DNA of 64,000 nt from a virus: positions 70,123 through 134,122 of IMG/VR virus record IMGVR_UViG_3300002920_000062; one strand, written 5' to 3'. This document shows, piece after piece, positions 1-64,000 of this stretch. The notes under the pieces are model-generated. The model saw nothing but the letters and a program-made list of their open reading frames with translations. It ran no database searches and was not told the DNA's origin. The translations under genes were made by a program, and so were the position numbers. How positions within the stretch are numbered: the stretch's first letter is position 1; every line of letters begins with the position of its first letter.

Positions 1-1307
1 ATATGACAGGGGGGAAGAGCCATATGGTCAAGTTCGGACACATTCCAAGCTGACAAGATGTGTCTACGACCATTTGGATCAGTTTTAATACCCTCAATTA
101 AGTTTGAAAGTTGGTCTGTGTAGAATTTTTGCCTCCATTTGTATCCAGGAGTAGGATTTTCTTCTGTGATAGTCCACTGTCCCCAACGTTTTTTTCCATT
201 ATTTTTGGTAGGATCATCAAGTCCCTTTGCCCAGTTCTTTAAGAACGACGGGTTAGTGTATTTAAATACTTTACCTGTAACGTTATTAGTTGCAATAAAC
301 AACTTTCCTGATTTGCCAATTGGATTGTTCAGAATATAATTATTGTATTTTTCAGGTAAAAATATAGTAGTTTTTTTACTATAGCAATCCGCAGAATAAT
401 AATCTTTATCTAGTGTATACGATGGGTCATTGACCCAGTTTCTGAACCCTACTAGACCATGTATATCCCGATAAAAGTTAGCAAAACACCTCCAATTACT
501 GTCTACAAAAATACCAGCTTGCTTATAATATAGGGTCTTGCTCGGGTCACTACCGTGACATCTTTCCATCATATTTTGCCACAATTTATAAGCTCGGTTA
601 AGATATTCAGATTTTTTTTCTACAATGCCATAGCATCCTGTGCCATTTGCTACTGACATTGAGTATGGATTTTTTAAAGTTCCTGTTCGGATATTAGATC
701 TAGGAACTTCGCATATTGTTCGTATTCCTGTTGTAAACTGAATCTTGTAATAAGAATTACCGTCCCGTACGTCTAATTTAGATAACACAACATACGGTTC
801 TCCCTGTTTGTTTTTTCTATGAGTACCAACTAGGTCATCGCCGTTTGGTTCATCGGGTTTTATTAAGTCAATTTCAAGATGAAAGGGAGAGTTGTCACCT
901 AAATTGGTTTTTTCTTTGACAAGGGTTACTTCTGTTTGCCAGTTCTGTGATTCCCATGTTCTCCATCCAACACCGTATATTCTGCCCAAATCTCCGGGGA
1001 ATTTTGCTTTAGTTTGCCAATAAGCTGCTTGAGCATTTCCTGTCCATATCGTATTATATTTTGTATCTCTTGAGTGGTGTAAAATTTCTGCAAGTCTTCT
1101 CTCATCGTTACTTCCTTCTATAAACCACAATAACTCACTAACTACAGACTTCCAAGCTAACTTCTTGGTTGTTATAGCAGGGAAACCTTCTTGTAAGTTA
1201 AACCTAATCTGTCTACCAAATACAGCTAGAGTCCCCACCCCTGTCCTGTCTTGACGTAGTTCCCCGTTTGCTAAGATATCCTTAAGAAGAGCGTGGTACT
1301 GCTTCAT
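1..1307 (-). CDS. thyA: Thymidylate synthase (partial, continues past window start) with internal endonuclease-like insertion
   Basis: Not in the ORF track because its stop lies outside the window. Hand translation from ATG 1307 gives MKQYHALLKDIL..DRTGVGT..FPAITTKKLAWKSVVSELLWF..GDLGRIYGVGWR and, in the same frame, DQLSNLIEGIKTDPNGRRHILSAWNVSELDHMALPPCH (catalytic Cys at 6-8). It lies directly downstream of DHFR. Confidence 0.97.
   Translation of the reverse strand, partial: MKQYHALLKDILANGELRQDRTGVGTLAVFGRQIRFNLQEGFPAITTKKLAWKSVVSELLWFIEGSNDERRLAEILHHSRDTKYNTIWTGNAQAAYWQTKAKFPGDLGRIYGVGWRTWESQNWQTEVTLVKEKTNLGDNSPFHLEIDLIKPDEPNGDDLVGTHRKNKQGEPYVVLSKLDVRDGNSYYKIQFTTGIRTICEVPRSNIRTGTLKNPYSMSVANGTGCYGIVEKKSEYLNRAYKLWQNMMERCHGSDPSKTLYYKQAGIFVDSNWRCFANFYRDIHGLVGFRNWVNDPSYTLDKDYYSADCYSKKTTIFLPEKYNNYILNNPIGKSGKLFIATNNVTGKVFKYTNPSFLKNWAKGLDDPTKNNGKKRWGQWTITEENPTPGYKWRQKFYTDQLSNLIEGIKTDPNGRRHILSAWNVSELDHMALPPCH
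117..953 (-). mobile_element. In-frame HNH-family homing-endonuclease-like domain inside thyA
   Basis: 279 codons with no stop between WRTW and DQL. Motifs GTLKNPYSMSVANGTGCYG, AYKLWQNMMERC, WRCFANF and YTLDKDYYSADCYSKKTTIFLP are typical of phage HNH-type endonucleases. Exact insertion boundaries are uncertain. Confidence 0.8.
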
Positions 1308-1308
1308 G

Positions 1309-1755
1309 TTATTTTCTTCTCCAAATTTGATAGTCATGGTCTTCAAACTTTTCTTCTGAAACCATAACAAAATCATTATACAAAACATTCAGATCAATGA
1401 ATGTGTCACACTTGTAATCTTTTTTTACTAGCGTTAGATGGACCTCGTTGATATAACACCAGTGTGTGGAAATTATTTTGGCCCCACCTATCAACCAATA
1501 AAAATCAGGGTAATTATGTAAGCAGTCTACACAAGTTACATTTTCATGTTTAAACGGTTTGCTAGTTACTACAATATTATTACGATTAGGCAAAGGCTTA
1601 ACGGGTAAACTTTCCCAAGTATTTCTTCCCATAATTACAGGAAAATTACCAGTTAGCTTTTTAAATCTAGGTAAGTCTCCCTTGATATTTTTACAAGGGA
1701 GACTGTTTTTGTAACCTATTCCACCTGTTTTAGTTGAAGCAACTATCAGCTTCAT
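1309..1755 (-). CDS. folA: Dihydrofolate reductase
   Basis: Motifs GIGYKNSLP, VIMGRNTWESLPVKPLPNRNNIVVT, WLIGGA and CDTF; adjacent to thyA. Confidence 0.97.
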   Translation of the reverse strand: MKLIVASTKTGGIGYKNSLPCKNIKGDLPRFKKLTGNFPVIMGRNTWESLPVKPLPNRNNIVVTSKPFKHENVTCVDCLHNYPDFYWLIGGAKIISTHWCYINEVHLTLVKKDYKCDTFIDLNVLYNDFVMVSEEKFEDHDYQIWRRK

Positions 1756-2048
1756 AATCCATTTAATAATTTGTCTGTTTCGGGCTGAACTTCTTCTGCG
1801 ATAGACTGTATATTAAGAATAAACTCAATACCGACTACCTGGTCATCCAAGTCAATAAGCTTTTCAGTTATAATTTCTTCAATCTCTTTTGATTCATAAC
1901 CTGATTCAATCAACTTTTGAACATTGATTGATTGCCTCCTACGCCCCCTTAACTTCAAAATAAACTTCTTTACAAAGTGTAAAGGGATAACCTCTTTGTC
2001 TACACCCTCTAATAGTTTTTCCCATTTTTCGACAAACTCTGGTGACAT
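1752..2048 (-). CDS. Hypothetical phage protein (98 aa)
   Basis: ORF track; overlaps the DHFR start by 4 nt. Confidence 0.8.
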   Translation of the reverse strand: MSPEFVEKWEKLLEGVDKEVIPLHFVKKFILKLRGRRRQSINVQKLIESGYESKEIEEIITEKLIDLDDQVVGIEFILNIQSIAEEVQPETDKLLNGL

Positions 2049-2057
2049 TGTAAAACC

Positions 2058-2765
2058 TTAATTGTCAGAACTTTTCTTTGGCCGTCCTCTGGTGTTTTTC
2101 TCGGTTACAGGAACTGATGAAACTGCTTGGAGGACTTTGGGGTTAGAATCTAGCCGATTGGCCTCTGCAATCAACCTATCTGCTTCTATAAGTAAACTCT
2201 TAGCTTCTGATGCCATCTTAAGTGCTTGCTGACGTAGATTGGTGGCAATTGAGTTGTCATCAAGCACTTGGTTTGTGGCAACTAATGGCTGTACAACAGG
2301 TATTTCAGTTGTAGCATCCTTGAACTCGCGCATCCTTTTAGCAACTTGTGCTGGATCTTGAATACCAGCCTGTGCATCCATTTCCTGTAGTTTCTTGATT
2401 GCTTCTTCACCTTTTTCCATTTCGTCTAGTATCTTGTTAAGCTCGCTTAGCTTAATTCTAGTATTGGGAGCAGGGGTCATGACAATCTGTTCTGTCTGAA
2501 CCTTTTTAAGCTGTCCCTCAGCATGAAGCTTCTGTAGAATAATCTTACCGTCTGTAGTATACGACCTGTTAAGTGCTTCGGCCAATGATGCACTATTTTG
2601 ACCGATATCACTTTCAATAGTGCGGATTAAAGGATCATGAATTGTTCTGTTTAGTAGCTCGGTATAAACAACCAAGCACATATGTGGCTCGCCCGGAATT
2701 TCTCTATAGACAACCGCAACTTTACGGTCTCCGTGCTTACCAACGTGTTTTAGAAATTGTGCCAT
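2058..2765 (-). CDS. Hypothetical phage protein with coiled-coil C-terminus (235 aa)
   Basis: ORF track; RBS-like GGAG and a late-promoter-like AGTAAATA upstream (2788-2795). Confidence 0.85.
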   Translation of the reverse strand: MAQFLKHVGKHGDRKVAVVYREIPGEPHMCLVVYTELLNRTIHDPLIRTIESDIGQNSASLAEALNRSYTTDGKIILQKLHAEGQLKKVQTEQIVMTPAPNTRIKLSELNKILDEMEKGEEAIKKLQEMDAQAGIQDPAQVAKRMREFKDATTEIPVVQPLVATNQVLDDNSIATNLRQQALKMASEAKSLLIEADRLIAEANRLDSNPKVLQAVSSVPVTEKNTRGRPKKSSDN

Positions 2766-2820
2766 ATTTTACTCCGTTTCTCAACAGTATTTACTAATGT
2801 TGTCAACAGAGAAAATATTT

Positions 2821-3108
2821 TTACAAACACTGCCACATAAACATCATGGCATCATTTTTTCGTGAGAAGCTGATGGCAGAGGGGTAAACAGAACAGATTT
2901 TTTCACCAACTATAATTCTAATATCCTGTGAAGTTTGTATGCTATAATAGCCGCCCGACTTGTGTTCTTTTAGCCACTTTTTCAGTTCCGGAGCTAAATC
3001 GTATATGATTCCGCCTAATCCGCCCAGGGCAGCACGTTTAAGTTTGAGGTGAGAGTCTGTAATCTCTACTGCTACCCACCCGAACCCGATGTATTCTACC
3101 TGTCGCAT
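2821..3108 (-). CDS. Small hypothetical protein (95 aa)
   Basis: ORF track; tightly packed with neighbours. Confidence 0.7.
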   Translation of the reverse strand: MRQVEYIGFGWVAVEITDSHLKLKRAALGGLGGIIYDLAPELKKWLKEHKSGGYYSIQTSQDIRIIVGEKICSVYPSAISFSRKNDAMMFMWQCL

Positions 3109-3111
3109 ATA

Positions 3112-3378
3112 TTATCCAAAGGCAAGCTCATAAAGCATTAATTCTTTTGGATCTTCAAAATAAATATCGTATTGTGCAAAATAAATATCGTGTAGTGTTC
3201 CGTATAGTGATCTATACGCTCTCTTAACTGCATAACGCCCGGTGGTTTTTTCTTCAACCCACGCGATTCCATCGCTAGTTAAAGGTACAGAAGACTTTAG
3301 GAAGTGTACAGGAATATAGTCTAACTTACGTTTACCGAACCATTCCCTGAGGTTGATATCGTTGATTGTCTTTACCAT
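3112..3378 (-). CDS. Small hypothetical protein (88 aa)
   Basis: ORF track; tightly packed with neighbours. Confidence 0.75.
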   Translation of the reverse strand: MVKTINDINLREWFGKRKLDYIPVHFLKSSVPLTSDGIAWVEEKTTGRYAVKRAYRSLYGTLHDIYFAQYDIYFEDPKELMLYELAFG

Positions 3379-3433
3379 GACATTAGACTCAATTAGTATC
3401 TTGCGATAGTATTAGCCTTCCAAACATAGATTG

Positions 3434-4768
3434 TCACTTTTCATGTTCATCGTAATATGCGTAGGTGCCATGGGGCGGGATGATATCTCCTGAACCATAA
3501 ATAATCCAAGTTGTATCCGTATAGTCCGGATCTCCCCAACGATGACAATAGCCGTCAGTGAAGATGATAAGACGAGTAGGAACCTCGCCCACTTCCTTGA
3601 GATAATTGTAGATACAATCAAAGTCAGTACCACCCCCACCCATCAGGTCGTACTCCTCAATGTTTTCCATGTTCTCGGAAGTAAATTCTTGGACGTTATA
3701 TACTTTGGTGTCAAAAGTGCCGACCTTGAGCTTGTAGCTATCAAATGCATCCATCATGCCTGCAACTTCGCTGATAAACTGCATACCCTGCTTCCGGCTA
3801 ATAGAGCCTGACATATCAATCATGACCATAACGTCAATTTCCTCACCGGGGGTCATACCAGGCATAATCGCGTCCATATGCCAAGAACGCCTTGACGGGC
3901 GCATCCAAGAATAATTGGTCTTGATAGCCGAAGTGAGATTGGTCTGAATCAACTCACGCCACGGCATAACAGGTTCAGTAAGCTCCTGAATAATTCGACG
4001 AATTCCGGCAGGAACATCACCGGGATTTTTCTCTTGCTGTATAGCCGAAATCATCGCCTGAATAAGCTCTTGGCGGGCTTCCTCAAGATCTTTGTCAGAC
4101 ATTTTCGGACGATTGTCGCGTTGTTCGTCGTCCTCACCACCGTCCTCTAGGATATCGCCGTCATCGCTGCCGAGCTTGTTCTGGCTGACCTGTTGCCGGC
4201 TTTCATCATCATCTCCTTCATCGAGGTGATGGTCAATCATCTGTCTAATCAAGGCATTGAAGTCAATCTTGTTGGCATTCTTCATGAGGTCGTCATAGAT
4301 AGCCTCAGAAGTCATGCCATGGTACTTCTTGTCATAGAGACAAGGAACAGTGGTAATCATTTCACCAATACGGTGCTGATAAAGGTCAGCATTAACCGCG
4401 AAGTCAGCGGCGATATTCCAAACCATATGGTCTCGGTGTGCCTTACGACCCAAGTGATCATAAACAACGTGAAGCAACTCGTGACCAAAAAGAAACTGGA
4501 TTTCCTTGACACGAAGCATGTTGATGAAACGGCTATTGTAGTAGAAATTCCTGCCATCGGTTGCAGCAGTAGAAAGCCAATCGTCACTATTGACAAGCTT
4601 CAAACGAACAGCAAGGTTACCAAAGAACGGGGAACTCATAAGCATAAAAGTGCGCGCAGTAATCATCTTTTCACGCGCCTCATAGTCTACACGACTATCA
4701 GTAGGACCAATGAGATTATCAAGCTTATCATTGCGTTCGCGCTTTGATGCAGTAGTATTGCTGGCCAT
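3434..4768 (-). CDS. Metallopeptidase-like (HExxH) plus vWA domain protein, partner of MoxR ATPase
   Basis: GHELLH motif, AATDG, MIDAS-like IDMSGS, GGGGTDF, IIFTDG; next to a MoxR-type ATPase. Confidence 0.9.
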   Translation of the reverse strand: MASNTTASKRERNDKLDNLIGPTDSRVDYEAREKMITARTFMLMSSPFFGNLAVRLKLVNSDDWLSTAATDGRNFYYNSRFINMLRVKEIQFLFGHELLHVVYDHLGRKAHRDHMVWNIAADFAVNADLYQHRIGEMITTVPCLYDKKYHGMTSEAIYDDLMKNANKIDFNALIRQMIDHHLDEGDDDESRQQVSQNKLGSDDGDILEDGGEDDEQRDNRPKMSDKDLEEARQELIQAMISAIQQEKNPGDVPAGIRRIIQELTEPVMPWRELIQTNLTSAIKTNYSWMRPSRRSWHMDAIMPGMTPGEEIDVMVMIDMSGSISRKQGMQFISEVAGMMDAFDSYKLKVGTFDTKVYNVQEFTSENMENIEEYDLMGGGGTDFDCIYNYLKEVGEVPTRLIIFTDGYCHRWGDPDYTDTTWIIYGSGDIIPPHGTYAYYDEHEK

Positions 4769-4793
4769 ATAAACTCCTGTTGTTAATGTAACT

Positions 4794-4822
4794 TGTATAT
4801 CAGTTTCCGACTTTTACGTCAA
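4794..4822 (-). promoter_or_regulatory. Sigma70-like early promoter for the vWA gene (second copy ~5520-5548 for the chimeric gene)
   Basis: Minus strand TTGACG-N17-TATACA, followed by AGGAG RBS and ATG. Confidence 0.7.
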
Positions 4823-4840
4823 GTGTTTTTACAGAACATG

Positions 4841-4871
4841 AAAGAAATAATGGGGGACTAAACCCCCCATT
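4841..4871 (-). terminator. Rho-independent terminator (second copy ~5567-5598)
   Basis: Minus strand AATGGGGGG-TTTAGT-CCCCCATT hairpin followed by ATTTCTTT. Confidence 0.7.
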
Positions 4872-4918
4872 TAATAGAGCCGAAATCCCCGTCGCTATCT
4901 TCAGGGTTAGTCCTTGAG

Positions 4919-5494
4919 TTAAATATACTTGCCGTAATTCTCAGTAAGACGACCCATCGCAGTCAACCGGCGTGGGTCAACGGGGAACTTATAAGGGAAT
5001 AGGTAAACATTAAGGGCAATCTTAGCGCCCAGAATAACCAGTTCTTCCTCGAAGTTGTCCATCATATAATTCAAGAAGTTGTCGAACATCTTGTGAAACT
5101 CTTCATTATCGAAGTTATCGCTATTGAGATAATCACGAAGTTCGTTGCACATAGAAACAATAAGAAAGTACATTACAAAAATATCCCTGGTGTTGAGTTT
5201 CTTTACCTTGCCGGTCAGAATGTCAATGGGCTTGGGCATATGACAAGCAATGTCAATATTTTCATCCTGGATAAGGTCACTAGCGTGATTGGTCTGAATC
5301 AACTCACGCCACGACATAACAGGTTCAGTAAGTTGCTTAACAATTCGATGAATGCTGACGGGAACATCACTGGAATTTTCCTCTTGCTGTGCATAAAAAA
5401 TCATCGCCTGAACAAGCTCTTGGCAAACTTCATAGTCTACATTGTCAAGCTTATCATTATATTCGCGCTTTGATGCAGTAGTATTGCTGGCCAT
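4919..5494 (-). CDS. Chimeric vWA(N-terminal fragments)/MoxR(C-terminal) protein
   Basis: Begins MASNTTASKRE like the vWA gene, contains QELVQAM..LTEPVMSWRELIQTN (vWA), then SDLIQDENID and HMPKPIDILTGK..LTENYGKYI (MoxR). Confidence 0.85.
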   Translation of the reverse strand: MASNTTASKREYNDKLDNVDYEVCQELVQAMIFYAQQEENSSDVPVSIHRIVKQLTEPVMSWRELIQTNHASDLIQDENIDIACHMPKPIDILTGKVKKLNTRDIFVMYFLIVSMCNELRDYLNSDNFDNEEFHKMFDNFLNYMMDNFEEELVILGAKIALNVYLFPYKFPVDPRRLTAMGRLTENYGKYI

Positions 5495-5633
5495 ATAAAC
5501 TCCTGTTGTTAATGTAACTTGTATATCAGTTTCCGACTTTTACGTCAAGTGTTTTTACAGAACATGAAAGAAATAATGGGGGGACTAAACCCCCCATTTA
5601 ATAGAGCCGAAGCCCCCGTCACCGTCGTCAAAA

Positions 5634-6731
5634 TTAGTCCTTGAGGTAAATATACTTGCCGTAATTCTCAGTAAGACGATCCATCGCAGTTAACCGGTGT
5701 GGGTCAACGGGGAACTTGTAAGTCTTGAGGGCAACCCTAACGCCCATGATAACCAGTTCCGTTTCGAAGTTGTCCATCATATAATTCAAGAAGTTGTCGA
5801 ACATCTTGTGGAACTCTTCGATATCACGGTTATCGCTATTGAGATAAGCACGAAGTTCATAGCACATAGAAACAGCAAGCGAATACATCGCCGAGATTTC
5901 CTTGGTCTTGAGATTCTTTTCCTTGCCGGTCAGAATGTCAATGGGCTTGGGCATATGCTGGGCAACCTTACGATGAGCCATGAACTTGACAGCAAGACCA
6001 TCGCCAACAGCACCCGAAACTAGGGTAAGTAGGGTATTCTTATCGATATTGTCGTCCTGAATCAGGTCGCTAACGAAAGTCCACGAACGCGGAGTAGCAA
6101 ACGCACGACTCGAAGACTTGGCGTCGAAGTCATACAGATCCTGCTTAGCGAACGAGAGATAACCAACAACGTCCTTATGGATGCCCTTTTCAATGGCCCA
6201 TTCTTGCCAGCTTTCAAAGTCCGGCCTCATTTCAATGTGGATAAATCGATTAGCAAGTGGCATGGGCATACGATAAGTAACTCCCTTGTCACTATCCCGA
6301 TTACCGGCCGCGATAATCACAACGTTGTCGGGAAGAACATACTTGCCAACGCGACGATTTAGAACCAGCTGATAACCAGCAGCCTGAACCGCGGGAGGAG
6401 CAGAGTTCATTTCGTCAAGGAAAAGAACAACGACGGGATACTGATCGGCAAGTTCTTGCGAAGGAAGGTCAACAGGCTCGGCCCAATCCATCTTGACGAT
6501 TTCCTTGTTATAGTAAGGAATACCACGAATGTCAGTAGGTTCCATCTGAGCCATACGAAGATCGACCATGACACCGCCAAGCTCATTGGCAATGCTTTCA
6601 ACGATCTCACTCTTACCGATGCCCGGAGGGCCCCAAAGGAAGACAGGACGCTTTGCCCGGAACGCAGTTAGAATGGCCTTACGGGCCTGTACCGGAGTAA
6701 CGGTGTGATTTTCAGAAATCTTTGACGACAT
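5634..6731 (-). CDS. moxR: MoxR-family AAA+ ATPase
   Basis: Walker A WGPPGIGKS, Walker B LFLDE, AAGNR, LANRF, FATPRSW; upstream TTGACT-N17-TAGAAC promoter-like site. Confidence 0.92.
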   Translation of the reverse strand: MSSKISENHTVTPVQARKAILTAFRAKRPVFLWGPPGIGKSEIVESIANELGGVMVDLRMAQMEPTDIRGIPYYNKEIVKMDWAEPVDLPSQELADQYPVVVLFLDEMNSAPPAVQAAGYQLVLNRRVGKYVLPDNVVIIAAGNRDSDKGVTYRMPMPLANRFIHIEMRPDFESWQEWAIEKGIHKDVVGYLSFAKQDLYDFDAKSSSRAFATPRSWTFVSDLIQDDNIDKNTLLTLVSGAVGDGLAVKFMAHRKVAQHMPKPIDILTGKEKNLKTKEISAMYSLAVSMCYELRAYLNSDNRDIEEFHKMFDNFLNYMMDNFETELVIMGVRVALKTYKFPVDPHRLTAMDRLTENYGKYIYLKD

Positions 6732-6826
6732 AAGAACTCCTAAGTGTAGTTTGGCTGATATAGAGCGTTTCTCTATGCCCTCGTTCTACAATAGCTGGCT
6801 TGACAAGTCAACCGATTTTTTCATCA

Positions 6827-7096
6827 TTATGAAAATAATCTTGCCATGAAGATATATCTATCTAAAATCTTTTTTGCCGCAAAGATTTCCTCACGGACCG
6901 TTTGAATTTCTTCGAGAACAGATTGCCTACGAGTTTGACGATATGTTACTTCAAGGCGGCTCATTTGTGATACCATACGATAGATATTCATATACATTTT
7001 ATTCAAATCATGATTGAAAGGGAGTTTAGCAATATTATAGTCTTGCTTATTGAGCATTTCTATAATATCCAAGGCTGTCATTTCAATCTGTTTCAT
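6827..7096 (-). CDS. Hypothetical protein (89 aa)
   Basis: ORF track; TATAAATA at 7102-7109 immediately upstream. Confidence 0.8.
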   Translation of the reverse strand: MKQIEMTALDIIEMLNKQDYNIAKLPFNHDLNKMYMNIYRMVSQMSRLEVTYRQTRRQSVLEEIQTVREEIFAAKKILDRYIFMARLFS

Positions 7097-7245
7097 GCCA
7101 CTATTTATATAGATTTTTGGGTAGATGTCAACTACTTTATTTGATGATACTAGAATAATCCTTAGAATATAAACCCCTGTTGCTTAAGGTAACTTGTCAT
7201 CTACAAGTAAAAAGGTAAATCTGCTTTTTGAATACTTTGGAATTG

Positions 7246-9273
7246 TCATTGATGATGTTGAGGCAAACATCTTTTCATTCTTTTACTTTTCAGATGGATA
7301 TTTTCATTGATAGCTTCTTTTTTCATAAAACTATAAAATTTTTCAGTTGGTATATTCCAATTTGTCGTATTTTCAATCATTCTACGTAAATTAGGTTCAT
7401 GTAAATCAAAATTAAAAACGGCGGGGTTATAGTCGTGGTATTCTTCTTCTATCCAATCTGCGATAGAATCAGGAGTTACTTTTCCATCACCGTCATACAA
7501 AGACTCGTTTGCGTAAACAGCAACGTGATAAACCCTAGCATCAGATGCTAATATATCTTCCGGTTCTGCTTCTGTTTCATAAATATCCTCACATATTACA
7601 ACCAACTTGGCTGGAATAGATTTTTCTTCCAATATACACGCCAGCGCTAGTGCAAAAGTTCCACAATTTCCGCCATAGAGTAGATTTTTTCCGAAATGCT
7701 TTTGAGACATTTCTATAATAGATAATATCAAGTCTTTTTTTTGATTTTCTTTATATAAATAGGAATCATCTGCTACCTCATTGATAGTCCCCATATTTGT
7801 TTTACCATTAATGAAAGTTATTATTTTCTGAGCAAAAGCAGGGGGAGAGATCATAGCAGGAGAATTAATCACTTTGTCAGCATATTTATAGATACGCTTG
7901 ACCAATTGCTTGTATTGTGGTTCTTGTGTATCGTAAATTTGGTCTAACTTGCTGTTCACAAGAGCATATATGATATAGTTTTTTAATTGCCGACTAGTTA
8001 TTGGTTTATTATCTCTTTGGTGTTTTAGTATTACTCTACCCATCTCTAAAAAAGCTTGTTGCGTCCTGGAGTTGGCCTCGTAAAGTAATTTTAGATATTC
8101 TTCTCTGTTAGTAGGATTTATATTTTTAAATACCTTACCGTCGCTCTTTATATTGTCAATGTGATGCTGTATTTCATGTGCTAGGTTTGATGTCAACGTA
8201 TACATTAATGATGTGTTATTCTGTTCGGTAATTAATTTAATTACGTCTAGATATAATATTATCCTTTTTGTAAATGGCTCGTATGTCGCGGTCATAGTAC
8301 CCGTATTTTTTGACCCTGTAGTGTCTGAATTATTATTGGTGACTAAAACTCTGAGGTCTTTTAAATAAGAAAGCATGTTCTTGTCATTTATTTTTGGCAA
8401 ATTAAAATCTAAGAAGTTGAGACCGTAATCCAATAATTTTTCTTTTCTATTCTTGTGAGCATTATTCTTATCTTTTCTAAGTAGCTGTATAATATCTTTT
8501 ACTGCATAGCGCGATAACAGATTGACTAGTTCACTTTCTTCTACAGTTTCGTTTAATTGCTCATCAATACTGAGGTTTTTGCTTTCAAGGTCTTTTTTCA
8601 AGTCAAACAACTCTTGAATAAGTCCCTGTTTTCTTACTGCTTTATATGCAATATTTTCTGGACCGAATTCACCTGTCTTACTAAGACCAGCTTTGCGGTA
8701 TCTTTTGATAATGGCTAAAACATTTTCGACCTTATTGAGGTCTTTAGATTTTAATGCCAACTCTACTAGCTCGCCAAGTTTCTCATATTTCAGCTTTGTT
8801 GCTGCTTCGTCAAAGTTAGGTTTTTCTTTTTTGGGAATACTAATCCAATCATCATTCAAAATGCTATATTCACCTACACTATAGTGGTCTTCATTTGTGT
8901 CTTGAACGTATAATTCTACTGGAATTTTCTTGACCATAATTGAGTGGTTACTGTTGTATAGCATTTTCTTTGCATTGAACAGTTCACGGTATACATCACT
9001 GTCTGGCAGTTTACTAAAATCTACCAGCAAATGTAAATCTAGGTCGCTGTGTGGAGTCCAAGTAAATGCCGCATTAGAACCCGAAATGGTAATATCTTCA
9101 ATTTTTAGGTTACTTACGCCAAGATATTCTGCAAAATGTCTGGCAATTTTTTCAAGTTGCTCTCTAACTTCTGGTTTGAGTTTTTCATCTTGCCAAATAG
9201 CTGGATTAAGTGTGTCATTGAACTTGACGGCGTCACTTAATTTGAATTTTGTTAATTCTTGAATCTTTGCCAT
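7246..9273 (-). CDS. Multidomain protein: Pol-beta-type nucleotidyltransferase, HExxH zincin-like domain and Cys-containing papain-like domain
   Basis: ISGSNA..SDLDLH (GS plus DxD), LAHEIQHH, GGNCGTFALAL..YHVAV..LYDGDG. Confidence 0.75.
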   Translation of the reverse strand: MAKIQELTKFKLSDAVKFNDTLNPAIWQDEKLKPEVREQLEKIARHFAEYLGVSNLKIEDITISGSNAAFTWTPHSDLDLHLLVDFSKLPDSDVYRELFNAKKMLYNSNHSIMVKKIPVELYVQDTNEDHYSVGEYSILNDDWISIPKKEKPNFDEAATKLKYEKLGELVELALKSKDLNKVENVLAIIKRYRKAGLSKTGEFGPENIAYKAVRKQGLIQELFDLKKDLESKNLSIDEQLNETVEESELVNLLSRYAVKDIIQLLRKDKNNAHKNRKEKLLDYGLNFLDFNLPKINDKNMLSYLKDLRVLVTNNNSDTTGSKNTGTMTATYEPFTKRIILYLDVIKLITEQNNTSLMYTLTSNLAHEIQHHIDNIKSDGKVFKNINPTNREEYLKLLYEANSRTQQAFLEMGRVILKHQRDNKPITSRQLKNYIIYALVNSKLDQIYDTQEPQYKQLVKRIYKYADKVINSPAMISPPAFAQKIITFINGKTNMGTINEVADDSYLYKENQKKDLILSIIEMSQKHFGKNLLYGGNCGTFALALACILEEKSIPAKLVVICEDIYETEAEPEDILASDARVYHVAVYANESLYDGDGKVTPDSIADWIEEEYHDYNPAVFNFDLHEPNLRRMIENTTNWNIPTEKFYSFMKKEAINENIHLKSKRMKRCLPQHHQ

Positions 9274-9339
9274 ACAGTATTTAGCACTGTATGACTAATA
9301 AAGTTTCTTTTAAAGTTTTTTAAGCCAAAATCTATCAAA

Positions 9340-9695
9340 AAGTCAAACTTATGCTAGCATGTAGTAGTCAAGTGTTAGTTGATTCTGTTTCAAAGCTCAA
9401 CTAACAAAGCTCATGTTAAGTTATGCTGCTAGAGCATACTCAACAATGTCGTTATCATTTGCGACATTTATTTTTATGGTCTATATGCGACCAACCAATC
9501 AGTCTAAGTTGTCCTATTATTTAGCCGTCGATTCCCATATCAGGCCCATCAACGCTAGTGGATAAATTCATCTATATTACCGTCCCCAACCTTCCCTGTT
9601 GTTGGGTACTAATATCTGCCACTAGCGATGGTGGACCTGCCCGGATTCGAACCGGGGTGCGCGCCAATTTTATTGACTCCTATCATCAACTGATA
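9340..9695 (-). ncRNA. ssrA: Circularly permuted two-piece tmRNA
   Basis: Minus-strand order: T-arm CCCGG-TTCGAAT-CCGGG, CAGGTCC-A-CCA (ends 9629), intervening hairpin (9553-9561/9619-9627), 5' end GGGCCTG..ATCGACGG (starts 9547), tag ANDNDIVEYALAA* (9463-9422). The acceptor stem has G3.U. Outer ends are approximate. Confidence 0.92.
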
Positions 9696-9829
9696 GTTTA
9701 TTTATCCATAAGACTACCAATAATGTCAATAATTTTGTGCCTAGGATTGTGATACAAGACAGCAAATTTGCCAGACCGTGACTATTAATTTAGACATTAT
9801 GTCAGTTAATTTAATAATTGTCATCTGTT

Positions 9830-9970
9830 TTAGAAAGGCCCAATACCTTTTTTTGCCATCTGTGTGGCTCGTTGATGTATTTGTTCTTGAGATAGGTTGG
9901 TATCTCTTAAATACTTGACCCAGTTTTGATATAATCTTTGATATTGTTGGTTATTATTTGGCTTTGACAT
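9830..9970 (-). CDS. Small hypothetical protein (46 aa, MSKPNNNQQYQRLY..GIGPF)
   Basis: Hand translation; ATG one base after the stop of the 9972 gene. Below the ORF-track length cut-off. Confidence 0.6.
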   Translation of the reverse strand: MSKPNNNQQYQRLYQNWVKYLRDTNLSQEQIHQRATQMAKKGIGPF

Positions 9971-9971
9971 T

Positions 9972-10925
9972 TTAACTCCCTGTCACACTACTAGTCACTG
10001 AAACATTGCCCCAGCTATTAGCTAAGAAAGTAGTCTCAGGGAATACCACTTCTAGATTAGTTGAAGTTCCAGACTGTAGAACAATATCATTGGGTACTTG
10101 CTTGAATATTGTGCTAAGTATTACCGCCGATCCATTATCGTTATTAGTCCCTTGTGAACCATTTGTTCTCAAAACTATTCTAACTGAAGAACTTCGGTGT
10201 GTTAATGGCCCGGTTGATGCTGTTTGTGAAAACACAGTTACGTTTGAACTTGACAACCCATAATATCCCCTGCTAGTGTCAATAATAGGGGTATTTCCAC
10301 CCCCAAGAACTCTAGTTACACCACTAAAATAGTTACCGTTAATAAGTGCTGTCCCGGCTGCTGGAGCTGATATTACAACTGTACCAACATTGGCTGTTAA
10401 GTCGTTGAACATTTGGTTAGTGCTTGCACCTGCAGGATGATCTACAGTAATTTTAAACTGTCCGCCCGTGTTGAAGAAGTACCTTGCAGCATCACCATTT
10501 TGAAATGTCACGACATGGTTAAAGGTTATTTCGTCCTGCCAAGTAGTATTGATAATTCTAGTGTAGGTGGCTGTTGTTCCTTGTAAGGCTGCGTTAAACC
10601 TATTGGTATAAACAAGTGCTAAATTATTTTCTAATACTGAAGAAAATGCTATTGTGTTACCAGTTACAGGGGCATTGATGTTGATTATAGAAGTGCCCTG
10701 ATGTGCAGCAATTAGTCCCAAATTTGTAGCTAAGGAATTCCATTTATTTGCTGCGGTTACTAAATTTTTGGGTTCTACTTGAGCAATAGGTGTTTGTCCG
10801 TACCCTAAAGTTCCACTTCCAGTAGCTAATATTCCGTTAAGCGTGTTTGGCGTAGTAGTAATGGTATTTCCTATCAGTGAATTGAAGTCAGATGCTTCAA
10901 CAAGTCCATTATCTACATACGCCAT
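9972..10925 (-). CDS. Virion structural protein (tail/baseplate-associated)
   Basis: Thr/Asn/Gly-rich beta-type composition; last gene of the structural cluster. Confidence 0.7.
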   Translation of the reverse strand: MAYVDNGLVEASDFNSLIGNTITTTPNTLNGILATGSGTLGYGQTPIAQVEPKNLVTAANKWNSLATNLGLIAAHQGTSIININAPVTGNTIAFSSVLENNLALVYTNRFNAALQGTTATYTRIINTTWQDEITFNHVVTFQNGDAARYFFNTGGQFKITVDHPAGASTNQMFNDLTANVGTVVISAPAAGTALINGNYFSGVTRVLGGGNTPIIDTSRGYYGLSSSNVTVFSQTASTGPLTHRSSSVRIVLRTNGSQGTNNDNGSAVILSTIFKQVPNDIVLQSGTSTNLEVVFPETTFLANSWGNVSVTSSVTGS

Positions 10926-10930
10926 AATAG

Positions 10931-12169
10931 TTACCTAGCAAACACTATAGATTCAAGTAATTCTTCTTCTTCAGTATTTTTATCTGATAATGCCTTGCCA
11001 ATTATGTTGAACGGGGTTATTTCATCTTTTCTGGCTGCTCGCGCCAACCCATTGCCCGCACTTACTAGTCTGTCACCCTTGGTTACTAGCCCAATTACCC
11101 TAACCTTAACTCTCCCAACAAGAGCTACTGGAGGGTGAGTATTATTGTTACCTGCGCTCGCGTTCATCAAGTAAGCCGCAGTGTTTGATATCACGCCAAA
11201 AACTTCTTCAGAAAGTTCTTCATCTACCTGAGTAATTTCGTTTGCACCACCAATCTTGACTACAGTCCCTGGGGCATAAGTTCTATCTGTACTAAATCGT
11301 TCCGCCAAGTCTGCATAAGTAGCCTGTAAGGTTGACCCTGGTGTTAGCGTCCAAGTTCCAGTGATGTTACCTGTTGTGGCTGGGGTGCCTGTTGATAAGC
11401 TTCTACCATTAAATACAGTTGCGCCTCCTAATGCTCCTATATTGCCTACGTAAGTAGGTAAATATGATGCAACGTTGGCATTTGAGTAAGTTCCTGGGAA
11501 TGTAAGGGGAGCACCATTAGCGAAGTAATAGTTATCTGTTCTAATACCAACTGCACCGTTACCTGTGATAACCAAATTACCACCAGTTACCCATAATGCA
11601 GTTCCGTTAACACCGTTGGCGATACCAGAGCCGTTGGCTGTCCAAGTTCCAGTTAATGTTCCCGCTGTTGAGGTATTTCCAGTTGTGATATTAGTAGTAG
11701 TTAATGTTCCTTGTACCCTGGCATTAGTAATATTGGCGGTGAGAATGTTTGCAGTAGCACTTACTGTTAAGACATTGGATGTTAAATCACCTGCATTTAT
11801 ACTATTAGTGATTGATAAATTATTCCCAGATATATTTCCCGAAACACTAACATTACCGAATGCTGTGGAACCCCCAGATGAACCTGAAGCTAGAGTAATC
11901 CATGCTGCGGCGTTAGCTTCACCATCGTTGGGACAAACACTTAAGGTATTAGTCGAAGTGTTGAACCAAAGCTGTCCCCTCAAAGGGTTAGCGGGCGGGG
12001 ATGATGAAGCAAAATTTTCAAGTACGTGGACAAAGTTGGTGTTTAATGCTTGACCATATCCTGAAAAGCTTCTACCTGGCAAACCGAGTGAAGTGCTAGT
12101 AGTTTCTATTGTACCATCTGCAATAGTTGTTAAAACTGTGCCGTCACTCTTGACAATGGTATAGGCCAT
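10931..12169 (-). CDS. Tail-fibre-like protein with C-terminal YADLAE domain
   Basis: N-terminus paralogous to the 12241 gene. C-terminal TYADLAERF..PGTVV..GVIS..VALVGRV..KGDRLVSA resembles autoprocessing/chaperone-like tails. Confidence 0.75.
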   Translation of the reverse strand: MAYTIVKSDGTVLTTIADGTIETTSTSLGLPGRSFSGYGQALNTNFVHVLENFASSSPPANPLRGQLWFNTSTNTLSVCPNDGEANAAAWITLASGSSGGSTAFGNVSVSGNISGNNLSITNSINAGDLTSNVLTVSATANILTANITNARVQGTLTTTNITTGNTSTAGTLTGTWTANGSGIANGVNGTALWVTGGNLVITGNGAVGIRTDNYYFANGAPLTFPGTYSNANVASYLPTYVGNIGALGGATVFNGRSLSTGTPATTGNITGTWTLTPGSTLQATYADLAERFSTDRTYAPGTVVKIGGANEITQVDEELSEEVFGVISNTAAYLMNASAGNNNTHPPVALVGRVKVRVIGLVTKGDRLVSAGNGLARAARKDEITPFNIIGKALSDKNTEEEELLESIVFAR

Positions 12170-12240
12170 TTTATTTCTCCTATTTACTCAATTATTTATC
12201 TAGACTGTTCTTGGTATATTTTTTCGTAAAATCAAAATTA

Positions 12241-15228
12241 TTAAACACCAATAGCAAAATATGACAAGATCACTGGATTTCTATCTCCAGACACTGATAC
12301 TGTAAAGTTTGTGTTGGTGAAGTTGCTTATCCAGAATATTTCGTCTTTTTCATCCCCTCCGTTTGGGTTACCACGAAACGTCAAGAATACCTGGAACGTT
12401 GTATTGTTGAATGCTCTAGGGAAATTATAAGTAAAACTCGTCCCCGTGCTATTTACAGAAATTTGTCCCCATTGCATTATCAATCCATTTGGCAGGGCTG
12501 TCCATCCTGTAGAATATAAACTACCTGTAAAATCGGCAACAGCAACTACGTTTGAACCGTTTCTAGTCAATCTTCCGCCTATATCTAGGTTACCGATAGT
12601 TGTGTTGCCCTGCAAATTGGATGTACCAGATACAGCCAATGATGTTAAAGTTCCTATACTTGTAATGTTGGGCTGTGATGCATTAGAGACTGTTTGGGCA
12701 ATCAAGGCAGTATTGGCTAAGGAAGCTGTTCCAGCATTCGATGCAAACGAGGCCGAGTTGGCAGAACCTGCACTTGTTGCAAATGTAGCATTAGCTGCTG
12801 TGCCCGAAATACTGATATTATATGTACCTGATAATCTTGAAACTGGAATTGTACCTGTCGTTATATTTGATGCATTAAGGTTATTTAGGCCTGCACCATT
12901 TCCATTGAAAATGCCAGTTGTGGATATATTGCCCCCTGAGATATTTCCCGATACAGAAAGAGAAGTCAATGTCCCAACTGACGTGATATTGGGTTGCGAT
13001 GATGCTGTAACGTTTTGCGCTCTAACTGAATCGTTGGCGTTAATGGCAAGATTTGCAGTCCCTGCTGTACTTGCGGTTACTGCATTAGTAGCTGTTGTGG
13101 CACTTGCGGCTGATCCAGTAATGTTGATATTATACGTACCTGCAAGTCTAGTATTAGCAAGCGTTCCTGTCGTTATATTTGATGCATTAAGGTTATTTAG
13201 GCCTGCACCATTTCCAGTGAAAGTACCAGTTATGGATACATTGCCCCCTGAGATATTTCCTGATACAGAAAGGGAGGTCAATGTCCCAACTGACGTGATG
13301 TTAGGTTGAGCATTATTGGTTACTGTTTGTGCGGTAGTTGCAATCTGAGCTACGGGAACTGTTCCGCTAATATTAGATCCTGTAATATTAGTTAGGCCTG
13401 CACCATTTCCAGTGAAAGTACCAGTTATGGATACATTGCCCCCTGAGATATTTCCCGATACAGAAAGAGAAGTCAATGTCCCAACTGACGTGATGTTAGG
13501 TTGAGCATTATTGGTTACTGTTTGTGCGGTTACAGCAGTGCCTGCATTAGCCCAAGAGACTGTTCCACCTCCACCTGATGTTAGAACCTGACCCGGCAAA
13601 CCTCCAGTGATTCTTAAATTAGCTGCTGTCCCTAGACTTACATTAGCACCAGTAAATGAAACATTACCAGAAACATTAAGACCTGTCAATGTTCCCACTG
13701 ACGTAACGTTTGGCTGGGACGATGTAATTAGTGTCCCCCCTAATCCCGATGCTGTAATTGTTCCGGCTAGTACTGTCATGTTGCCAGCAGTGATATTTCC
13801 AGAAACTGTTAACCCTGTCAATGTCCCAACCGATGTGATGTTGGGTTGTGCATTAGCAGTGACAGTAATCGCAGTATCAGCCGCTGCCGCAGATTGCCAT
13901 GATAGAACACCCAAACCGTTGGTTGATAGTACCTGACCAGCAGAACCACCAAGTATTCTTAAGTTAGCAACTTGTCCTAAATTTACCACCTGACTGTTGA
14001 ACTGCACGTTACCCATAACTGTCAATCCAGTTAGATTACCCACTGAAGTAATATTAGGTTGAGCGTTATTGGTTACTGTATTTGCAGTGTTTGCAGAGTT
14101 TGCAGTATTTGCAGAAGATACTGTTGGGAAAGTACCAACCAAACTTGAAACAGGAATGTTGGTCAATCCTGCGCCGTTACCAGTAAATACACCGCCTGTA
14201 GTGATATTACCGGCTGTTAGATTACCGCTTATAGCAAGCGAGGTTAGTGTTCCTAGACTCGTGATGTTGGGCTGTGCTGAGGTAGTTACTGTCCCAGCAG
14301 TAGTTGCAGTGTTTGCAGTAGTTGCAGTAATCGCGCTTGCTACTGCTCCGACAATGTTTGCGCCTGCAACGTTAGAAATTCCATTAATTGATGAACCGGC
14401 AGATAATGTCCAGTTACCAATTATAGTACCAGTTGTAGTATTTGCACCAGTAGTTAATGTTCTACCATTGAATACAGTGTTGGCGCCAAAGACACCTACA
14501 TTACCTATATAGGTTGGCAAGAATGATTGAACATTAGCATTTGAATAAGTTCCATCAAACGATACCGGTTGACCATTAGCATACATATAGTTGTCAGTCT
14601 TGATACCGACTTGAACTGATGGGTCAAATACTACCAGATTACCCCTGGTTACATACAGGCTAGTGTTGGCAACCCCCTCAATTGTAGCTGCTCCGTCAAC
14701 TTTCCATGCGCCAACAATATTACCCTTAGTTCCAACTGTGCCAGCAGTAATGTCTCGGGTATTTACCAGGTTAGCGTTAGTTGTAGTAATGTTGGCTGTT
14801 GTAATATTTGCTGACGTATTAACAACAAGTGTATTAGCAACAATATCGCCAGTGATTATGTCGTTGGTAACTGATATGTTATTTGCAGAGATATTTCCGG
14901 TTGCAGCTAAATTATTAAGAGTTAAATCGGTAATAGTTTGCGGAGAAAGTAAAGCGTACCAATTTGCCGGGTTAGTTTCACCGTCAGATGGGCAAACGTA
15001 TAGAATCTTGTTGGTAGTGTTAAACCAAAGCTGACCCTTAATAGGATTATTGGGAGGAGAAACATTAGCAAAGTTTTCAAGAGCTTTAATAAAGTTGGTA
15101 TTAACTATCTGACCATAGCTAGCAAAGTTCCTACCCGGTAAACTAAGGGATGTGCTGGTAGTATTAACTACACCATCTGGTATAGTTGTTAATACCGTTC
15201 CATTAGTCCTAATAATTGTATAAGACAT
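12241..15228 (-). CDS. Long tail fibre with repeated AQPNITSVGTL modules and C-terminal gp53-like domain
   Basis: Eight or more QPNITS repeats; C-terminal GWTALPNGLIMQWG motif. Confidence 0.85.
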   Translation of the reverse strand: MSYTIIRTNGTVLTTIPDGVVNTTSTSLSLPGRNFASYGQIVNTNFIKALENFANVSPPNNPIKGQLWFNTTNKILYVCPSDGETNPANWYALLSPQTITDLTLNNLAATGNISANNISVTNDIITGDIVANTLVVNTSANITTANITTTNANLVNTRDITAGTVGTKGNIVGAWKVDGAATIEGVANTSLYVTRGNLVVFDPSVQVGIKTDNYMYANGQPVSFDGTYSNANVQSFLPTYIGNVGVFGANTVFNGRTLTTGANTTTGTIIGNWTLSAGSSINGISNVAGANIVGAVASAITATTANTATTAGTVTTSAQPNITSLGTLTSLAISGNLTAGNITTGGVFTGNGAGLTNIPVSSLVGTFPTVSSANTANSANTANTVTNNAQPNITSVGNLTGLTVMGNVQFNSQVVNLGQVANLRILGGSAGQVLSTNGLGVLSWQSAAAADTAITVTANAQPNITSVGTLTGLTVSGNITAGNMTVLAGTITASGLGGTLITSSQPNVTSVGTLTGLNVSGNVSFTGANVSLGTAANLRITGGLPGQVLTSGGGGTVSWANAGTAVTAQTVTNNAQPNITSVGTLTSLSVSGNISGGNVSITGTFTGNGAGLTNITGSNISGTVPVAQIATTAQTVTNNAQPNITSVGTLTSLSVSGNISGGNVSITGTFTGNGAGLNNLNASNITTGTLANTRLAGTYNINITGSAASATTATNAVTASTAGTANLAINANDSVRAQNVTASSQPNITSVGTLTSLSVSGNISGGNISTTGIFNGNGAGLNNLNASNITTGTIPVSRLSGTYNISISGTAANATFATSAGSANSASFASNAGTASLANTALIAQTVSNASQPNITSIGTLTSLAVSGTSNLQGNTTIGNLDIGGRLTRNGSNVVAVADFTGSLYSTGWTALPNGLIMQWGQISVNSTGTSFTYNFPRAFNNTTFQVFLTFRGNPNGGDEKDEIFWISNFTNTNFTVSVSGDRNPVILSYFAIGV
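12854..13530. repeat. Near-identical intragenic repeats in the tail fibre gene
   Basis: 13197-13335 vs 13392-13530: 139 bp with 3 differences. 12854-12904 is identical to 13166-13216. Confidence 0.9.
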
Positions 15229-15239
15229 TTACCACTCCT

Positions 15240-15863
15240 TTAAACTGTTACCAAGTTAGTTAATGATTGTATTCTAATAGTGTAGTCAATCTGAATTTGC
15301 CTATTCAAAGACTTCTGCACTGGATGAAAAATAACATGTGTCAACAATCTAGTGACATTATTCCCGTTGTTGTCTATGCCATAGTTAGCGAGTAGACCAA
15401 GCTCGTCAAAGACAAAGTTGTTATCTACCTGGGTGCTATTGTCAAACGCCTGCTGCCCAAATGGTTCACCGTAATCTAGTAGACATTGGATAAGGATATC
15501 TGAGTAAAGATTTCCCACAGTATGAAAGACAGTCATCTTGTTTCTAGTAGGATCTAGGTTAAAAACGCTAGTATCATCAACAATCTTTTCATAGGTTTGA
15601 TTGTATAATGCTGCATTTCTACCAGTCACGTTTGGTGGAAGATAAGTAATTACCCCTGTTTGATCTACGTTTGCGCCCCCATTTCCAAAAGCCATCTGAA
15701 ATATTTGGCCGATACCTCTACTGCTCAAAGTGTCTGCCATTGCCTCAGAAATATTCTCATAATGGATGGCGTTTTTTTTGTCCACAAATATTTCTTCAGT
15801 ATTTGGATCGTAAATCTTCAAGAAACCTTCTATCTTATATGAAAGATTAATAGTATTTGCCAT
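15240..15863 (-). CDS. Conserved structural protein (207 aa)
   Basis: ORF track; FDELGL..LLTHVIFHPVQKSLNRQIQIDYTIRI; within the baseplate/fibre operon. Confidence 0.8.
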   Translation of the reverse strand: MANTINLSYKIEGFLKIYDPNTEEIFVDKKNAIHYENISEAMADTLSSRGIGQIFQMAFGNGGANVDQTGVITYLPPNVTGRNAALYNQTYEKIVDDTSVFNLDPTRNKMTVFHTVGNLYSDILIQCLLDYGEPFGQQAFDNSTQVDNNFVFDELGLLANYGIDNNGNNVTRLLTHVIFHPVQKSLNRQIQIDYTIRIQSLTNLVTV

Positions 15864-16000
15864 TATCTGTCAGCCCTTAGATTAATAAAAGTTTCTTGAG
15901 TGTTTGGATCAAATATTTTTATACCCGAAGAGAACATAAATCCCCCAGTCTCGTCCGGTTTCTTGTTTTCAGTGTTTGGCTTTTCAATATTGTTCATCAT
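15863..16000 (-). CDS. Small protein (45 aa, MMNNIEKPNTENKKPDETGGFMFSSGIKIFDPNTQETFINLRADR)
   Basis: Hand translation; GATAAATA at 16005-16012 upstream; TAATG overlap with the next gene. Confidence 0.7.
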   Translation of the reverse strand: MMNNIEKPNTENKKPDETGGFMFSSGIKIFDPNTQETFINLRADR

Positions 16001-16014
16001 ATTTTATTTATCTT

Positions 16015-19000
16015 TTATGTATTATTGCTATCATTCAGGAAATTTGCCATTGAAGAACTACTCAACTGTAATGGGTCACCTAACTCTTTGTTGTAGAGAT
16101 TAGTATTCCATACTGTATAGTAGTCTTCGTCTGGCAATTTGTTTGCTGTGGATAGACTATATATATTAGTAAACCTAGGTATCAAGGTCTGTCTTGCTGT
16201 GCCGTTTATACCTCGGCTGATGCCAGACAGAATATTAGTTTCTAGATCAATTTGTGAGAACCTGATTATTTCGCCATTGATGTAGATTGGGCTTCCCTCC
16301 AATACGTCAATTACTAATTGGTCTCCCTCACTGATATAATCTCCCGGAGTTATTCTTAAAGTTGGAGTCAAGCCTTCAATGACCAATGTATAGTTATTAT
16401 TTGAAATCAAAAGTCCAGTAGTAGAGTTGTTTACGGTTATATTAACAATGTTGTTACGTTCTGCTTCTAACCCTACTTTATAAACCCCATCAGATAATGC
16501 AGGTGTCATGGCTATAGTTTGTTTTTTAATGACCAGCTTATTAGCGTCATTGACTACAATTTCCTGGTCAGCGTATGAAAGTTCTTGTTCTAGCCACCCT
16601 GTATTGGATTGAACAAAACGATATACAGCCGATTGTCCGTTACTATCAATAGTATTGATATACTCTAGCTGGTTAGGCGTTGCTGTAGGAATCATGCTTG
16701 AAATGATTATCTGATCCCCTGGAACAATCTTTTCCAAAATACTTACTTCATTAACCTCGTTAATTCTAAGCTTATCTGATGGAACTCTTGTGCCGTTAAT
16801 CGTCACATATAGACGGTCAACGTCAGTGTGTTTCCACTGCATCAAGTTTATAACACCTGTGTCATTTGTAAGTTGAACAACAGGACCGTTTCTAGTCTCA
16901 GATACTGAAATTGCTTTATTCAGAAAATCAATATCAACAATGTAATATTCCTTGCCCTGAATTAGTCCCCCCATCAATACTGAGCCATTTGCATTCTCCA
17001 CCTTACTAAAGTATACCGGAGTGTCAACTACCAAATCATCTATCCTATCTACGAAAATCTGATTAGAAACGTTGGTTTGAGATACAGTATGGCTTTGCAA
17101 GAAGAATAGGCCTTGGCGCCAGACAAATCCACTATTAATATATGATGAAATAACTGTTACTGGGGAATTGATAGCTCCTATTATAGGGTTGTATGGAGTA
17201 TTGTAAATATCAAAGGTAAATTCATCAATGATCTTGGCATAATATAGTTGGTTATTAAGTTCAGTTGAACCCTCTACACCGTCAATTCTAATCAAAGTAT
17301 TCTCTAAGAAGCCGTGTCTTGCTGATGTAGTTATTCTAACAGTTGGCCTATCTCCTACTACAACTTGCATCAAACCTGTCCCGCCAGCTGTTACCACTTG
17401 GTTCCCATCAACATCTTTGATAGTAAATGAAGAGTTGCTTGTATTAATTGTGTTAACAAAATAGACTGTTCCGTCAGTTACGATATTAGCATCAAATGAT
17501 GTACCAAAGAATTGTACTGGCTGCCCAACAACAAATCCAGTTAAATCAATAACCGTAATTTCATTCGGTGAGCCTGCTGTAGAACTGGTTGCGTTAGTTA
17601 CAGCAAATGGTGCTGCAATATTACTATTGATATCGGAAATTTCCGAAACAGTTAACCCATTAGCTAAAGTATTCATAGTTCCTGTGTCATTAAACACCAC
17701 AGTTGTGTTGCCAGCTACTTCATCACTTATAGTGAACGTAACGCTGTCAATAATTTCCTTAACATAATAGGTTTTTCCTGCTACCAATCCACCGATTGTA
17801 GGTGAACTGAATATGATAGAATCGTTGATATTAATATCTGCTGTTGTACCTGAACCCAATACCAAATAGTTCAAAAATTCGTCGTAAGTGATAACTTCTG
17901 GGGTATTTTGATCAAAGGTATGAACTGTGGGGGTATTCTGGTCAAACGATGTTTTACGATTGATAGTTTGAACTACTACCAAATTCAACAATGATGAGTT
18001 AGGGTTACCAGTTACATTAAACTGAGTATGCATATACTGTGTCAAAGTATCGTTGAATGTAGTCACCGCTAAAATATCGCCTGTAAGAGGTGGGCTGTCC
18101 AGGAGAATAGAGTTATCAACTTCTGATATCTCATATAGAGCACTTGTCAATCTTACACCGTTGAGTTCAACAATTGCATTGTCGGGATTGTCACCTCCCA
18201 CAAAGCCATTCAAGAAGAATTTACTGGTCAAACCGTCACCCATGAATACTTGAGTTTCAGGTAGTGAGTAACCACGCTGTGTTGTTAATTCTTCGCCAAA
18301 TATTGAAAAAACAATATAATCTTCTGTAGTTGAATAATCGTTTCTTGCAAACAATAGTGAAGCCAAATTATTATCAAGTCTACCTATTGCAAAGTCGTTA
18401 GTAACAAAAGTTGCTAATCCATTGAAGTCTATTTGCGGCAAGACTGGTCCGCCTTTAGTCTCACTAATAGTAAATCTTCTACCGCTCAATATATCCTTGA
18501 CATAGTAGCGATGAAAAGGTACGATGTTACCAAATGCACATTGACAGAAGGTAATTGGTTGTCCAACTACAAGATTTCCTGTATTAGGAGTAACTAGCGA
18601 ATTGTCCTCTGATACCGACTCTGTGATAAAACCTGTTCCTCCCGGTATCAAACGATTTCCATTATGAATAACAAGTGCGGGAGACCATTGATCACCGAGG
18701 CCGCTTTCAATATTAGCAAACATTTGTCCGGTAGCATCGGTTAATGTGACAACCAATCCTGGAAGTCCGGTGTTTGTGTCAATCGTGTCCGAAACTGTTA
18801 TAGACTTGGTAGCAATGCTTATGCTACTTACATAATAGACTTTGTTTTCTTCTAATCCACCGAAGGGCTGCCCTTGAAAGGTGATCGGTGAATAAAGAAC
18901 AAAATCTTCTACGCTATCACAAAAAATACGTCCAGCTAGTGATTCAGTCCTAAATACTCTCACACTCAATGAACTAGTCCCTGGCTTAATTGCGCCCGAA

Positions 19001-22000
19001 CCCTCAAATATTTCACCTGTATAATTGCATCCTAAATAAATTTCATTGAAGCCTGAAACCTCATTAGTTCTGATAGGTAAGACATCAGTATTAGACTTAA
19101 CAATCTGATAGCCATTGCCTACTTCATAGACCGTAATCATCAATTTATCTTCAATCGGTAACTGGCGAAGAGGCTCGTTTAGAATTATTTCCTTTCTTAC
19201 CCAATCAATTTCATATGAAATACCCTCATATATAGTCTTAGCTAGACCGGTGTTACCATCAATAATCTGTACTAAGACCTTGGCAGGAATTTGTACTATA
19301 TTGTCAAAGCTATATCTTACCTGTGTTCCGGTGCTAGCTTTCATAATCACAGTGTTTACATTAAATCCCGAATGACCATACTCAGGAACATACCAGTTAG
19401 ACCCTGGGCGTGTAACAGGGATAATAGATAGATTATCCTTAACAACACCAGCTACTAACTCTTCAGGAGCATAACCGAAATTGAAATCTGTTCCCTTAAT
19501 AGTGTAGGTTACCTCAGTAGAATTGATAACTGACAATTCAGACCAGGGTCCTACTAATCCATCGTTTACCAGAACAGTGTTAGAATCGCCCACCACAATA
19601 ATTTCAGCAGAATTTGGATTATATGTAATGTCAATTAAGTTTGCAGTTAGACCATTTACTTGGGTTCTGGACCAGATGTTCCCGTCTTCAGAATTTTTAA
19701 TGATGCCATTATTACCTACTGCTACCCATGCTGAACCGGTATACAAAACACTATTTAAATCAACGCTATTGATGTTGACAATAGACATACGAGTGTTAAC
19801 CGGTATAGTATCGGCTGTTAGGGTTTTTACCGGGCCTCCCAACGTTTCAGCTATAATGACTTGTGTATTTGATACTACCTGGATGATATAATAGGTAGTT
19901 CCTTGAGTAATAGTAGAGAAGCTAGTGTTGAACTTTACCGGAGTACCTATCTCAAACCCAAGTGCATTTTCTACACTTATGATATTACTAAAGTTGTTTA
20001 CAAAGACTACTGAAACGTCATTTACACCCTTCCAATTTAACCCATCAGTTGAGGTAAAGATTGTTTCTTGCTCACCTACTGCAATCAACTTGTTACCGTC
20101 ATAAGCTACTGAGTTTAACCCGTTTGTAGTAGGAATGGTTATTTCTTGCCAGTTGATTCCATCAACCGAATAAAATACCAATGCAGTGTCAACCAAACTC
20201 TGAGTATTGTCAAGCTTCTTACCCTTACCAACCGCAACTACAAAATTGTCTGTAGCGACTATTCCATGCAAGTTATATGTAAAGATAGGATCAAACGTCG
20301 CTCTGTCAGACCAAACAAATGTGTCGCTGCTGGTAACTATTACCTCACCCACCATAATGTATATGTTTTGTGCTGCATAATAAGTGGCTGCATTCAACGA
20401 TACGTTAGAAATATCAATTGCGAGAGGTATGCCGCTTCCAGGAATGTAGTAACCAGACGAGGTCCATGTTTCTCCGTCTTGGCTCTTGAAAATTGGTGTA
20501 ATTGAATTAGACGAAGTGATTATCTTTGTACCGTTTGCCTCAAAGATTCCAGTTAAGGTCATATCAGCATTAGTCAATCTCTTCAGAGACCAACTGGTTA
20601 GGTCAGAACTAGTGAAAACACCTGTTCCATTTTCTAGAGAAGCTATGACATAATATAGTCCTTCATCAAATAGAACACCCTTAATATCTATATCAGCTTG
20701 AGTAAAAGGAACAGTAGTTAAAACAGTGTCAAGTTCAAACTGCTTGTCTGGTTCAAACTCGTTTGCCCTGTATATTGGATTGGGGTAAGTTATGCCATCA
20801 AACAATTGTGGCAAGCTAGCTGCTGGCATATTGTCGTTTGGCTGATAATAACCAAATACCCTGTCCATAGCATTAAGTCGTCTGTCCCCAGAATCTAGAA
20901 GCTCCCATTTACCAATTACAAACTCTTTATCGTTATTTGATATGGCACAAATGTATAGTCGGTTGTTAAAACGAACCACACTTTGATTAAAAAAGAACGG
21001 TTCTGGCAACAAGGCCACGCTACCCAACTTGGCTATAGTGAATTCAGAATTGAACACAATACCTGTTACTATAGTTCCAAAAATGTTGGGTGAAGTAGTT
21101 AGCTGTGCAGTTGTCGGGGTAACATTGAACAAGTAATATGTCTGTCCAGAGTTAATTACAGAAGGAACATCACCCGTCAATACTACTGGGTCAAAGTTAG
21201 AAAAATTGGATGTGTCTAGAGATAATGTATCTGTAGTACTACCGTTGACTTTTGCCGTGATATAGCCAGTATATGTAAATTCGCTCTTGCTTACAGGAAC
21301 AGTCAAAATACTATTCTTGTATACCTCAACTTCATTAGGCGAACGTACCTTAAAGTAGAAATTTTCTTTTTTACCGGGCGGAGTGCCTTCACGAATTACT
21401 GAAGTTATTTCACCGTTTGGTCCGATTGAATTTACGATGATTCGCAAATCATTTTCTGGTGTTGTGCCGCCTGTCTCAATGCCAGATATTGTAATTACAT
21501 TATTTACTGCAAAACCCTCACCACCTTGGGAGATAAGTGCAACATACCCCCCTGCAACATTAGTGATATCAAACACTGGTGGAGATAGAATTACCTGCTC
21601 GAGACTAGCAGTTGAGAACATGCTTGAAAGGGTAACTGGTGAGCCTCCCTTTGTAGCTGACACTACCACATAAGGAACGCCCGTGCCAGTCAAGCTTCCC
21701 GTCGCTGTTGATAAGACGAACTCGGGGCCACCTACAACCAACGATACCTTGAACTCGGTTATGCTCAAGATCTGCTTGACAAAATACTCTACGGTGGTAT
21801 CGATATTTCCCAAACCTGCACCAGAGAATTTGATAGGCATGTCGACATAGAGAACAGCAGTACCCAACTTTCCTTCTGATGGATTGTATTCAACGGTCAG
21901 GGCGTTTGTTACACTGGAAGAAGAAACCACACTTACCGTAGTGTTAGTAGTGTTTTCATCCATTCCTGAATATTTTATGACATAATAAGTATTTCCTGCA

Positions 22001-25000
22001 ATCAAGTTACCAACGTTTTCTGATACCGTAACCGGCATGTTAACATAAAAGTTAGATGTTCCTCTTTCGTTAATTACTGGAAGCGCAATACGATTTACCG
22101 CCTGGCCGAAGTTAGTGCCTATAGTTACAATATTGGTTCTAGTTATCAGGTCTGAATAATTTTCTGAAACAACCCCAGGCTTGATACCAGATGCACCATA
22201 TAATGTAAACATCTGTCCGTCAATCTGACCAGGGCTTACTGGTAACTGCACGTTCATTGTCATTGACCCAGTGGCATTGGTTAACACAACAGTATCTTTT
22301 TGATTGGTAACAAGCGCAGTTCCGACAGAGCTATTCAATAAGACGACTGGCCCATTAATAAACTCAGAAATTGTTATTCTGTTGCCCGATAATACTCCAC
22401 TAATATAGTAAGTTGCACCCGCAACAATAGCAGAATCAAGCCCAACAACGTTAGTAAAGATGATAGGATCGTTTTTACTAAAGCCGGCAGTTGTGTCAAG
22501 AGTTATACTATCGGTTGTTCCGTCAGTCTGAACTGCTCTAGCTGTTACCGGGTCAGGAACTTCAGACATAGTAAATGTTTCTTCATCAATTACAGTGGTA
22601 ACATAGTAAACCAAGTTTTCTACTACATTTCCAAAAGCATTTTCTGTAAAGAACACTGGAAGGTTAGTATAAAAGCCGGAAGTTCCCCCAGTCCCAATTG
22701 GTGTCATTGGAACGGTTAGTCTATTTGACCCTGCTTCTGTTCTTGTTACCTGATGAATGTCTGGGTATTTCAACTTTAGAATTGTAGTTGATTTATTTTC
22801 ACCGGTATAACAACGATATCCTTGGGCACTAACAGTAAAATCACTTAGTGCAAGTTCAGGACCATCAATAGTAGCTGAGATAGTAAATCTTAAATCGTCA
22901 AAAATTCTAGAGACATAATAAGTCTTGTTTTCAACAATTTCGGCCGGGCCTGCACCAGAGAATTTGATAGGCATATTCCTATAGAAACCAATAGTAGTAC
23001 CAGATGCATTGTTTGCTAGTTCTGACAAGTCAGGGTTGTTCCCGTCTTGGGGAATTAACTCAATGGTGTTATCTAGCGCGTTGGTCTTAGATATGATTCT
23101 AGCAAACGAGGAATAGGTGAGAATTACCTCCTCATCAACGTCTTCAATCTCGAATAGTATCCCAGCCGAGCTTGCTAATATGTCGTTGATATCAGGAACG
23201 GAACTCTGTAAAGAAATAGCCGAGCTAGAAATTCTGTTACTGTTGTAGAAATCCCCTGCGAAAAATCCGCCATAGAACGTTTCTGCTTCCCAGTCTTTAA
23301 CTTGTGAAGTGTAAGAAGTTCTATCCAAGCGAATTTTTATGTTATTCTCTCTGATAGGGGTGGTTGTAGTGATGACCGAAGCACGGCACCCCGGCAGCAA
23401 CTTCATATCTGAAGAATTAGTTGGTGCTTGTAATTGTATTCTGTTTTCGTCTTTTACTGCTTCACTGAAGGTATTATATAGTGCGATAACAACTGACGGC
23501 AGAGTTTCTAAAACACCGACATAATACCATCCATTGTCTACTAGTTTGGTTGGTTTGCTTCCGTTTGAACCCTGTTTGAACTTGACGATATCACCTGTTT
23601 TGAGGTCTGGGGCAAAAACATTGATAGTGTTTAGTTCTGAGTTAATATCATCTTCAGAGAAGGTTATAGTATATGCCGACTCTACAATAATCTCTGGGCG
23701 AGCCATATAACCCTCACCCGGATTAATTACATTAATTGCAGTAACTCTATCACCACTCAGAACTGCTTGTAGTTCTGCTTCTACTCTTGGCGCTGGATAG
23801 ATCGTAGTGTCAATATATGCTGTTACTTTAGGTATACTAGTGTATCCTGACCCTTCGTCGAGGACAATTACTGCCGGTAAGTCAATGAATATTAAATCTC
23901 CCGGAGTATGTTCTGTGATAGTTGTTCCGAACAATCCTCTAGCCAGCCCCCCCAATTCATTGGTATCACGATTAACTTTGGAGTAAGAAATCTTCTCCTG
24001 ATTGATAGTAATTACACCAGTTGTCGGAAATCCAGATGCATTATCGACAATAATTGTTTTAGCTGACACGTTTACAAACGAGCGCAAAGAAGCAATGTTG
24101 AAGTTTTTAATTCCTGTAATTGACAGACCGGTGTTGTTGAACCAATTCTTATACTCTGGTTCAGACCATATTTTACTGTCATACCCAAAGTCAGTATTAT
24201 TATTTCCTGGACCATTGACTAGATTTGGTGTCACGAAGGCCCTAGTATTAGAATTAAATTTGGCCGGTAAGTCAAAGTCCGAGATATCACTAACAAAATT
24301 CTCACTACCATCGTAAGTTAACAAAAACTCTTTAATAGTTATATGATAAGGCTTGAATTCCTCAACGAAACCCTGCAGGAACTCATCGTTGTCTGACCTT
24401 AAAATTTCAAACGGTAAAAGCCCCCTTACATTTTGTTCAACTTCGACAAGTGAAGTCTTATTCAACCAAGAAAGATTGTTCTGTCTTTCGTTAGCTTCGC
24501 TGACAATATATTCAAACAACAGAATCAAGCTCTTATTTCTGTGTATTGATAACTCATCAGTATAAATCTGCTCGTTTAACGCCCTAATAATGTTTCTGGT
24601 TTCATCGGCAGGATACGTATCAAACGGTGCAACATCAAAGAAATCTACACCAAATCCTATATTATTATCAATATAGTTCCATAGTCTTTCTGAAAACTTG
24701 ATAGTTCCCTTTTCTAGACCGATTCGATTCCATACCCCAGATCTTTCTAGCTTGTAAATTTCAAATAGTCCCTGACCATTTTCTTCTACTTTAACTAGTG
24801 TTTCAGGAGCGATATCCAATCCAAACAAGTCTACAAACCTAGAAACTTGCAAAGAAGCTCTTGTTGAGTCATCGTAACCGGGCGCCCACCAATTTATATA
24901 TTCCCAATAATCAGTAGTATCATAATACTCGTTACTCAAGAACAAGAATGATAGGTCTGGCCTAATCTCAGTAATAGGGAAAGATTTAAGAATATCATTA

Positions 25001-28000
25001 GCATAGGTCAAGTAATTCTGTAATGCTAATTTTCTATTCAAGAAGAAACTTTGTCGAGGTCTATTTAATACCCCAGTCTGGAATAACGGCGGTAAGAAGG
25101 GATCAGGAATAATCTGGCCATTTAGATTGACTCCTGCTAAACTATCAAGTAGCTTCAAATACAATCCAGTTGGTTCGTCTGTTTCCCCTGGTCCTGGGAG
25201 AGTTACCCTGTTAGGTAAAGTAGCAGGACGATTACGGACACTTGGCAAACCACTTAGAAAATCTGCTTCATTGTTTTCTCTAATCAGCGCATATTCATTA
25301 TGTACAAAATCTAAATTATCCGATGACACATAACCGATGTGCAATGCCGCACCCGCTGAGTTGATTTCGCTCTCTGCGTTATAGAGAGCAAAAGTGTTTG
25401 GTAGTAAAGGTGCCAAGTAAGCAATGCCTGCATTACGTGGATTCTGGACGTAAGAAGCAATTGTAGTGTCTGCTAGTTTCTTGTTGCGGTCAACATTTAT
25501 TGTATTAGTGTTTCGTGCCCAGAAATAATACACTGGAGTTACTATATTTGAAGAATTTAAATTGCTTGACACTACAAACTTGTTGGTATCATATACGATT
25601 CCCGGACCTTGATACTGGGATGGAGGAACATTGCTTCTAACCCAAGTATAAACTCTAGCTTCTGATCCTGGGAACATTTTGCCCCAATACTCGCTATTGT
25701 ATACAACATCATTCTGTCTATAATCAACAAACCTAATATTAGTAGTATCTAACCAGATAGACCCAACTTCTTCTTCACCCCAAGTTTTCTGTAAATTGGT
25801 ATCGGTGTTGTAGCTAGCAGGGTCAACATTTGATATAAAATCAATATTTTCTCTTGCAGCACCTAGTATTTTGCCTTGTAATGGATCAATATAATCTAGA
25901 TTTACTAGAGTATCGTTTGTTGTTGAACTGAATATCTGAACATTTTTTATTTTATCAATATCAACTGTTGCTACAGGTGAACGGAATACTGCCCAGTTGG
26001 AATTTCCCGTTACATTTTCATAAAGGTCAATTCTTCCAGTAGAAGTAGGTGAATTAGATAATTCAGGCGTACCAACTACTACAACATTATCTTTGAAGTC
26101 AATTGCAGCACCGTACCTAGGTGACAAATTGTATTTTGTCAAAGAATTATTTACTGGTTGGGCATACACAAACTTTCCTGGAGCATTAATACTTCCGTTA
26201 AAGTCATCTAGTAAATCATACATGTAGACTGCACCGTAATCGGCAAAACTTTCTACAAAGCGAGTAGCGTTATTATCAAATACAGTATCATCGTCTAGAT
26301 TTTCGTTATCTGAGAAATCGAAGGTAGTTCCAAGAACCTTGCTTGCTGACGGCGCACCAATTACTACCGAGTTTCTTTCGTTAAATTTGATAACACTACC
26401 GAACTGTGTTGGACCTGAACTATATGGGCAAGTTATCACCTGTGTTTCTGTCAACAAGTCAAACCCAGCCTCATCAAGCGCATATTTATCAAATGAGGTC
26501 ACGATTAATTTTCTGTTAATCTGAGCCAAATCTTTATCAACTACCTGTATAACCAGGCGATTGTCAGAAGTAAATGATGCTAGTACATTGTTGATTCTGA
26601 AGGAATTAATTATATCGGCGTTGACTTCAGCATTACCAGGTCGTAATACTACTCTATACCCGTTAATATAAATTTCTCTGTTAACTGTGATATTACATTC
26701 AGCATTTCCGATAATAATACCAAACTTTGCGCCAGTGTTAGTATAACGATAAACTTGTCCTTCTCTGTTAAAAGAATCTACTTCAAACGGACTCCCAACT
26801 AACAATTCAGAGCCGCTGTTGTTCATATCTAGAGCGAACCCATATTGATGATTTGGGCGTTCGTTGCTATTGCTAGTCAAAGTTTGAATATTAAAGAACT
26901 TATTTCCGTCAACACGAATTACATCACCTGCATTGATTACACCAGAGTATATAAACAAGTTTCCTACAGTAGCATAATTGTTATCTTGAACAATATTGCC
27001 ATTGACCGTTACTAACAAGCTTTCAGTTTGACATACTGCGGTAACGCCAGAAACAACTGCCTTAGTCGCCAAAGTAACTACGCTGTTGGTATTTCTTGAA
27101 GTTTTTAGTGTAATATTGTTTCCACTTATACTGTTGATGTAATAAGTTATGTTAGGAGTAATATTGGTATCAAGAAGACCGTTGCCGCGGAACACGATTG
27201 GCGCGCCTACAACAAATAAGCTAGCATTAGTAACTGTTACAATATTTCCTACACTATTGGTACTTACTACAGTCGAACTTGCTGAGCCAACAGTGAAACC
27301 TAAGTTGAACTCTTGAACTCTATCTGCTGTATAATTAGCCTGCACCTCAAAATTCTGAGTAGCTCTTTGGTATACAATTACCTTACCCCAATCAGTAATT
27401 TCTGTGCTAAAGTCTACGTTTGGTGCAGAAACTGTAATAGTTTCTGCAAAGAAATCAGATGCAACTGCCTTACCAAAAGAATCATTTGTGGAAAATCCAT
27501 CAAGTGTTCCGTCAATTATACTTACCAAGTTGTACGTAATATCCGTTACCTTGCCTGAGCCAATTCCTGTTCCCGTAGCACGGAATATTATTCCCTTTCT
27601 ATTTTCAGTCGCACCAATTATTGTGAAATTAGTATCATTTATTTCGTCAATAACGTAAGTTCTACCTGCTTGAATAAACGTTGCTAGATATTCTGTGTTT
27701 GATTTCCTATATACTCTTACAGAAGCATTGGTTGTGTCATTGACAAACAACCAATTACCATCCTGTGAAAACTCAAGTGCTGTACCCGATCCTATATTTG
27801 GCAATACAATTTCTTGATACAAGAATAGATCGTCAGTTGTTACAGTCTGATTCCATCCATACAAGAATACTTTAGGTGCACTTGGTTTTGAAATAGCAAA
27901 TACATTATTGACATGTGCAATTACCTCACCAAATGACGGGCCGTTAGTCAATACCTGAGTATTTGAATATTCACCTGAAACGTTGTTTTTTGAATATCTA

Positions 28001-31000
28001 TATACCTTACCTATAATAGGATCTGCTACTAGATACCCAACATTACCGTTAAAAGCAACCGTCTTGCCATATTCCACTGTATTATTTTCGGTTACAGCAG
28101 CTACTGGCTTGTAATTATTACTCTTTCTGTATACTGCCCAATTACCATCAGTGTTTTCGTCTACCCAAACTGTGTTTTTAGTGAACTCTGCTTCTAGTAA
28201 ATTCAAATTAACTATTTCGCTAGGTTTCTTGACACGTTGACTGGTGATCAATAGCCCTATACCATTACCAGTCAACACGCGATTGTTATTGACCGGAATA
28301 GCCAAGTTAATTACAACTTGATTAAGATTGACTACTTTGGAAACAATATAATATCCATCGACATTGTTAGCAAAGTTAATAATTGCAATAGGGTCAAATA
28401 GTTTCAAGTTGTGGGGTACAGTAAACGTAATCGTAGATGTGTTGTCAACATTGGAGGCAACTTCAACTATTGCACCAATTGGCTTCCAAGTGAAAATACC
28501 CCACTGTTCTTTGAAATTGGCTAACCAGAAATAATCTCTTACATAAAAATCAGTGATAGGAACACGAATGTTATTTTTGTCAACTGCATTATTCAACCCA
28601 CTATAGAAGAATGAGGACATTTTTACGTCATTGAAGTTTGCGTACCCAGCATAAGGGAACAAACTTGGTTTAGTTCTGTCGACAACACCTAAAATATTGG
28701 GGTCAGTGATTGGTCTTTTATAATTCAACAATGAGGATAGAGGAACTTCTTGTGCTGATCCTAACGTAAATGTACCGTCAGTCAATGATACAATACTTGG
28801 GTTATTAGTCAATAACTTGTTGTCTAACCTAAACTCTACAAAATTATCATTCTCTCTTCCACCGTATTCACCGGTCTTGATGGCCCAGTTTTCGTAAAGT
28901 TCATAATTGATATCGCCCTGAATTAGATTGACACCATCAAACTCTTTGAGAGATTTGACAGTTCCCTTGGACTTAATCATATTCTTGTAGACGTTAATCT
29001 CAGTGATACCAGACAAATTGGCCAACGACATATAATCTCTGGGACGATATCCAATCAACGAGTATGATAGTAGGTCAGCGTCATTGTCTAAATTAGATTT
29101 GTTAGTGTCGTAGTATAAAGTGCTTTCAAATGCTCTTGTCGCGCTATTTGGTAATAGTCCTCTTTGAACATTACGCTGATCTAGTAATGTCCACTGTGTT
29201 TCATCAAAGGTCGATGCCGGCTGAATAAGCTGGTTAGCTGAATAGTAATTATTTTTGTATTTGACCACAGCACCCTTAGGATACTTGATATTGTTTGACC
29301 ACTCGTTAATATTGTCTTGACTTAGTATAAAGCCCCAAGAATTTATAGTACCGTTCCAGTTGGCTGTTTTGGTGCCTCTTACTAACATTCTATTTTGTCG
29401 CAAACCAGTTGTCAAGTTGTAAATTACATCACCAAACAAGGTGGTGTTGTCAAATATAACACCATGTTCAATATTTGAGATATTGAATGTGGCGAATGAC
29501 ATTGAGTCACCCTCGTTAAGAGTGTGCGCCCGAAATTTTGTCCCGTCACGGTTAATACATAGATTGTTTACTTGTATGGGGTACAAGTCTTGGTTCAAAA
29601 TAAAGTTCTGCTGACTTAAAGTTAGGGGCTGTACAATATTACCTTCTTTGTCAATAGTCATTTCAGTTGCTAATGGATTTAAGGTAATGATGCTTCCCTC
29701 TTCCCAGCCCAGTTGTGACCAGTATAGAAACTGCTTCACCATCAACAACCAATCTACTTCGTTGCCATCTACCACTTCCTCATACTTGACACCCTTGCTT
29801 CTCAAGTAAGCATCATAATTCATCAGGAATTGTGATAGTTCTTGAACGCTATTGAATACAGTACCGTAAGGAACTATATCTTCCTGAGTAGTATAGTCTT
29901 TTGCTAAGGTAACACGTTGGTTAATTACTTGAATAGTTCTGGTATTACTATTCAACACTGGACGCAATACTCTAAAAAATGCATTAGTCTGTGAATTACC
30001 AAATACAGAATACCCGTTAGTGTTGTTTTTTTGAACAATTACACTTGAATAAGTTATTATATCAAAAGATTGGTTATCATGTAACAGTATTGATAAGCTT
30101 TCTTCAGGAATTAAAAGTGAGGAGTTTCGTGATGATGATGACGAACTCTTTTCAACAAAGAAATTAAGCATGTTTGGATCGCTGAAACCAGCCAAACGAT
30201 ATATTAATCTTACGTCTAGGTTTTTCAACAAGTCCGACACTTGAGTAGTAACTGCAACACCAAACTGTTTGGCGTAATCAACTACCCAGTTCAAGTAACT
30301 AGTCTTGGGTGTTCCGTCGCCGTATACTTTTATTTTACTGATGTCCAGGTGACTTCTATTGTTGACTAAATACTGACCAAACTCTGGGCTGAATTTATAT
30401 TCATCAATATCAACCGCAAGGTTGTAGAACATTGCCGGCTTAGTCAATGATAGAATCTTGATAAGGTCAAACGGGTAAGAAGAGCTTCTACGATATGCCA
30501 GTTCTGCTGGCCCAACGTCTCCTACCTTCCAATCACGCTGAAAACCAAGTGTATTATAGTTTGACACTAGTGTTTGTAGGGGGCTTTTCAAGTTACCAAC
30601 ATCATCTACAGGAATGATTGATGTTAGACCGGGGCGGGCTATCTTTTTATTGACAATAAAGTCACCGTTTTCATCATAAATAATACCTTGTTCAATATCA
30701 GTCCATAGCAATAAGTTATCACTGGTGTAGGGAGCAGGACCATATCTGTCTTCCCACCAACTTGGTTTATTGACAAATCCCAACATTTCCCAGGGAGTCA
30801 AATTAGGAGTAAAGGTATCGTAGAAGTATGAATATATTCCTCTAAAGTTACCTTGTTTAATTTGACTGTTAGAAATCTTGTCAGTTGAATTTACATAGTT
30901 GTATGTGAACTCATTGTTTATACTATATTGCTGGCGAGTATACTCAATTCTGTTTTGTCCAACCCAGTCTAAGAAGTTTACTGAATATAGTCGTAACCAC

Positions 31001-34000
31001 TCATCATATGAGAAATCGTTCTTTCTAAAAAATCCAGGAACAAGATCGTTTATATTGAATACAGGGCTGACTACTTTAGTATTGTTGTAAATCCTCTTTT
31101 CAAATTCAAGAAGTATTCTGTCGCGCAGGTCTGTTAAATCGTCAAGCTCTGGGTCATAATTACCATAAAGCTTAGTAAACGAACCATCATGACCTCTGAT
31201 AAAGTAGGTTGGTGTAGTGTGGTTGTTATCCAATACTACACCAGGAACATAAAGTGGATATAGACCTAACTTAGACGGAGTGTAAGGTACATATGACCCA
31301 AATGTTTGGTTGTATTCCTTAACAATAATATTATCGCCTGGCGTCAAGTCTTTTGTTATTATCAGAGAAGGCGTTTCATTATCAATTGTATAGTCAATTT
31401 TGTTGAGAAGTTGTATTTCTCTAATTCTTCCACCAACATTTTTTCTCAAATAAACAAGAACACCATCATAGTTTGCTTTGGTAAAATCATATACTTTGCT
31501 TAACGGATAACGAGTAATATCAATATTACTCTTGAATACATACACACTTTCGTTAAATACAGTCTTATTAGGAACCATATCCGACCAAAAGAATGAGTTA
31601 ATCTCGCTTCTATTGGCTGCAATTTCTTCAATTAAACGGTCTAATATTTGGTTAGTAGGCTCGTCAAAAAGGTTGCTTTCATTTGCTAAGTTTACAAGTA
31701 GCTGCTTGTACTTGGTATACTCTCTGCTACTAAACATTAATGCGTTGATAATATTTAGGTCTTGATTCCTCAAGAATAATCCCGGCAATACCAACGATGC
31801 ACTATTTCTAATGATCTTTGTTCCATATTTTGCCAAGTCACCCAGATCTCTGTAATTATTAACGCCAAAGATATTTCCAGAGATGTTAGGAGCATTGATA
31901 AAGATTTCTTTGTAGTGATTTCTTATATCACCTAAATCAACAATACTCAAATCATCGTTGAATGGGTTATTAGCTAGGTTATCTGGTATAGAATAGTATG
32001 CTTTTTCACTTATCTGGTCACTTATTATAAAAATCTGAACAGTAGAATTTTTTGGAAACTCTTCTGTAAGTATAATAGTAGTAGTATTTTCACCATAAGT
32101 TATTGAGTATTTGTTTTCTGTTTGGTATTCACTGTTAACAAATACTTTGATAACCGGCCATTCAATACTATCCTGGCTCACCGGTAGAACATCACATACG
32201 TAAGTGTTGATAGGATTTATTGCAAAATCAAATTGAAGGTACTGGGTGCTTACGTCAGCGGCAGGTTGCCAGCCTATAAGTCTGTTATATTCTTTCAATG
32301 AAGTATACTGATGAACATACCCGATGTTCACTGGTTCAATAAAAGTCTGACTTCCAACTGTATATTCAAATGTGTCTGAATTTATGGTAACGTCAAAGCT
32401 GATATCACCTACATTGTTAATGTCACTGAAACGTAGAGGAAAGCCTAAAATAGGATCATCTATGCCTGCCGAATTTATGCCATATGCAAATAAAGAGCAG
32501 CCTGCAAAAGAAGTGCCGTTGTATACTGAACCATCACTGAGGCTGGTATTATTATCGTCAAACAAGTCAAACAAAGGAGACTGATTTACCGTAACCTTTT
32601 GTTGAGCCATTGTCCAATCAATGCCATCATAGTAATAAGTTTTACCTTGGTTACTAACTCCTCTCTTGACTGTAACCTGCTGACCCGGAAGAACAGTGCC
32701 ATCACTGGCTTTGGTTAGTGTGATAACTGGTTCGGTATTACCTGATGATACTACACGATTGACTACATAAATTTCACTACGAGTAACATCGTCTTGGTCA
32801 TTAGCAAATACAATTCTAGCACCAGTAAACAAGCCCAGACTAGTAATCTGAGTATCAGCACCTGCAAGCGATGTGGTGCCACCTGTTATATCTTGTGCAA
32901 AACCATAAATCAACTCAAGTTCTAAGTTTACGCCTGCATCAGTGATAGATATAATTTGTGCATCGTTTGGTAAAATGTTTCGGGTGTCTCCCACAAACAT
33001 CCCAACTTCAAACGTTCCTGTTATGCTTGATTTTGGCACAGTAACTATTACTGTGTTATAAAGCTGCTTTACTGTACCAGTGCCAGGTGTTAGCAATTGA
33101 CTGCCGCTAACTGCGGCAACAAATCTATTTCCATTTTGATAGAAGACCCCTTCAGTTCCCGCCAAAATATTCCAATTTTGTTGTGTCGTGCCCGTAACAT
33201 TTTCAATCAAATAAGGCACGCCTGCTTCAATGTCAGTTACATTAGTTATAATATTTGGGGTGGAAGAAACAATTGCAGTTTCGGTAGTGTATACACTAGT
33301 ATCGGGATAGTAATTAACTAGTCCGGCCACATCAGACAACGCATCAACAGCCCTGGTATCAAAAAAGTCAATTAAATCTTTACCTTCGATCCCTGAATTG
33401 AACAATTTAAGATTGGGCTTAAACTCGATAATCGGTCTTTTTGCTTTATTTTCAAGTACCAGAAGATTATTCAATATACTTTGATTTCTGTTATATTCGG
33501 CAGTTTTTCTGATAACATCGCCATGAAACCACCTGTTGCTTCTTGCCCATGCGTCTCTGCTGATGCTATTTCTGGAAATAGTAATATAGTCTTGTTCGAT
33601 CGGTAAGTCGAGGTCGATATCAAAGCTGCCCAGGTCATACCCAACTGTATCAAAGGGAGAAAACTCACCAACTGTAAATGGTTCAGGTGTCTGGAGCTGT
33701 CGGGTATCAACAAGTTCAATACTTGTGCCTACGTTTTCTACATAATAAGTATTTCCCCTATAAGTTTCTGGGAAAATATTCCCATCAAAAGTTACTTTAA
33801 GCCCGTTAGTGAACGTGACACCGTTTGGAGAAGTGTAAGTGGTCTTTCCTAAAATTTCTTTTTCTACATCAATAAAATTTTTGTCACTTGTTTCAACTAA
33901 CTTGATTATGCCAACTCTATTTGGGTTTGCACCATCAACATAATAAAGTGTAGAAAGAGGGGCAGTTATAGCAGGAACTAAACTTATGATTCCCAAATCA

Positions 34001-35427
34001 TTTCTAAAGAATTGACGATTAATAAATTGTGTACCGAAACGAGGGACAAGATTAGTTCGCTGTGGTATAGTTCCATCAGGTAATAAACGAATTATAGGGT
34101 TGTTTGGATCACCGATCAACTGTACTCGGTAGAAATTCTCGCTTACATTAGTATAAAAACCCTGTTCATACTGACCCTGGTTGATATTGAGGGTCATTGT
34201 ACCTGAAGTCTGTGGTAATATAGTTACTGTGTCACCGCCTAATGTCTCAGAAATTGTAAACTCAGTTGAACTTATAATATCTTTGACAAAGTATACCTTA
34301 CCCTGCTCAAGGCCGCCCATTGGGGTAGTAATTATCGTAATAGTCTGGTTAGGTAATAATAAACTAGTGCTTGCGTCAGCTAAAAAAATTGAAGTAGCAC
34401 TAGTTTGGTTAGCTGTCACTGTTCTCGGTGTCGTTATAGAAACGTCATTGATATCATAGAACATTTCATCATAATAAGATGATATATATCCTATTTCATC
34501 AGGTAACGAATTGTAGAAAATAATTCGTAAACCGTCAATACCAGTAACACCATCAATATCTGACAATCCTGGGAAAATCTGACCAGTAGTTGGATCAACC
34601 ACATCATTCAATGGTACCCCGTTTACTTGATCGAAGGTTAAATTAGAAACCAAGTCAATGTTTATGGTGTCATCAAAAATAAAGTCATCCTGTGCATCTA
34701 CTTGCGGAACGTTGAATGTTACAATTCCCTGAGTAGCACCGTTATTTTCCACTCCAAATACGTCTCTAGTAGAGACAGATGGTTGATATTTGCTAAAACC
34801 TGAAGTACCTGGCTCAGTCTGAATAAAAAATTGAGTGTCTTGGTCTACAATAAAATTATAGGTGCCGCCACGTAACAATGAGATAACAGGGTTAGAACCA
34901 GTGTCTACATCTGTTCCAACCGCTTCAATACGATAGCTGTTTGGTTGGCTAAAAACATTGAAGTTCAAATTAGTAAAAATGTGGTTAGGTGATACTGTTA
35001 CAGTAGGAGGACCATCTTGTAGCCAGTAATATTCATGATAGTTAACTAGCTTGTCTAAATCAGTAAAGCTATCCCAGGAATATATTTCACTAGTAAATAA
35101 CCTGTCGTGATTATTAGTGATCCCACCTGCTACATTAATAGCCGAAATCATTTCAGGATAGGAGATAAAATCTCTAGCAGTCTTTTCATCTTTTTTAGTG
35201 AATACAACACCAGGTTCTAACTGGTAGTTATTTCTTTCTGCTGTAGGTTCGTTTACATAAGAATCTGTAATTCTTGAGCCCGCACCAAATCTATTCCCGA
35301 TATACCCCTGGACTCTAACCGTCACTGGTTCATTAACTATTTGATCTAGTGTAGCTGATAAAAATTGACTGTTAGTAGATGTTTGAAAAACGTCTGGTAA
35401 AAAGTTTAATGTCCTAATGCGTGCCAT
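16015..35427 (-). CDS. Giant baseplate wedge-like structural protein (6470 aa)
   Basis: 19.4 kb uninterrupted ORF after the gp6-like gene; repeated GGL..GKxYYV..I...FTIS modules and propeller-like repeats. The gp7-like role is inferred from position. Confidence 0.8.
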   Translation of the reverse strand: MARIRTLNFLPDVFQTSTNSQFLSATLDQIVNEPVTVRVQGYIGNRFGAGSRITDSYVNEPTAERNNYQLEPGVVFTKKDEKTARDFISYPEMISAINVAGGITNNHDRLFTSEIYSWDSFTDLDKLVNYHEYYWLQDGPPTVTVSPNHIFTNLNFNVFSQPNSYRIEAVGTDVDTGSNPVISLLRGGTYNFIVDQDTQFFIQTEPGTSGFSKYQPSVSTRDVFGVENNGATQGIVTFNVPQVDAQDDFIFDDTINIDLVSNLTFDQVNGVPLNDVVDPTTGQIFPGLSDIDGVTGIDGLRIIFYNSLPDEIGYISSYYDEMFYDINDVSITTPRTVTANQTSATSIFLADASTSLLLPNQTITIITTPMGGLEQGKVYFVKDIISSTEFTISETLGGDTVTILPQTSGTMTLNINQGQYEQGFYTNVSENFYRVQLIGDPNNPIIRLLPDGTIPQRTNLVPRFGTQFINRQFFRNDLGIISLVPAITAPLSTLYYVDGANPNRVGIIKLVETSDKNFIDVEKEILGKTTYTSPNGVTFTNGLKVTFDGNIFPETYRGNTYYVENVGTSIELVDTRQLQTPEPFTVGEFSPFDTVGYDLGSFDIDLDLPIEQDYITISRNSISRDAWARSNRWFHGDVIRKTAEYNRNQSILNNLLVLENKAKRPIIEFKPNLKLFNSGIEGKDLIDFFDTRAVDALSDVAGLVNYYPDTSVYTTETAIVSSTPNIITNVTDIEAGVPYLIENVTGTTQQNWNILAGTEGVFYQNGNRFVAAVSGSQLLTPGTGTVKQLYNTVIVTVPKSSITGTFEVGMFVGDTRNILPNDAQIISITDAGVNLELELIYGFAQDITGGTTSLAGADTQITSLGLFTGARIVFANDQDDVTRSEIYVVNRVVSSGNTEPVITLTKASDGTVLPGQQVTVKRGVSNQGKTYYYDGIDWTMAQQKVTVNQSPLFDLFDDNNTSLSDGSVYNGTSFAGCSLFAYGINSAGIDDPILGFPLRFSDINNVGDISFDVTINSDTFEYTVGSQTFIEPVNIGYVHQYTSLKEYNRLIGWQPAADVSTQYLQFDFAINPINTYVCDVLPVSQDSIEWPVIKVFVNSEYQTENKYSITYGENTTTIILTEEFPKNSTVQIFIISDQISEKAYYSIPDNLANNPFNDDLSIVDLGDIRNHYKEIFINAPNISGNIFGVNNYRDLGDLAKYGTKIIRNSASLVLPGLFLRNQDLNIINALMFSSREYTKYKQLLVNLANESNLFDEPTNQILDRLIEEIAANRSEINSFFWSDMVPNKTVFNESVYVFKSNIDITRYPLSKVYDFTKANYDGVLVYLRKNVGGRIREIQLLNKIDYTIDNETPSLIITKDLTPGDNIIVKEYNQTFGSYVPYTPSKLGLYPLYVPGVVLDNNHTTPTYFIRGHDGSFTKLYGNYDPELDDLTDLRDRILLEFEKRIYNNTKVVSPVFNINDLVPGFFRKNDFSYDEWLRLYSVNFLDWVGQNRIEYTRQQYSINNEFTYNYVNSTDKISNSQIKQGNFRGIYSYFYDTFTPNLTPWEMLGFVNKPSWWEDRYGPAPYTSDNLLLWTDIEQGIIYDENGDFIVNKKIARPGLTSIIPVDDVGNLKSPLQTLVSNYNTLGFQRDWKVGDVGPAELAYRRSSSYPFDLIKILSLTKPAMFYNLAVDIDEYKFSPEFGQYLVNNRSHLDISKIKVYGDGTPKTSYLNWVVDYAKQFGVAVTTQVSDLLKNLDVRLIYRLAGFSDPNMLNFFVEKSSSSSSRNSSLLIPEESLSILLHDNQSFDIITYSSVIVQKNNTNGYSVFGNSQTNAFFRVLRPVLNSNTRTIQVINQRVTLAKDYTTQEDIVPYGTVFNSVQELSQFLMNYDAYLRSKGVKYEEVVDGNEVDWLLMVKQFLYWSQLGWEEGSIITLNPLATEMTIDKEGNIVQPLTLSQQNFILNQDLYPIQVNNLCINRDGTKFRAHTLNEGDSMSFATFNISNIEHGVIFDNTTLFGDVIYNLTTGLRQNRMLVRGTKTANWNGTINSWGFILSQDNINEWSNNIKYPKGAVVKYKNNYYSANQLIQPASTFDETQWTLLDQRNVQRGLLPNSATRAFESTLYYDTNKSNLDNDADLLSYSLIGYRPRDYMSLANLSGITEINVYKNMIKSKGTVKSLKEFDGVNLIQGDINYELYENWAIKTGEYGGRENDNFVEFRLDNKLLTNNPSIVSLTDGTFTLGSAQEVPLSSLLNYKRPITDPNILGVVDRTKPSLFPYAGYANFNDVKMSSFFYSGLNNAVDKNNIRVPITDFYVRDYFWLANFKEQWGIFTWKPIGAIVEVASNVDNTSTITFTVPHNLKLFDPIAIINFANNVDGYYIVSKVVNLNQVVINLAIPVNNNRVLTGNGIGLLITSQRVKKPSEIVNLNLLEAEFTKNTVWVDENTDGNWAVYRKSNNYKPVAAVTENNTVEYGKTVAFNGNVGYLVADPIIGKVYRYSKNNVSGEYSNTQVLTNGPSFGEVIAHVNNVFAISKPSAPKVFLYGWNQTVTTDDLFLYQEIVLPNIGSGTALEFSQDGNWLFVNDTTNASVRVYRKSNTEYLATFIQAGRTYVIDEINDTNFTIIGATENRKGIIFRATGTGIGSGKVTDITYNLVSIIDGTLDGFSTNDSFGKAVASDFFAETITVSAPNVDFSTEITDWGKVIVYQRATQNFEVQANYTADRVQEFNLGFTVGSASSTVVSTNSVGNIVTVTNASLFVVGAPIVFRGNGLLDTNITPNITYYINSISGNNITLKTSRNTNSVVTLATKAVVSGVTAVCQTESLLVTVNGNIVQDNNYATVGNLFIYSGVINAGDVIRVDGNKFFNIQTLTSNSNERPNHQYGFALDMNNSGSELLVGSPFEVDSFNREGQVYRYTNTGAKFGIIIGNAECNITVNREIYINGYRVVLRPGNAEVNADIINSFRINNVLASFTSDNRLVIQVVDKDLAQINRKLIVTSFDKYALDEAGFDLLTETQVITCPYSSGPTQFGSVIKFNERNSVVIGAPSASKVLGTTFDFSDNENLDDDTVFDNNATRFVESFADYGAVYMYDLLDDFNGSINAPGKFVYAQPVNNSLTKYNLSPRYGAAIDFKDNVVVVGTPELSNSPTSTGRIDLYENVTGNSNWAVFRSPVATVDIDKIKNVQIFSSTTNDTLVNLDYIDPLQGKILGAARENIDFISNVDPASYNTDTNLQKTWGEEEVGSIWLDTTNIRFVDYRQNDVVYNSEYWGKMFPGSEARVYTWVRSNVPPSQYQGPGIVYDTNKFVVSSNLNSSNIVTPVYYFWARNTNTINVDRNKKLADTTIASYVQNPRNAGIAYLAPLLPNTFALYNAESEINSAGAALHIGYVSSDNLDFVHNEYALIRENNEADFLSGLPSVRNRPATLPNRVTLPGPGETDEPTGLYLKLLDSLAGVNLNGQIIPDPFLPPLFQTGVLNRPRQSFFLNRKLALQNYLTYANDILKSFPITEIRPDLSFLFLSNEYYDTTDYWEYINWWAPGYDDSTRASLQVSRFVDLFGLDIAPETLVKVEENGQGLFEIYKLERSGVWNRIGLEKGTIKFSERLWNYIDNNIGFGVDFFDVAPFDTYPADETRNIIRALNEQIYTDELSIHRNKSLILLFEYIVSEANERQNNLSWLNKTSLVEVEQNVRGLLPFEILRSDNDEFLQGFVEEFKPYHITIKEFLLTYDGSENFVSDISDFDLPAKFNSNTRAFVTPNLVNGPGNNNTDFGYDSKIWSEPEYKNWFNNTGLSITGIKNFNIASLRSFVNVSAKTIIVDNASGFPTTGVITINQEKISYSKVNRDTNELGGLARGLFGTTITEHTPGDLIFIDLPAVIVLDEGSGYTSIPKVTAYIDTTIYPAPRVEAELQAVLSGDRVTAINVINPGEGYMARPEIIVESAYTITFSEDDINSELNTINVFAPDLKTGDIVKFKQGSNGSKPTKLVDNGWYYVGVLETLPSVVIALYNTFSEAVKDENRIQLQAPTNSSDMKLLPGCRASVITTTTPIRENNIKIRLDRTSYTSQVKDWEAETFYGGFFAGDFYNSNRISSSAISLQSSVPDINDILASSAGILFEIEDVDEEVILTYSSFARIISKTNALDNTIELIPQDGNNPDLSELANNASGTTIGFYRNMPIKFSGAGPAEIVENKTYYVSRIFDDLRFTISATIDGPELALSDFTVSAQGYRCYTGENKSTTILKLKYPDIHQVTRTEAGSNRLTVPMTPIGTGGTSGFYTNLPVFFTENAFGNVVENLVYYVTTVIDEETFTMSEVPDPVTARAVQTDGTTDSITLDTTAGFSKNDPIIFTNVVGLDSAIVAGATYYISGVLSGNRITISEFINGPVVLLNSSVGTALVTNQKDTVVLTNATGSMTMNVQLPVSPGQIDGQMFTLYGASGIKPGVVSENYSDLITRTNIVTIGTNFGQAVNRIALPVINERGTSNFYVNMPVTVSENVGNLIAGNTYYVIKYSGMDENTTNTTVSVVSSSSVTNALTVEYNPSEGKLGTAVLYVDMPIKFSGAGLGNIDTTVEYFVKQILSITEFKVSLVVGGPEFVLSTATGSLTGTGVPYVVVSATKGGSPVTLSSMFSTASLEQVILSPPVFDITNVAGGYVALISQGGEGFAVNNVITISGIETGGTTPENDLRIIVNSIGPNGEITSVIREGTPPGKKENFYFKVRSPNEVEVYKNSILTVPVSKSEFTYTGYITAKVNGSTTDTLSLDTSNFSNFDPVVLTGDVPSVINSGQTYYLFNVTPTTAQLTTSPNIFGTIVTGIVFNSEFTIAKLGSVALLPEPFFFNQSVVRFNNRLYICAISNNDKEFVIGKWELLDSGDRRLNAMDRVFGYYQPNDNMPAASLPQLFDGITYPNPIYRANEFEPDKQFELDTVLTTVPFTQADIDIKGVLFDEGLYYVIASLENGTGVFTSSDLTSWSLKRLTNADMTLTGIFEANGTKIITSSNSITPIFKSQDGETWTSSGYYIPGSGIPLAIDISNVSLNAATYYAAQNIYIMVGEVIVTSSDTFVWSDRATFDPIFTYNLHGIVATDNFVVAVGKGKKLDNTQSLVDTALVFYSVDGINWQEITIPTTNGLNSVAYDGNKLIAVGEQETIFTSTDGLNWKGVNDVSVVFVNNFSNIISVENALGFEIGTPVKFNTSFSTITQGTTYYIIQVVSNTQVIIAETLGGPVKTLTADTIPVNTRMSIVNINSVDLNSVLYTGSAWVAVGNNGIIKNSEDGNIWSRTQVNGLTANLIDITYNPNSAEIIVVGDSNTVLVNDGLVGPWSELSVINSTEVTYTIKGTDFNFGYAPEELVAGVVKDNLSIIPVTRPGSNWYVPEYGHSGFNVNTVIMKASTGTQVRYSFDNIVQIPAKVLVQIIDGNTGLAKTIYEGISYEIDWVRKEIILNEPLRQLPIEDKLMITVYEVGNGYQIVKSNTDVLPIRTNEVSGFNEIYLGCNYTGEIFEGSGAIKPGTSSLSVRVFRTESLAGRIFCDSVEDFVLYSPITFQGQPFGGLEENKVYYVSSISIATKSITVSDTIDTNTGLPGLVVTLTDATGQMFANIESGLGDQWSPALVIHNGNRLIPGGTGFITESVSEDNSLVTPNTGNLVVGQPITFCQCAFGNIVPFHRYYVKDILSGRRFTISETKGGPVLPQIDFNGLATFVTNDFAIGRLDNNLASLLFARNDYSTTEDYIVFSIFGEELTTQRGYSLPETQVFMGDGLTSKFFLNGFVGGDNPDNAIVELNGVRLTSALYEISEVDNSILLDSPPLTGDILAVTTFNDTLTQYMHTQFNVTGNPNSSLLNLVVVQTINRKTSFDQNTPTVHTFDQNTPEVITYDEFLNYLVLGSGTTADININDSIIFSSPTIGGLVAGKTYYVKEIIDSVTFTISDEVAGNTTVVFNDTGTMNTLANGLTVSEISDINSNIAAPFAVTNATSSTAGSPNEITVIDLTGFVVGQPVQFFGTSFDANIVTDGTVYFVNTINTSNSSFTIKDVDGNQVVTAGGTGLMQVVVGDRPTVRITTSARHGFLENTLIRIDGVEGSTELNNQLYYAKIIDEFTFDIYNTPYNPIIGAINSPVTVISSYINSGFVWRQGLFFLQSHTVSQTNVSNQIFVDRIDDLVVDTPVYFSKVENANGSVLMGGLIQGKEYYIVDIDFLNKAISVSETRNGPVVQLTNDTGVINLMQWKHTDVDRLYVTINGTRVPSDKLRINEVNEVSILEKIVPGDQIIISSMIPTATPNQLEYINTIDSNGQSAVYRFVQSNTGWLEQELSYADQEIVVNDANKLVIKKQTIAMTPALSDGVYKVGLEAERNNIVNITVNNSTTGLLISNNNYTLVIEGLTPTLRITPGDYISEGDQLVIDVLEGSPIYINGEIIRFSQIDLETNILSGISRGINGTARQTLIPRFTNIYSLSTANKLPDEDYYTVWNTNLYNKELGDPLQLSSSSMANFLNDSNNT

Positions 35428-35435
35428 ACATATAT

Positions 35436-38400
35436 TTATCTTATCTGTAATTCGTTAGGATTTAATGAGGATACTACTAGAATATCATCGGCGGTTGCTG
35501 CATTGACAAAAATTTCAAAAGGTTTACATCTTATTTCGTATAATTCCCCAAAGCTCTTGCTTGGATCGTTAGGAACTAAAACTACTGCACTAATAAAATC
35601 ACCGCACTCTGCATGTAAATATGCGCTCAGCTCCGAGAAATAAAAAGTATCACCAAAATCCCAGTTATTAATATCAAAATATTCATTCATTGCTGCTAAT
35701 ATTCTGCTCCTAACTTCACTGTCACTAACATTGGTATTCCCTGATTTTACTACTTTAATAGTTGAACGCAAAGCAGGTTCTGCCTTACTACCAAATAATG
35801 GTTTGAACTCAACACTATTTAATACTACTGAATCTGACATCATTTTGTAATTTTGTATGTCCGAATACTGTGAGCTTAGCTCTAAAATAGTTGGTTTGGC
35901 TGGTTTAGGAACTGTGTTGGTCGAATCTAAAGCCCATTTTCTATATCGGTCATAATATCCAAATGGTACTAGATATATGTCGATAATATTTGTTGTGGCC
36001 GGATCGACTCGGGTGCTGTTGTTTGAGTTATGCTTGTATTTAAAGCTAAGACCTTGACGACCGGGCTTCATGCTATACTGCGGTTGTTCAACAAGATTAT
36101 ACACAGGGAACGTTATAGTTTGGTCTTGTACGGTTTTATAAAACTTGTTTTCGCTAAAGGCATAAAATACCTGCCCCAGGGGGTATTCATACTTGACCAA
36201 TTCAATTTGTGTCTTGGTAGCATACTGTGATTTCACCAAGTCTTCATCTACTAAGAAAGTTCTTGTTAGGTTAAAGGCATCCTGCACTGTCTCAAAGAAG
36301 GCATATACACCTATATTTTGAGTATTATTGACGTAACCAGTAATTGTGTTAAAGAAGTCTGGATCTAGAATAATCTGTTTGTTATTAACATCCGTCGCCC
36401 CTATTTCTACTTGATAATCATTTACATAGCCGTCACTTTCTACTGTTTGTCCTAGGATATTTACTACTGTATCTCGTCCAATATTAATTGTTGAGTTAGG
36501 TAAAGTATTGATTCCTAATATATTGATATTATCTTGCAGAACTTTACCGCTAAATGGATCGTATACAATTTGGTCTTTGTTAAAAATAAAACGTGTATCC
36601 TTAACACTACCAAAATAATAAGCAAGCGACTTGTAAACAATAGAATAGCGATTATTTCCCAGGCTTGCAAACTTGACAAACCAATTGGTGTTTGTTATTC
36701 TACCAACAGACCAACGATTTTGTGAAACTGGCAAAGAATTGTCAAATATCAAGGTAAAATCTTGCTGGAGCTCCATTCTTATTAGAGCTTCTTGAACCAC
36801 ATCACTTGGAACAACATTACCGAATGCTGGAATAATCTCTGACAAAATAGCTTCATCAGGGACAAATCCATTAAGCCGTATAGGACCATTTCCGTTAGAG
36901 AAACTTCCTCTACCGTTATTTGAGCCGTCTCCTGCAACACTCAGCACAGTTGACCATATAAAGGTTTTGTCGTTGAATGATGGGATGCCTTGAACTAATC
37001 TGTTATCGTTGTCAAAATAGAACCCAACAGGAGCAATGAATTTCAAGATTGCACCTGGAGTAATATACTTAAGATTATTTGTAGTGAATATCCCAACATT
37101 TTGTGGCTGTTCTAAACTACCAGTGCGAGTGAAAAAGTATCCTGTCTCGTTTGAAGAATTGACAACACTAGTTTGCCAAATAACATCTGAGCCTATATCA
37201 ACTGGATATCTTGGATAAAACTGTATATAATATTGTGTTGCTCGGTTTGAGGCTAACACACTTGTTAGTGTTCCCGTGAAGAAGGCGATAATATCATTGG
37301 TGTCATTAATCGTCAAATTTAAGAAACCATCATTGTCATCTAGATAAATCGCACCATCTACACCGAAGTTATTCGTGCTTGAGAACTTGCCTGTTGGATC
37401 AAGTAAGTCCAAATTCCTCGAAATACCTATACTAGAACGATTGATTGCTTTACTCTTGATAATTGAGTTGTAAAAAGTGAATGGGAAATTGTTATAGTCC
37501 TCGCCATTAACCATTCTATTTTGAGTATAGTAGCGAGTTGGGGCACGTAATCTTATACTGTCTAGGCTTTCTCTGCTCTGGGCGGTAGTAATAGTCTGAG
37601 TTAATGCTAATCCAATTGTCAATGTTTCTACTCGTCCAAAACGCGAAATATAACTAAGTGATACACCAAGGCCGTTGAAGTCGGTAGGGAAAATTGTGTA
37701 AGACAATGCATTGCTTGCACGAACATATGCCCTGAAATTACCTACGGGAATCTCACTGAAAGCCCCGTCACCAAAAACATAAGTCACTTGGTCGTTAAAT
37801 CTAGATGATACTGAAAAGATTTTTTTGTTTCGGGTTCTTTGTGTTTCTTTAGCGGCGAAAACGTTGTCGACTTGCTGCCATTGAATACGCTCGTTTTTAT
37901 CAAACTGATACAACCAAGTGTCGTCATTATTGATGCCCTGAATATTAATGTCTACTGTTTGATTACTAATCTGCTGGTTTAAAACAAAGTCAAATGGTTG
38001 TAGAGTTCCTTGCTTGAAATAAAAGAAGAAACCAGTGTTGGGACTTCCGAAGCCTAATTGATCGTTACGATATATGATGTTGAATATACCATTTGGTGCT
38101 GGAGGTAACTCATAGATACTCCCAGAGTCAATAGTAGAAACACTGCATAATTCAAAGTTCATACTGATATTATTCACAGTTCTAGTAAATGGGACAACCG
38201 GAATACTATTAGCCGGAATACGAAGACTATACTCGCTAGTTTTTACACCCCCGATATCAGTGACATTGCCGGGACGACCAATTCTTTGTGTGTCAACTAA
38301 TGCAGCATTTATAATGGCGTTGAATTGCTCTAACCAATTTGGGTTAGCAGGGTCGTTCCATAATACAGGGACGTTACTTAAATTAAAACCGTTAATATCG

Positions 38401-38789
38401 CTAATATTTTGAGTGGTCTTAACACTAACCACTTTCAAAAAACCTTGCCCGGATATATTTCTCTTTGGAGTATACCCCACTAAATTAGCTAGTTTGATTA
38501 CACTATCTCGGCGTTCGGCAGTGTCAATAAAGTTCTCTCTTGCATTCAGGTCGTTTCTAAATGCGAGGCCCTGGCCCATAAATGCAATAACGTCAAGTAG
38601 TGCAACAAACTCACTAGATTCGACATAATCATTGAAGGTCTCTGGGTAATTGGCCTGTAGGTAGTCTACAAAGGTTCTGCGTAGGGTTTCGTAGCTGTAG
38701 CTACTGAAATCAGCTTGATTGAAGGTTTTGTACAGAGCCTTCCAATCGTTTGGACCAAACAATGCACTTTGACGGCTGCTTTGTGCCAT
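35436..38789 (-). CDS. gp6: Baseplate wedge subunit, gp6-like
   Basis: ADFSSYSYETLR..YPETFND..LLDVIAF..ENFIDTAERRDSVIKLANLVGYTPKR; RAPTRYYTQNRMVNGEDY. Confidence 0.88.
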   Translation of the reverse strand: MAQSSRQSALFGPNDWKALYKTFNQADFSSYSYETLRRTFVDYLQANYPETFNDYVESSEFVALLDVIAFMGQGLAFRNDLNARENFIDTAERRDSVIKLANLVGYTPKRNISGQGFLKVVSVKTTQNISDINGFNLSNVPVLWNDPANPNWLEQFNAIINAALVDTQRIGRPGNVTDIGGVKTSEYSLRIPANSIPVVPFTRTVNNISMNFELCSVSTIDSGSIYELPPAPNGIFNIIYRNDQLGFGSPNTGFFFYFKQGTLQPFDFVLNQQISNQTVDINIQGINNDDTWLYQFDKNERIQWQQVDNVFAAKETQRTRNKKIFSVSSRFNDQVTYVFGDGAFSEIPVGNFRAYVRASNALSYTIFPTDFNGLGVSLSYISRFGRVETLTIGLALTQTITTAQSRESLDSIRLRAPTRYYTQNRMVNGEDYNNFPFTFYNSIIKSKAINRSSIGISRNLDLLDPTGKFSSTNNFGVDGAIYLDDNDGFLNLTINDTNDIIAFFTGTLTSVLASNRATQYYIQFYPRYPVDIGSDVIWQTSVVNSSNETGYFFTRTGSLEQPQNVGIFTTNNLKYITPGAILKFIAPVGFYFDNDNRLVQGIPSFNDKTFIWSTVLSVAGDGSNNGRGSFSNGNGPIRLNGFVPDEAILSEIIPAFGNVVPSDVVQEALIRMELQQDFTLIFDNSLPVSQNRWSVGRITNTNWFVKFASLGNNRYSIVYKSLAYYFGSVKDTRFIFNKDQIVYDPFSGKVLQDNINILGINTLPNSTINIGRDTVVNILGQTVESDGYVNDYQVEIGATDVNNKQIILDPDFFNTITGYVNNTQNIGVYAFFETVQDAFNLTRTFLVDEDLVKSQYATKTQIELVKYEYPLGQVFYAFSENKFYKTVQDQTITFPVYNLVEQPQYSMKPGRQGLSFKYKHNSNNSTRVDPATTNIIDIYLVPFGYYDRYRKWALDSTNTVPKPAKPTILELSSQYSDIQNYKMMSDSVVLNSVEFKPLFGSKAEPALRSTIKVVKSGNTNVSDSEVRSRILAAMNEYFDINNWDFGDTFYFSELSAYLHAECGDFISAVVLVPNDPSKSFGELYEIRCKPFEIFVNAATADDILVVSSLNPNELQIR

Positions 38790-38837
38790 GTATCTTATAC
38801 TCCTGTGTGAGTATTTATCTTTGAAAAAATGGGGGTT

Positions 38838-39254
38838 TTAAGCTAAACTAGCAGTGCTTGTGTTAATATCTAAATTAATATTAGTAACGAAGGGAACATT
38901 GAAAGGGCGTATTGCTAATTGTAATTCTGCTATTATTATGTTTTCGCTTCTAAAAACTCTTACTTGATTAAAGATTATCCTCGGATCTTGGGCCGCTACT
39001 CTTCTTATTTCAGCATCTACTTCTTCTTGAAGAATATCTGTATTTGGTTCGAAAAGAATGTCCCAAATAGAAGAACCATAATTAGGTTGACCAACTTTAG
39101 TTCCTTGTCGTATATTGAGTGCATTAATTAAATCTCTCACTACTAATTCTTGGTCAGTTAATCTAAACTTATTGCCAAGAACCGTTCCCAAATTATCTCT
39201 TGTTCTGTTACCTTTACAACCGTCAACTGTGCTAAAACCAATAAATCTTGCCAT
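38838..39254 (-). CDS. gp25: Baseplate wedge subunit, gp25-like
   Basis: LINALNIRQG.KVGQPNYGSSIWDILFEP..DPRI. Confidence 0.88.
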   Translation of the reverse strand: MARFIGFSTVDGCKGNRTRDNLGTVLGNKFRLTDQELVVRDLINALNIRQGTKVGQPNYGSSIWDILFEPNTDILQEEVDAEIRRVAAQDPRIIFNQVRVFRSENIIIAELQLAIRPFNVPFVTNINLDINTSTASLA

Positions 39255-39290
39255 AATTATTTCTCTTTACAATATTTATCTAGTAGCTTA

Positions 39291-42200
39291 TTATACGTAA
39301 CCGCCTATTCCGGTTGAATTATCATCTTTACTGCTTTTGACCCGAGTATTAGAAATACTTTGTAATCTGGTCTTGGCTTCTTCAAGTTCTGTTACTTTTT
39401 TATAGTCTACTACACCCTCAAACTCGGGCTTAGGAATTGCCGGGTCGTTAAGAATTTTCTTTATTTGTTCTTCCTGTAGGTTTCTGTTGCGAGTGTTAGT
39501 GGCGAATGAAGGAAGCTTGATTGGGGTTTTGCCGGCTCGCCCAATTGCACCGATAGAAGATAGCATTGACGATACTAACCCTATAGGTAAGACGCTTTTA
39601 ATTGCGTCAGTCAACCCAGACTTAATGTTTTTAAAAGAGAACTTGAAATCAATGTTTTGAATTCCGCTGAATAGACTGTTTCCTGTAGACACTATATTAT
39701 TTAGGTTACCCGGTATGTTGGAAATACCACTTGCTAACTGTGAAGCTTTACTAGACAAGCTACCAATTTGGATATCTTTAGCAGCATTTGACAACCCAGT
39801 TAATCCATCAGTAATTGATGAACTGTATCCAGCTAATGAGTTTACAAAGTTTACGCTATTGCTCAATGAGTTTGATAATTGACTGAAATTGCCGCCTGAC
39901 ACTGTTCCTATTAAATCAGAAGTATTACCAAAGTTTGGTAATGTCCCTGAAATTGATCCCACATTGACTGTGTTAATTCCTGTGCTAATATCATTGATTA
40001 CCGAATTTCCTCCCCCAATGATACTTTCAATTGAGTTGCTATCAAAAGTCGTTGCCACTTGACTTACTGTATTTTGTAGAGGGGATGAAACACCTGTAAC
40101 TAAGTTTGCTAAATTAGAAGCATTTATAGTAGAAGTCTTTACAGACTTGGATAGATTTTGCGGAATACCGGGGGTGAGCTTACCGAACGAATTCTTTATT
40201 AAATCAAAAGAACTTGAAATTGCGCCATACGAAGTGTTAATATTCATACCCGAATTGTTCATTACTCCTATAGTATTTGTCAGTCCCGCTAATACTCCTG
40301 TAGTTTCTGATTGCATTACAGTTAGATTTGTTGATGATATATGTGATAATAACTTGTCGCCAGCAATACTAAAGGACAGCTGGTCAGATGAAACGATGTT
40401 CTTGTTTGCTAGTTCGACTATGTCATTAGTCCCTAATACTGCTGCGGCTGACAATATTCCAGCTACTTGCGTTTTAGATTCATTGCCTCTCAGTAACCCT
40501 ACTTCAATTAACTGTTGCTGCGCCACCTTCATTGAATTTACCATTGAGGTAGTTTGAGCTTCTAAATTGCGAGAAAGACTTATAGTGTTATCTGCACCCG
40601 GTGAACCCGTATACAACTGCGTTGGTATGATCTCATCCGCTGCTTTGCCTGACTTAGCTAAAGTATTTATTAGGGTGTCTGATCCTGGTTTCAATACACC
40701 GCTTTTAACTAAGCTCTTTGGATCTCTGTCGTAGACACCAACTGTTGTAGCAGGGTTGATTGGTTGGATTTCACCAAGCTGAATAACATTGTTTTTTGCT
40801 GCTTCAAGAGCCGAGTTGACGCCATATGTTGCGTTTGGATTTTGATTGGTAATACCAGCGCTTGACTTGAGTAGGTTCTTAGCTCCTATAATCCCTGCAA
40901 TAACCGAAGCTGCTCCCAACAAGCTTCCTAAATCGGTTTTCTTTAACGACTTAGAAACTTCAGCCCCTTCAGGTGCCGTAACAGTAGATGCCTCGGCTAC
41001 TGGAATAGGTGCTGCTGTATTTGCTTCGCTGTTGATTTTATCTACATTATTTGATGCAGGCTGGGGTAAATTGTCATCCGCATTTCCACTATTCTTGATG
41101 TCAACTCCAAGGCCAGCCCCGACCCAAGGACAATGTGCAGGTGCTCTTGACGTTATAGATAATAATTTGCCCGGTGCTGCGCTCCACCCTGTTGTTTTGT
41201 CAAACATCGTATCTGTATGAGCTATCAATGCTATATCATTTATAGATGGTGCTTTGAGACTTGCACTGCCTGAATTCAAGTTGACTCTTGATCCATTAAT
41301 AAAAGTCTGTGAACTTGAAGTTAAGCTTGCTTGTCCACTAGCATTTAATGCTATGGCTGCTTTTACTTTAGCAGTATAATTTTGACCTACGTCTAATCTA
41401 AAATCTTTTCCAGACTTAAAATTGATTTCTTCTATGGAATTGACATTAATATTTTTGGCTTTTATATTGATTTTTTCTTCGGCATGTAAATTAATATCTC
41501 TGTCAGCATGGATATTAAAATCACCCTCTGTTCTCATGTTAATACTATTTGTAGAGTAGATATCAACAGTACCCTCTTTTCCAAGCTCAATATAGCTCTG
41601 CCCATTACTATGTAATATCATTAATGTTTGTCCATCATCACTCATTAAAATTTGATGACCTAACGCTGTCCTAATTCTTATTAGTTGGTCTCTACCAATA
41701 ATATCACCGTCGTCCATAACAATTGAATGGCCGCCTCTACGAGAAACTACCTTCAATCTCTCGGCATTTGCTTGATCAAGGTTTTCAGGTAGGTTGCTAT
41801 CATCATACCCGCCTTCATATATTGGTCTACCTGGTGTGCTTACTCCCCAACCAACTCTACTTACTGTTTCTCTGCTTGCGCTGCTGCTGATTGGGCCACG
41901 TATCGGATCTCTGATAACACCTTGTTGACTCATCACACTAGCTGTATAGCTATGGACCGGCCTAGCCTCTTCTAAAAATTGATCGCTTTCGTTGATTTCA
42001 GGGTTGTTGATATTGATGTTAGTAGTTGGTAAGCGTGGAGCACCCGACAAACTCTCTGCTTCATTTTCATTCACAGTGACATTAGTAGCTGCACCTAAAG
42101 CAGGAACCATATGCAGTGTTTCTGGTTCTGGTATTGCACCAATGTAATACCCTGCGTTCATATCGCCATTAACAAATATACAAATTACCTTAGTGCCAAT

Positions 42201-42518
42201 GTCAGGTGGAGATTGCCATTGCCCATAGCTAGCCGGGTTAGCCTTATATGAACCATAATCGCCAGTGCTGCTTCCCGCTGTTGGTCTGACAGAACCAAAG
42301 AATGTAGTGAGATAACTGACTGTTACCCAACTTGATGAATCATCAGGGCTTATCGACCCTTTACCGTCTTGTAATGCTACACGTATCCTACCTGACCGCA
42401 GTGGATCAATATTGTCTTTGACGATACCGATTATCGGATAATTTTTAACATCAGCACCGCCACTGTCAATTTTTGAGGCTTTAGTTGGGCCTTTTGGTTT
42501 ATACGTGTCTAATGGCAT
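39291..42518 (-). CDS. gp5: Baseplate hub/spike protein, gp5-like OB fold with long C-terminal extension
   Basis: GIVKDNIDPLRSGRIRV, PPDIGTKVICIF, beta-helix-like DINLHA repeats; no lysozyme motif recognised. Confidence 0.75.
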   Translation of the reverse strand: MPLDTYKPKGPTKASKIDSGGADVKNYPIIGIVKDNIDPLRSGRIRVALQDGKGSISPDDSSSWVTVSYLTTFFGSVRPTAGSSTGDYGSYKANPASYGQWQSPPDIGTKVICIFVNGDMNAGYYIGAIPEPETLHMVPALGAATNVTVNENEAESLSGAPRLPTTNININNPEINESDQFLEEARPVHSYTASVMSQQGVIRDPIRGPISSSASRETVSRVGWGVSTPGRPIYEGGYDDSNLPENLDQANAERLKVVSRRGGHSIVMDDGDIIGRDQLIRIRTALGHQILMSDDGQTLMILHSNGQSYIELGKEGTVDIYSTNSINMRTEGDFNIHADRDINLHAEEKINIKAKNINVNSIEEINFKSGKDFRLDVGQNYTAKVKAAIALNASGQASLTSSSQTFINGSRVNLNSGSASLKAPSINDIALIAHTDTMFDKTTGWSAAPGKLLSITSRAPAHCPWVGAGLGVDIKNSGNADDNLPQPASNNVDKINSEANTAAPIPVAEASTVTAPEGAEVSKSLKKTDLGSLLGAASVIAGIIGAKNLLKSSAGITNQNPNATYGVNSALEAAKNNVIQLGEIQPINPATTVGVYDRDPKSLVKSGVLKPGSDTLINTLAKSGKAADEIIPTQLYTGSPGADNTISLSRNLEAQTTSMVNSMKVAQQQLIEVGLLRGNESKTQVAGILSAAAVLGTNDIVELANKNIVSSDQLSFSIAGDKLLSHISSTNLTVMQSETTGVLAGLTNTIGVMNNSGMNINTSYGAISSSFDLIKNSFGKLTPGIPQNLSKSVKTSTINASNLANLVTGVSSPLQNTVSQVATTFDSNSIESIIGGGNSVINDISTGINTVNVGSISGTLPNFGNTSDLIGTVSGGNFSQLSNSLSNSVNFVNSLAGYSSSITDGLTGLSNAAKDIQIGSLSSKASQLASGISNIPGNLNNIVSTGNSLFSGIQNIDFKFSFKNIKSGLTDAIKSVLPIGLVSSMLSSIGAIGRAGKTPIKLPSFATNTRNRNLQEEQIKKILNDPAIPKPEFEGVVDYKKVTELEEAKTRLQSISNTRVKSSKDDNSTGIGGYV

Positions 42519-42533
42519 AGTTTAATTCTCTTA

Positions 42534-44867
42534 TTAAGATCCAGGAGTACCCGGCGTAACAATGTTATTGTCTTGGGTGAACTCATTTAACCTAAGCTCC
42601 TCTTCGGCTCGGGCATTAATTTGTTCTTGCGTTTCTTCATTAAGGGCATTAGCAGCAATTGAGCGGTTAATTACCGAAGTAATATTTTGGGTAAATGCAC
42701 CCCCGCTAAAGACGCTTTTTACTGTAAGAAGTTGATAGCTCACACCTTGAACATTTTCAGCATCCTCAGTATTATATTTCCAAAACTCAATACTGTCATT
42801 AAGCGCCATTGTACCCGGTTGGCCTGTAATTCCTCGATCAGTGTTTTCTACTAAATCATTAATTGCTGTATCTGTCACATTGTAGTCAATTGCCTCTTTG
42901 AAATCCACTTCAAAGAAAACCTGGCGAGATGTTCCGTCAATCTTACCTGTTATTTCTCTTGCAGTATCATTAATAACCGAAGACACTGTACTGTTCATTA
43001 GATAATCGGGGTCACCTAATATTTGAAACTTTGCTTCGACAAAGCTAGAGGGGTCGTACAAGCTAGTTTTAAAAGCATTTACCGCCGCAGTGGCCAATGT
43101 TCCGCCCGAGTTAGATTTATCTCCGCCGGGTTCTGCATTTGTTGCTACTGTTATCCCAACTTTATCTTTATATTTGCCAGACGTGCCATCGGGGTCAGGT
43201 ATGGACAAAAAGTAATTATTATTGATAACCTGTTCATATCCAAGTATTTCAGTATTTTTTCCAGTATACCAATAATCATATCTTTTATGCGGGCCGTAAT
43301 AATTAGTAGTATTATTTACGTATGGTGCAGGAACATTTGGTATCAAGTATGGCTTGATTATGTATTTGATATCATACACCCAGTCTTTTTTATCATTGTC
43401 CCATTCTATTCTTGATATTTCTGGGCTAATATTAAACCACTTAAGCTCTTTACCTTTACCCTGTTTACTATAAGGAGTGTTGGTCTTTTGGTTCATTTCC
43501 TTAGCGTCAGTATAGTTTTTGGTGAGAGAATCTTGGATGTAAGTGCTATTACCAATAACCTGTTCAATTGCCTGAACGATAGGTATTTTACCTATTGACA
43601 TTCTTCTTTTGTTTTTGTTTGGAGTACTAGCTAATGCTGCGGCGTCAGTAGATTCTGTTGAGTTTTTTGCTGCGGTAGTCGCTTGTTTGGTTTTGTCTGT
43701 AATATTGTCTGTGACAATTAACGAGTTAGCTATTTCTCCGTTATCAAGCCATTTTATACTATATTTGATAGCTCTACCGTTACCAGGAATTTTTGCTAAT
43801 TCTTCTTGCTCTTTGTTTAGCTGAGTTAAAAGACCGTGTTCTCCTGTTAGCATGTCATTAACAGTAGTTCCCTGAATATCTCTGTCTGATGTAACCATAC
43901 CCCTTCTTACGTTCACAACTCCGCTAATAGCGGTTGGTTGCGCCTCAATGTTATACATTGTAGATCTACCATCGACCTTAAACTTGAACGAAGTAAAGAC
44001 TAGTTCAGTATATGACTCAAATAAAGCACCTGTGCCTGAAGCATTGGGATCAAGTGGTTGTCCGTCGGGCATAATCTCGTTGCCCATCATTTGATTACCG
44101 TCGGCATCCCAGCCGTAAAACCTGATGCCTAATATGAAAAAATTTCTAGTTGTGTCTTGTAGCTGAGTCCCACTTGGAAATTTATTTTTTTCTTCACTTT
44201 GCATTTCTCGTTGTGCCCTAGATAACTGAGACACAAACGAAAATCCATATGGTTCAACTATACTAAATTTATAGTCGATTTTTACACTGTTCTGCCCGGC
44301 CGTGCTTGCTGGCATAATTGTCTCAATATTAAGTCTATCTATGAAATAGTCGTACTTAAACCCAGGTGCTCTAAATTGATCAGCTCCAGTTCCGCCACCT
44401 TGCGCTACCAAAAACGCACCCACTTTATTATTACCAGCGTCAGCCTTATTGAAAATTTCAATTGTCCTACGACCAGAAGCAATAAAGGCTTCATACGCAG
44501 AAGGAGAAATCATATACAAGCTTAGCTGATAAGTGTATGTTGAAAGATAGCTTAGTGGATTTTTTAGTCTTCCTGATATTTTTGCGTTAGCCGCATTTTT
44601 TAGAAATTCTACCTTACTTTCATTTTCATATAATTCTGTTGCTGAGGCCTCCGAAGAATTTACTGGTCTACCTTCAGGGTCATTATTGTCCTGTTGGTTT
44701 TGGAAAATAGCTATATCAGGAGGAACTGTATTATCAGTCCCGAAATAATTAGTAGGCTCAATTACCTTGAAATATACTGCTGGAGTAATTCCAGATATAA
44801 GAGAATTTGCTGGCTTTCCTGCTAAAAAATCATCATTTGCTGGGTCAGATAATGGTTCATTTGCCAT
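42534..44867 (-). CDS. Baseplate hub protein (gp27-like by position)
   Basis: ORF track; LKNPLSYLSTYTYQLSLY, FQILGDPDY; located between gp5-like and gp53-like genes. Confidence 0.6.
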   Translation of the reverse strand: MANEPLSDPANDDFLAGKPANSLISGITPAVYFKVIEPTNYFGTDNTVPPDIAIFQNQQDNNDPEGRPVNSSEASATELYENESKVEFLKNAANAKISGRLKNPLSYLSTYTYQLSLYMISPSAYEAFIASGRRTIEIFNKADAGNNKVGAFLVAQGGGTGADQFRAPGFKYDYFIDRLNIETIMPASTAGQNSVKIDYKFSIVEPYGFSFVSQLSRAQREMQSEEKNKFPSGTQLQDTTRNFFILGIRFYGWDADGNQMMGNEIMPDGQPLDPNASGTGALFESYTELVFTSFKFKVDGRSTMYNIEAQPTAISGVVNVRRGMVTSDRDIQGTTVNDMLTGEHGLLTQLNKEQEELAKIPGNGRAIKYSIKWLDNGEIANSLIVTDNITDKTKQATTAAKNSTESTDAAALASTPNKNKRRMSIGKIPIVQAIEQVIGNSTYIQDSLTKNYTDAKEMNQKTNTPYSKQGKGKELKWFNISPEISRIEWDNDKKDWVYDIKYIIKPYLIPNVPAPYVNNTTNYYGPHKRYDYWYTGKNTEILGYEQVINNNYFLSIPDPDGTSGKYKDKVGITVATNAEPGGDKSNSGGTLATAAVNAFKTSLYDPSSFVEAKFQILGDPDYLMNSTVSSVINDTAREITGKIDGTSRQVFFEVDFKEAIDYNVTDTAINDLVENTDRGITGQPGTMALNDSIEFWKYNTEDAENVQGVSYQLLTVKSVFSGGAFTQNITSVINRSIAANALNEETQEQINARAEEELRLNEFTQDNNIVTPGTPGS

Positions 44868-44868
44868 A

Positions 44869-45186
44869 TTAATTACCTAATGCCCTCTGTATATTTATTT
44901 GTTTTGGGATGTAGATCTTAGTTCCAGCAGTCATGTTGAAATATGGATCTGGCCCTAATACATTGGGGTTTCTAGCTGCAAAAACCCACCATAATTGTGC
45001 ATTGTTGTATAAATCAAATGCAAGCAAATCTGGGCGGTACTCGTACACTGGAGTAATGGTCATTAAAACATCATCTTCTTCTGCAATGATTGGTCTATAC
45101 CGAAGAACATCAAGAAACTTACCATTTACAATATCAGTGTTATAATAAGGGCTGGATCTGCCGTATATCTGTTGTCTTGTTACCAA
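44869..45186 (-). CDS. gp53: Baseplate wedge protein, gp53/LysM-like
   Basis: YEYRPDLLAFDLYNNAQLWWVFAARN..GTKIYIP. Confidence 0.85.
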   Translation of the reverse strand: MVTRQQIYGRSSPYYNTDIVNGKFLDVLRYRPIIAEEDDVLMTITPVYEYRPDLLAFDLYNNAQLWWVFAARNPNVLGPDPYFNMTAGTKIYIPKQINIQRALGN

Positions 45187-46184
45187 AATCTTCCTCCGTC
45201 CTTAAGATAGGCTTTACCACTAGCATAATCCTTAGTACTATAATTATCTGCCAATGACGCTCTTGAAACAACAGGCAAGCAGTTAATATTTAAAGTAATC
45301 TTGGATGGGACATAGCTTATCTGGTTAAACGCAGCTTGGTCTGGGAGGGCACTGAAATTAGGTCCTGCTCTTTGCCCTCCGGGTAGAATTTCATCAGGTA
45401 ATCTTCCATCTGGAATTCTGCTACTTTTCCATTGAATAGGTTCAGGTTTAAACCTTGAGGCATAACGGTCTGGTCCGGTTGTGGGGATATAGTCTACATC
45501 GTTGGGAAGCGTATAGGAAAAGGTTGTTATCACAAGGGGGTGTTCTGAAAACTGATAGCTACCAAGTCCTTTTAAGAAACACAAAGGGGGCGGAGTCCCT
45601 GCTCTTGGTGTCTCATCTTTACCATCTTGCCCAAAGAACATCTTTGTTGCTGTTCTGAAAAAATGAATAACCGAAAGCAAATATCTAGCTTCTTTAGTAT
45701 CTTGTGCAGTAAAGTCCCCCACAATGTTCACGGTATCTACTGAGCTACTAGCATACTGATATATCTTGTAGTTGGTATGTACAATATCTGTGGTGTTATA
45801 GTTAGCCGAGTAAGTTACTGTAATCTGCGGTAAGTAAGGAAATATCACCCCGTTAGTTTGTTTTAATGGTTCAAGAATACCAGGATCTTTTGCGTTATAT
45901 AGATATTTTGATCCCGGTGCTAATGATAATTTTACACGCCAGTCATATTCGGGCTCGGGGAGAGGAGCAGGAGGAACGGGGCGTTTGGCAACAACAGTAA
46001 TACCACCGTCTTCGTCTAGATTAGCCAAACCCCCTCTTTCTACTGCACCAAGAACTTCGTTTCTAATTTCCCGGTCTTCTGGACTTAATGATGCAACCTG
46101 TTCTGGTGTAAGATTAGGATCATAAATGTCTACAGGATTAGATGGATCACTAGTTACAGGTGGTTTAGAAATAGGGTTTGGCAT
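45180..46184 (-). CDS. Tail tube initiator-like protein (gp48/gp54-like)
   Basis: GVIFPYLPQITVTYSANY, FFRTATKMFFG, GTPPP; first gene of the baseplate operon. Confidence 0.65.
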   Translation of the reverse strand: MPNPISKPPVTSDPSNPVDIYDPNLTPEQVASLSPEDREIRNEVLGAVERGGLANLDEDGGITVVAKRPVPPAPLPEPEYDWRVKLSLAPGSKYLYNAKDPGILEPLKQTNGVIFPYLPQITVTYSANYNTTDIVHTNYKIYQYASSSVDTVNIVGDFTAQDTKEARYLLSVIHFFRTATKMFFGQDGKDETPRAGTPPPLCFLKGLGSYQFSEHPLVITTFSYTLPNDVDYIPTTGPDRYASRFKPEPIQWKSSRIPDGRLPDEILPGGQRAGPNFSALPDQAAFNQISYVPSKITLNINCLPVVSRASLADNYSTKDYASGKAYLKDGGRFW

Positions 46185-46317
46185 GTTTTCTCCGGGCTAA
46201 ATATCAATTACTAGCTTCATTGTATTTATCACTGAAAAAAACACTGGTATTTTACCCTAAACTGTTGTAAAATTACCCCGAGTTGTAATAAAATTACACA
46301 AACTAACAGGAATTAAT

Positions 46318-47193
46318 ATGACAAACATAAGAAAACAGAAAAAAGTAAACTACCTAAACAACAAAGACATTCTAAAAGAAATTCACAAAAGTAAAACATC
46401 ATATTGTTCTTTCGTTAACCCAGACTATCATCAATACGATATCATTATTGACAAACCAGATTTACCATTATCTAAATCACTTGAATTTGCCCTTAAGCCT
46501 ACGCAAATAAAACGGGCTAAAGAGAACAGGGCAGCTAGGTTGTCTATGGAAACTGAAACAAAAGTAAACCCAAAAGACATACCAGAAACAGAATTGATTT
46601 TTAGAGTGATGACCTGGGAACATGTGCCAATGTCACAGAAAGTTCCTAAAAAATCACAACCAAAGAAAACAGCCAAAGATATTATTGATTTTGACTTCAG
46701 TATCGACGAAGAAGTTGATTCAGATATTGACCTAGATGATGAAAACTTAGTATATGAAAAAGTAAATTTCCCTCCTTTTCAGCATTTTAAACTTGATAGC
46801 GAAAGAAATTTTATATGCGTAGGTAAGAGTCACTGGATAGGTGACATGGAAAACGGATATTTCAGTAAAGATCACGGGCAGATAACTGACAAGCTTGCAA
46901 GAATCTTCATGATGCTTTGTGAGAAGTATTCAATGAAATATAATTGGAGGGGATATACTTACCGAGATGAAATGGAAGCTAGTGCGATTCTACAGTTAAC
47001 TTATGTCGGTCTACGTTTTAACGAAGCCAAGAGTTCTAATCCGTTTGCTTATTATACACAAGCTGTCACCAACAATTTCAGACGAATTCTAAACATTGAA
47101 AAGAGAAACCGAGCCATTCGTGACGAACTTCTTGAAGCTAATGGTTTAATGCCATCCCTCTATCGTCAAATGAGTGACTACGATAAAAAGTAA
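46318..47193 (+). CDS. gp55: Late sigma factor, gp55-like
   Basis: VNYLNNKDILKEIH, YNWRGYTYRDEM, FNEAKSSNPFAYYTQ..F.RILNIEKRN; upstream of gp47/gp46 as in T4-like phages. Confidence 0.85.
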   Translation: MTNIRKQKKVNYLNNKDILKEIHKSKTSYCSFVNPDYHQYDIIIDKPDLPLSKSLEFALKPTQIKRAKENRAARLSMETETKVNPKDIPETELIFRVMTWEHVPMSQKVPKKSQPKKTAKDIIDFDFSIDEEVDSDIDLDDENLVYEKVNFPPFQHFKLDSERNFICVGKSHWIGDMENGYFSKDHGQITDKLARIFMMLCEKYSMKYNWRGYTYRDEMEASAILQLTYVGLRFNEAKSSNPFAYYTQAVTNNFRRILNIEKRNRAIRDELLEANGLMPSLYRQMSDYDKK

Positions 47194-48909
47194 TCATTCT
47201 TCCAAACGTACACTGCATTACCAGAATCCCAATAACGATTCCATTTTAAGTGTTTCATAATATCCCATTCACTCCCCAAATGATGTAATTCTTTGGGGAG
47301 TTTATGTTTCTGAAACTTGACACGACTGTAGATTTCGCTCAAGTTACGAAAATACCAATAATTAGGATTAGTATAATGCGAAAATTCAAACCCTAATTTC
47401 AAGTACACCCCACCCTTTCCCCAGTTCAAATCTGCATATGAAACAACTGATAATGGAGAGTGTTCTTTGACAAAAGAAGAAAACAACTTACTTGCTGCAC
47501 CAGGTATTGAATATCCATTCTTTACTGAAAATCTTGTTATTTCATATTCATAATTTTTAGAAAATCTAGTCTTAGAAAACCCCATAACAGCATATAATTG
47601 ATCTTCATTGTCGACCAATCCATAATTAAATTTAGAATTGATTCCACTTTGAAGATGGTTTTCGTCAAAAAACTTTTTAGCAACTTGATTATTAACTATG
47701 ATAACTTTCAGCTTTCTAGCAAACAGTCTATTAGGATTTTTTTGCATTGCGTTCAAAATTCTTGCTTTTACTATATTTTCTTTAAATAATAAATCTTGTT
47801 CGAACACTTGTAAAAGAGTTATACCCTGCTCATCACATTTCTTGAATTTATTCTTATGATAGTTTCTGTCTCTACCGGCTAACTCACTATGCCAATACAA
47901 GCCGTTAAATTCAATAGCAAGTTTTAATGAGGGTATATAAAAATCAAGTTGATATGGAGAAATTAATTTGTATGTTCCATTCATATTCTATATTAAGTTC
48001 ATCCAACCACGATTTAATTAATGTTTCTCCCCAAGACATATGTGTGGGGTTGCATTCTGGACAAGCCCTGTTGTTTGCATTTCTAAAAGCTTCAAAAAAT
48101 TCATTATTACAATTATTACATTTCCAAAGCAAGAGGTCTTCTGATTTAGCAGTAGCATATTGTTCTCTGGTAAATAATGGAGTTATTTCTGTTCGGGACT
48201 TTAGTAACTCTACTAACATATTATTCTTGCGGGTATGCTTCCCCTTATTGTATATTTCTGGATTTTGAAAAGGGTGCTCTGTGCCATACCTTTTCAGGCA
48301 GGTCTCTTTAGTTGTTTCCTTAACTATCTGGTTTTTGGCTGGACGATCTACCCCATATCTCTTTAGAAAAGTTTGTGTTGTTTTTTGACATATTCCTTTA
48401 CTTTGCTGAGGCCACTCTACACCGTTGTTGACCAAACAAGTTTGTGATGACTTTTTCAATATTTCAGCATTTTGGGTAGGTGACTTAGTTCCATATCTTT
48501 GATAACAAGTTTTAGCCGCTTTGTCTTTTATTTCTTGTAGCTGGCTTATATGTTCAACACCATATAATTTCTTTACTGTGTTTTTCCTCTTTTTGGTAAT
48601 TTGATTTTTGTCAGCGGTTTTCCAATATTCTTGCTTTTCTTTAGCATTGCAAGGACAGCTACCAATATTCCCACAGAACTTGCGATAACCTTTAACTATA
48701 CCAGAATACGTTTTTTCTTTGTTACTTATGCTACAATAAGCAACTTCAATATTGTAATTGTTCAAAAAAAGATATGCCTTTCCAGACAATGAAATATCAT
48801 ATGGGTATAATTCATCCAACTCTTTTTTGAATTTTTTAGCTTTGAATACATACTCTATCGCCGTTATCAATCCTTGATGATATTTTTCTTTGATTTCACT
48901 TAATGTCAT
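47178..48909 (-). pseudogene. Free-standing Hef-like homing endonuclease split by a frameshift near 47970
   Basis: Two overlapping ORFs join into repeats YG(V/T)..P.Q, zinc ribbon WKCNNC..CPEC, SWGETLIKSWL and LDFYIPSLKLAIEFNGLYWHSE..FFDENHLQ..YADLNWG..WDSGN. Probable start MTLSEIK at 48909. Confidence 0.75.
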
Positions 48910-49012
48910 TGCTAACCCTTTTCTTATATCTATACCCAAACACCATACTATTATTTCTTTTTGGATAATAAAGTCGTTTATATTTGAAATATAATATAAT
49001 ATAATTATAGGT

Positions 49013-50029
49013 ATGAGTAATTTATTTAAGAAAGCCGCTGTATTTACCGACATTCACTATGGGTTAAAGTCAAACAGTATCACCCACAACACCGACTGTG
49101 ACAATTTTATTGACTGGTTTATTGAAAAAGCCAAAGAAAAAGGATGCGAAACATGCTTTTTCCTAGGAGACTATAACCACCACAGAGCAAGTATCAATAT
49201 ACAAACTCTACAGTTTGGTCTCAGGGGATTAGAAAAGCTTAGTAAAAGCTTTGATATAGTTTATTTCATCCCAGGAAACCACGACCTCTACTATAGAGAC
49301 AAACGTGATATTCACAGCGTCGAGTGGGCTAAACATCTTCCTAACGTTCAAATCATCAATGATTGGTTTATTACTAAGGATGTGGTTATTGCTCCCTGGT
49401 TGGTTGGCGACGATTACAGAAAGCTCCCCAAGCTTGAAGGAAAGTATCTGTTTGGTCACTTTGAAATCCCGAACTTCTATATGAACGCACAAGTCTTGAT
49501 GCCCGATCACGGGGAAATCAAAGACACGCATGTTTCCAACTTTGAAACTGTATTCAGTGGACACTTCCATAAACGCCAAACCAGAAACAATATATGGTAC
49601 ATAGGCAATGCTTTTCCACACAACTATGCAGATGCAGGTGATGATCAAAGGGGAATGATGATACTTGAATGGGGCAAAGAACCAGAATTTTATTCTTGGC
49701 CCTACCAACCCTTATATAAAGTTTATAAACTAAGTGAAGTTTTGGACAATCCTGACAAATTACTATTTCCGAAAAGCAGCGTACGAATTCATTTAGATAT
49801 TGATATTTCATACGAGGAAGCAAGTTTTATTCGTGAGACACTGATGCCAACTTATTCAATCAGAGAAATGTCGCTTATACCAATTAAGTCAGATCAACAT
49901 ACTCAAGACCTAGCTCCAGGAGAAATCAAGTTTGAAAGTGTAGATCAAATTATTATTGACAGCCTATCTGTTATTGATAGCGATTATTTCGATTCTAAGC
50001 TATTACTTGATATTTACCGAAATTTATAA
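49013..50029 (+). CDS. gp47: Recombination nuclease, gp47/Mre11/SbcD-like
   Basis: FTDIHYG, FLGDY, PGNHD, LFGHFE, FSGHFH metallophosphoesterase motifs. Confidence 0.95.
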   Translation: MSNLFKKAAVFTDIHYGLKSNSITHNTDCDNFIDWFIEKAKEKGCETCFFLGDYNHHRASINIQTLQFGLRGLEKLSKSFDIVYFIPGNHDLYYRDKRDIHSVEWAKHLPNVQIINDWFITKDVVIAPWLVGDDYRKLPKLEGKYLFGHFEIPNFYMNAQVLMPDHGEIKDTHVSNFETVFSGHFHKRQTRNNIWYIGNAFPHNYADAGDDQRGMMILEWGKEPEFYSWPYQPLYKVYKLSEVLDNPDKLLFPKSSVRIHLDIDISYEEASFIRETLMPTYSIREMSLIPIKSDQHTQDLAPGEIKFESVDQIIIDSLSVIDSDYFDSKLLLDIYRNL

Positions 50030-50189
50030 AATATGATACTTCTATGTAAAAATATGATTGGATGGTGTGATGTATCAAACTCTCCTGAAATAACAAGATA
50101 ATATTTACAAAATAGAAATGATAGCGTTTGTCATCAAAACGTAAAATATTTCATCTTACTAAAAGACCTTATAATAGAGAAATTCAAAA

Positions 50190-59463: not shown

Positions 59464-62403
59464 ATGAGTTACAAAAAGAAATTTCTAAACAAGTCTGGCA
59501 TATCCAGTCCTATCTCTGGTTTCAACAGTAATACTGGTTCATGGAATAATAGCACCAACGATATAAGAGCCAATGCTGATAGTTTTGGTTATAGAAATTA
59601 CATGAACAACCTCCCGGAAGTATACACTGGACACCCAAACAGGGTTGAAAGGTACAATCAGTATGAAATCATGGACCTTGATGCTGAAATTTGCGCCTGC
59701 CTTGATATCATAGCCGAGTTTTCTACCCAAAAAAATGAACATAATAAAACTCCTTTCAAATTTGAATTTAAGGAAGACCCAACCCAACATGAAGTCGAAA
59801 TTCTAACAAAGCAGCTACAACAATGGTGTAAGCTCAATGAATTAGATGTTAGATTGTTCAAGATATTCAGAAACACTATTAAGTATGGCGATCAAGTCTT
59901 TATAAGAGATCCACAAAACTTCAAGTTATACTGGGTAGACATGACCAAAGTTGTTAAGGTTATTGTCAATGAAAGCGAAGGTAAAAAGCCAGAACAGTAT
60001 ATTATCAAGGACATTAATGTAAACTTAGAGAACCTTACTGTCGCTCCCAAGAATAGTAACGACTTTGCAGTGAATCCATCTACAGGATTTGGTGGAACGG
60101 GCGGGGGAACAGGGGCGCCCTACACTGTACCTAACATGCCTAACGCAGCATTATCAGGTAGCAGGTTTACTCTTGGTCAAACTGAAATGGCAATTGATGC
60201 TAAGCATGTCGTCCATCTTTCGTTAACTGAAGGTTTGGACAGATTTTGGCCATTCGGTCAGAGTATTCTTGAAAACATTTTTAAGGTTTATAAGCAAAAA
60301 GAGCTACTTGAAGACGCTATCTTAATCTATCGTGTTCAAAGAGCACCAGAACGTAGGTTATTCAAGATTGACGTTGGTAACATGCCAAGTCACTTGGCTA
60401 TGGCTTTTGTTGAAAGAGTCAAGAATGAAATTCACCAAAAAAGAATACCAAGTGCTATGGGAGGGCAGTCAATTGTTGATGCAACTTACAACCCCTTATG
60501 CTTAGACTTGGACACAATAATACCTTTATTAGACGGGCGAAAATTAACACTTCGGGATATCATTACTGAGTTTGAAGAAGGAAAGGAAAACTGGACGTAT
60601 AGTTGTGATCCTTCTACTGGTAAAGTAGTCCCCGGAGTTATCGACTGGGCAGGAATAACAAGAAAAAACACTGATGTCATACGATTAACATTTGATAACG
60701 GAAAAACTCTTGTTTGTACTCCTGACCATAAAATCCCAGTATTCGGTAAAGGATTTATAGAAGCACAATATTTGACAGAAAATGATAGCCTCATATCATT
60801 TAACACGCGATATAAGCCTATTTCGGGGAATAAAACCATTAAATATCAACAAGTTTGGGATCATGATTGTAAAGAATGGGTATGGACACACCAAATGGTT
60901 GGTGAATTTTTCCGAAACTCAGGAAATAACCAGGAATTCGGTTATTTGTCCGAATATGCTATGACTCCCGAGACAGTCATCCATCATAAAGATCATAATA
61001 GATTTAATAACGATCCTAAAAACCTAATTTACATGGATAAAACAGACTATGTATTGTATCATGAAGAATACTACGATACTACTTCAAAAATATCAGATAC
61101 ATTAAAACAAAATTGGGCTAAATTAACAGAAGAACGAGCACCCCGATTAAGGAATATCCGCGCGGCCCAGCAAAAAGAAGTATGGACGAGACAAAACGAT
61201 AAAGATACAGAGGCACTTGAACAAGCTAATGAAAATTATGAAAAGCGAGTAAAGATAAAAAATCAGAAAATTAATCTAACATTTGAAATGTTGCAAATAG
61301 TGGCTAATTATGTCAAGCAGGGTAACAAGAATAAAAATACCGTGATAAAATTGTGCGATAATGACAAAGTGTTACTTGGTCTAGTCAGGGAAGCTAATTC
61401 AGTTCCGTTAGATTGTAATAATGCTCATTGTAAAACCGATTTTACTAAGTTCGGATGTAGTAAAATAGACAAGCTTATTTCTAAATTTGGATACAAAAAT
61501 TGGAAACATTTTACTAAGGAAATTAGTAATTTTAATCACCGTGTTATAAAAATTGAAAAAGTGAGCAATCGTGATACTGGAACTATTACAATTGACGGCT
61601 ATCATCGTTGGCATGATTATCATACTTTTGCAATAGACTCAGGTATATTTGTCAAAAATTCAACAAACGAAGACTATTTTTTCCCAGTAACTGCCGAGGG
61701 TAGAGGGTCAAGTGTTGAAGTTTTACCGGGTGGTCAAAACCTGGGCGAAATTGATGACTTGAAATACTTTAATAACCGATTAGCAAGAGGTCTAAGAGTC
61801 CCAAGCAGCTACTTACCAACCGGCCCAGATGATTCTACTACGCCGTTGAGTGATGGTAGAGTAGGTACAGCAATGATTCAAGAGTTCCGTTTCAACCAAT
61901 ACTGCGAACGACTACAAAATTATATGGCTATGACACTAGATCAAGAGTTTAAATTATTTCTACGTTTCAGAGGGTTGAACATTGACACTAATCTTTTCCA
62001 GTTGACATTTAATCCACCGCAGAACTTTGCAGCATATCGTCAGAGCGAACTTGACAATGCAAGAGTAAGTACATTTTCAAGCATGGAATCTTATCCTTAT
62101 ATCTCAAAGCGTTTTGCTATGGAGAGGTTCTTGGGCCTTACTGAAGAGGAAATCAAGCGCAATGAAAAGCTTTGGTTAGAAGAAAACAAAGAATATATCA
62201 AGTCAGGCCCATCTGGAAGCGACTTGAGAAATATAGGAATATCACCGGGAGACTTCCAAGCTGATATGAACTTGTCAAGTGAGCTAGGAGATATGGAATT
62301 AGGGGCTGAAGGCAGTGAGAATTTTGATGTTGCTGGTCCAGTTGCAGATGCGACAACTGCAACACCGGATGATATCCCCCCTGGTATAAATACTAATAAT
62401 TAA
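59464..62403 (+). CDS. gp20: Portal protein, gp20-like, intein-containing
   Basis: LLEDAILIYRVQRAPERRLFKIDVGNMP, EDYFFP, LPGGQNLGEIDDLKYF..L.VPSSYL. Confidence 0.95.
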   Translation: MSYKKKFLNKSGISSPISGFNSNTGSWNNSTNDIRANADSFGYRNYMNNLPEVYTGHPNRVERYNQYEIMDLDAEICACLDIIAEFSTQKNEHNKTPFKFEFKEDPTQHEVEILTKQLQQWCKLNELDVRLFKIFRNTIKYGDQVFIRDPQNFKLYWVDMTKVVKVIVNESEGKKPEQYIIKDINVNLENLTVAPKNSNDFAVNPSTGFGGTGGGTGAPYTVPNMPNAALSGSRFTLGQTEMAIDAKHVVHLSLTEGLDRFWPFGQSILENIFKVYKQKELLEDAILIYRVQRAPERRLFKIDVGNMPSHLAMAFVERVKNEIHQKRIPSAMGGQSIVDATYNPLCLDLDTIIPLLDGRKLTLRDIITEFEEGKENWTYSCDPSTGKVVPGVIDWAGITRKNTDVIRLTFDNGKTLVCTPDHKIPVFGKGFIEAQYLTENDSLISFNTRYKPISGNKTIKYQQVWDHDCKEWVWTHQMVGEFFRNSGNNQEFGYLSEYAMTPETVIHHKDHNRFNNDPKNLIYMDKTDYVLYHEEYYDTTSKISDTLKQNWAKLTEERAPRLRNIRAAQQKEVWTRQNDKDTEALEQANENYEKRVKIKNQKINLTFEMLQIVANYVKQGNKNKNTVIKLCDNDKVLLGLVREANSVPLDCNNAHCKTDFTKFGCSKIDKLISKFGYKNWKHFTKEISNFNHRVIKIEKVSNRDTGTITIDGYHRWHDYHTFAIDSGIFVKNSTNEDYFFPVTAEGRGSSVEVLPGGQNLGEIDDLKYFNNRLARGLRVPSSYLPTGPDDSTTPLSDGRVGTAMIQEFRFNQYCERLQNYMAMTLDQEFKLFLRFRGLNIDTNLFQLTFNPPQNFAAYRQSELDNARVSTFSSMESYPYISKRFAMERFLGLTEEEIKRNEKLWLEENKEYIKSGPSGSDLRNIGISPGDFQADMNLSSELGDMELGAEGSENFDVAGPVADATTATPDDIPPGINTNN
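60499..61659 (+). mobile_element. Intein (387 aa) with HNH endonuclease domain
   Basis: PL/CLDLDT N-terminus, block B VCTPDH, HTFAIDSGIFVKN/S C-terminus, internal VIHHKDHNRFNNDPKNL. Confidence 0.93.
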
Positions 62404-62417
62404 GATAGGTTATTAAT

Positions 62418-62654
62418 ATGCAGTTGAATGAAATGTTCGGTCCTCCCATACAAGGGCTGCAAGACGTTAATTTTGATAACAGTAAACCTACCCTCAAATC
62501 TACTAGAAAATCCAAATTAACACTTAAACAAATACGTAAGTTACGAAGAATGTTAGACGTTAGGCAGTACGAAGAAAGTCAATATTTAAACCAAGTTAGG
62601 TTTCAATATGGACCTAAATCAGAACAAGCCGGCGGTGGAATGCCTGCTTTCTAA
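62418..62654 (+). CDS. Small head-associated protein (78 aa)
   Basis: RKSKLTLKQIRKLRRM..QYG; directly after the portal gene. Confidence 0.75.
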   Translation: MQLNEMFGPPIQGLQDVNFDNSKPTLKSTRKSKLTLKQIRKLRRMLDVRQYEESQYLNQVRFQYGPKSEQAGGGMPAF

Positions 62655-62748
62655 TATAAAATACCAAAAATTGCTGCTTATTACGCATATTTCCTGATTA
62701 ATGTATAAGTACTATACACAAAGCCATTAATTTCAGGAGATAATATTT

Positions 62749-63600
62749 ATGGACAGCAAGAAATATGAAAAGTTGATGAATTATGTAATCAACGAAGATA
62801 CCGAAAAGGCAAAGGAACTATTCCACCAAATCGTTGTTGAAACTTCAAGAGAAATCTATGAGTCAATCATGGCTGAAGACGAAGACGAAATGGGCGGCAA
62901 AGTTGGTGATCTTTTAGATGAAATCAATGCCGAAGAATCTGGTATGATGGGAGACGAAGACGATTACGATACAGATTTTGATGATGAATATGATATGGAT
63001 GACGAAGACGAAGACGATGATATGGACTTCGAATTCGGTGACATAGAAGATGAAGAACTTGACAGCATTGAAGATAATGATGAACACGAAGAAACCTTAA
63101 TCAGAATTGAAGACAAGCTTGATGAGCTAATTGCTGAATTTGACCGCATCAATGACGAAGACGAAGATGATGAAGACGAAGACGAAGATATAGACTTCGA
63201 TGATGAAGACGAAGACGAAGATATAGACTTCGATGATGAAGACGATGAAGACGATGAAGACGAAACAGATGAAGTTATGGAGGCGGTTGAACTTCAGAAA
63301 GTTTCAGTAACTCACGGTGATCACGGCGCAAACAGGAAAAGCCCTTTCCCCGCAAACTCGGGAAAGAAGGGTATGGAAGCAGACGTTGTGAAGTTCTCGG
63401 GTTACTCTGAACCAGTACCAACAGGTCCTAAGGCCCCAAGCAACTTCTACACTAAGGGTAATAAAGAACTACCTGGCGCAGGTCAATTCAAAAATGCCCC
63501 AGGTCATAAAAAGGCAGAACTAGTTCCAGTAGCAAAGTTAAACAAGAGTCCGGTAGCTGAGTCTCGTAGAACAAGATCGGCCTTTAAGCGCAAGATATGA
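62749..63600 (+). CDS. Highly acidic prohead core/scaffold-like protein
   Basis: Asp/Glu-rich centre; between portal and protease; contains a 33-bp tandem duplication at 63166-63231. Confidence 0.7.
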   Translation: MDSKKYEKLMNYVINEDTEKAKELFHQIVVETSREIYESIMAEDEDEMGGKVGDLLDEINAEESGMMGDEDDYDTDFDDEYDMDDEDEDDDMDFEFGDIEDEELDSIEDNDEHEETLIRIEDKLDELIAEFDRINDEDEDDEDEDEDIDFDDEDEDEDIDFDDEDDEDDEDETDEVMEAVELQKVSVTHGDHGANRKSPFPANSGKKGMEADVVKFSGYSEPVPTGPKAPSNFYTKGNKELPGAGQFKNAPGHKKAELVPVAKLNKSPVAESRRTRSAFKRKI

Positions 63601-63619
63601 TAAGGAGATAACTGAGGTA

Positions 63620-63748
63620 ATGGCTTTGTATCTCAGTGATAATTTGGTAATAAGTAAATCCAAATTATCATCATGTGTGAAAAAAACACACAAAACTGCA
63701 AGTGGGCTTAAAAACCCACTTGCAGATATTACATGGAGAGTATTGTGA
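63620..63748 (+). CDS. 42-aa ORF starting MALYLSDNL, possible vestigial protease 5' end
   Basis: AGGAG/GAGG RBS upstream; stop overlaps the GTG of the next gene (GTGA). Confidence 0.45.
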   Translation: MALYLSDNLVISKSKLSSCVKKTHKTASGLKNPLADITWRVL

Positions 63749-64000
63749 TTGTAGAAAAGAAAATTTTACGTGAATTTCTATCACCAGTAGCCTCCAAGAC
63801 TGTGGTTGAATCTGTCGATAGTGACAACGGTAAGAAACTGTATATGTCCGGTATTTTTATCCAAGGTGATATAAAAAATGCTAACGAAAGAATTTACCCA
63901 GTAAATGAGATTAAAAAAGCTGTTTCAACTCTTAATGATCAAATAGCTAATGGATATTCAGTATTGGGTGAAGTAGATCACCCTGATGACTTAAAGATTA
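63745..64000 (+). CDS. gp21: Prohead protease, gp21-like (partial, continues past window end)
   Basis: Hand translation: LYMSGIFIQGDIKNANERIYPVNEI..LGEVDHP; GGAG RBS before GTG 63745. Confidence 0.92.
   Translation, partial: MIVEKKILREFLSPVASKTVVESVDSDNGKKLYMSGIFIQGDIKNANERIYPVNEIKKAVSTLNDQIANGYSVLGEVDHPDDLKI

What the first reader, a model, noticed from the sequence alone, without database searches (positions are those of the whole stretch)
117..953. HNH-type endonuclease fused in frame inside thymidylate synthase with no intein or intron signature
Seen: thyA is open from 1307 to the window edge, and 279 codons lie between WRTW and DQL, where ThyA normally has only a short variable loop. 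The insert carries AYKLWQNMMERC, WRCFANF and LDKD..YS...IFLP motifs. No Cys/Ser-start plus Asn-end intein boundaries were found, and there is no non-coding space for a group I intron core. The adjacent conserved YGVQWR-type motif reads YGVGWR. Known: homing endonucleases in essential genes usually travel in introns (T4 td/I-TevI) or inteins. Inference: this is a splicing-free lodging strategy in which the nuclease remains a permanent domain in a tolerant TS loop. The altered flanking codons may protect against self-cleavage.
Basis: partly seen in the sequence, partly recalled or inferred. Interest (0 to 1): 0.78.

Follow-up and report, generated by a model that had tools for sequence, protein, structure and literature searches.

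The report
Unspliced mobile nuclease inside thymidylate synthase
A large uncultured phage carries a whole homing-endonuclease-like protein in frame inside a surface loop of its thymidylate synthase, with no sign of an intron or intein to remove it, and related genomes show this insert moving between thyA genes, so a selfish gene appears to survive inside an enzyme by being tolerated rather than spliced out.

Summary
Confirmed. The phage thyA (553 aa, continuing past the window edge) has 279 extra residues replacing the 8-residue loop at E. coli 102-109. The insert is a complete free-standing-type nuclease (SH3-like barrel, HNH-like core, NUMOD-like tail) between two short linkers. About 98 such fusions were found, in metagenomes and in cultured Escherichia, Klebsiella, Bacillus and Tenacibaculum phages.

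It is mobile. Silent divergence to the nearest relative is 0.20 in the insert against 0.61 and 0.76 in the enzyme halves. A single origin is rejected (p 1e-11), and cultured phages show swapped cassettes. All 14 close carriers break the conserved motif just upstream, which 128 of 129 insert-free alleles keep. This fits self-protection.

No intein termini, no group I P7 motif (controls positive) and no silent-site conservation were found. Not shown: RNA or protein product, enzyme activity, or cleavage; the HNH histidine is a lysine.

Best reading (0.72): a permanently fused, homing nuclease. The closest published cases are the ShiLan insert and a lone LAGLIDADG in phage methylases. I found no paper on the ThyA case. 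This scan noted the same phenomenon on at least six other genomes.

The parts
954..1307 (-). thyA N-terminal half (aa 1-118), with R21, E58 and Y111 (= E. coli Y94)
966..968 (-). Codon 114, Gly instead of the conserved Gln (E. coli Q97). Candidate self-protection change; it lies inside the smallest shared tract (P0003/P0004).
117..953 (-). 279-aa in-frame insert (aa 119-397) in the loop between W118 and D398
834..953 (-). N-terminal linker (aa 119-158), with a predicted strand at 127-131; probably one side of a beta stalk (pairing inferred)
678..851 (-). SH3/Tudor-like beta barrel (about aa 153-210); matches the N-terminal domain of the free-standing homologues
342..593 (-). HNH-like nuclease core (aa 239-322). 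D300, K301 and D302 (window about 410-402) and N322 (344-342) are invariant in 14 close fusions and 25 free-standing homologues.
165..308 (-). NUMOD/I-HmuI-like C-terminal DNA-binding domain (aa 334-381), assigned by family profile
117..164 (-). C-terminal linker (aa 382-397), ending in a conserved Arg-x4-hydrophobic strand before DQ; no intein-type terminal Asn
1..116 (-). Start of the thyA C-terminal half (from D398; R414, R415; catalytic C434 at window 8-6). It continues to G000 C1:69768.
60..992 (-). Tract shared almost base for base with relative P0002 (about aa 106-416): insert plus co-converted thyA flanks
1309..1755 (-). Dihydrofolate reductase gene directly upstream (partner of TS in the dTMP cycle)

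Best explanation
A free-standing phage homing-endonuclease gene became lodged in frame in the naturally length-variable surface loop of ThyA. One 553-aa protein is made and not spliced. The two TS halves fold around the loop, two short linkers form a stalk, and the nuclease hangs off as extra domains. In co-infection the fused nuclease cuts or nicks insert-free thyA near the loop (for this element, probably in the conserved Gly-x-x-Tyr-Gly-x-Gln-Trp codons just upstream). Recombination repair then copies the insert with some flanking thyA. The carrier is immune because the insertion and a changed flanking codon destroy the site. Shown: anatomy, conservation, selection, mobility with flank replacement, lack of splicing hallmarks. 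Inferred: an unspliced product, TS activity of the fusion, cleavage and its site.
For: Frame: open through both junctions in about 98 divergent fusions; 62 of them map cleanly to this site by a strict pattern, with inserts of 166-283 aa. Content: the insert is a whole free-standing homologue plus linkers of 40 and 16 aa. The same nuclease family sits in a polA interruption with group I P7 motifs in phage phiSA_BS2 and stands free next to nrdF. Mobility: pS is 0.20 in the insert against 0.61 and 0.76 in the TS halves (query vs P0002), and 0.11 against 0.54 and 0.78 (P0003 vs P0004). The TS tree needs 10 changes of insert state, and one clade is rejected (p-AU 1.1e-11); insert and TS trees conflict. 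UE-S1 and KP13-7, from different genera, share the cassette while their flanks follow their own genus. B. subtilis phage 015DV002 matches insert-free 000TH008 nearly base for base except for the insert and about 50 downstream codons. Selection: omega 0.13-0.19 in the HNH core; TS catalytic residues kept in all 14 close fusions. Fold: AF2 gives an intact TS fold, TM 0.89 to E. coli TS. Against splicing: no conserved Cys/Ser start or Asn end; no P7 motif in any carrier while both intron controls have it; silent-site conservation 0.447 in the insert against 0.40 and 0.43 in TS; no conserved internal start with a ribosome-binding site. Decay by in-frame deletions that spare the linkers.
Against: The active site has Lys where HNH enzymes have His, and I found no characterised enzyme of this subfamily; Twort ORF052, the presumed I-TwoI, does not match. 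The modelled nuclease core is low-confidence and found no HNH fold match. Motif changes in carriers are inherited with the cassette, so they are not 14 independent events, and they could be structural accommodation. 015DV002 keeps the upstream motif. Host thyA could mask a weak fusion enzyme.
Confidence: 0.72

Rival explanations
1. The element homes as described, but the nuclease is released, by proteolysis in the linkers, by an unrecognised non-HINT excision or by internal translation initiation, so the working enzyme and nuclease are separate chains.
For: The linkers are partly low-confidence and exposed. The query and P0002 have a GTG at codon 174 with an SD-like word upstream. In L327 a stalk-bearing copy has its own start inside a broken thyA.
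Against: No start codon or ribosome-binding site is conserved across 12 genes. The junction residues are variable, with no conserved nucleophile. No HINT profile hit was found.
Confidence: 0.13
2. The insert is a catalytically dead or domesticated DNA-binding appendage that spreads by ordinary recombination or by a benefit to the phage, not by its own cutting.
For: Lys replaces the HNH His. Some members have lost parts of the module yet persist. No activity has been shown.
Against: The putative metal ligands are invariant in fused and free-standing copies. The exchanged tracts are centred on the insert with sharp edges. The distribution is patchy among near-identical phages. The neighbouring conserved motif is broken only in carriers.
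Confidence: 0.07
3. The insertion cripples TS; the phage relies on host thyA and the gene survives mainly as a vehicle for the nuclease.
For: One relative has deleted most of thyA and kept the nuclease (L327). Q114G changes a conserved residue three positions from Y111.
Against: Purifying selection on both TS halves (omega about 0.06-0.17) and intact catalytic residues. It is the only TS on the contig, no ThyX was found, and DHFR is adjacent.
Confidence: 0.05
4. The insert is a cryptic self-splicing intron whose core happens to be open in the thyA frame.
For: The same nuclease family occurs in an apparent group I intron elsewhere. Rfam is insensitive to such phage introns.
Against: Only 120 and 48 nt lie outside the nuclease coding region. 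There is no P7 motif, no unusual folding at the junctions (z 1.2 and -0.4), no conserved junction bases and no silent-site conservation.
Confidence: 0.03

Closest known systems
ShiLan-domain insertion in actinophage DNA methylases (PMC9957025, PMC11855218)
   Same: A mobile insertion that keeps the host frame open, encodes an HNH nuclease and shows no detectable intein or intron.
   Different: There the HNH is in another reading frame with its own start and stop, and the in-frame product is predicted to be a disordered loop. Here the nuclease itself is the in-frame, selected, folded insert, in a central metabolic enzyme of many phage families.
Lone in-frame LAGLIDADG domain in the Taj-type phage methylase (PMC9957025)
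   Same: A homing-endonuclease domain fused in frame inside a host enzyme without a splicing domain, predicted to fold separately.
   Different: A different nuclease family, nine related sequences, and no strong evidence of transfer; the authors could not reject one clan. Here mobility and flank co-conversion are evident across about 98 lineages.
Free-standing phage homing endonucleases and intronless homing (T4 seg/mob genes; PMC2988022), including the Aeh1 mobE insertion that splits nrdA (own knowledge)
   Same: No splicing element; inheritance by break repair with co-conversion of flanking sequence.
   Different: Those are separate genes, or split the host gene into two chains. This one stays inside a single continuous host polypeptide at or next to its presumed target.
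I-HmuI-type intron HNH nickases (PDB 1u3e) and IPA-HNH genes of ICP1-like phages (PMC10448857)
   Same: The family profile aligns to the I-HmuI helix around residue 96 and its C-terminal domain (E 1.8e-5). Free-standing relatives occur in KIL-type Pseudomonas phages.
   Different: Asp-Lys-Asp in place of Asp-His, an extra SH3-like domain, no AP2 domain, and not intron-borne here.
td/thyA group I introns (T4 I-TevI, I-BmoI, Bacillus phage Bobb; PMC4528723) and TS inteins of actinophages (10.1101/2025.01.02.630785)
   Same: A selfish nuclease gene invading a thymidylate synthase gene.
   Different: Those use RNA or protein splicing and mostly GIY-YIG or LAGLIDADG nucleases; this one has no splicing element.
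Yeast WHO elements (10.1101/2020.01.20.913210)
   Same: Non-splicing homing that replaces part of the target gene, with allele-specific cleavage.
   Different: WHO is a separate gene downstream of FBA1 and intein-derived; it is not embedded in the host protein.

Membership tests
Intein | HINT splicing domain | tested here: inconclusive
   No Pfam hit at E<=1 and no HINT among the listed fold matches, but the insert model is low-confidence. The insert is fully accounted for by nuclease plus linkers.
Intein | Cys/Ser at start, His-Asn at end, Cys/Ser/Thr at +1 | tested here: not met
   In 62 cleanly mapped fusions the first residue is mostly Glu or Pro and the last Ile or Val; an Asn/Gln-[CST] pair occurs in 1 of 62.
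Group I intron | Conserved P7 core sequence and room for a ribozyme core | tested here: not met
   No J8/7-P7 motif in any carrier, present in both controls; silent sites unconserved; only 120 + 48 nt outside the nuclease region.
Group I intron | Rfam covariance-model match | tested here: inconclusive
   No match, but the positive controls also failed.
Group I intron | Spliced RNA | not testable with these tools
HNH (beta-beta-alpha-metal) endonuclease | Profile homology to HNH families | tested here: met
   phrog_2081 E 4e-24 and three more HNH PHROGs; family profile to I-HmuI E 1.8e-5 over its C-terminal part.
HNH (beta-beta-alpha-metal) endonuclease | Asp/His-His...Asn catalytic set | tested here: not met
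   Asp300 and Asn322 are invariant, but the general-base position is an invariant Lys301 (register inferred from the motif).
HNH (beta-beta-alpha-metal) endonuclease | beta-beta-alpha fold | tested here: inconclusive
   Core pLDDT 33-58 over much of the region; no significant PDB fold match.
Homing endonuclease element | Patchy distribution and lateral transfer at a fixed site with co-conversion | tested here: met
Homing endonuclease element | Cleaves the empty allele and spares its own | not testable with these tools
   Indirect only: the upstream motif is broken in 14 of 14 close carriers and 1 of 129 free alleles.
IPA-HNH (Barth et al. 2023) | N-terminal HNH-like domain plus C-terminal AP2 domain | tested here: not met
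   No AP2 hit in the insert; the relatives' tail is I-HmuI NUMOD-like in 17 of 26.
ShiLan-type insertion | Nuclease encoded out of frame inside an open in-frame spacer | tested here: not met
   The other five frames have 15-32 stops and a longest open stretch of 71 aa; the nuclease is in the thyA frame.
ThyA (classical thymidylate synthase) | Fold and catalytic residues R21, E58, Y94, R126/127, C146, H147, R166, S167, D169, N177, H207, Y209 | tested here: met
ThyA (classical thymidylate synthase) | dUMP methylation activity as a homodimer | not testable with these tools
   Needs an assay.

The most novel reading that the evidence does not exclude
A third, widespread lodging strategy for homing endonucleases, beside introns and inteins: permanent in-frame domain insertion in a tolerant enzyme loop, where the intact fusion is both an active thymidylate synthase and an active Lys-type HNH nuclease that carries its own resistant flank. 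Since TS is a homodimer (own knowledge), the host enzyme would present two nuclease modules and might scaffold paired nicks; that last step is speculation.
Probability: 0.6. Interest if true: 0.82.

Novelty: new variant of a known kind. Interest (0 to 1): 0.7.

Why it matters
The usual view is that a homing endonuclease inside a conserved gene needs RNA or protein splicing to be harmless. This family suggests tolerance at the protein level is enough, and that it is common: about 98 lineages, annotated in GenBank simply as thymidylate synthase or HNH. It shows the full life cycle, with free-standing relatives, recent invasions, in-frame decay and one escape from a broken thyA. It is directly testable because near-identical cultured phage pairs with and without the insert exist (B. 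subtilis 015DV002 vs 000TH008 and 015DV004; E. coli UE-S1 vs 121Q). It would also give a first characterised member of a large Lys-type HNH subfamily and flags a source of error in thyA-based phage phylogenies.

Tried and rejected
Rfam scans for introns found nothing, but the controls failed too, so I gave them no weight. Fold searches of the insert model gave no clear PDB match beyond a generic SH3/Tudor-like barrel (best Z 5.6), and the sequence search with the insert profile found nothing. Twort ORF052 did not match. An out-of-frame nuclease and a conserved internal start were both rejected. Promoter and terminator scans were at chance level. A scan of GTDB genomes found no carrier, but it used narrow patterns. 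The 'distant' N-half columns were misaligned and were discarded; one search replaces them. The apparent loss of conservation at aa 526-535 is an artefact of the search pattern used. I did not run a homodimer prediction: two full copies exceed the size limit and a TS dimer would pass by likeness to solved structures. Literature searches for this ThyA fusion found no description, but the library lacks most subscription journals.

Full report
Setting. The window lies in a 179,497-bp IMG/VR virus record, about 52% complete. Its TS is closest among cultured phages to those of 340-360 kb enterobacterial jumbo phages (about 70% over the C-terminal half). thyA follows a DHFR gene, is the only TS on the contig, and no ThyX was found.

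Observation. The gene encodes 553 aa without a stop. Alignment to E. coli ThyA places 279 residues (window 953-117) where E. coli has residues 102-109. In 129 distinct insert-free viral alleles this loop is short and very variable in length, so it is a naturally tolerant position. All catalytic TS residues are present, and AlphaFold folds the two halves into a normal TS (TM 0.89 to E. coli TS).

What the insert is. It hits four PHROG HNH families (best E 4e-24). Aligned with 25 free-standing homologues, residues about 159-381 correspond to an entire stand-alone gene, leaving linkers of 40 and 16 aa. That gene has an SH3-like barrel, a core with invariant Trp, Arg-Cys, Asp-Lys-Asp, Tyr and Asn, and a NUMOD-like tail (17 of 26 members hit PF22083). 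The family profile aligns to I-HmuI from the helix around residue 96 to its C-terminus (E 1.8e-5). The position of the HNH histidine holds a lysine, so this is a non-canonical HNH, and I found no characterised member. Relatives occur in 918 GenBank phage records, free-standing beside nrdF and inside an interrupted polA that carries group I P7 motifs.

Family. Thirteen close fusions (45-90% identity in the insert) were found first. A profile search of the representative library then gave 92 TS fusions of at least 440 aa, these 14 included. With six cultured-phage proteins this makes 98. Nearly all end at the DQ/NQ position and 62 map cleanly to both junctions by a strict pattern. Cultured carriers include Escherichia phages UE-S1 and ph0011, Klebsiella phages KP13-7 and phiKp_21, Bacillus phages Kioshi and 015DV002, and Tenacibaculum phage PTm1.

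Mobility. Against P0002, silent-site divergence is 0.20 in the insert but 0.61 and 0.76 in the TS halves; the shared tract runs from about aa 106 to 416. P0003 and P0004 show the same pattern with a tighter tract, from about codon 113 to 399, which still includes the altered codon 114. On a TS tree built without the insert and its flanks, insert state changes 10 times and a single carrier clade is rejected (p-AU 1.1e-11, long-branch L068 left out). The query pairs with P0002 in the insert tree, whereas P0002 groups with P0003 in the TS tree. The insert-free set was gathered by similarity to the query and is not a random sample. Among cultured phages, UE-S1 is about 94% identical to insert-free 121Q-like relatives outside a cassette spanning about aa 91-435. 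Inside it, UE-S1 is mostly 76-96% identical to KP13-7 of another genus, whose own flanks match RaK2 and K64-1. Phage 015DV002 is near-identical to insert-free 000TH008 and 015DV004 except for the insert and about 50 downstream codons through the catalytic Cys. The nuclease core is under purifying selection (omega 0.13-0.19).

Self-protection. The motif Gly-x-x-Tyr-Gly-x-Gln-Trp just upstream is kept by 128 of 129 free alleles and by none of 14 close carriers. Six carriers change the Gln and eight change the first Gly, with seven different substitutions in all. Because the changes travel with the cassette this is at least two events, not fourteen, and structural accommodation is an alternative. 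Among all 62 cleanly mapped fusions 8 keep the motif. 015DV002 keeps it while replacing the downstream flank, so different lodgers probably target different nearby sequences (inference).

No splicing signature. Junction residues are variable, with no intein termini and no HINT hit. No carrier has the group I J8/7-P7 motif, which both control regions have. Junction DNA is unconserved, and silent-site conservation in the insert (0.447) is close to background (0.40, 0.43). Rfam was uninformative because it missed the controls. No internal start is conserved and the other frames are closed. Decayed copies lose 53-79 aa or more in frame from the nuclease while keeping the linkers, including one pair 99.6% identical otherwise. 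Frameshifted copies would be under-sampled by a protein search. One such case was seen, with thyA deleted and the nuclease freed.

Mechanism. Most likely (0.72) one unspliced protein is both TS and nuclease. It cuts insert-free thyA near the loop in mixed infection, and repair copies the insert with a resistant flank. Rivals are release of the nuclease after or during translation (0.13), a dead or domesticated appendage (0.07), an inactive TS (0.05) and a cryptic intron (0.03). Product size, TS activity and cleavage are all untested.

Comparison with what is known. It works like intronless homing by free-standing phage nucleases (PMC2988022), but it is lodged like an intein without the splicing domain. 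The nearest published cases are the ShiLan insertion, whose HNH is out of frame (PMC11855218), and a lone in-frame LAGLIDADG not shown to move (PMC9957025). It fails the membership tests for inteins, group I introns, ShiLan-type inserts and IPA-HNH (no AP2, PMC10448857). I found no paper on the ThyA fusion. Earlier notes of this scan describe the same phenomenon on other genomes; they were read after my own tests of mobility and are not counted as evidence.

Verdict. A real, widespread and testable new variant of homing element. Interest 0.70.

Noticed in passing
L327:2763-3956 (and L328): A broken thyA: the 5' 74 profile positions, then the stalk-bearing nuclease in another frame with its own start, then only the last 30 TS positions. 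The nuclease seems to have outlived its host gene.
   Followed up: partly
L152, L153, L157, L158 (UE-S1, KP13-7, ph0011, phiKp_21 thyA): The cassette imports a foreign TS active-site segment (Met/Ile before the catalytic Cys, Met for Gln before Arg-Ser). ph0011 carries a second, different cassette in the same phage genus.
   Followed up: partly
P0032 vs P0175/P0176; P0030, P0050, P0051, P0134: In-frame deletions inside the insert that spare the linkers, resembling mini-intein-style decay.
   Followed up: partly
P0094 (676 aa), P0137 (875 aa), P0139, P0063: TS fusions with further large insertions at other positions in the C- or N-terminal half; possibly doubly invaded genes.
   Followed up: no
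window 3434-6731 (- strand): MoxR-type AAA ATPase and DUF2201 metallopeptidase/vWA gene pair. Between them is a 191-aa ORF (4919-5494) that starts with the same residues as the vWA gene and has no Pfam hit.
   Followed up: partly
window 47178-49053 (- strand): Two overlapping ORFs on the opposite strand next to the SbcCD-like genes: a DUF7487 protein and a 268-aa protein without a Pfam hit whose sequence resembles Vsr-like homing endonucleases (resemblance from memory).
   Followed up: partly
G000 C1:142567-145520, 154295-157079, 167140-170175 (outside the window): Ribonucleotide reductase and helicase-like genes appear broken into pieces, some with intein-like end motifs and nuclease-like ORFs nearby; the genome looks rich in mobile inserts.
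   Followed up: no
L329:2311-3399 (Staphylococcus phage phiSA_BS2 polA): A member of the same Lys-type HNH family lies in an unannotated interruption with group I P7 motifs that Rfam does not detect.
   Followed up: partly

Follow-up and report, generated by a model that had tools for sequence, protein, structure and literature searches.

In a 64,000-nucleotide stretch of viral DNA (positions 70,123 to 134,122 of IMG/VR record IMGVR_UViG_3300002920_000062, hereafter the window), an open reading frame of 191 codons that lies between the genes for a MoxR-type AAA+ ATPase and a metallopeptidase-vWA protein is composed wholly of pieces of those two neighbors. The frame almost certainly originated in a tandem duplication of the moxR 3' end, the intergenic spacer and the vWA 5' end that was later trimmed by deletions. 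On balance, we favor reading the product as a young, stand-alone MoxR-tail gene, born at the duplication junction, whose tail domain is under selection and which possibly acts as a modulator.

The source record spans 179,497 bp and carries 16 tRNA genes; all six of the proteins checked from the region around the chimera are singletons at 90% identity. The flanking genes are the MoxR AAA+ and metallopeptidase-vWA pair known from jumbo phages (PHROG 1297 and 1314; PF13203 and PF09967), for which the available text of the published account proposes a role in virion assembly (PMC7824862). Pfam and Foldseek both place the upstream parent among AAA+ ATPases, and over ~255 residues it shares the fold of NorQ and CbbQ (Foldseek E 3e-9), the ATPases of the NorQ-NorD and CbbQ-CbbO systems (PMC9976466, PMC13036017; PDB 9qh4, 6l1q). 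Unlike those proteins, the phage ATPase adds a tail of ~105 residues, which in the parental model forms a discrete helical domain (residues 256-361) behind the AAA+ lid, and it is this part that the chimera keeps. The downstream parent is matched over its whole length (3434-4768) by PHROG 1314 (E 6e-107), where the label reads 'HNH endonuclease'; judging by Pfam, this is very probably a mislabel.

Segment structure and origin of the chimera

Codon mapping resolves the chimera into six parental segments (Table 1), with DNA identities to the parents of 85-96% and E values of 4e-41 to 1e-166, far beyond chance. The 600-nt deletion that precedes segment 3 lies at an in-frame E-A-R microhomology, where an 8-nt in-frame match is probable (codons 30-32 as they stand in relative L113 versus codons 230-232 of the gene itself), and it took out the peptidase core. 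For junctions 1, 3 and 4, exact microhomology was considered and rejected, as nearby in-frame repeats of 4-8 nt fail to give the observed products. Segment 3 stops just short of a conserved stretch of the vWA protein, residues 288-309, that we take, by analogy, to be its putative finger region. Beyond the cross-gene junction, segment 4 agrees with the parental MoxR at 23 of 30 nucleotides and 9 of 10 amino acids, all seven differences falling at third positions and six of them being synonymous. The divergence of this segment (5252-5281) is far above the gene average; descent from another allele and strong local constraint are both possible. The 75-nt deletion ahead of segment 5 took out two lid helices of MoxR, chimera residues 82-191 correspond to MoxR 256-361, and a new stop (TAC>TAA), placed four codons ahead of the parental one, removes the last four residues.

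Table 1. Features of the moxR/vWA region (positions in the window; control signals are predictions)
Feature	Position	Strand	Remarks
Parent 1, intact MoxR-type AAA+ ATPase	5634-6731	-	365 aa; PHROG 1297
Spacer copy 1	5495-5633	-	predicted control region ahead of the chimera
Signals in spacer copy 1		-	terminator-like hairpin 5575-5598; -35 TTGACG 5543-5548; extended -10 TATACA 5520-5525; RBS 5500-5504
Chimeric ORF	4919-5494	-	191 aa; between moxR and the vWA gene; apparent junction gene of a tandem duplication
Segment 1	5441-5494	-	vWA codons 1-18; first 11 codons same as parent
Segment 2	5429-5440	-	vWA codons 27-30 (chimera aa 19-22); after 24-nt in-frame deletion
Segment 3	5282-5428	-	vWA codons 231-279 (chimera aa 23-71); after 600-nt deletion
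Segment 4	5252-5281	-	MoxR codons 221-230 (chimera aa 72-81); after cross-gene junction
Segment 5	5006-5251	-	MoxR codons 256-337, C-terminal helical domain; after 75-nt in-frame deletion
12-nt tandem duplication	4994-5005	-	decayed copy of Y-K-F-P codons; from codon mapping
Segment 6	4922-4993	-	MoxR codons 338-361; then gained stop
Spacer copy 2	4769-4918	-	predicted control region ahead of the intact vWA gene
Signals in spacer copy 2		-	terminator-like hairpin 4849-4871; -35 4817-4822; -10 4794-4799; RBS 4774-4778
Parent 2, intact DUF2201_N metallopeptidase and DUF2201 vWA protein	3434-4768	-	444 aa

With only residues 221-230 and 256-361 of MoxR present, the AAA+ core (Walker A and B, H2 insert, arginine finger) is missing; the deletion of vWA 31-230 removes the HExxH peptidase core, and the vWA-derived sequence ends at about residue 279, so that the 288-309 stretch and the vWA domain with its MIDAS are lost as well. 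A Pfam search of the chimera gave no match. All 191 codons are open, and the promoter-like site, RBS and terminator are intact, so that the usual lesions of a pseudogene are absent. A preliminary description of this DNA, made from the letters alone, had proposed a mosaic of vWA and MoxR pieces that had dropped its Walker, HExxH and MIDAS motifs and was catalytically dead; codon mapping and DNA identity to the parents bear this out, and neither ATPase nor peptidase activity is possible for the protein. Some details need amending. The four-residue insertion LFPY is indeed present, but it arises as a tandem duplication of the parental Y-K-F-P codons whose first copy has decayed; the piece given as SDLIQDDNID is MoxR-derived, but the chimera has E where the parent's D was quoted; and the MoxR sequence restarts at V256, not at HMPKPIDIL (H259).

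A feature that the preliminary description had missed is the duplicated spacer. An 87% direct repeat (4715-5242 and 5441-5957) spans the moxR/vWA boundary, spacer included, and its 150-bp core, the same in both copies except for one G, holds the terminator hairpin, the promoter-like site, the RBS and the first 11 codons. Judged by these signals, spacer copy 1 would drive the chimera and spacer copy 2 the intact vWA gene. The position of the promoter-like site is kept in relatives L113, L115 and L118 and partly in L114, and the site went unlisted by an automated promoter scan because that scan accepts only -10 sites that end in T. Because a terminator-like hairpin and this conserved promoter-like site sit between them, moxR and the vWA gene are probably not one operon, contrary to what had been supposed. 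At 7167-7197 of the window, a 31-bp stretch that matches the vWA leader and RBS at 90%, ATT replacing ATG, lies upstream of an 89-aa gene; it is perhaps a third, decayed leader copy or a shared leader motif.

TTGAC-type promoter-like sites in this genome are often without T at the last -10 position (T in 14 of 35, minus strand), and at 9330-9723 of the window ARAGORN calls a permuted two-piece tmRNA; the two features would presumably fit an alphaproteobacterial host. Outside the window, at C1 64350-68217 of the genome, lie two paralogues of 428 and 418 aa that are 60% identical overall and share a 515-bp tract at 85%, possibly a conversion tract; an exact-like 74-bp repeat flanks one of the two.

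In the chimera, the 5' part of the downstream gene is joined to the 3' part of the upstream gene, with both parents intact, as in a junction chimera. The geometry of a tandem duplication forces the order vWA-N::MoxR-C, so that the inverted domain order, correctly described before, is automatic and needs no selection. The duplication, with ends near codon 220 of moxR and codon 279 of the vWA gene, almost certainly put a vWA-N::MoxR-C fusion downstream of a further copy of the vWA promoter and RBS; later deletions would have taken out the peptidase core along with two lid helices, and the 12-nt duplication and terminal stop would probably have followed. This mechanism of birth is already known: chimeras born by tandem duplication in Drosophila likewise join a downstream-gene 5' part to an upstream-gene 3' part and are then trimmed (PMC4069613), and bacterial chimeras arise by deletions between paralogues (PMC13626634). 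The present case differs from both in that it concerns a phage, joins non-homologous functional partners, leaves both parents intact and is apparently recurrent at the same gene pair.

The chimera is known from one genome and a single metagenome-derived contig, and its near-identical core is one that an assembler could merge; a unit from a co-occurring variant or a defective DNA might thereby have been threaded into the contig through the shared 150 bp. We consider such a placement artefact very improbable. One base, as well as the flanking sequence, tells the two cores apart, and because both sides of every junction differ from the parents by 6-22%, the chimeric unit is real, long-diverged DNA.

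Relatives and independent tail genes

The ATPases of the nearest relatives are 92, 84, 81, 78 and 77% identical to the parental MoxR, and none of the five genomes (L113, L114, L115, L118 and L119) holds the chimera. In L114 and L118, a plain spacer of 118-129 bp separates moxR from the vWA gene, so that the unduplicated ancestral state is present among the relatives, and L119 has two small unrelated genes at this place. A related ATPase is also present in the PA5oct-like Pseudomonas phages. Across ~313 other loci with moxR and vWA (a partly redundant set), the duplicated piece was found in none; among 106 distinct loci, the gap between the genes is below 250 bp in 69, again without the duplicated piece. 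A third, fused and enzyme-dead gene is absent from these two-gene loci, and it is absent from the available text of the account of the jumbo-phage pair (PMC7824862). At any level of identity, an orthologue of the chimera is missing from a set of 5.8 billion proteins, which yielded MoxR fragments only, as well as from exact look-ups, IMG/VR, metagenome contigs, GTDB contigs and phage records; a set of 1.84 billion representatives held no orthologue and one analogue, P0361. Because the chimera carries residues private to its own parents' lineage, and not those of the relatives, it was born locally; its branch has a dS of 0.23-0.29, as against 0.71 between its own moxR and that of L113.

The moxR/vWA spacer looks like an insertion hotspot. 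Exactly between the two genes, L113 (7123-8616) and L115 (7152-8633) carry on the minus strand a PD-(D/E)xK-type nuclease-like gene of 493-497 aa; the two proteins are 61% identical to each other, give weak matches to MTES_1575, Vsr and DUF7487, and belong to a family with four members elsewhere in the chimera-bearing genome. Such neighbors would suit a reading in which the DNA matters and not the protein, the duplication having been left by repair after, or serving to protect from, a homing-type endonuclease directed at the gene boundary. We find this scarcely credible, as no nuclease remnant was found in the chimera region and frame retention and amino-acid constraint would be left unexplained. 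A further moxR-vWA locus, on a low-coverage contig (L365:4272-6192), has both of its genes apparently broken (230+162 aa and 114+123 aa).

The analogue P0361 (L363, JGI 3300061867) joins vWA 34-97 to MoxR 237-362 at a single junction; its start lies one base beyond the stop of its own moxR, and a second sample gave an overlapping contig with the identical sequence. Like the chimera, it consists of an N-terminal vWA piece and a MoxR tail, lies directly behind its own moxR and has lost the HExxH and Walker motifs; unlike the chimera, it retains a different vWA piece, has but one junction, is much older and comes from a distant lineage. No vWA gene follows it on its 1.7-kb contig. Synonymous sites between P0361 and its parent are saturated while dN is 0.29, indicating that this fusion is older and constrained. 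Because gene order permits vWA-N::MoxR-C as the only junction product, the repeated architecture proves little, and it is retention and a shared surface change that carry weight for recurrence. P0361 replaces S280, A281 and Y291 as the chimera does, and Y291N is found in both, although none of 161 full-length ATPases has Asn at position 291; the overlap of lost residues has p=0.055. Two more proteins, P0309 and P0375 (Logan ERR10503178 and ERR10503146), are made up solely of a tandem pair of MoxR tails (230 aa), are encoded 26 nt behind a same-strand gene and have Asn or Asp at position 291 of the first copy. That moxR/vWA loci repeatedly spawn enzyme-dead, tail-freeing genes by junction duplication, which converge on Y291N and make up a new modulator or decoy class of this chaperone system, is conceivable, though we hold it doubtful. 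The literature searched contains no account of such a chimera or of a recurrent enzyme-dead MoxR-tail gene.

Selection on the reading frame and the tail domain

All five length changes in the chimera are multiples of three, and its coding sequence contains no indel of 1-2 nt. For the four changes without a microhomology explanation, the naive chance that all are in frame is 1/81; the substitution spectrum as observed predicts 2.8 stops, and neutral simulations give a probability of 0.035-0.054 for none. Because the chimera was picked for being open, these statistics overstate the case, yet even so inflated they point to selection on frame. By maximum likelihood, the chimera branch has an omega of 0.46 (0.35 with the parent branch freed), which exceeds the background of 0.085 (p=1e-6) and lies below 1 only marginally (p=0.045). 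The rejection of omega=1 leans on segment 4 (9 codons), which supplies much of the synonymous signal, and without this segment the deficit of amino-acid changes has p=0.1. Pairwise, omega is 0.42 for MoxR 259-361 and 1.33 for vWA 231-277.

In the MoxR part, two of 19 changes (S280F and Y291N) are unseen among the 161 full-length ATPases, where ~10 would be expected neutrally (p=0.0007); neutral simulations likewise predict 28 changes that introduce residues seldom or never seen in close homologues, against 19 found (p=0.002), and hydrophobic-core sites are changed at four positions where nine would be expected (p=0.027). Twelve family-invariant positions are changed in the chimera, and within the tail domain by itself such sites are not significantly avoided (p=0.13-0.30). 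Selection on the chimera is relaxed, though probably still present, and we think it likely that the MoxR tail is, or until recently was, selected at the protein level. The earlier argument from frame retention to selection stands in that frame and constraint exceed neutral expectation, although ascertainment inflates the frame statistics. A dN/dS near 1 together with a lack of orthologues had been named as the result that would tell against function; the lack is real, while dN/dS is below 1, if only marginally.

The main rival is that the chimera is a decaying scar of the duplication, a functionless junction ORF kept open by luck and parental conversion, or one selected briefly after birth. 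It is a singleton, brought to light by ascertainment across a very large scan; its omega is 4-5 times the background, it has radical changes at invariant sites (including S280F, A242Y and T324E), and its GC>AT drift (47 versus 21 changes) is typical of relaxed sequence. One junction is explained by in-frame microhomology, and tandem duplications often undergo secondary deletions (PMC4069613). Constraint could also be mimicked if the intact parent had converted the chimera in patches, and the two share stretches of 47 and 37 nt without a difference (p=0.005). Decay does not readily account for length changes confined to multiples of three with the sole stop four codons from the end, for the depletion of family-alien and core substitutions, or for the existence of a second, older fusion of like design. 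The chimera has, furthermore, persisted through a dS of ~0.25 despite flanking direct repeats whose core looks recently homogenised. We judge the scar to be an unlikely explanation, though one to be taken seriously.

What the freed tail might do

AlphaFold2 folds chimera residues 81-191 with pLDDT mostly of 70-95 and with helices as in the parent; for residues 1-80 no homologues entered the fold prediction, which makes their low pLDDT uninformative. As far as sequence comparison can tell, the constrained part looks to be the helical domain from the MoxR C terminus, kept intact as aa 82-191, with the vWA leader neutral. The parent matches the consensus at 22 broadly conserved positions of the tail, of which the chimera has changed three, S280, A281 and Y291, whose spacing suggests one face of helix 279-297; the conserved patches 259-270 and 304-325 are kept. 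In an Atlas shape search, 143-146 chimera residues (within 17-191, including the low-confidence region) align to full-length ATPases at TM 0.61, and in such a model the vWA-derived helices might stand in for the deleted lid helices; because of that region we gave the hint no weight. A role as membrane anchor was considered and rejected, the maximal 19-residue hydropathy of 1.36 being below that of the parent (1.46).

The preliminary description took both the vWA and the MoxR pieces to be kept as interaction surfaces, in a dominant-negative inhibitor or an adaptor bridging the MoxR ring and the vWA protein. Loss of the catalytic motifs with the frame kept would suit such a protein, as would the conservation of vWA 231-277 in the family and the binding, in NorQD, of the partner's N-terminal part to the C-terminal part of the ring subunit (PMC13036017). 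However, ring and vWA protein in the solved complexes touch through the H2 insert and through a finger lodged in the pore (PMC9976466, PMC13036017). Because finger, pore and H2 insert are all missing from the chimera, the claim that only interaction surfaces were kept is unsupported, although the tail patches 259-270 and 304-325 are retained; what was kept is a whole folding domain and a near-neutral leader. Constraint on the vWA piece is not clearly visible (omega 0.76-1.33, with the invariant A242 and the near-invariant R12 replaced), and the independent fusion P0361 keeps vWA 34-97 instead. Entry into the ring as a protomer requires the AAA+ core, without which the chimera cannot join as a dead subunit. 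A predicted complex of chimera and vWA protein scored 0.00, which speaks neither way. We regard this bridging or poisoning role as quite improbable.

A job unrelated to the chaperone is improbable too, namely that a tail produced from a strong promoter serves to decoy or bind some host protein, such as a defence sensor for the phage ATPase. The chimera's own promoter copy, the replacement of conserved surface residues with the core kept, the excess of multi-hit codons (11 versus 6, p=0.011) and the existence of the stand-alone double-tail proteins P0309 and P0375 would all agree with it, but no omega above 1 is seen in the tail domain, and a structure search with this domain returned generic helical solenoids only (best Z 7.5).

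In the account we favor, that of a young stand-alone tail gene, the selected unit would be the MoxR C-terminal helical domain, and each junction would have had to be in frame because all four lie upstream of it, the vWA leader mainly supplying start signals. Such an ATPase-free tail could titrate a partner or client of the MoxR tail and so damp or retarget the phage MoxR-vWA chaperone. We put forward only tentatively, from the sequences, that the chimera modulates the phage's own chaperone pair.

The MoxR and metallopeptidase-vWA pair is widespread in jumbo phages, and in the available text of its account its function, virion assembly, is a proposal only (PMC7824862); the chimera offers a ready natural construct with which to probe it. 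The locus also records, with unusual clarity, how a gene is born in a phage: parents, duplicated control region and five successive in-frame edits all lie within 3.3 kb. If recurrence holds, the MoxR tail domain would be a separable functional module.
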